Positions 1-20,652 of a DNA stretch of 20,652 bases are shown in pieces; the first letter of the stretch is position 1, and every line of letters begins with the position of its first letter. Under the pieces are notes generated by a model. That model searched no databases and was not told the DNA's origin. It saw nothing but the letters and a program-made list of their open reading frames with translations. The stretch is from Archangiaceae bacterium (GTDB lineage: Bacteria > Myxococcota > Myxococcia > Myxococcales > Myxococcaceae). The position numbers and the translations under genes were made by a program. The stretch spans positions 1 through 20,652 of the forward strand of contig JAYVCD010000054.1 in assembly GCA_043750125.1 (NCBI GenBank). Reading direction: 5' to 3'.

Positions 1-270
1 GACTTCGACGGCAAGATTGATCAGGTCAACTTCTACGAGAAGGGCGTGATCGTCCGCAAAGAGTCGGACCTTTCGTCATCCGGCAAGCCTTCGCTGTGGA
101 AGTTCTACGAGAAGGGAAAGCTGGTCCGCAAAGAGCGGGACACCAACGGCGATGGTCGGGTTGACTACTGGGAATACTGGGAAGGCGACCAGGTGGACCG
201 GGTGGGCGAGGACCTCGATGGCGACGGCAACGTCGACAAGTGGACCAAGAACCCCAACTCAGAGAGCTAA
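1..270 (+). CDS. 5'-truncated hypothetical protein with DxDxDG (calcium-binding-like) repeats
   Basis: Frame open from base 1: DFDGKIDQVNFY...DTNGDGRVDYWEYW...DLDGDGNVDKW, TAA at 268-270; strong GC3 codon bias. Confidence 0.8.
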   Translation, partial: DFDGKIDQVNFYEKGVIVRKESDLSSSGKPSLWKFYEKGKLVRKERDTNGDGRVDYWEYWEGDQVDRVGEDLDGDGNVDKWTKNPNSES

Positions 271-284
271 AGCTTCCCCGCCGG

Positions 285-1004
285 TCAGTTGGTGCCGGTG
301 ATGATCGCGTCGATTGACGTCTCACGCTTGAAGTCTGCGAGGTAACGGCCCGCCGCATCGCGCGTTGGGAAGCGGCCCATTCGCACCCGGTACCAGGTGC
401 CTTTGGCCGGGAGCACGGCTTCGACGATGAACGGGGCGTAACCCTTGTCGCGAAGGCTGGCGGCGAAGCGGTCGGCTTCCGCGTGGTCCTTGAACGCCGA
501 CAGCTGGAGCGTGAAGTTGCCATCGGGCGAAGTCTCGGGTTTCGGCTCGGGCTTCTGGGCGCGGGCGATGGCATCGCGCAGGGCTCCGGCGTCTTCGTTG
601 ATGCGGGTGACGACCGCCTCGCTCTTCGGCACTTCGGTCACGCGCGGGGTGATCACCGGAAGCTCAAAGGGCCTGGGAACGTCGACCACCGCGACCGGAG
701 CAGGCCTGGGAGCCTCGATCGGCCGGGCTTCGACGATCGGCTCAGGCTTGCGGGTCAGCTCGTCCTGAAAGGTCAGTGAGGCGTCTTTCTGCAGCGAGTC
801 CATCGCGGCCGCGCGCTGGTCGAGTGCACTGAGCAGGTCTGGAGCGATGGCCCGATGTTCGTCGACCGAAAGCTTCTTGCCGACGACGACGCCGAGCACG
901 AAGACGGCCGCGACTGCGACGAGCCCTCCGACAGTCAGGCTGATGATCTGCCGATTGTCGAGCGACAGCTCGTACTTTTCTTTCATCCGGTGTGCGTCAC
1001 GCAT
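285..1004 (-). CDS. SPOR domain cell-division protein (FtsN/DedD-like)
   Basis: N-terminal TM helix (LTVGGLVAVAAVFVLGVVVG), Pro-rich linker, C-terminal SPOR motif FTLQLSAF...WYRVRMGRFPTRDAA. Confidence 0.9.
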   Translation of the reverse strand: MRDAHRMKEKYELSLDNRQIISLTVGGLVAVAAVFVLGVVVGKKLSVDEHRAIAPDLLSALDQRAAAMDSLQKDASLTFQDELTRKPEPIVEARPIEAPRPAPVAVVDVPRPFELPVITPRVTEVPKSEAVVTRINEDAGALRDAIARAQKPEPKPETSPDGNFTLQLSAFKDHAEADRFAASLRDKGYAPFIVEAVLPAKGTWYRVRMGRFPTRDAAGRYLADFKRETSIDAIITGTN

Positions 1005-1048
1005 CTTGTGTTTGGACCCTTGAGAAAACCTGCAGCAGAGGGATCCGG

Positions 1049-1076
1049 ACGGTAGCGCGATGTTTCAAAGCGTCAA
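1049..1076 (-). promoter_or_regulatory. Putative sigma70-type promoter for the SPOR gene
   Basis: TTGACG-N16-TACCGT on the minus strand, 45 nt upstream of the ATG at 1004. Confidence 0.35.
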
Positions 1077-1087
1077 CTTCACGCCGA

Positions 1088-1585
1088 TCAACCCGCGTCG
1101 CCTCCGTCGCGGCCACCGTCGAGGCCGGCATCCTTTCCGCCCGCATCAATTCCGCCGTCGAAGCCCGCATCGGGCTTCCCCGCGTCCGTTCCGGCATCGG
1201 GGCCCCGCGTCCACGCCGCCATCTTTTCCAGCGTCGACCGTGACGCTGCCCCCGCCGCCGAATCCTCCGGTTCCGCCCCCGCCCCGCTGCCCCCACCCGC
1301 GCCCCCGGCCCCGATGCCAGAAGTCATTCCCCCGTCGTAGATTCCTGCGTCCGCGAGGGGCTCACAGCTTCCGACGCGGCAGGTGTCCGTGACCGCGCAC
1401 CGAGCGCACCGGGCTCCCGTCGCTCCGCACTCGAACAGCCCCGTTCCGGCGAGGCATTCCCCACTCTCGTCGCAGCAACCCGAGCAGGAAGGTGCCGAGG
1501 ACGGCTTCGGGTTGACCCCGCACCCCGAGCCCGTCAGGGCGAAGATCAGGGCGAAGGTGAAGAAGCCGGCAGCGAGTGAACGCAT
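1088..1585 (-). CDS. Cys-rich putative lipoprotein with Gly/DAG low-complexity tail
   Basis: Signal peptide ending ALTGSGC; CSGCCDESGEC...CGATGARCARC...C..GSC module; repeated DAG/DGG motifs typical of myxobacterial secreted proteins. Confidence 0.75.
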   Translation of the reverse strand: MRSLAAGFFTFALIFALTGSGCGVNPKPSSAPSCSGCCDESGECLAGTGLFECGATGARCARCAVTDTCRVGSCEPLADAGIYDGGMTSGIGAGGAGGGSGAGAEPEDSAAGAASRSTLEKMAAWTRGPDAGTDAGKPDAGFDGGIDAGGKDAGLDGGRDGGDAG

Positions 1586-1636
1586 GCGGCGAGTATTAGC
1601 CCAAAGGGAAGCAGCCGCGATCGAGTGCGGCGGGGC

Positions 1637-2683
1637 TCAGGCGATCCACCCGCCGCCAAGGACCTGCGCCCCGTCATAGAACACCGCGGCCTGGCCTGGG
1701 GTTACGGCCCGAGCGGGCAAATCGAGCTCGACCGCCAAGCTTCCGTGCGGCTCGCGCTCGAGCCGGGCGGGGGTTCCTCCATGGCGGTGGCGGATCTTCA
1801 CCGTCAATGGACGACCGACAGGAGCCTCGCCCTCGACCCAATGCGGGCGAAGCAGACCAAAGCGCTGTCGCTCGGTCTCGATCGCCGGGCCCACCACCAC
1901 CGACTGGCTGGCCGAGTCGATCTTCTGAACGTAGAGGGGATCTGGAGAGCTGACGTTGAGCCCCTTGCGTTGGCCGATGGTGAACTTGTGGATCCCCTCG
2001 TGCTGGCCGAGCACCTTGCCGTCGCGATCGACGATTTTCCCCTTCGGTTGCGGCCCGGCGATCTTCTCGACGAATTTCGCGTAATCGCTGTCGGGGACGA
2101 AGCAGATTTCCATGCTCTCGGCCTTGTGCGAGGTGAGCAGTCCGTGGCGTTCGGCGATCGCGCGCACTTCGCTCTTGCTCATCGCCCCGACCGGGAAGGC
2201 GATGTCTTTGAGCTCTTCCTGGCCCAGGGTGAAGAGGAAATACGATTGGTCCTTCGCTTCGTCGGCGCCGCGATGGAGCACGTACCTGCCTGCTTCTTCG
2301 TGGATCTGCGCGTAGTGACCGGTGGCGAGCTTTGCGCCCAGGGCCCGGGCCCGCTTGAGCAGGAAGCCGAACTTCACGTCCTGGTTGCACGCCACGCAGG
2401 GAATCGGCGTCCGGCCGCCCAGGTACTGCTGGACGAAGGGGTGAACGACCCTTTCCTTGAACAGCTCTTCGACGTTGGCGACGTAAAAGGGAATCTGCAG
2501 CTTGTCCGCCACGGCGCGGGCGTCGTCGATGTCTTCCGGGCTGCAGCAGCTGCCGCACTGGGCGCGCGACTCGTAGCTCCAGACGCGCAGGGTGATGCCC
2601 AGCACCTCGTGCCCCTGCTCCTTGAGCAGTGCGGCAGCAGCGGAAGAGTCCACTCCACCGCTCATGGCAATCACGTATCTCAT
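1637..2683 (-). CDS. mnmA: tRNA 2-thiouridine(34) synthase MnmA
   Basis: SGGVDS PP-loop, TPIPCVACN, ATGHYA, KDQSYFL, ESMEICF, TIGQRKGL, TPGQAAVFY. Confidence 0.97.
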   Translation of the reverse strand: MRYVIAMSGGVDSSAAAALLKEQGHEVLGITLRVWSYESRAQCGSCCSPEDIDDARAVADKLQIPFYVANVEELFKERVVHPFVQQYLGGRTPIPCVACNQDVKFGFLLKRARALGAKLATGHYAQIHEEAGRYVLHRGADEAKDQSYFLFTLGQEELKDIAFPVGAMSKSEVRAIAERHGLLTSHKAESMEICFVPDSDYAKFVEKIAGPQPKGKIVDRDGKVLGQHEGIHKFTIGQRKGLNVSSPDPLYVQKIDSASQSVVVGPAIETERQRFGLLRPHWVEGEAPVGRPLTVKIRHRHGGTPARLEREPHGSLAVELDLPARAVTPGQAAVFYDGAQVLGGGWIA

Positions 2684-2699
2684 CGTCGGTTCAGCCCTC

Positions 2700-2918
2700 G
2701 AAAACCTTGATTCCAGAAATCTTTCCCACAGGACACCTACATCAAACGCCGTGGAGACGCATTCATGTCACAGGGGAGAAACGCAGGCCGCGCGTGGCCA
2801 AGCATCAGTATTTATTGCGATTTAGACTTTTTTCCACAGGGGAACGGAGGAATTGCACGCCTCAGAGGGAGGCAGAACCGGTTTCCAGTCGTCGGGCTGT
2901 TGAAAAAGGTGTGGGAAA
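2700..2918. promoter_or_regulatory. Cluster of DnaA-box-like 9-mers with an IHF-like site and an AT-rich patch
   Basis: TTTTCCACA 2830-2838 (matches TTWTNCACA); TTTCCCACA 2722-2730 (+) and 2910-2918 (-); TTTTCAACA 2898-2906 (-); GAAAACCTTGATT 2700-2712 is one mismatch from IHF YAANNNNTTGATW. Confidence 0.45.
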
Positions 2919-2920
2919 CT

Positions 2921-4135
2921 TTAGGGGCGAAAGGCCCTCAATAAACGGAGCAGGGAATCTGCGGTATTTTGCAGAGGATCCGAGAGCACCTGGTCCATCA
3001 AGAAGCGGGTGGCTTCCCCCACGATTGGCCCCGGGCCGGTGCTCAGCGCGGCCATGATCTGCCCCCCGTTGAGGGCCAATTGTCGCGGCAGGAGCGGATC
3101 GCTGCGGAGCCGTTCGACGCGCGGGCGCAGCAGGCTCACGTCCTGCCCCAGCACTTCGCACACCGCCAGTTGCTGAGCGAGGGATTCGGCTTCCGGGCCG
3201 ACATCGCGGATCCAGATTCTCACGTCCTTGTCGCTGGCCTGCGGGTCGGGGGGAACCCGGTGAGAGAACAGACTGAGGGTGCGTTTGAGTGACTGGGTGG
3301 GCAGCTTGAGGCGTTCGAGGGCGGTCAACGGCTGGACTGCGGTGGCCAGTAGGACGGCCAGCCGCGCTTCGATGTCGAGCGGGGCTTTGGCGACGGCGGC
3401 GAACTCGGCGCGAACGGCCTCTGGAAGAAAGGCTTCGAGCAGCCCGGAAGATTGAAGCAACTTCAAACCCCGCACCACCTGTTCGGCCAGAAGGATCTTG
3501 AGGAACTCTTCGCGCACCCGCTCGATCGCGACCTTCTGGAAGACCGGAATCGTTGGAGCGATCGCCGCTTCGGTCTGGGGCTCGAGGGTGAAGTCGAGGA
3601 CCGTGGCGAAGCGGACGGCGCGAAGGCAGCGCAGGCCATCTTCAGTGAAGCGCTCGAGCGCGCTGCGAACGCATCGCACCACTTTTGCGGTGAGGTCGTT
3701 CTGGCCCCCGAACGGGTCGACCAGGCGCTGGGTAAAGGGATCGAGCGCCATCGCGTTGATCGTGAAGTCCCGGCGTGAGAGGTCGACCTCGATGTCGTCA
3801 TGGAACTCGACCTGCTGGGGCCTGCGCCCGTCGACGTAGTCGCCTTCCGAACGGAAAGTGGTGACCTCGACCTGTTCTTTGCCCACGAGCACCGTGACCG
3901 TGCCGTGTTGGATCCCGGTGGGAATCACCCGCTTGAAGGTGCTCTGGACCTGGGCGGGCAGCGCGCTGGTGGCCACGTCGTAGTCTTTGGGGCTCGCGCC
4001 CCGCAGCATGTCCCGAACACAGCCGCCGACCAGGAAGGCCTGGTGACCGGCGTCCTGGAGACTGCGGACGACCTCCTGGATCGCCGGCGGAATGGACGAG
4101 GGATTCAAAGTGACCCCGGTGCGGATCGAACGCAC
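2921..4135 (-). CDS. cca: Class II tRNA nucleotidyltransferase (CCA-adding family); start codon uncertain
   Basis: VGGCVRD..KDYDVAT (DxD), EVTTFRSEGDY.DGRRP loop, RRDFTINAM, EDGLRCLRAVRF, ERVREEF; no HD domain. Confidence 0.9.
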   Translation of the reverse strand: MRSIRTGVTLNPSSIPPAIQEVVRSLQDAGHQAFLVGGCVRDMLRGASPKDYDVATSALPAQVQSTFKRVIPTGIQHGTVTVLVGKEQVEVTTFRSEGDYVDGRRPQQVEFHDDIEVDLSRRDFTINAMALDPFTQRLVDPFGGQNDLTAKVVRCVRSALERFTEDGLRCLRAVRFATVLDFTLEPQTEAAIAPTIPVFQKVAIERVREEFLKILLAEQVVRGLKLLQSSGLLEAFLPEAVRAEFAAVAKAPLDIEARLAVLLATAVQPLTALERLKLPTQSLKRTLSLFSHRVPPDPQASDKDVRIWIRDVGPEAESLAQQLAVCEVLGQDVSLLRPRVERLRSDPLLPRQLALNGGQIMAALSTGPGPIVGEATRFLMDQVLSDPLQNTADSLLRLLRAFRP

Positions 4136-4205
4136 GACCTACAGTTTAGGAAACTGCCGCTCTGTCCAACTGAGCTACGGGGCCTTCTCAACGCGCCGGT
4201 CTATA

Positions 4206-4883
4206 TCAGCGGCGCCACTCGAGAGGCACCGCTTCGAAGCTGGCTCGGCGTTCGAGCTCATGGAGGTCTTCTTTTGCGCGTTCGAGCGCCGCGCGGTTCT
4301 TCTCGAGTCGTTGCCGCGCCCGCTCGTAGTCCGGGTTGACGGTCTGGATGCAAGTATTGAAGTGATGGGCGTAGTTGGGCTGCGGCAGAGGACCGATGTT
4401 GGCCTGTGTGCCCTGGGGGCCGATCGCGATTGAGCCTCCGTACCGGGTCGGCGCGATCTGACCCAGGTAGGGCGGAAAGCAGGAGTAGCTGACCGCAGCC
4501 GGAAGTCCGTTTACGTCCTCATTGATACGGCGATCAGTCGCGATTTCATCCTCGAGCAGCCGGATTTTTTCCTTCGCGGCACGGAACTGAGTCCGCCAGA
4601 ACTGCTCTGAGCTGGTTGGAACGGCCGGGTCGTTGTCCACGCGCCTGGACTCGACCGGCGGCCTGGGAGCCGCGAGGGGAACCGGTCCCGGCTTACCCAT
4701 TTCGGAGATCGGCTCTCCTTCGGTGGCAAACACCGTCGCTCCCTGGGGAATGGTTGAGGAATTATCGGTGTAGTGGGTGGTGCCGGAAGCGTCGACCCAG
4801 CGATAAAAGGCCTGAGCCAGAGCGGGGGCAGCGAAAAGAGTCAGAACCAGAAAGACGGCTTTGCGGGGCATCAACCCGAGCAT
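4206..4883 (-). CDS. Secreted DUF4124-domain protein with C-terminal coiled coil
   Basis: Signal peptide ending ALA-Q, then FYRWVDASGTTHYTD motif; coiled-coil segments; ends VPLEWRR. Confidence 0.85.
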   Translation of the reverse strand: MLGLMPRKAVFLVLTLFAAPALAQAFYRWVDASGTTHYTDNSSTIPQGATVFATEGEPISEMGKPGPVPLAAPRPPVESRRVDNDPAVPTSSEQFWRTQFRAAKEKIRLLEDEIATDRRINEDVNGLPAAVSYSCFPPYLGQIAPTRYGGSIAIGPQGTQANIGPLPQPNYAHHFNTCIQTVNPDYERARQRLEKNRAALERAKEDLHELERRASFEAVPLEWRR

Positions 4884-4898
4884 AACGGCTCTCGACGG

Positions 4899-5576
4899 GT
4901 GTTACTCAAGGCGGCGCGCATCATCTGCATCCCGCTTCTCGGCACCGTGTTCGCCGGGTCGATGTCGTTGGCTTTGATTCAGATGCAAACCTTGCCGAGC
5001 CGACTGATTGTTCTGGCGAGTGGGGCGCTCGTCACCGCGCTGGTGTGCCTGGGAATCGCCCGACGCGAAGATGGTTTGAGAGCGCTGGGCTCGGTGGACC
5101 CGTTGACGGGTCTGCACAACCGCAGGTATTTCGAAGAGTGTCTCGCGCGGGAAGTGCGCAGCGCCCAGAGACGATGGCGTTGCTGGTGATCGACCTCGAT
5201 CACCTCAAGTCGATCACCGACCAATTGGGTCACCACGCAGGCGATGCGGCGATTCGCGTGGCGGCGATGCGCTGCGCAAGACCTGCCCGCGCGTTGGGGC
5301 GGGGACGAATTCGTGGTGCTGGCGCCTCACACCAATGCCGAATGGGCCGAGTCGCTGGTTCAGCGCATCAGCTCTGCCGTCCCGGCGCAGTGCACATAGA
5401 GCAGCTCGCCGAAGATCACGGCCAGCGTGGGTTACGCCGTCGCCTCGGCCGATGAACCTTCGAGCCTCTGGCCTGCCACGCTTTTCGCGGCGGCCGACAA
5501 GGCGATGTACCGCAAGAAGTTGGGAGCGAGGCGGATCACTGGCCCCCTGCTTCATATTCCACGCCCTGAAAAATAG
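4899..5576 (+). pseudogene. Membrane-anchored diguanylate cyclase (GGDEF) pseudogene
   Basis: Two TM segments plus DPLTGLHNRRYF; MALLVIDLDHLKSITDQLGHHAGDAAI in another frame; DALRKTC in the third frame; DLPARWGGDEF (GGDEF 5298-5312); in-frame TAG 5397-5399; then ITASVG...AADKAMY, stop 5574-5576. Confidence 0.9.
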
Positions 5577-5623
5577 TCCAACGCGAACGAGCCCGCCCTG
5601 CCCCACCGGCCCCCGGCCCGACG

Positions 5624-6091
5624 CTAGAAACCGTCCGGTCGGTGTGACGGGTGCCCAAAGTCCGAGGGCCGGGGATGTCGGGCGCGCCACAGCCACCCAG
5701 AAGAGAGGACGAGGAAAACGCCCACGGCGACGCTGGCCGGCTGAAGCCAGGGAAGATCTTGAACCAATGCCCCTTCGGCGCGTAGCCACAAGACAATCGA
5801 GAAGCCGGCGACCAGTGAAACGAGTTCCACACCTTCCTCGACGCGCGCGGCGACGTAACTGTCGAAAAGGTTGCTCAGGCCCACGGCTCCATAGAGCAAG
5901 GCGCCCGCGAGCATCGAGCTCAAAGGCGAATCGGCCTGCAGCCGATGCTGCCAGACCACCAGGGACGTCCCTGCGACGAACGCGCTGACGGCAACAGTCA
6001 AGTGAAGCAAGCCGAGGAAGCGGTAGTAGAGGGTTTCGTACGCGCGCACCTCTTCTGGAATTTGCTTATTTCGGGCCGAAGCTTCAGCCAC
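5624..6091 (-). CDS. Hypothetical membrane protein (about 4 TM, 141-155 aa); start GTG 6091 or 6049
   Basis: C-terminal part of the 5624..6655 ORF has four hydrophobic helices; the portion upstream of about 6110 is antisense to the SOD gene. Confidence 0.6.
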   Translation of the reverse strand: MAEASARNKQIPEEVRAYETLYYRFLGLLHLTVAVSAFVAGTSLVVWQHRLQADSPLSSMLAGALLYGAVGLSNLFDSYVAARVEEGVELVSLVAGFSIVLWLRAEGALVQDLPWLQPASVAVGVFLVLSSGWLWRARHPRPSDFGHPSHRPDGF

Positions 6092-6109
6092 TGACCTAGA
6101 AGCACCTGC

Positions 6110-6784
6110 ATGAATCGTCGCGAAATTCTCGCCGCAGCTGTGTTCTCGCCGTTGTTGATGGGCGCGCTCGATGCCGGAAACCCCGTTGGGACGCAGGGCC
6201 GGACGGTGAAGCCGCTGCCTTTTGACCCGGCGAAGCTCAAAGGCCTGTCTGCGAAATTGATCGTTTCGCACCACGACAACAACTACGCCGGAGCCGTGAA
6301 GAACCTCGGCAAGGTCGAAGCGGATCTCGAGCGGTTGACCAGCGAGGCTCCCGGCTACCTCCTGAGCGGGCTGCGAGATCGGCAGCTGCTCTTTCACAAC
6401 TCGATGACCTTCCATGAGATGTATTTCGCGAACCTGGGGGGCGACGGGAAAATGTCGGGAGCGCTGACCAAGGCGTTGCCGCCACGCTGGGAGGACGCCT
6501 TCCGCGCTTCTGCGCTCGCTTTGTCCGGTGGCAGCGGCTGGGTCGTGCTCAGCCTTCACTGCGGCACGGGTGAGCTGCTCATCACCTCCAGCGGCAATCA
6601 CACCCAGGCGCCGGCCGCCGGGTTGCCGCTTCTGGTCTGCGATCTCTATGAGCACGCCTACGCGCTGGACTACGGCGCCGCCACCGCGAAATACGTCGAT
6701 GCATTCTTCACCAACCTGAATTGGGCAGAAGTCGAGGGGCGTTACGAGCTCGCCCTCGCGGCTTTGAAGGGGCTTCGCCGGTGA
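6110..6784 (+). CDS. Fe/Mn superoxide dismutase, ChrC-like subtype, with twin-arginine signal
   Basis: LPFDP...LIVSHHDNNY, NSMTFHEMYF, GGSGWV, DLYEHAY (metal ligands H/H/D/H); N-terminal MNRREIL plus hydrophobic stretch. Confidence 0.88.
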   Translation: MNRREILAAAVFSPLLMGALDAGNPVGTQGRTVKPLPFDPAKLKGLSAKLIVSHHDNNYAGAVKNLGKVEADLERLTSEAPGYLLSGLRDRQLLFHNSMTFHEMYFANLGGDGKMSGALTKALPPRWEDAFRASALALSGGSGWVVLSLHCGTGELLITSSGNHTQAPAAGLPLLVCDLYEHAYALDYGAATAKYVDAFFTNLNWAEVEGRYELALAALKGLRR

Positions 6785-6832
6785 GGCTCTGCAAGAGCAG
6801 CGCTCGAGGAGCCTGAGCGTTGCCCAGGCTGT

Positions 6833-9280
6833 TCAGTGCTCGGCGTTGGTGTCGTCGAGCTTGAGCAAACCCCGGTTCTGCAGCCAGAGCAGGACCGCTG
6901 GGAAGAAAAGCAACATGATGATCAGGTTGACAGCGAAGCCAAGAATCGCGAGTCGCCCGATTGAGTTGAGGCCGGGGTGGTCGGCGAAGAGCATCGCCGA
7001 GAAGCCATCGCCGGAGGTGATCAACCCGCCGACGATTGCGCGCCCGGTCTCGGCGAACACCGGAGGGAAATTGCCCCGACTGTCATTGATGCGCGAGACC
7101 ATGTGCACCCCCCCGTCGACGGTCACGCCTATTAAGACCGGGACGAGGAGGATGTTCAGGTAGTTGAAGGGCAAATTGAGGATGGTCATCATTCCGACCA
7201 GCACGAACAGCGACAGCGCTGTCGGCAGCATGCACAGCAGCGCAACGCGCAACGATCCGAGCGTGAGCCACATTGCCAGCAGCACGGCCAGGGTCGCGGT
7301 AATCAAGATGGGTTTCGCCTCGCGCTTCACCATCAGCAGCACGTCCGCAAGAATCATCGCTTCGCCGGCTGCCGAGAAACGCTCGCCGTTGGGAAGCTCG
7401 AGCTTGCGAACCTCTTCCGCGAACCGGCCGACCGCCAGGCCGTCGGACAGTTTGATGTTGGGAAAAATGAGGACGAAGCCTCCTTCCTGGCCGGGCTTGA
7501 TCCCTTCGAATTGGCGGCGAACCGAGAAGGGAATGTCAGATCGACCGAACGGCTCGGCTTTCACCCAGCGGGCAAGCTTTTCGAACCGGGGCTTGGTTGC
7601 GGGGTCAAGCTCTTCGGCGTTCACTTTGCTGAGGGTCTTCTGAATCGTGCCCAGCAGCTCTTTCTTTTCTGCCTGCTGGGCGGGAACGAGATCGTCGAGG
7701 GCGGCGACGAAGTCGATCGTCGACTGCTCTCCTTGCGCTTTTTGGCGGGACTGCAGCGCGGCGACGAGCAGGCGTTCACTCTCGTTGTGCTTGGTGAGAA
7801 TGACCACCGGTTCCATGTTGTAGCCGAGGATCTTGTTCACCTGCCGGTCGAGTTGGAACGTGGGCAGTGACGAGTCCTCGAGGGCGCGGAAGTCGTAGTC
7901 GAACCGAACGCCCGACATCTTCCACATCACCAACACCAACAGCAGTCCGACGGTGATCGCGATCCCGCGAAAGGCGCGCGGCAACAGGGCAGCCAGCTCG
8001 CTCTTCGAGGTGATGATGACCCGCGGCTTCCACCCGAACCTCGCCGCCAGGCCGAGCGCGGCAGGAAGAATGAGGAAATAGGCGGCGAGCACCACCATCA
8101 TCCCGAGCGCGGCGATGACCCCGAACTCGCGGAAAGCGCGGAACTCAGAGAACCCGACCGAGACGAAGGTCAAGGCGGCAACCAGAGACGAGACGATCGC
8201 AGACCCACCGGTGTGCATGAACGCGTCTCGGGTCGCATCTTCCGAAGAGTGACCCTCGGCTCTCAACGTCGAGTACCTGCCTATCAAGTGGATGCCGTGC
8301 TCGGTGCCGAGGCCTCCGAGCACCGCGCCCAGAAAGCCGGTGAGGATGTTGATGTTGCCAAAGATGAAAAACGTCATCCCGTAGGTCCACGCCAGGCCCA
8401 TCACCACCGGAACGACGACGAGGAAGACCGGAAGGATTCCGCGGAAGTGGAAGATCAGGTACGTGGTCAGAAACAGCAGGGCGATGATGCTGGCCCGGGC
8501 CATGTCGTTGGACAGCTGCTTTTGCTGCTCGACCTTGTAGGTGAAGGTTCCGGTCAGGCCTACGTGGAAGTCCTTTCCGAAGCGCTTGAGGTCCTGCTTG
8601 GCGAAGTAGTCCTGGGTGTTCTGGACCAACTGAGCGGTGAAGTTCAGGTCGGCCGAGTTGTTCATCGGCTTGGCGAGCATCACGATCATCTTTTCTTTCT
8701 CGTCGAGGTAGTAGTCGCCGCCCGACGCGAGGCGCTGGTCGGAGCGCTTGCCGTATTTGGCCTCGATGTCGCTCATGTCGAGCGAAGGCACCTCTTCGTC
8801 GTCGAGCTTGACGAACATCGGGTTCGCCTGGCGGCGCTCGTATTTTTCGCGATCCTTGATTCGCGCGGCGACGGTCTGAAGATCCGGCAACGAGAGGTAA
8901 TACAGCGATCGGTCTTCGAAGAACCCGCCAGCGCGCTTGTGATCGACGTAGCGGATGCCTGGGATCTCTTTCTCGACCCGGGGGGCGTACTCGTCGGCGA
9001 AGCGCTTCAGCGATTCGTTGTCGCTGTTGATCCCAACGATCACGACGTACCCGATGCCGCCAAACCGTTCTTTAATTTCTTCGAGGCCCTTGACCGACTC
9101 GAACGTGTCCGGAAGCAGCTTCTCGAGGTCGGCGATCAGCGGCAGCTTGTAAGAGAAGTACCCGCCTGCGATCGAGAACAAGACCGCCAGCGTGAGGGCC
9201 GCCGCGGGGCGACGATGCGAGTGCGCGGCCAGCGCACCCAGCGACTTCTCGACTTTCTGCATCCACTTCGTGTCCGCCAA
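6833..9280 (-). CDS. MMPL/RND-family membrane transporter
   Basis: 815 aa with 1+5 TM duplicated topology and two large loops; SEFRAFREFG and HPGLNSIG motifs; GGAGG RBS upstream of the TTG start. Confidence 0.9.
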   Translation of the reverse strand: MADTKWMQKVEKSLGALAAHSHRRPAAALTLAVLFSIAGGYFSYKLPLIADLEKLLPDTFESVKGLEEIKERFGGIGYVVIVGINSDNESLKRFADEYAPRVEKEIPGIRYVDHKRAGGFFEDRSLYYLSLPDLQTVAARIKDREKYERRQANPMFVKLDDEEVPSLDMSDIEAKYGKRSDQRLASGGDYYLDEKEKMIVMLAKPMNNSADLNFTAQLVQNTQDYFAKQDLKRFGKDFHVGLTGTFTYKVEQQKQLSNDMARASIIALLFLTTYLIFHFRGILPVFLVVVPVVMGLAWTYGMTFFIFGNINILTGFLGAVLGGLGTEHGIHLIGRYSTLRAEGHSSEDATRDAFMHTGGSAIVSSLVAALTFVSVGFSEFRAFREFGVIAALGMMVVLAAYFLILPAALGLAARFGWKPRVIITSKSELAALLPRAFRGIAITVGLLLVLVMWKMSGVRFDYDFRALEDSSLPTFQLDRQVNKILGYNMEPVVILTKHNESERLLVAALQSRQKAQGEQSTIDFVAALDDLVPAQQAEKKELLGTIQKTLSKVNAEELDPATKPRFEKLARWVKAEPFGRSDIPFSVRRQFEGIKPGQEGGFVLIFPNIKLSDGLAVGRFAEEVRKLELPNGERFSAAGEAMILADVLLMVKREAKPILITATLAVLLAMWLTLGSLRVALLCMLPTALSLFVLVGMMTILNLPFNYLNILLVPVLIGVTVDGGVHMVSRINDSRGNFPPVFAETGRAIVGGLITSGDGFSAMLFADHPGLNSIGRLAILGFAVNLIIMLLFFPAVLLWLQNRGLLKLDDTNAEH

Positions 9281-9671
9281 TGCGTCCTCCGTCGTCCCGT
9301 AAAGTCAGGAACTCATTTCACAACTACCACCCGGCCTTCTGCGGTCGGCGTTGTAATTCAACCGCCGCCAAAGCACCTCATGTACCAGCGCTCAACCACC
9401 CGTTGATTCTGGGGAAGACCTCTCGGACTGCGAAGATCGCCGCGACCGCCCTGCCCGGTACCGTTCGGAATCGAAACAGGCGAGCTCTAATATTTAGACG
9501 CCATTGATAGGTTTTTCCAAATTTTCCGGCCCAAAGCTGATTTTTTGGGCGTCAGATCAAGATTCGAGAACGCGGCGAGCGGATGAATCGGCAAACGGTG
9601 CCGATTTTCTGGCGCAGAGAAATGTACGCGGAGACCGTCAACCCCATAGATGCGGTGGGTCCAGCGGGGAC

Positions 9672-10250
9672 TCAGTCGTCGAGCGCGCCCTGAGAAATCC
9701 AACTCAAGATCACGTCGAAGTCCTCGGGCTCGGCCACTTTGAGGCTTGAGCCTGGCCCTATGCGAGGCATGGTGCTCCAAATGCCCCCCCACCTGCCTGG
9801 CTGTCCAGAATGTCAGTCAGTGCGCTCGCCACCGGGTCTCCCGGCACCACCAACGGAATCAAGCGACTCGTCGTACCAGCGCCGCCAGTAGTACGAGTCG
9901 AACTCAACGAAAGCAGCTGCTCGCGCGAGTCGGGCCGGTTCAATGCGGCAGAGATCCCGAAGAATCCAGTCCGAGTCGGCGCATCGTGACACCCCTCCAC
10001 AGCCGAGCCCAAATCGGCACGACCTGGCGCTGGTAACTCATTGCCGACTGGCCGGCGTCACTGAACCCGCGTCGTTGACCCCATCGGGCCTGCCCCACCA
10101 TCTGGGTTCAGTCCACCCAACACACATTCGTCGGCGCCCGAGAAACAGCCAGGGGCACGGGCATTGGCCCCACACGCCTTGCTGCGGGTATCGCCACACC
10201 CGACAGCGAGCAAGGTCGGGATCCAAAGGACTGGAAATATTTTCGTCGTC
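9672..10250 (-). pseudogene. Frameshifted lipoprotein with a c-type cytochrome (planctomycete cytochrome c-like) domain
   Basis: Joining frames gives KIFPVLWIPTLLAVGC (lipobox) ... PDGG/NDAG linker ... MSYQRQVVPIW ... C-EGCH ... LVVPGDPVASAL ... MP ... EDFDVILSWISQGALDD*, stop at 9672-9674. Confidence 0.7.
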
Positions 10251-10489
10251 GGTCGCTCGTCCAAACGAAGGCTGCCAGAGCTTTTTCAATCGGAAGGGTC
10301 ATCCAAAACAACTTCAGTTCGAAGTTCAGTTGGGAATCACCTTTATCTGAACTCTATTGTTCGTGGTTTACGAACAATTCTCGGGGTCTTGCGAAGCAGC
10401 CGTTCCCGGAAGTGTGCTCGACGAAAACCAATGTTCGTGCGAGCCATCCGTTCTTCACGTTTGGCCAGCACCTGGTCGAAGGAAGCCGC

Positions 10490-11230
10490 CTAGTTGGTGC
10501 GGAAAATCTGATTGCTCGTGATCATCGGCGTGGTGGCGGACTTGAAGGTCGTGCAGACCGGCATGAAGCGCTCGGCGGATTCCTTGGTGAGCTCCTCGCG
10601 GGTGAAGAACAGAATCGCAAACAGCGCACCAGTCGAGTACGAGCCCCCGACGCCGAAGACAGTCTTGACGCTTTGTTCATCGACGAAGTCCTGCGCCGGA
10701 ATGATTTTGCGGTTGCGCGAGTCGATGGTCGTCTTCGCATCAAGGACGTGAAAAAGGCTCGAGAAGTCAGACTTCACCGCGTTGAGCCCCGGCTCGGGCA
10801 GGTCGAGCCATGAGAGCTCTGCGCTCAGGTCCTTGAGCAGCCGCGACACCATTGGAATCGAATCGGCAAAATCCGACGACACCAGGGGAATGCCGACATG
10901 ACCTTGCGACGACCGGCGGTTGTTCCACTCAGCTTTGCTGCCACTGGTTGCGACCAGTGAAAGCACCGGAGTATTGGGCCTGACGGCGAGCTGTTTTGAC
11001 TGAGCGAGGTCCTCGACGAACCGCTGGTTGGGAGCCGGCAGCTGGCTATACGGAACGGTCACGTAGACCCGGGTAAGGGCGAGGGAATCTTTGAATTCCT
11101 TGTAGAAGGCCTCGGTGCACTTTTGAGCGGCATCTTCGAGAACGGAACAAGTTGCAAGTTCTCGCTGAAGCCCTGCGATGAGAGAGAACAAATTGATTCG
11201 AGTACTGGCGGCGATCGATCCCAAGGTCAA
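10490..11230 (-). CDS. Hypothetical cytoplasmic protein (possible GAF-like sensor), last gene of the rsb operon
   Basis: 246-aa ORF overlapping the rsbR stop (TTGA); GGAGG at 11231-11235 also fits a TTG start at 11224; motifs WNNRRSSQGHVGIPL, IPMVSRL, IIPAQDFV, VFGVGG. Confidence 0.8.
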   Translation of the reverse strand: MTLGSIAASTRINLFSLIAGLQRELATCSVLEDAAQKCTEAFYKEFKDSLALTRVYVTVPYSQLPAPNQRFVEDLAQSKQLAVRPNTPVLSLVATSGSKAEWNNRRSSQGHVGIPLVSSDFADSIPMVSRLLKDLSAELSWLDLPEPGLNAVKSDFSSLFHVLDAKTTIDSRNRKIIPAQDFVDEQSVKTVFGVGGSYSTGALFAILFFTREELTKESAERFMPVCTTFKSATTPMITSNQIFRTN

Positions 11231-11862
11231 CCTCCTCTGGCCTGCGTGTTTCTGCCCAACACAGCGACGTCCAACTCCTGAAAGACGATCTTAAGTGCGT
11301 CAGACTGACGTCGAACAGTGCGCACGCTTGAAGTATCGATTCCGAGTTGCGACAAAGTCTGGGCAATGTTGGCGCTGATACCGGTCAAAAAGCACTCTGC
11401 GCCGAGCAGGCGAACCGCCTTGGCCATGCGGAGAAAATGATCGGCGGTCCGGGTATCGAGCAAGCTGACGCCGGTAAGGTCGATGATCACGTGCGACGCC
11501 TGGTCCAGCACGACGCGATCGAGCAAACGATCCATCATCTGGACGCTGCGCGCGGTGTCTACCGTGCCGATGACGGGGAGCGTGATCACGCCATCCCAGA
11601 TCGAAATGATGGGCGTCGACAGCTCGCTCAGGACAGTGCTTTGTCGGTCGGCGATCTCTTCATTCTTACGGTCTAGCTCCAAAATCTGGGTTTTGTTTCT
11701 TGCCTTGGTCTCGGCGTATTCATCGATCAGGGTCGAGACCGCTGCCTCGAGTGCAGAAAGACTGTCCAGCGACTCATCAGGCTGGATCCTAACACTGAAG
11801 TCGTCCGCCGAGGCACGGCCCACCGCCTCCAGAATCCGTTCAAGTCTTCCTTCGAAATTCAT
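11227..11862 (-). CDS. rsbR: RsbR-type STAS protein with N-terminal HAMP-like/coiled-coil region (alternative start TTG 11925)
   Basis: ELSTPIISIWDGVITLPVIGTVDTAR...IIDLTGVSLLDT...LLGAECFLTGISANIAQTL; both phospho-Thr positions present. Confidence 0.9.
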   Translation of the reverse strand: MNFEGRLERILEAVGRASADDFSVRIQPDESLDSLSALEAAVSTLIDEYAETKARNKTQILELDRKNEEIADRQSTVLSELSTPIISIWDGVITLPVIGTVDTARSVQMMDRLLDRVVLDQASHVIIDLTGVSLLDTRTADHFLRMAKAVRLLGAECFLTGISANIAQTLSQLGIDTSSVRTVRRQSDALKIVFQELDVAVLGRNTQARGG

Positions 11863-11946
11863 GTCGTTCTCAATTTTTGACGGAAGTGCCAACGGGTGAG
11901 TGAAAGTCGGCGCAGACAGGAGCAAGGAAAACGCGGACCGAGGTTT

Positions 11947-12531
11947 TCATGGGCCGCTCTTGATGTCGATCACCAAAGCGGTCGCATCGTCATCATCCCT
12001 TCCAGCAAGCTTCACCAGCTCGCGGGCCGCGCGGGCAGCGAGCATCGGCTCAATCAGGCTCAACGCCGGCGCCATCTTGTGAACTTGAATGCCATCAGAG
12101 ACGAGGATCCACCGCTGTGATGCGGCGACCGCCATCGAATACTCACGGACCCTCTTCAGCCCGGCGCCTACGGTGCCGGGCGTGCAAGTCGGGCGGGCCA
12201 CACCGGTTGGCCCGTGGATCTCGACGTTGCCGACCCCCGCGAAGCTGACCGTTGATCCCTGAACGCGCACGGCAGCCATCACCACCTGTCGCAGCCCAGC
12301 AAGGGCTCGATCGCATCGTGCAAAGAGCTCGAAGAGAGAGAGGTGTGCATTCTCGGTCAGCACCGGCACCAATTTGCGGGCGCTTTGCTCGGCTTCAGGC
12401 CCGTGGCCCAGCGCGTCGACGACAGCGAACAGGCGCACCCCATTTTGCTCGGTGATTACGAACGTATCGCCGCAAGCCGGCTCGCCCAACATGCTCCGGG
12501 CCGAGCCACCACTGTCGATTTGGAAAGTCAC
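11947..12531 (-). CDS. rsbX: RsbX-like PP2C/SpoIIE serine phosphatase
   Basis: GEPACGD, VVDALGHGPEA, FAGVGNV, LVSDG, DDDATAL; GTG start overlaps the rsbT stop (GTGA). Confidence 0.85.
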   Translation of the reverse strand: MTFQIDSGGSARSMLGEPACGDTFVITEQNGVRLFAVVDALGHGPEAEQSARKLVPVLTENAHLSLFELFARCDRALAGLRQVVMAAVRVQGSTVSFAGVGNVEIHGPTGVARPTCTPGTVGAGLKRVREYSMAVAASQRWILVSDGIQVHKMAPALSLIEPMLAARAARELVKLAGRDDDDATALVIDIKSGP

Positions 12532-13187
12532 AAGAGTCTCGTTCGTTTTGCGCCGCGCGCGGTGGTTCCGACGCCCATCACCGACGAGATCTCGAGCGAA
12601 TCGAGCAGGGACTTGGTCCCCACGAGGCCGCGACCCAGACCGGTGGCCGACTTGTAATTCCCCGAGAGAATGAGGGCTATGTCGGGGATGCCCGGGCCCG
12701 CGTCCTTGGCCGTGATCTCGAAGGTCACCCATCGCAGGGCTTCGGCCAGCTGAAGGTTCACCTCACCCTTCTTCGCATACATGTAGATGTTGCGCGCCAA
12801 CTCGGACGAAGCGGTGGCCAGCCGCACCACGTCGCTCTTGCCGAAGAAGGGCTTGGTCAGCCGCTGCACTTCCCCTGAGACCAAGAGCACATCGGCATCG
12901 CTCGCAACGAGGACTTTTACTCGCGTCGGACGAGGCGAGGTTTCGACCAAGAGAGCTCTGCGCAGATCGTCGATAATTTTTGGAGCGACCTTCCCAGTAA
13001 AAAGGGTCAAAGCCGCGGCGACATTGTTGAGCAGCGTATAAAGCGACCAGACGTCAAGCTCTCCAGGCCGAGCCGCACCGACGGTGGGTGCCAGTCCGTA
13101 CAGGGTGCTGTGAGGAACCAGCGCCGGGACCAACGGACGAAGCACCCGCCCGATCACGTCGACCACGGTTTCGTCGGCTGAGGTCAC
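12528..13187 (-). CDS. rsbT: RsbT-like Ser/Thr kinase (GHKL fold) with about 85-aa N-terminal extension
   Basis: LATASSELARNIYMYA, DAGPGIPDI, YKSATGLGRGLVG, GVGTT; GTG start overlaps the rsbS stop. Confidence 0.9.
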   Translation of the reverse strand: MTSADETVVDVIGRVLRPLVPALVPHSTLYGLAPTVGAARPGELDVWSLYTLLNNVAAALTLFTGKVAPKIIDDLRRALLVETSPRPTRVKVLVASDADVLLVSGEVQRLTKPFFGKSDVVRLATASSELARNIYMYAKKGEVNLQLAEALRWVTFEITAKDAGPGIPDIALILSGNYKSATGLGRGLVGTKSLLDSLEISSVMGVGTTARGAKRTRLL

Positions 13188-13570
13188 TCGCTGACGATCC
13201 GGATCTTGAGCTTCTTCAGGGCGGATTCGAGGGTCAGCGCTGTGTCGAGCATTCCCAACTCGATGCCCAGCTCGACCAAAGTGGTCGCGATCGGCGGTCG
13301 AATCCCGACCAGCACACTCTTCGCTCCAAAGTTGCTGGCGATGGACGCCGTCTCGCCGAGCACCTTCGCGCCAAAGCTATCGATCAAAGTCAGCGCCGAC
13401 ACGTCGACGATCAACCCCCGAACCTCTCGCTCGACTGAGAGTCGCTGCGCGATGGACGCCTGAAGCGCCTTGGCTTCGGAATCTCGCAACCCATTCGGAA
13501 CGCTCACGAACAGACATGTTCCAAGCTTCATCAGTGAAATGAATCGGTCTTCGCCTTTCGGTTCGATCAC
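13184..13570 (-). CDS. rsbS: RsbS-type STAS antagonist
   Basis: LIVDVSALTLIDSFGAKVL...FGAKSVLVGIRPPIATTLVELGIEL..LDTALTLE; conserved DSF phospho-Ser; GGAGG upstream of GTG 13570. Confidence 0.92.
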   Translation of the reverse strand: MIEPKGEDRFISLMKLGTCLFVSVPNGLRDSEAKALQASIAQRLSVEREVRGLIVDVSALTLIDSFGAKVLGETASIASNFGAKSVLVGIRPPIATTLVELGIELGMLDTALTLESALKKLKIRIVSE

Positions 13571-14173
13571 TGGCCCCTCCCCCAACCGAACTGAGATTCG
13601 TCTGCACCTGAATTGTGAAAGATTCTTAAATCACGAATCGGGCCTTCAGGGGTGGGAAGAGCGCGCGCCGATGCGGGAAGGCCGGCAGCATGAACTTTCA
13701 CACGAACTTGTCGGGCCCCGTTCCTCGATGGCCATTCGGTGAAAGAGGCAGGGCACACGGGATGAACTGGAGCGCGGCGACGACCGAAGCTACCACTGGC
13801 CGGGGAACTTCGAGTGGGGGTCACTCGATGACCTGGGGCTTTGCGCCGTGGTCGGGATCGCGCATGACGCGAACCTCTTCCAGCGCTCTCGAAGGGCCTG
13901 GGCACTGCCCAGAGCCAACACACGGAAAAGACAGTCGAGAAACATCGACCCAATTTTCGTGATCCGCGTTCACGCCCCGTCGGTTCACTGCGCCGCAAAC
14001 CACGTCGACTCGATCTTGCAGCCAAGCCCGAAATCGGGAGACGCCGCGTGAATCAATTTCAAAGTCGAAGGAGCAACCGGAATCGAACGCCGAGGGTCCC
14101 GCCACTCCGAGCGCCGCAGCTGGAATTTGCAAGTTGGCCCCCCTCACTTTGAACTGCACCCGCGGGCCCAACC

Positions 14174-14196
14174 GTTGCCACCTCAGCTGCCACCTC
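14174..14196. repeat. Tandem direct repeat resembling tyrosine-integrase arm-binding sites
   Basis: GTTGCCACCTC (14174-14184) and GCTGCCACCTC (14186-14196), 12-bp period, 50 bp beyond the tRNA 3' end. Confidence 0.5.
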
Positions 14197-14245
14197 GACG
14201 GTTCGACTCGATATGACCTTAGTCCCCAAAGCTTGTTTTTGCTCT

Positions 14246-14317
14246 TGGGCGCAGCAGGTTTCGAACCTGCGACCCCTGCCGTGTGAAGGCAGTGCTCTAC
14301 CGCTGAGCTATGCGCCC
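14246..14317 (-). tRNA. tRNA-Val(CAC), CCA end not encoded
   Basis: GGGCGCATAGCTCAGCGGTAGAGCACTGCCTTCACACGGCAGGGGTCGCAGGTTCGAAACCTGCTGCGCCCA; complete cloverleaf, anticodon CAC at 14283-14285, followed by AGA rather than CCA. Confidence 0.97.
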
Positions 14318-14342
14318 GGTTTCAATTGGGAAAGGCGGGCCG

Positions 14343-14371
14343 CTTCTGCCACCCACCTCGAAGTCTGTCAA
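14343..14371 (-). promoter_or_regulatory. Putative sigma70 promoter of tRNA-Val
   Basis: Perfect TTGACA (14366-14371), 17-nt spacer, weak -10 CAGAAG, then GC-rich discriminator-like CGGCCCGC. Confidence 0.5.
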
Positions 14372-14393
14372 CGCTTGCGACGCGGCCGCGAAC

Positions 14394-14663
14394 TCAGGCC
14401 GGCTTGAGCTTTTCGTCGAGGTCGCGAACGCGCCGGCGCAGAGCCGAGAGCTGTTTCCCAATCTCTTTGAAGTCGCTCTTCGAGGCGAAGTTCAGCTGGT
14501 GCATCACCTGGACGTGGCCCTTGTCGAACGCGGCCTTTCCCTGCTGGACCTTGCCGATCACGCTGGCAATCTGTCCTGCCCGTTTATCGTCAGAGAACAG
14601 CCGTTCCATCGCCTTTTGCGACAGGCCCACTGCTTCCTTCCTCAAGCGCTCGGCAAAGCCCAT
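14394..14663 (-). CDS. Small helical/coiled-coil protein (89 aa), StkC-like/PhaE C-terminus-like
   Basis: MGFAERLRKEAVG...LNFASKSDFKEIGKQLSALRRRVRDLDEKL; directly downstream of the Hsp70 gene; alternative GTG start at 14723. Confidence 0.75.
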   Translation of the reverse strand: MGFAERLRKEAVGLSQKAMERLFSDDKRAGQIASVIGKVQQGKAAFDKGHVQVMHQLNFASKSDFKEIGKQLSALRRRVRDLDEKLKPA

Positions 14664-14719
14664 CGTTGATGCCCCCGTTTTCTGGTCGTACTGCGGTCGA
14701 GCCCATACCAGCTTTGAGC

Positions 14720-16327
14720 TCACCCACCCAAGAGGCGCTTGAGGCTCGAGAACAACCCTCCCCCTTCAGCTGCGGTGCGTTCCTCAGTTCGGGGTCGCCG
14801 CGCCATCTCTTCGGCCAGCGCCCGCTTGAGCGTCTCGGGGGTGTCGCGGGTCGACAGCTTCACTTCGCTGGGGTTGCCCACGTCCTCGACGAACACGTGC
14901 AACAGGCACTCTTCATCGAGCTTGAAGTCGACCCGCTTCCCCGCCGCCGATGCGGGGACCTTCACCGTGCCCAGGTACTCGTTGTCGACGATCTGTTCGC
15001 TGTCGCCTTGAAAGATGTCCATCTCGATGAACTGGCCGCCGGGCGTGCTGGGCGGGGGAAGTCGGAAACTCTTCACCGTGGGGATGACGTGGTTCTTTTC
15101 GATGATCTTCCGAAAGCGGCCGCTGGGCAGCGCGTAGCCGATCGGCATCGACAGCGCGTCGATCAACGTCACCGAGTCGATCTGGTCCAGCGAGTCGCCG
15201 AGCAGCGCCGCTCCGAGGGCAACGCACTCGTCAGCGTGAACACCCTTTCGGGCCGGCTTCTTGAAATGGTCTTTGATCGACTGCTGAACCAGCGGCATCC
15301 GGCTCTGCCCGCCGACGAGAATCACCTCGTCGATCAGCGATCGGGCGATGCCCTTCTCGGTGAGCACTTCGTCGCACAGCTCGAAGGTGCGCGCGACCAG
15401 GTCTCCGGTCAGCGTGTTGAGTTGCTCGCGGCTGAGCGGCACGCGCAGATCGAGCGGCTTGCCCTTGCGCTCATCGATGTACGGCAGCTCGATCACCACG
15501 TTGGGGATCAGCGTCAGGTCGATCTTTGCAGCCTCAGCAGCGTTCTTGATGCGCTGCATCGCGATCGGAACCTGAGACAAGTCGATCTTCGTCTCTTTCT
15601 TGAAGGTCTCGAGGACGAAGTCGATGATCCGATTGTCGAAGTCGCTGCCCCCGAGAAACGTGTCACCGCCGGTGGCCAGCACCTCGAACACATTGCCCGT
15701 CACCTGCAGCACGGACACGTCGAATGTGCCGCCGCCGAGGTCATAGACGAGCACCTTTTGATCGAGCCCGCGGTTGAAGCCGTACGCGAGGGCGGCGGCG
15801 GTCGGCTCGTTGACGATTCGCTTCACGTCGAAGCCCGCGAGCAGGCCGGCTTCCTTCACCGCCTGGCGTTGGTTGTCGTTGTAGTAGGCCGGCACTGAGA
15901 TCACCGCCTGGTCCACCGGCCCGCCCAGAAACTGCTCGGCGATCGTCTTCACGTGGCCGAGGACGAAGCTGCTGATCTCGGGCAGCGTGTAGACCCGCCC
16001 GCCGAGGTTCACCGCGGCATTGCCGTCGGGGCCTTCGACGATGTCCCAGGTGTAATAGGACTTCAGGTCCTGAACGATCTTCGAGTCGAACTTGCGCCCG
16101 ATGAGCCGCTTACCGCCGTAGACGGTGTTCTTCGGGTTGGTGACCGCCTGGTCCTTGGCCACGCCGCCGACCAGCATGTCGCCCTTGGCCGAGAGCGCAA
16201 CGACCGAAGGCAGGATCAGGTGCCCGCGATCGGTCGGAACCACCTTCGGGACGCGGTTCTTCACCGACGCGACGAGAGTGTTGGTAGTGCCGAGATCAAT
16301 CCCGACGATGCGCGGCTTTTCCGACAT
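14720..16327 (-). CDS. Hsp70/DnaK-family protein lacking the C-terminal lid (StkA-like), 535 aa
   Basis: [62 protein letters not shown]; shortened substrate-binding domain; ATG at 16327. Confidence 0.93.
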
Positions 16328-16379
16328 GAGCCCTTTTCGTAGCACGGGAACACCACGCATCCATGATTGAGTCTGCCGC

Positions 16380-17732
16380 GTGAATTGGATCTTCCTCGTC
16401 TTGATTGGCGTGGCGGTGGTCACCGCGGCGTTCACCGGCAAGATGCTCGCGGTCACCGATGCGAGTACCGGGTCGGCGAAGGCGGCGGTCGAGCTGGCAA
16501 TTGGTCTCGTCGGCCAGATGACGCTCTGGCTTGGCCTGATGGGGGTCGTTCGCGAGGCGGGCCTGATGCGCTCGATCGCCAACGGGCTCAAGCCGCTCAT
16601 GATCCGCTTGTTTCCCGACGTTCCGACCGATCACCCTGCGATGTCGGCGATGATCATGAACTTCGCAGCCAACATCTTGAACCTGGGCAACGCGGCGACT
16701 CCGTTCGGGCTCAAAGCGATGGGCGAGCTCGACAAGCTCAACAAGCACCCCGGCACTGCCAGCAACTCGATGTCGTTGTTCCTGGTCATCAACACCGCGG
16801 GGATCGCGATTCTGCCGTTCAGTGTGGTCGCGATCCGCGGAATGCTGGGCTCGAAGGACCCCGCGGGGATCATCATCCCTTCGATCATCAGCACCGCGGT
16901 CTCGACGGTCGTCGCGGTGCTGATCTGCAAGTGGATGCAGGGCTGGAAATTCTTCTCGGTCGAGAAGGCGGTCGGCTCGAAGGTCGCCGCGGAAGCTGTG
17001 CAGGTTGCGCCCGAAGTTGACGCGGCGGCGATGAACGAGGCGGTCGCGGCGGCGGCTCCGGTGGCCTCTGCCTCGGGAGCGCGGCTGTGGGTCATTGTCG
17101 CGGTGCTCGCCGCGGTGATGTGCGCCGCCTACCGCCACTTCAGCCAGGTGCTCAACCACTTCGCGTGGGCCAACCCCGGTTGGCACCTGCTCGAGCTGCT
17201 GCGACTGATGTCCAGCCACTGGGTGTTGCCGATCTTGATCCTCGGGATCCTGCTGTTTGGAATGGGCCGCCGGGTCAGGGTCTACGAGGCCTTCATCACC
17301 GCTGCGAAGGAAGGCTTCTCGGTCGCGATCTCCATCATCCCCTTCCTGGTGGCGATCCTCGTCGCGGTCGGGATGTTCCGGGCCTCAGGAGCGATGGAAG
17401 CCATCACCTCGACCCTCGGCCCGTGGACGGCGAGGTTGGGGTTTCCCGCCGAAGCGCTGCCGATGGCGCTGATGCGGCCCTTGTCCGGGCAAGGGTCGCT
17501 GGGGGTGATGCTCGATACGATGAAGACCCACGGCCCCGACTCGTTCGTCGGCTACCTGGTGAGCCTCATCAATGGAAGCTCAGAGACGACATTCTACGTG
17601 CTCGCGCTCTACTTCGGTGCGGTGCAGGTCAAGGCGGTGCGCCACACCCTGGCGGCCTGTTTGGTCGCCGATGCGGTCGGGTTGGTGATCACCCTGATCT
17701 TGTGCCGGCTGTTCTTCGGCTCAGTTCTGTAG
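16380..17732 (+). CDS. Fused SpmA/SpmB spore-maturation-family membrane protein (nucleoside-recognition gate domains)
   Basis: MNWIF...LWLGLM...LFPDVPTDHPA...ANILNLGNAATPFGLKAM (SpmA); VYEAFITAAKEGF...MRPLSG...GSSETTFYVLALYFGAV (SpmB). Confidence 0.92.
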   Translation: MNWIFLVLIGVAVVTAAFTGKMLAVTDASTGSAKAAVELAIGLVGQMTLWLGLMGVVREAGLMRSIANGLKPLMIRLFPDVPTDHPAMSAMIMNFAANILNLGNAATPFGLKAMGELDKLNKHPGTASNSMSLFLVINTAGIAILPFSVVAIRGMLGSKDPAGIIIPSIISTAVSTVVAVLICKWMQGWKFFSVEKAVGSKVAAEAVQVAPEVDAAAMNEAVAAAAPVASASGARLWVIVAVLAAVMCAAYRHFSQVLNHFAWANPGWHLLELLRLMSSHWVLPILILGILLFGMGRRVRVYEAFITAAKEGFSVAISIIPFLVAILVAVGMFRASGAMEAITSTLGPWTARLGFPAEALPMALMRPLSGQGSLGVMLDTMKTHGPDSFVGYLVSLINGSSETTFYVLALYFGAVQVKAVRHTLAACLVADAVGLVITLILCRLFFGSVL

Positions 17733-19370
17733 GGCGGTTCGAATCTCGGGCGACGGCTCGCGCTGCAGCGCCAGCTCTTTGACCAGGCTTGCGACCTTCG
17801 AGGCCTTCAACGGCAGCTCTTTGAGGCTGCTCAACCGCTGCACTTCACCCGCCCGCAGCCGCTCTCGCACCGATTGATCGCCGCAGCGCTTGGCGAGCGC
17901 ATCGGACTCGAGCAGCTTGAGCTCGGCGTCACGCAGCCGCGCCTCGGCAATGTTCACCGCGTCGGTGGCGCGCCGTTGAAACTCGACCACGTCGTCAGGG
18001 AAATCGGTTTTCTGGGCTGCAACTTCGGCGATCACGTCGCGCGCATACCTTCCCAATTCGACTGCGGCGCACATCTGCCGCGCGATGCTCAGCGCTCCCC
18101 CGCCCTCGACGACCTGCTGTACCGACGCGACCTGCTGGGTCCAGACCGACAGCTGCCGAGCGGTCACGGCCGCAGAGTAGGGCTGGTGGCGCTCGCGGCG
18201 AATCTGCGCCCAGCGCCGCAGCACGATGGGATCTGGAGCGGCGGGATCAAACGCGCGCTGGTACTCGCTGGCGGCCTTGTCGAGCCGTCCGGAGAGATCG
18301 AGCAGCACTCCGATGGTCAGGTACAGCTGGGCATCGGAAGCGTTCGCGCGCGCCGCTTCGACCCGAAGCTCGACTTCGTACTCGGCCACGGGCCTGGGCA
18401 GCGCCTTGAGCAGTTTCCCCAGGCTCTCGAAGGCGCGCTGGCGGACCAGAGGGTTGCGCGCGGTCCGGAAGGTCTCGAGCAGCGGGTCGAGCGCGCGAAT
18501 GCTGACGTGCTCGCCGAGCTCTTCGGCGGCCTGCCAGCGTTCGAGCGGGTCGGGAGCCCCGAGGGACTTCACCACGTCGTCGAAGCTGCGCAGGTAAAAG
18601 CCCGGAAGCGCGCGTTGCACCGCCTCGTCATGGCTGTTCCCGGCCGTCTCGAGCAGCGCGGCGCGCTTCATCCGTTCCAGCAGGTTGGGGACCTTCGGAG
18701 CCAGGGGCGCTTTTGCGACCAGCGCCTTCGCTTCGCCCAGCAGGCCCGAGACCAGCAGCCCCTGCAGCTGCGAATCGAGCAGCTTCACGCGCACCTCGTC
18801 GCGGTGGGCTCCGGCGGGGTAATCGCGAAGGTAGGCAAACCATTCGGAGGCGCCGTGAGCGCTCGAGAACGCTTTGTCGTCGAGCTGCTGCCCGGCTTGA
18901 GAGCCGCGGGCGTCATCGGGGTGGGCGGCCGCGATTGCCCGTAGGGCTTCGGCGTCTTCGAGCCCGGTCAGCTCTTTGAGCTCGGCGGCGCGCAGCAGGG
19001 AATCGGCCTGGTCCGCGTGAGCCCCGTCGGGGTGATCCCGAAGAAATTGGCGCAGCGCCTGGGGGGTGGCTTTCGTCTGGGCGGCGTTGAAGCGCAACCC
19101 TTCCAGCAGGGCGCGCGCGGCAAGCGCCCGGGTCGAGTCGGGAAACTCGTCGAGGAAACGCTTGTAGGCGACGACGGTATGAACCTTCTGCGCCTGCTCG
19201 AACTCGAGCTGGGCCAGCGATTCGTTGGCCGGCTCACGGTTCTCATCGTCGGGATGTTTCTGAATGAAGGCTCGCCACCCAGCGATGGTGTCCGTCTTGT
19301 TGGCCGAGGAAAAAGCCGCATCTCGGCACCCACTCGACAGCAGCAAAACGACGGGCCAGATTCGAAGCAC
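17721..19370 (-). CDS. HEAT/TPR-repeat putative lipoprotein (549 aa)
   Basis: GTG start MLRIWPVVLLLSSGC (lipobox); repeated Y/W..FL..(H/F/Y)P.G.....A units; HEAT pair DPLERWQAAEELG...PLVRQRAFESLG; TPR-like LDKAASEYQRA. Confidence 0.82.
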   Translation of the reverse strand: MLRIWPVVLLLSSGCRDAAFSSANKTDTIAGWRAFIQKHPDDENREPANESLAQLEFEQAQKVHTVVAYKRFLDEFPDSTRALAARALLEGLRFNAAQTKATPQALRQFLRDHPDGAHADQADSLLRAAELKELTGLEDAEALRAIAAAHPDDARGSQAGQQLDDKAFSSAHGASEWFAYLRDYPAGAHRDEVRVKLLDSQLQGLLVSGLLGEAKALVAKAPLAPKVPNLLERMKRAALLETAGNSHDEAVQRALPGFYLRSFDDVVKSLGAPDPLERWQAAEELGEHVSIRALDPLLETFRTARNPLVRQRAFESLGKLLKALPRPVAEYEVELRVEAARANASDAQLYLTIGVLLDLSGRLDKAASEYQRAFDPAAPDPIVLRRWAQIRRERHQPYSAAVTARQLSVWTQQVASVQQVVEGGGALSIARQMCAAVELGRYARDVIAEVAAQKTDFPDDVVEFQRRATDAVNIAEARLRDAELKLLESDALAKRCGDQSVRERLRAGEVQRLSSLKELPLKASKVASLVKELALQREPSPEIRTALQN

Positions 19371-19451
19371 GTGCTCCGTATAACAACAAACCTCGTTGCC
19401 CCGACGGGCCTGAATTTTGACTGGGGACCTCAGTCGGCCCACCCTGTGACG

Positions 19452-20207
19452 ATGCTCGGGGCTCACAGGTCGAAGTCGGTGTGGGCGGGCGCGGTGGCGG
19501 CGCTGGTGCTCACCGGTTGTGCGACGGGCGCTCCAGTGGGTGGGCGCGGCTTCGCAGCGGACAATGGGTACCGGGCGTTCGCGCGGGCGTCGTCGGCGAG
19601 GGGGACTCCGGCAGTCCAAAATGCCGAGGATGCGCCGGCCGTGGCGCTTCGGGTGCCGCCGGGCGCGCGCGACACCGCGGTGCAGTTGGCGCAGAGCCTG
19701 GTGGGGAAGAGCGCGATTGTGTTGGGTGGAAAAAAATACCGCGATGACTGCACCGGGTTGATTCGCGGCGTCTATGCGCAGCTGGGCGTGGACTTGATGG
19801 GGGGTGGGGAGCCCGGCGACAACGGCGTCACTGCGATCTGGCGTTACGCCGCGACGCACGGCCGGCTGTTCGAGGGCGGTCGTCCGGTGCCGGGCGACCT
19901 CGTCTTCTTCCGCGAGACCTATGACCTGAACCACGACGGGCACGTGAACGACGGGCTGACCCACATCGGGCTGGTCGAGAAAGTGGGCGAGGACGGAACG
20001 GTCCTGGTCATTCACCGGGTGGCTCGCGGCGTCGTTCGCTACAAAATGAACCTTCAGTTTCGCGACTCGGCGGTCAATTCCAGCGGTCGGTCGGTCAACG
20101 ACTACCTGCGGGTCGCAAGGTCGCAGCAGAAACCGCAGCTGACCGCGCAGCTGTTCGCGGGGTACGCGACGCTGTTGCCAATCGAGTCCCGACTGGCCAA
20201 CCGCTGA
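19452..20207 (+). CDS. NlpC/P60-CHAP family lipoprotein (putative peptidoglycan hydrolase)
   Basis: Lipobox LVLTGC; DCTGLIRGVY (catalytic Cys), PGDLVFF, THIGLV (catalytic His). Confidence 0.88.
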   Translation: MLGAHRSKSVWAGAVAALVLTGCATGAPVGGRGFAADNGYRAFARASSARGTPAVQNAEDAPAVALRVPPGARDTAVQLAQSLVGKSAIVLGGKKYRDDCTGLIRGVYAQLGVDLMGGGEPGDNGVTAIWRYAATHGRLFEGGRPVPGDLVFFRETYDLNHDGHVNDGLTHIGLVEKVGEDGTVLVIHRVARGVVRYKMNLQFRDSAVNSSGRSVNDYLRVARSQQKPQLTAQLFAGYATLLPIESRLANR

Positions 20208-20213
20208 CGAGCG

Positions 20214-20651
20214 CTACGGCGGCGTCTTGTCTTTGTCCTTCGCGGTTTTTTCCGCTTTGACCTTCTTCACCCAGGCGGTCAGCTCGTTTGCGATGTCGTG
20301 CTGCGGCTTGAGCGCGCTGACGGTTTGCAGCTCGGCCTCAGCCTCGTCGTACAGCTTGGCCTGAAGATCGAGCCGCGCCAGAAGGACATAAGTCCGAAAG
20401 AAGGTGGGATCGCGCTCGTGCAGTGCGGTCAGCTGCTGTCGGGCCGCTTCGATCAGGTCCGGAGACGCTCGGGTGTTGGCGGCATATTCGGCGTCCACCA
20501 GCTCGATCCACCCGTCTGATTTGCCTTCAGACTTCGATTGGTAGCGCTTGGTCAGCTTGAGTGCTTCGTCGGTGCCGCCGTACGCGTGGAACAGGGCCTG
20601 GGCTCGAATCAGGGCCAGCTCGGCTTGCCGGTTGAGCGTGCCTCCCTGGGT
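20214..20651 (-). CDS. C-terminal part of a TPR-containing protein (5' end outside the window)
   Basis: Frame open to the window edge; TPR-like FRTYVLLARLDLQAKLYDEAEAELQTVSALKPQH. Confidence 0.75.
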   Translation of the reverse strand, partial: TQGGTLNRQAELALIRAQALFHAYGGTDEALKLTKRYQSKSEGKSDGWIELVDAEYAANTRASPDLIEAARQQLTALHERDPTFFRTYVLLARLDLQAKLYDEAEAELQTVSALKPQHDIANELTAWVKKVKAEKTAKDKDKTPP

Positions 20652-20652
20652 T

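Follow-up and report, generated by a model that had tools for sequence, protein, structure and literature searches.

A mobile stressosome-type gene cassette with a stand-alone GAF-fold protein as candidate sensor

The closest described counterparts of the locus analyzed here are the RsbR-S-T-X modules of Bacillus subtilis and Listeria monocytogenes, which share with it a single-STAS RsbS bearing the conserved serine, a GHKL kinase, an RsbX-type PP2C phosphatase and an RsbR whose C-terminal STAS domain has two hydroxyl acceptor positions. However, the genes run R-S-T...X there and S-T-X-R here, our RsbR has only a HAMP-like hairpin in place of a globin-like N-terminal domain, our RsbT carries an 85-residue N-terminal extension, an extra stand-alone GAF protein is present, and the RsbU, RsbV, RsbW and sigma-B genes are not linked. 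In the available portions of one account (PMC4976288), the Vibrio stressosome is described as having an RsbR with a haem globin that senses O2, and the Moorella thermoacetica module (MtR/MtS/MtT/MtX) as having a linked diguanylate cyclase output. Vibrio RsbR (7o0i) is the closest solved RsbR by sequence, and both it and ours belong to non-Firmicutes stressosomes with a cofactor-based input (a candidate one here) and no assigned output; the haem globin is fused to RsbR in Vibrio, whereas the candidate GAF sensor is a separate protein here. Among solved structures MtX (3zt9) comes closest to our RsbX, yet the diguanylate cyclase gene linked in Moorella has no counterpart next to our genes.

Gene content of the cassette

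We examined a 20,652-nucleotide stretch of DNA from an Archangiaceae bacterium (hereafter the window), where five co-oriented minus-strand genes at 10490-13570 follow the order rsbS, rsbT, rsbX, rsbR and U, at the coordinates given in a preliminary description. The features and the evidence for each are as follows.

13184..13570, minus strand: rsbS-like single-STAS scaffold protein, 128 aa (STAS match, Listeria RsbS alignment, upstream GGAGG)
12528..13187, minus strand: rsbT-like GHKL Ser/Thr kinase, 219 aa, helical N-terminal extension plus kinase domain (homologues, alignment, model)
11947..12531, minus strand: rsbX-like PP2C feedback phosphatase, 194 aa, GTG start at 12531 (matches to 3zt9_A and 3w40)
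11227..11862, minus strand: rsbR-like co-antagonist, 211 aa, HAMP-like N-terminal module (about residues 1-60), coiled coil and C-terminal STAS domain (STAS match, 7o0i_B)
10490..11224, minus strand: U, stand-alone GAF-fold protein and proposed sensor, 244 aa, TTG start at 11224 (model, fold, fusions, neighbourhoods)
10490..11230, minus strand: U with the alternative start TTG 11230, 246 aa (TTGA overlap with rsbR)
14246..14317, minus strand: tRNA-Val (CAC) (ARAGORN), its 3' end being the limit of same-genus homology
9167..14245, no strand: strain-specific segment carrying the cassette, from a conserved MMPL gene to tRNA-Val (homology limits, lower G+C), with an approximate lower boundary

RsbS matched the Pfam STAS family (E 1.6e-9), with Listeria RsbS as its best solved relative (6qcm_A, E 3.8e-22, residues 11-124). 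The serine of its IDSF motif aligned with the same motif in RsbS and with IDAF in a deposited variant chain, and the protein is a single STAS domain with a conserved phosphorylatable serine. RsbX had no Pfam match, SpoIIE included; it aligned over its full length with the stressosome phosphatase of Moorella (3zt9_A, E 3.6e-18, residues 7-187) and also matched B. subtilis RsbX (3w40, E 1.9e-7), which marks it as a PP2C feedback phosphatase. RsbR matched STAS (Pfam, E 2.5e-15) and was closest to Vibrio RsbR (7o0i_B, E 9.8e-28, residues 67-203), to which its VDT aligned at IDS and its LDT at VDT, giving a C-terminal STAS domain with two acceptors. The phospho-acceptor residues of RsbS and RsbR are thus intact relative to their solved relatives, as had been claimed from the preliminary reading; we take the RsbS DSF and the RsbR VDT and LDT to be equivalent to B. 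subtilis S59, T171 and T205.

RsbT gave weak Pfam matches to GHKL families (HATPase_c_2, 7.2e-5, under the Pfam cut-off) and no PDB match by sequence search. Its 19 homologues of 212-216 aa carry PF13581/PF02518, and several are named RsbT by JGI. The RsbT model (pLDDT 91.3) matched SpoIIAB (TMt 0.73-0.76) and RsbW (TMt up to 0.83), and an alignment of 21 sequences showed invariant N box, G1 and G2 residues (N133, D162, G164, G166, G183, G185, G187), as found in small SpoIIAB/RsbW-type GHKL Ser/Thr kinases with ATP-binding boxes. The extra domain suspected earlier is real: alignment and model both contain a conserved N-terminal extension of five helices over approximately residues 1-85. Together, RsbR, RsbS, RsbT and RsbX form a stressosome-type set; in stressosomes, RsbR and RsbS build a pseudo-icosahedral complex of megadalton size in which RsbT is sequestered.

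The ~65-aa N-terminus of RsbR had no Pfam match and is not a globin-like sensor domain, in agreement with the preliminary description of an RsbR without a recognisable sensor. This segment aligned with a HAMP-like module of kinases, and the module is common to the RsbRs and kinases that adjoin U; in some of these kinases the phospho-acceptor domain follows it directly, no further sensor being present. Three of six aligned modules reached sub-threshold Pfam HAMP scores (24.1, 21.4 and 21.1 bits against a cut-off of 25), while the window RsbR itself had no Pfam HAMP hit. Since the module profile also matched three other open reading frames of the same genome, it is not a dedicated docking domain.

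Boundaries and distribution of the cassette

The genes are closely packed, although not in every respect as first described. Stop/start overlaps (GTGA) join rsbS to rsbT and rsbT to rsbX, and an 84-nt gap separates rsbX from rsbR; the overlap described between rsbR and U (4 nt, TTGA) exists only if U starts at TTG 11230, whereas TTG 11224, which has the better spacing from GGAGG, leaves a 2-nt gap. The rsbS start was assigned to GTG 13570, with GGAGG 5 nt upstream (the mechanical open reading frame begins at TTG 13585).

A second copy, in a MAG locus (L002), has just these five genes in common with the window: tblastx hits of at least 60 bits were confined to L002 4203-7723 and window 13622-10502. 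L002 is the only other full copy and matches over the five genes exactly, so the cassette is no fragment cut from some larger locus, a possibility that the preliminary description had left standing. On the other side, blastn matches of three same-genus loci ended at window 14244-14246, the 3' end of tRNA-Val, and G+C fell to 0.56-0.58 at 10-12 kb against 0.59-0.69 elsewhere in the window. U was found in none of three other genomes of the genus and an RsbT orthologue in none of four same-genus genomes; across the taxonomic family U was present in 9 of 81 genomes, its own included. The five genes are a self-contained, horizontally mobile signalling cassette.

As noted at the outset, the cassette has no linked output gene: Pfam scans and neighbourhood inspection revealed none adjoining it, whether in its flanks or within the L002 cassette, and RsbU_N was not found in the bacterium's own genome (assembly 89.4% complete). 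The locus thus departs from the canonical rsbR-rsbS-rsbT order with a linked output. The full S-T-X-R-U order was recovered by the neighbourhood search in only two of 161 U loci, the window and L002; a further locus from the RsbT scan, outside the 161, reads S-T-X-R and then reaches the contig end (L178). The rearranged order had been read as the mark of a distinct subtype, yet across 201 phylum genomes this kinase subfamily turns up in R-S-T-X, T-X-S-R, S-T-X-R and T-X-kinase arrangements, so order does not define a subtype. An extended RsbT and a short RsbR of the HAMP-like type are each found without U as well. Overall, the preliminary interpretation is partly supported. Two U-less T-X-S-R loci had no sensor gene after rsbR.

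The GAF-fold protein and its family

At E<=0.01 U matched nothing in Pfam or NCBIfam, curated GAF sequence models included, and these scans revealed no DNA-binding or enzymatic signature. It has 85 homologues, the window's own protein counted, within a currently unannotated family of 1471 representative clusters (1214 at E<=1e-10). The U model (pLDDT 91.6) has the fold of a large GAF domain, in which helices pack an antiparallel sheet. Foldseek returned phytochrome GAFs (E 2.7e-5), and VIA (Z 14.4, rmsd 2.6, 157 aligned), with free methionine sulfoxide reductase as the top match, returned 72 chains at Z>=8; nearly all of the matches listed are GAF domains, and two are LuxR-type ligand-binding domains. 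Structural Atlas clusters of close kin are likewise without a Pfam family and include a sensor-kinase cluster (TM 0.87). U therefore resembles the GAF sensor domains of phytochrome, PDE, NifA, PtsP and fRMsr in fold (Z 10-14, ~160 residues) but differs from known GAF domains in lacking a Pfam GAF match, in ~75 extra residues and in its own set of invariant residues. Six polar residues, R52, W100, S106, H109, D168 and R172, were identical in 154/154 loci proteins whatever their context, and none was kept in fewer than 219 of 226 wider members (H109 in 221); in the alignment of these 226, neither a Lys nor a Cys that could bind a cofactor covalently is conserved.

Among the best 150 family members, all 14 fused forms carry signalling or regulatory domains (e.g., U-HisKA-HATPase, U-Hpt-HATPase, U-PAS-cyclase, receiver-U and HTH-U). 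U takes the N-terminal sensor position in 8 of the 14 (P0133, P0143, P0170, P0200, P0207, P0225, P0234, P0240), and lies C-terminal on kinases or after a receiver in P0119, P0124, P0203 and P0227. Stand-alone copies adjoin sensor-less histidine kinases, chemoreceptors or RsbR-type STAS proteins. Of 161 U loci, 31 have a same-strand kinase, chemoreceptor or STAS gene no more than 300 nt away and 48 have one within 4 kb (kinase enrichment only ~2-3 fold), and STAS genes adjoin U in six loci from two separate clades of the U tree. Neither a lar gene nor such a neighbour was seen in 93 of the 161, many of them on short contigs; where at least 1.5 kb was available on both sides (90 loci), the figure was 41. 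In one locus U adjoins an H-NOX gene (L007), and P0133 is a globin fusion.

Stand-alone H-NOX sensors are encoded next to histidine kinases, cyclases and chemoreceptors, and are occasionally fused to them. U is similar in being a small, putatively cofactor-bearing sensor placed beside, and presumably acting in trans on, sensor-less signalling proteins, but its fold is unrelated to H-NOX and its partner here would be a STAS protein.

The preliminary description saw the unknown protein as the key to the system, as either input or output. The first point is supported; of the two roles, input is favored and output disfavored, because U has a GAF fold, occupies the N-terminal sensor position in fused kinases and a cyclase and neighbors sensor-less kinases and chemoreceptors. 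On balance, we consider U to be probably a trans-acting sensor feeding RsbR. RsbS, RsbR, RsbT and RsbX would constitute a minimal stressosome-type phosphorylation and partner-switching core, in which RsbR would have lost its built-in sensor and kept the short HAMP-like helical module. U would take up a ligand or prosthetic group in a predicted GAF pocket lined by the six polar residues and dock on the RsbR N-terminal module, altering the hold of the RsbR/RsbS core on RsbT and its phosphorylation by RsbT. Freed RsbT may then act on a target encoded elsewhere, perhaps via its helical extension, with RsbX resetting the core. What we observed are the gene identities, the fold, the genomic associations of the family and the cassette boundaries, whereas the U-RsbR contact, ligand, signal and output are what we infer. 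Against the sensor reading speak the enzymes that also share the GAF fold, the modest kinase enrichment near U, the many U loci with neither kind of neighbour, the matches of the RsbR module profile elsewhere in the genome, and the HAMP-like RsbR and RsbT extension that occur without U, including the two T-X-S-R loci with no sensor gene after rsbR.

Nickel-pincer genes and candidate ligands

Genes for larE, larB or larC lie within 4 kb of U in 27 of 161 loci, and are adjacent on the same strand in 24. All 26 candidate neighbors tested exceeded NCBIfam equivalog cut-offs (17 LarE, 5 LarB and 4 LarC pieces), and Lar hits per 100 kb dropped from 13.6 inside 1 kb of U to 0.5 at 4-7 kb. LarE usually directly precedes and overlaps U in these loci. 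The operons read chemoreceptor-U-LarC1-LarC2-LarE-LarB in L070 and L073, with one other gene in between in L062 and L079 (L062 lacking the chemoreceptor), and LarE-U-LarB-LarC in L032; overall, the U tree shows the link in four places or more. In L038 and L067, kinase-receiver-AraC regulators are found shortly upstream of LarE-U, and nickel transporter genes occur near U in L063 and, weakly, in L017.

No LarA was found in the 14 lar-linked U loci checked, where the further 43 open reading frames scanned included neither Lar_N nor an aldo-keto reductase; of 13 genomes whose U is Lar-linked, 5 likewise yielded no LarA. U itself shows no LarA (Lar_N) or NphT-type aldo-keto reductase homology by Pfam; unlike LarA and the TIM-barrel reductases, to which it has no sequence or fold relation, it is a GAF protein, and its family has a signalling rather than a metabolic context. 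Of the two residues expected of a nickel-pincer-dependent protein, a histidine to ligate nickel and a lysine for a thioamide link, the family conserves a histidine (H109) but no lysine. U relatives nevertheless adjoin larB, larC and larE without LarA, and lar adjacency without LarA is, in the portions available of one account (PMC13524815), the same genomic signal that led to NphT; the lar system components named there are LarB, LarE and LarC only. Neither the window nor the L002 cassette holds a lar gene. The bacterium's own genome has larB, larC and larE (contigs C429 and C67), and its two LarA homologues already account for them. LarC occurs in 43 of 49 U-bearing genomes and in 261 of 301 phylum genomes, making genome-level co-occurrence uninformative.

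We tentatively propose the nickel-pincer nucleotide or its thio-precursor as the ligand of U, because U relatives sit in larE/larB/larC operons without LarA. Against this count the lack of lar genes in the window and in the L002 cassette, the LarA homologues of the bacterium's own genome and the absence of a conserved Lys or Cys in U. It is somewhat more doubtful that U senses for the RsbR core through a ligand unrelated to this cofactor (haem, bilin, a cyclic nucleotide or a small metabolite), with the lar adjacency reflecting co-regulation, or sensing of nickel or nicotinate status by U to control lar expression. The ligands of GAF domains are diverse, bilin-binding and other GAFs are among the nearest solved folds, and one conserved histidine would suit haem too; the H-NOX neighbor, the globin fusion, the AraC-type regulators upstream of LarE-U and the majority of U loci without a lar gene all fit this alternative. 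Against it, U lies inside lar operons without another candidate user, usually overlapped by a LarE gene directly before it; there is no conserved Cys for bilin attachment, and the predicted pocket residues are alike in Lar-linked and other members.

That U is instead an output or adaptor on which freed RsbT or the RsbR/RsbS core acts appears unlikely. The cassette holds no other output gene, U is its sole member without a role in the canonical core, and some fusions do carry U behind a kinase or receiver; yet the majority place it in front, R-U pairs occur without RsbT (L060, L081), and the protein lacks a DNA-binding or enzymatic signature. Least probable, and very much so, is that U is a nickel-pincer cofactor accessory (carrier, storage, delivery or LarE partner) rather than a sensor, with its place in the cassette secondary: the family is associated most tightly with LarE (27 loci, genes mostly overlapping) and nickel transporter genes occur nearby, but this would leave all 14 signalling or regulatory fusions and the adjacency to sensor-less kinases, chemoreceptors and STAS proteins unexplained, and to our knowledge the characterised lar system works without any U-like protein.

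Returning to U as a sensor for RsbR, its wider family may, as a tentative extension, consist of GAF-fold sensors that carry or sense the nickel-pincer nucleotide and feed stressosome cores, histidine kinases and chemoreceptors in many phyla. In the available portions of PMC4976288, the signals of stressosomes are a long-standing question and are presented as unknown except for the haem globin of Vibrio. In this cassette the candidate sensor is split from RsbR, and the input is therefore testable with two small soluble proteins. Nickel-pincer users other than LarA are being sought, and the published non-LarA examples are enzymes, as far as the available portions of PMC13524815 extend. Should the cofactor link fail, the result would be a modest one, a permuted stressosome cassette that is mobile and has a GAF sensor acting in trans. 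If it is true, this would be the first signalling use of the nickel-pincer organometallic cofactor, rather than a catalytic one, and the stressosome would gain a defined, chemically reactive input, such as a hydride, redox, sulfite or hydroxy-acid signal. The cofactor would then acquire a new role through a widespread family of sensors associated with larE/larB/larC, and a family of at least 1214 representative clusters without annotation would receive a name and a function.

Gene content of the cassette

Five genes, all in the same orientation, occupy positions 10490-13570 of the minus strand of the window. They encode a stressosome-type core (RsbR/RsbS scaffold, RsbT kinase and RsbX phosphatase) followed by U, a GAF-fold protein of an unannotated family:

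13184-13570, minus strand: rsbS; GTG start after GGAGG; one STAS domain (Pfam)
12528-13187, minus strand: rsbT; 219 aa; GTGA overlap with rsbS
11947-12531, minus strand: rsbX; GTGA overlap with rsbT
11227-11862, minus strand: rsbR; separated from rsbX by an 84-nt gap
10490-11224 (or 11230), minus strand: U; last gene of the cassette

The closest solved structure to the rsbS product was Listeria RsbS (6qcm_A, E 3.8e-22), with the serine of the IDSF motif aligned. The rsbX product, which had no Pfam match, gave a full-length alignment to the Moorella stressosome phosphatase (3zt9_A, E 3.6e-18) and also to B. subtilis RsbX. For RsbR, the linker and STAS domain were nearest to Vibrio RsbR (7o0i_B, E 9.8e-28) with both acceptor positions hydroxylated, and only ~65 residues lie ahead of the coiled coil. 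RsbT matched no solved structure by sequence, either as the full protein or as the kinase part alone, and its residues 117-210 gave sub-threshold GHKL matches in Pfam. Its ATP-binding boxes are invariant across an alignment of 21 sequences, several of its homologues of 212-216 aa (n = 19) are named RsbT by JGI, and its structural model (pLDDT 91.3) fits SpoIIAB and RsbW on superposition. In that model, five helices make up residues 1-85, a stretch that is kept throughout the subfamily alignment; this extension had no Pfam family when searched alone and no specific solved fold in Foldseek. U matched nothing in Pfam or NCBIfam. A promoter and terminator scan of 9200-14400 returned sites no more frequent than in shuffled sequence. 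The preliminary description of the five-gene locus is therefore borne out in every detail checked.

The same description had reported no visible output module, and we likewise found no output gene adjoining the five genes, either in the window or in L002, a locus from a Myxococcaceae MAG. RsbU_N was not found in the window's own genome (89.4% complete). Three candidate outputs encoded elsewhere in this genome were set aside, as nothing ties them to the cassette: a 480-aa PP2C on contig C354, a kinase-receiver-PP2C protein on C282 and a single STAS protein beside mraW on C127.

Mobility and gene order

Among 80 species-representative loci with a relative of U, all five genes occurred in identical order in one, L002. 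Translated similarity between the two loci (tblastx, ≥60 bits) was confined to 4203-7723 of L002 and 13622-10502 of the window, exactly the five genes, with unrelated flanks. Of the 81 family genomes sampled, own genome included, U was found in 9, and it was found in 0 of 3 other genomes of the same genus; nor was an RsbT orthologue found in any of four other same-genus genomes, one of which has a kinase-only match at 34% identity. In three same-genus genomes, nucleotide homology spans the Hsp70-like gene and ends at 14244-14246, the 3' end of tRNA-Val. On the opposite flank, the MMPL gene is conserved to ~9166 and lies on other contigs in the same-genus assemblies. The intervening segment of ~5 kb (9167-14245) is unique to this genome and somewhat lower in G+C. 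The cassette was thus acquired horizontally as a unit and is no truncated fragment of a larger known locus, a possibility that the preliminary description had raised against itself.

Three further features lie around the cassette. Within the 1.2-kb gap that follows U, a decayed small lipoprotein gene (9672-10285, minus strand) is frameshifted over at least three reading frames, with a lipobox-like LLAVGC near its start and a C-terminal MPRIGPG...WISQGALDD motif reminiscent of planctomycete-type cytochrome-c-like domains. Immediately upstream of tRNA-Val, a 109-aa ORF of no family (14394-14723, minus strand) overlaps the gene for a 626-aa Hsp70-family protein (14720-16600, minus strand), whose Hsp70 match begins at residue 98 after an unmatched N-terminal stretch.

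We then surveyed the phylum with an RsbT-subfamily profile (E≤1e-25), which matched 48 of 201 sampled genomes (the tally includes the unpublished genome G245, which underlies no specific claim here), and read the arrangements at 25 of the RsbT-subfamily loci with local profiles. With R, S, T and X denoting the rsb genes, the order R-S-T-X was found with an extended kinase (L180, L182, L184, L186) and with a short kinase (L188, L190, L193, L195). T-X-S-R occurred with the same HAMP-like RsbR (L196, L197, L200) and with no match to the HAMP-like module (L187, L194); S-T-X-R occurred in L178, where the contig end falls inside rsbR; and T-X was followed by a histidine kinase in L191, L198, L201 and L202. 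The gene order is thus plastic. The rearranged order was among the features that had been taken to mark a distinct stressosome subtype; given this variation it does not define one, and among the 25 profiled loci the extended RsbT and the short RsbR each occur without U. In two T-X-S-R loci lacking U, no stand-alone sensor gene was recognisable downstream of the HAMP-like rsbR.

In the four T-X-kinase loci, which come from genomes of the same taxonomic order, the large histidine kinase itself matches the RsbT profile. In a separate 356-aa protein, P0109, a domain related to the RsbT kinase is joined to sigma-70 regions 2 and 4, which hints that sigma factors can be direct targets of kinases of this clade.

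The U family and its signalling neighbours

A word-indexed search with U returned 85 proteins, including the window's own, nearly all of ~245 aa and unnamed; an exhaustive profile search extended the family to 1471 representative clusters at E≤1e-3 (1214 at E≤1e-10). In metagenomes, the single U sequence found nothing, and a search by alignment (A2) instead yielded 80 loci, which with 80 genome loci and the window make 161. The AlphaFold model of U (pLDDT 91.6, pTM 0.90) placed bilin-binding phytochrome GAF domains at the top of the Foldseek ranks (E 2.7e-5). An independent structural aligner returned 72 chains at Z≥8 (best 3mmh_B, Z 14.4, rmsd 2.6, 157 residues aligned); those listed were almost all GAF domains, with two LuxR-type ligand-binding domains besides. 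In the ESM Atlas, U matched clusters without annotation, a cluster of sensor kinases (TM 0.87) and generic GAF domains (0.5-0.63). Six polar residues (R52, W100, S106, H109, D168, R172) are each kept in 219-226 of 226 members and are identical in all 154 of 154 loci proteins, regardless of neighbours; no Cys or Lys is conserved among the 226.

A word-index search for longer fused forms of U found none; the exhaustive profile search recovered 14 among the 150 top-scoring members. Signalling or regulatory domains are present in every one of the 14 (for example U-HisKA-HATPase, U-Hpt-HATPase, U-PAS-cyclase, receiver-U, HTH-U and BTAD-U), and in most of them U is N-terminal, where a sensor would sit. 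A Pfam run on 90 same-strand neighbours at genome loci identified histidine kinases (9 loci), chemoreceptors (6) and STAS proteins (3), together with one H-NOX, one HDOD, one receiver-GGDEF and one receiver. A kinase, chemoreceptor or STAS gene lay within 300 nt of U on the same strand at 31 of 161 loci and within 4 kb at 48 of 161. The density of kinase cores beside U was 2-3 fold that at 4-7 kb, and in the same comparison STAS hits were confined to the vicinity of U.

One short N-terminal module is common to the RsbR-type proteins beside U (window, L002, L006, L060, L081) and to kinases beside U (L013, L039, L019, L104, L106, L049, L114). Three of six copies gave sub-threshold matches to Pfam HAMP, and in the L104 and L106 kinases it continues via a coiled coil straight into the phospho-acceptor domain, and no further sensor is present. 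Its profile also matches three other ORFs of the window's own genome, so the module is not exclusive to U partners. STAS-U pairs occur without RsbT in L060 and L081, the 1.5-kb contig L168 (1-1552) has the order rsbR-U-rsbS, and the U proteins with a STAS link belong to two distinct clades of the U tree.

The preliminary description had routed input or output through the fifth protein, the RsbT extension or both. From the fusions and neighbours, we lean modestly towards U behaving as an input module; that it serves as an output or adaptor is improbable, and this part of the earlier proposal is the less favoured. A search of mainly open-access literature turned up no description of a stressosome whose GAF sensor is a separate protein, or of a nickel-pincer-linked sensor.

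Several individual architectures were also recorded. The second-best match to the N-terminal module profile (68 bits) is a 2059-codon open frame in the window's own genome (C131:11454-17630, minus strand), which may encode a poly-HAMP signalling protein. In L006 (3907-4886), the first 114 residues of RsbR run straight into U residue 39, a junction that could stem from a deletion, gene fusion or misassembly. Two different sensor types stand within one signalling unit in L007 (5025-9164: U, an H-NOX gene, then a hybrid kinase) and in the protein P0133 (U-HisKA-HATPase-receiver-receiver-globin).

Nickel-pincer cofactor genes and the proposed role of U

The most enriched neighbours of U were the lar genes of nickel-pincer nucleotide cofactor synthesis. 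All 26 tested candidates exceeded NCBIfam equivalog cut-offs: LarE (n = 17; 305-337 bits against a cut-off of 150), LarB (n = 5) and LarC1/LarC2 pieces (n = 4). A lar gene lay within 4 kb of U at 27 of 161 loci, at 21 of the 80 genome loci and at 16 of the 90 loci flanked on each side by 1.5 kb or more; at 24 of the 161 it was adjacent on the same strand. Within 1 kb of U, lar hits numbered 13.6 per 100 kb; at a distance of 4-7 kb the figure was 0.5. The upstream gene overlapping U in these loci is typically LarE. Orders include LarE-U-LarB-LarC (L032) and chemoreceptor-U-LarC1-LarC2-LarE-LarB (L070, L073); L079 has the latter gene set with an unrelated nuclease gene splitting LarC2 and LarE, and L062 reads U-LarC1-LarC2-LarE-LarB with an extra gene before LarE and no chemoreceptor seen. 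On the U tree the link arises at four or more points and, going by database record titles, it spans many phyla.

Of 13 genomes with Lar-linked U (MAGs of unstated completeness), 5 yielded no LarA, a known cofactor user. Neither Lar_N nor aldo-keto reductase occurred among 43 further ORFs of 14 lar-linked U loci; those of L063 include a HupE/UreJ nickel transporter. The non-LarA cofactor users given in PMC13524815 are enzymes (an aldo-keto-reductase family and an ornithine cyclodeaminase), and GAF, sensor and chemotaxis go unmentioned in that paper. Two Acidobacteriota loci (L038, 3138-5078; L067, 4104-5987) encode kinase-receiver-AraC one-protein regulators immediately upstream of LarE-U, which may regulate the lar genes or themselves be under the control of U.

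No lar gene was found in the window or in L002. The larB, larC and larE genes of the window's own genome lie on other contigs, and its two LarA homologues are sufficient to explain them. Genome-level co-occurrence of U and LarC (43 of 49 U-bearing genomes) was rejected as evidence because LarC is nearly universal in the phylum (261 of 301 genomes, a tally that includes G245). More than half of the 161 loci have neither a lar nor a kinase, chemoreceptor or STAS neighbour. From the lar neighbourhoods, we tentatively suggest the nickel-pincer nucleotide or a precursor as a ligand of U, a proposal that we consider rather doubtful.

Together, our results establish a genuine stressosome-type cassette, mobile and permuted, in which the missing sensor is most likely provided in trans by the fifth gene, U.
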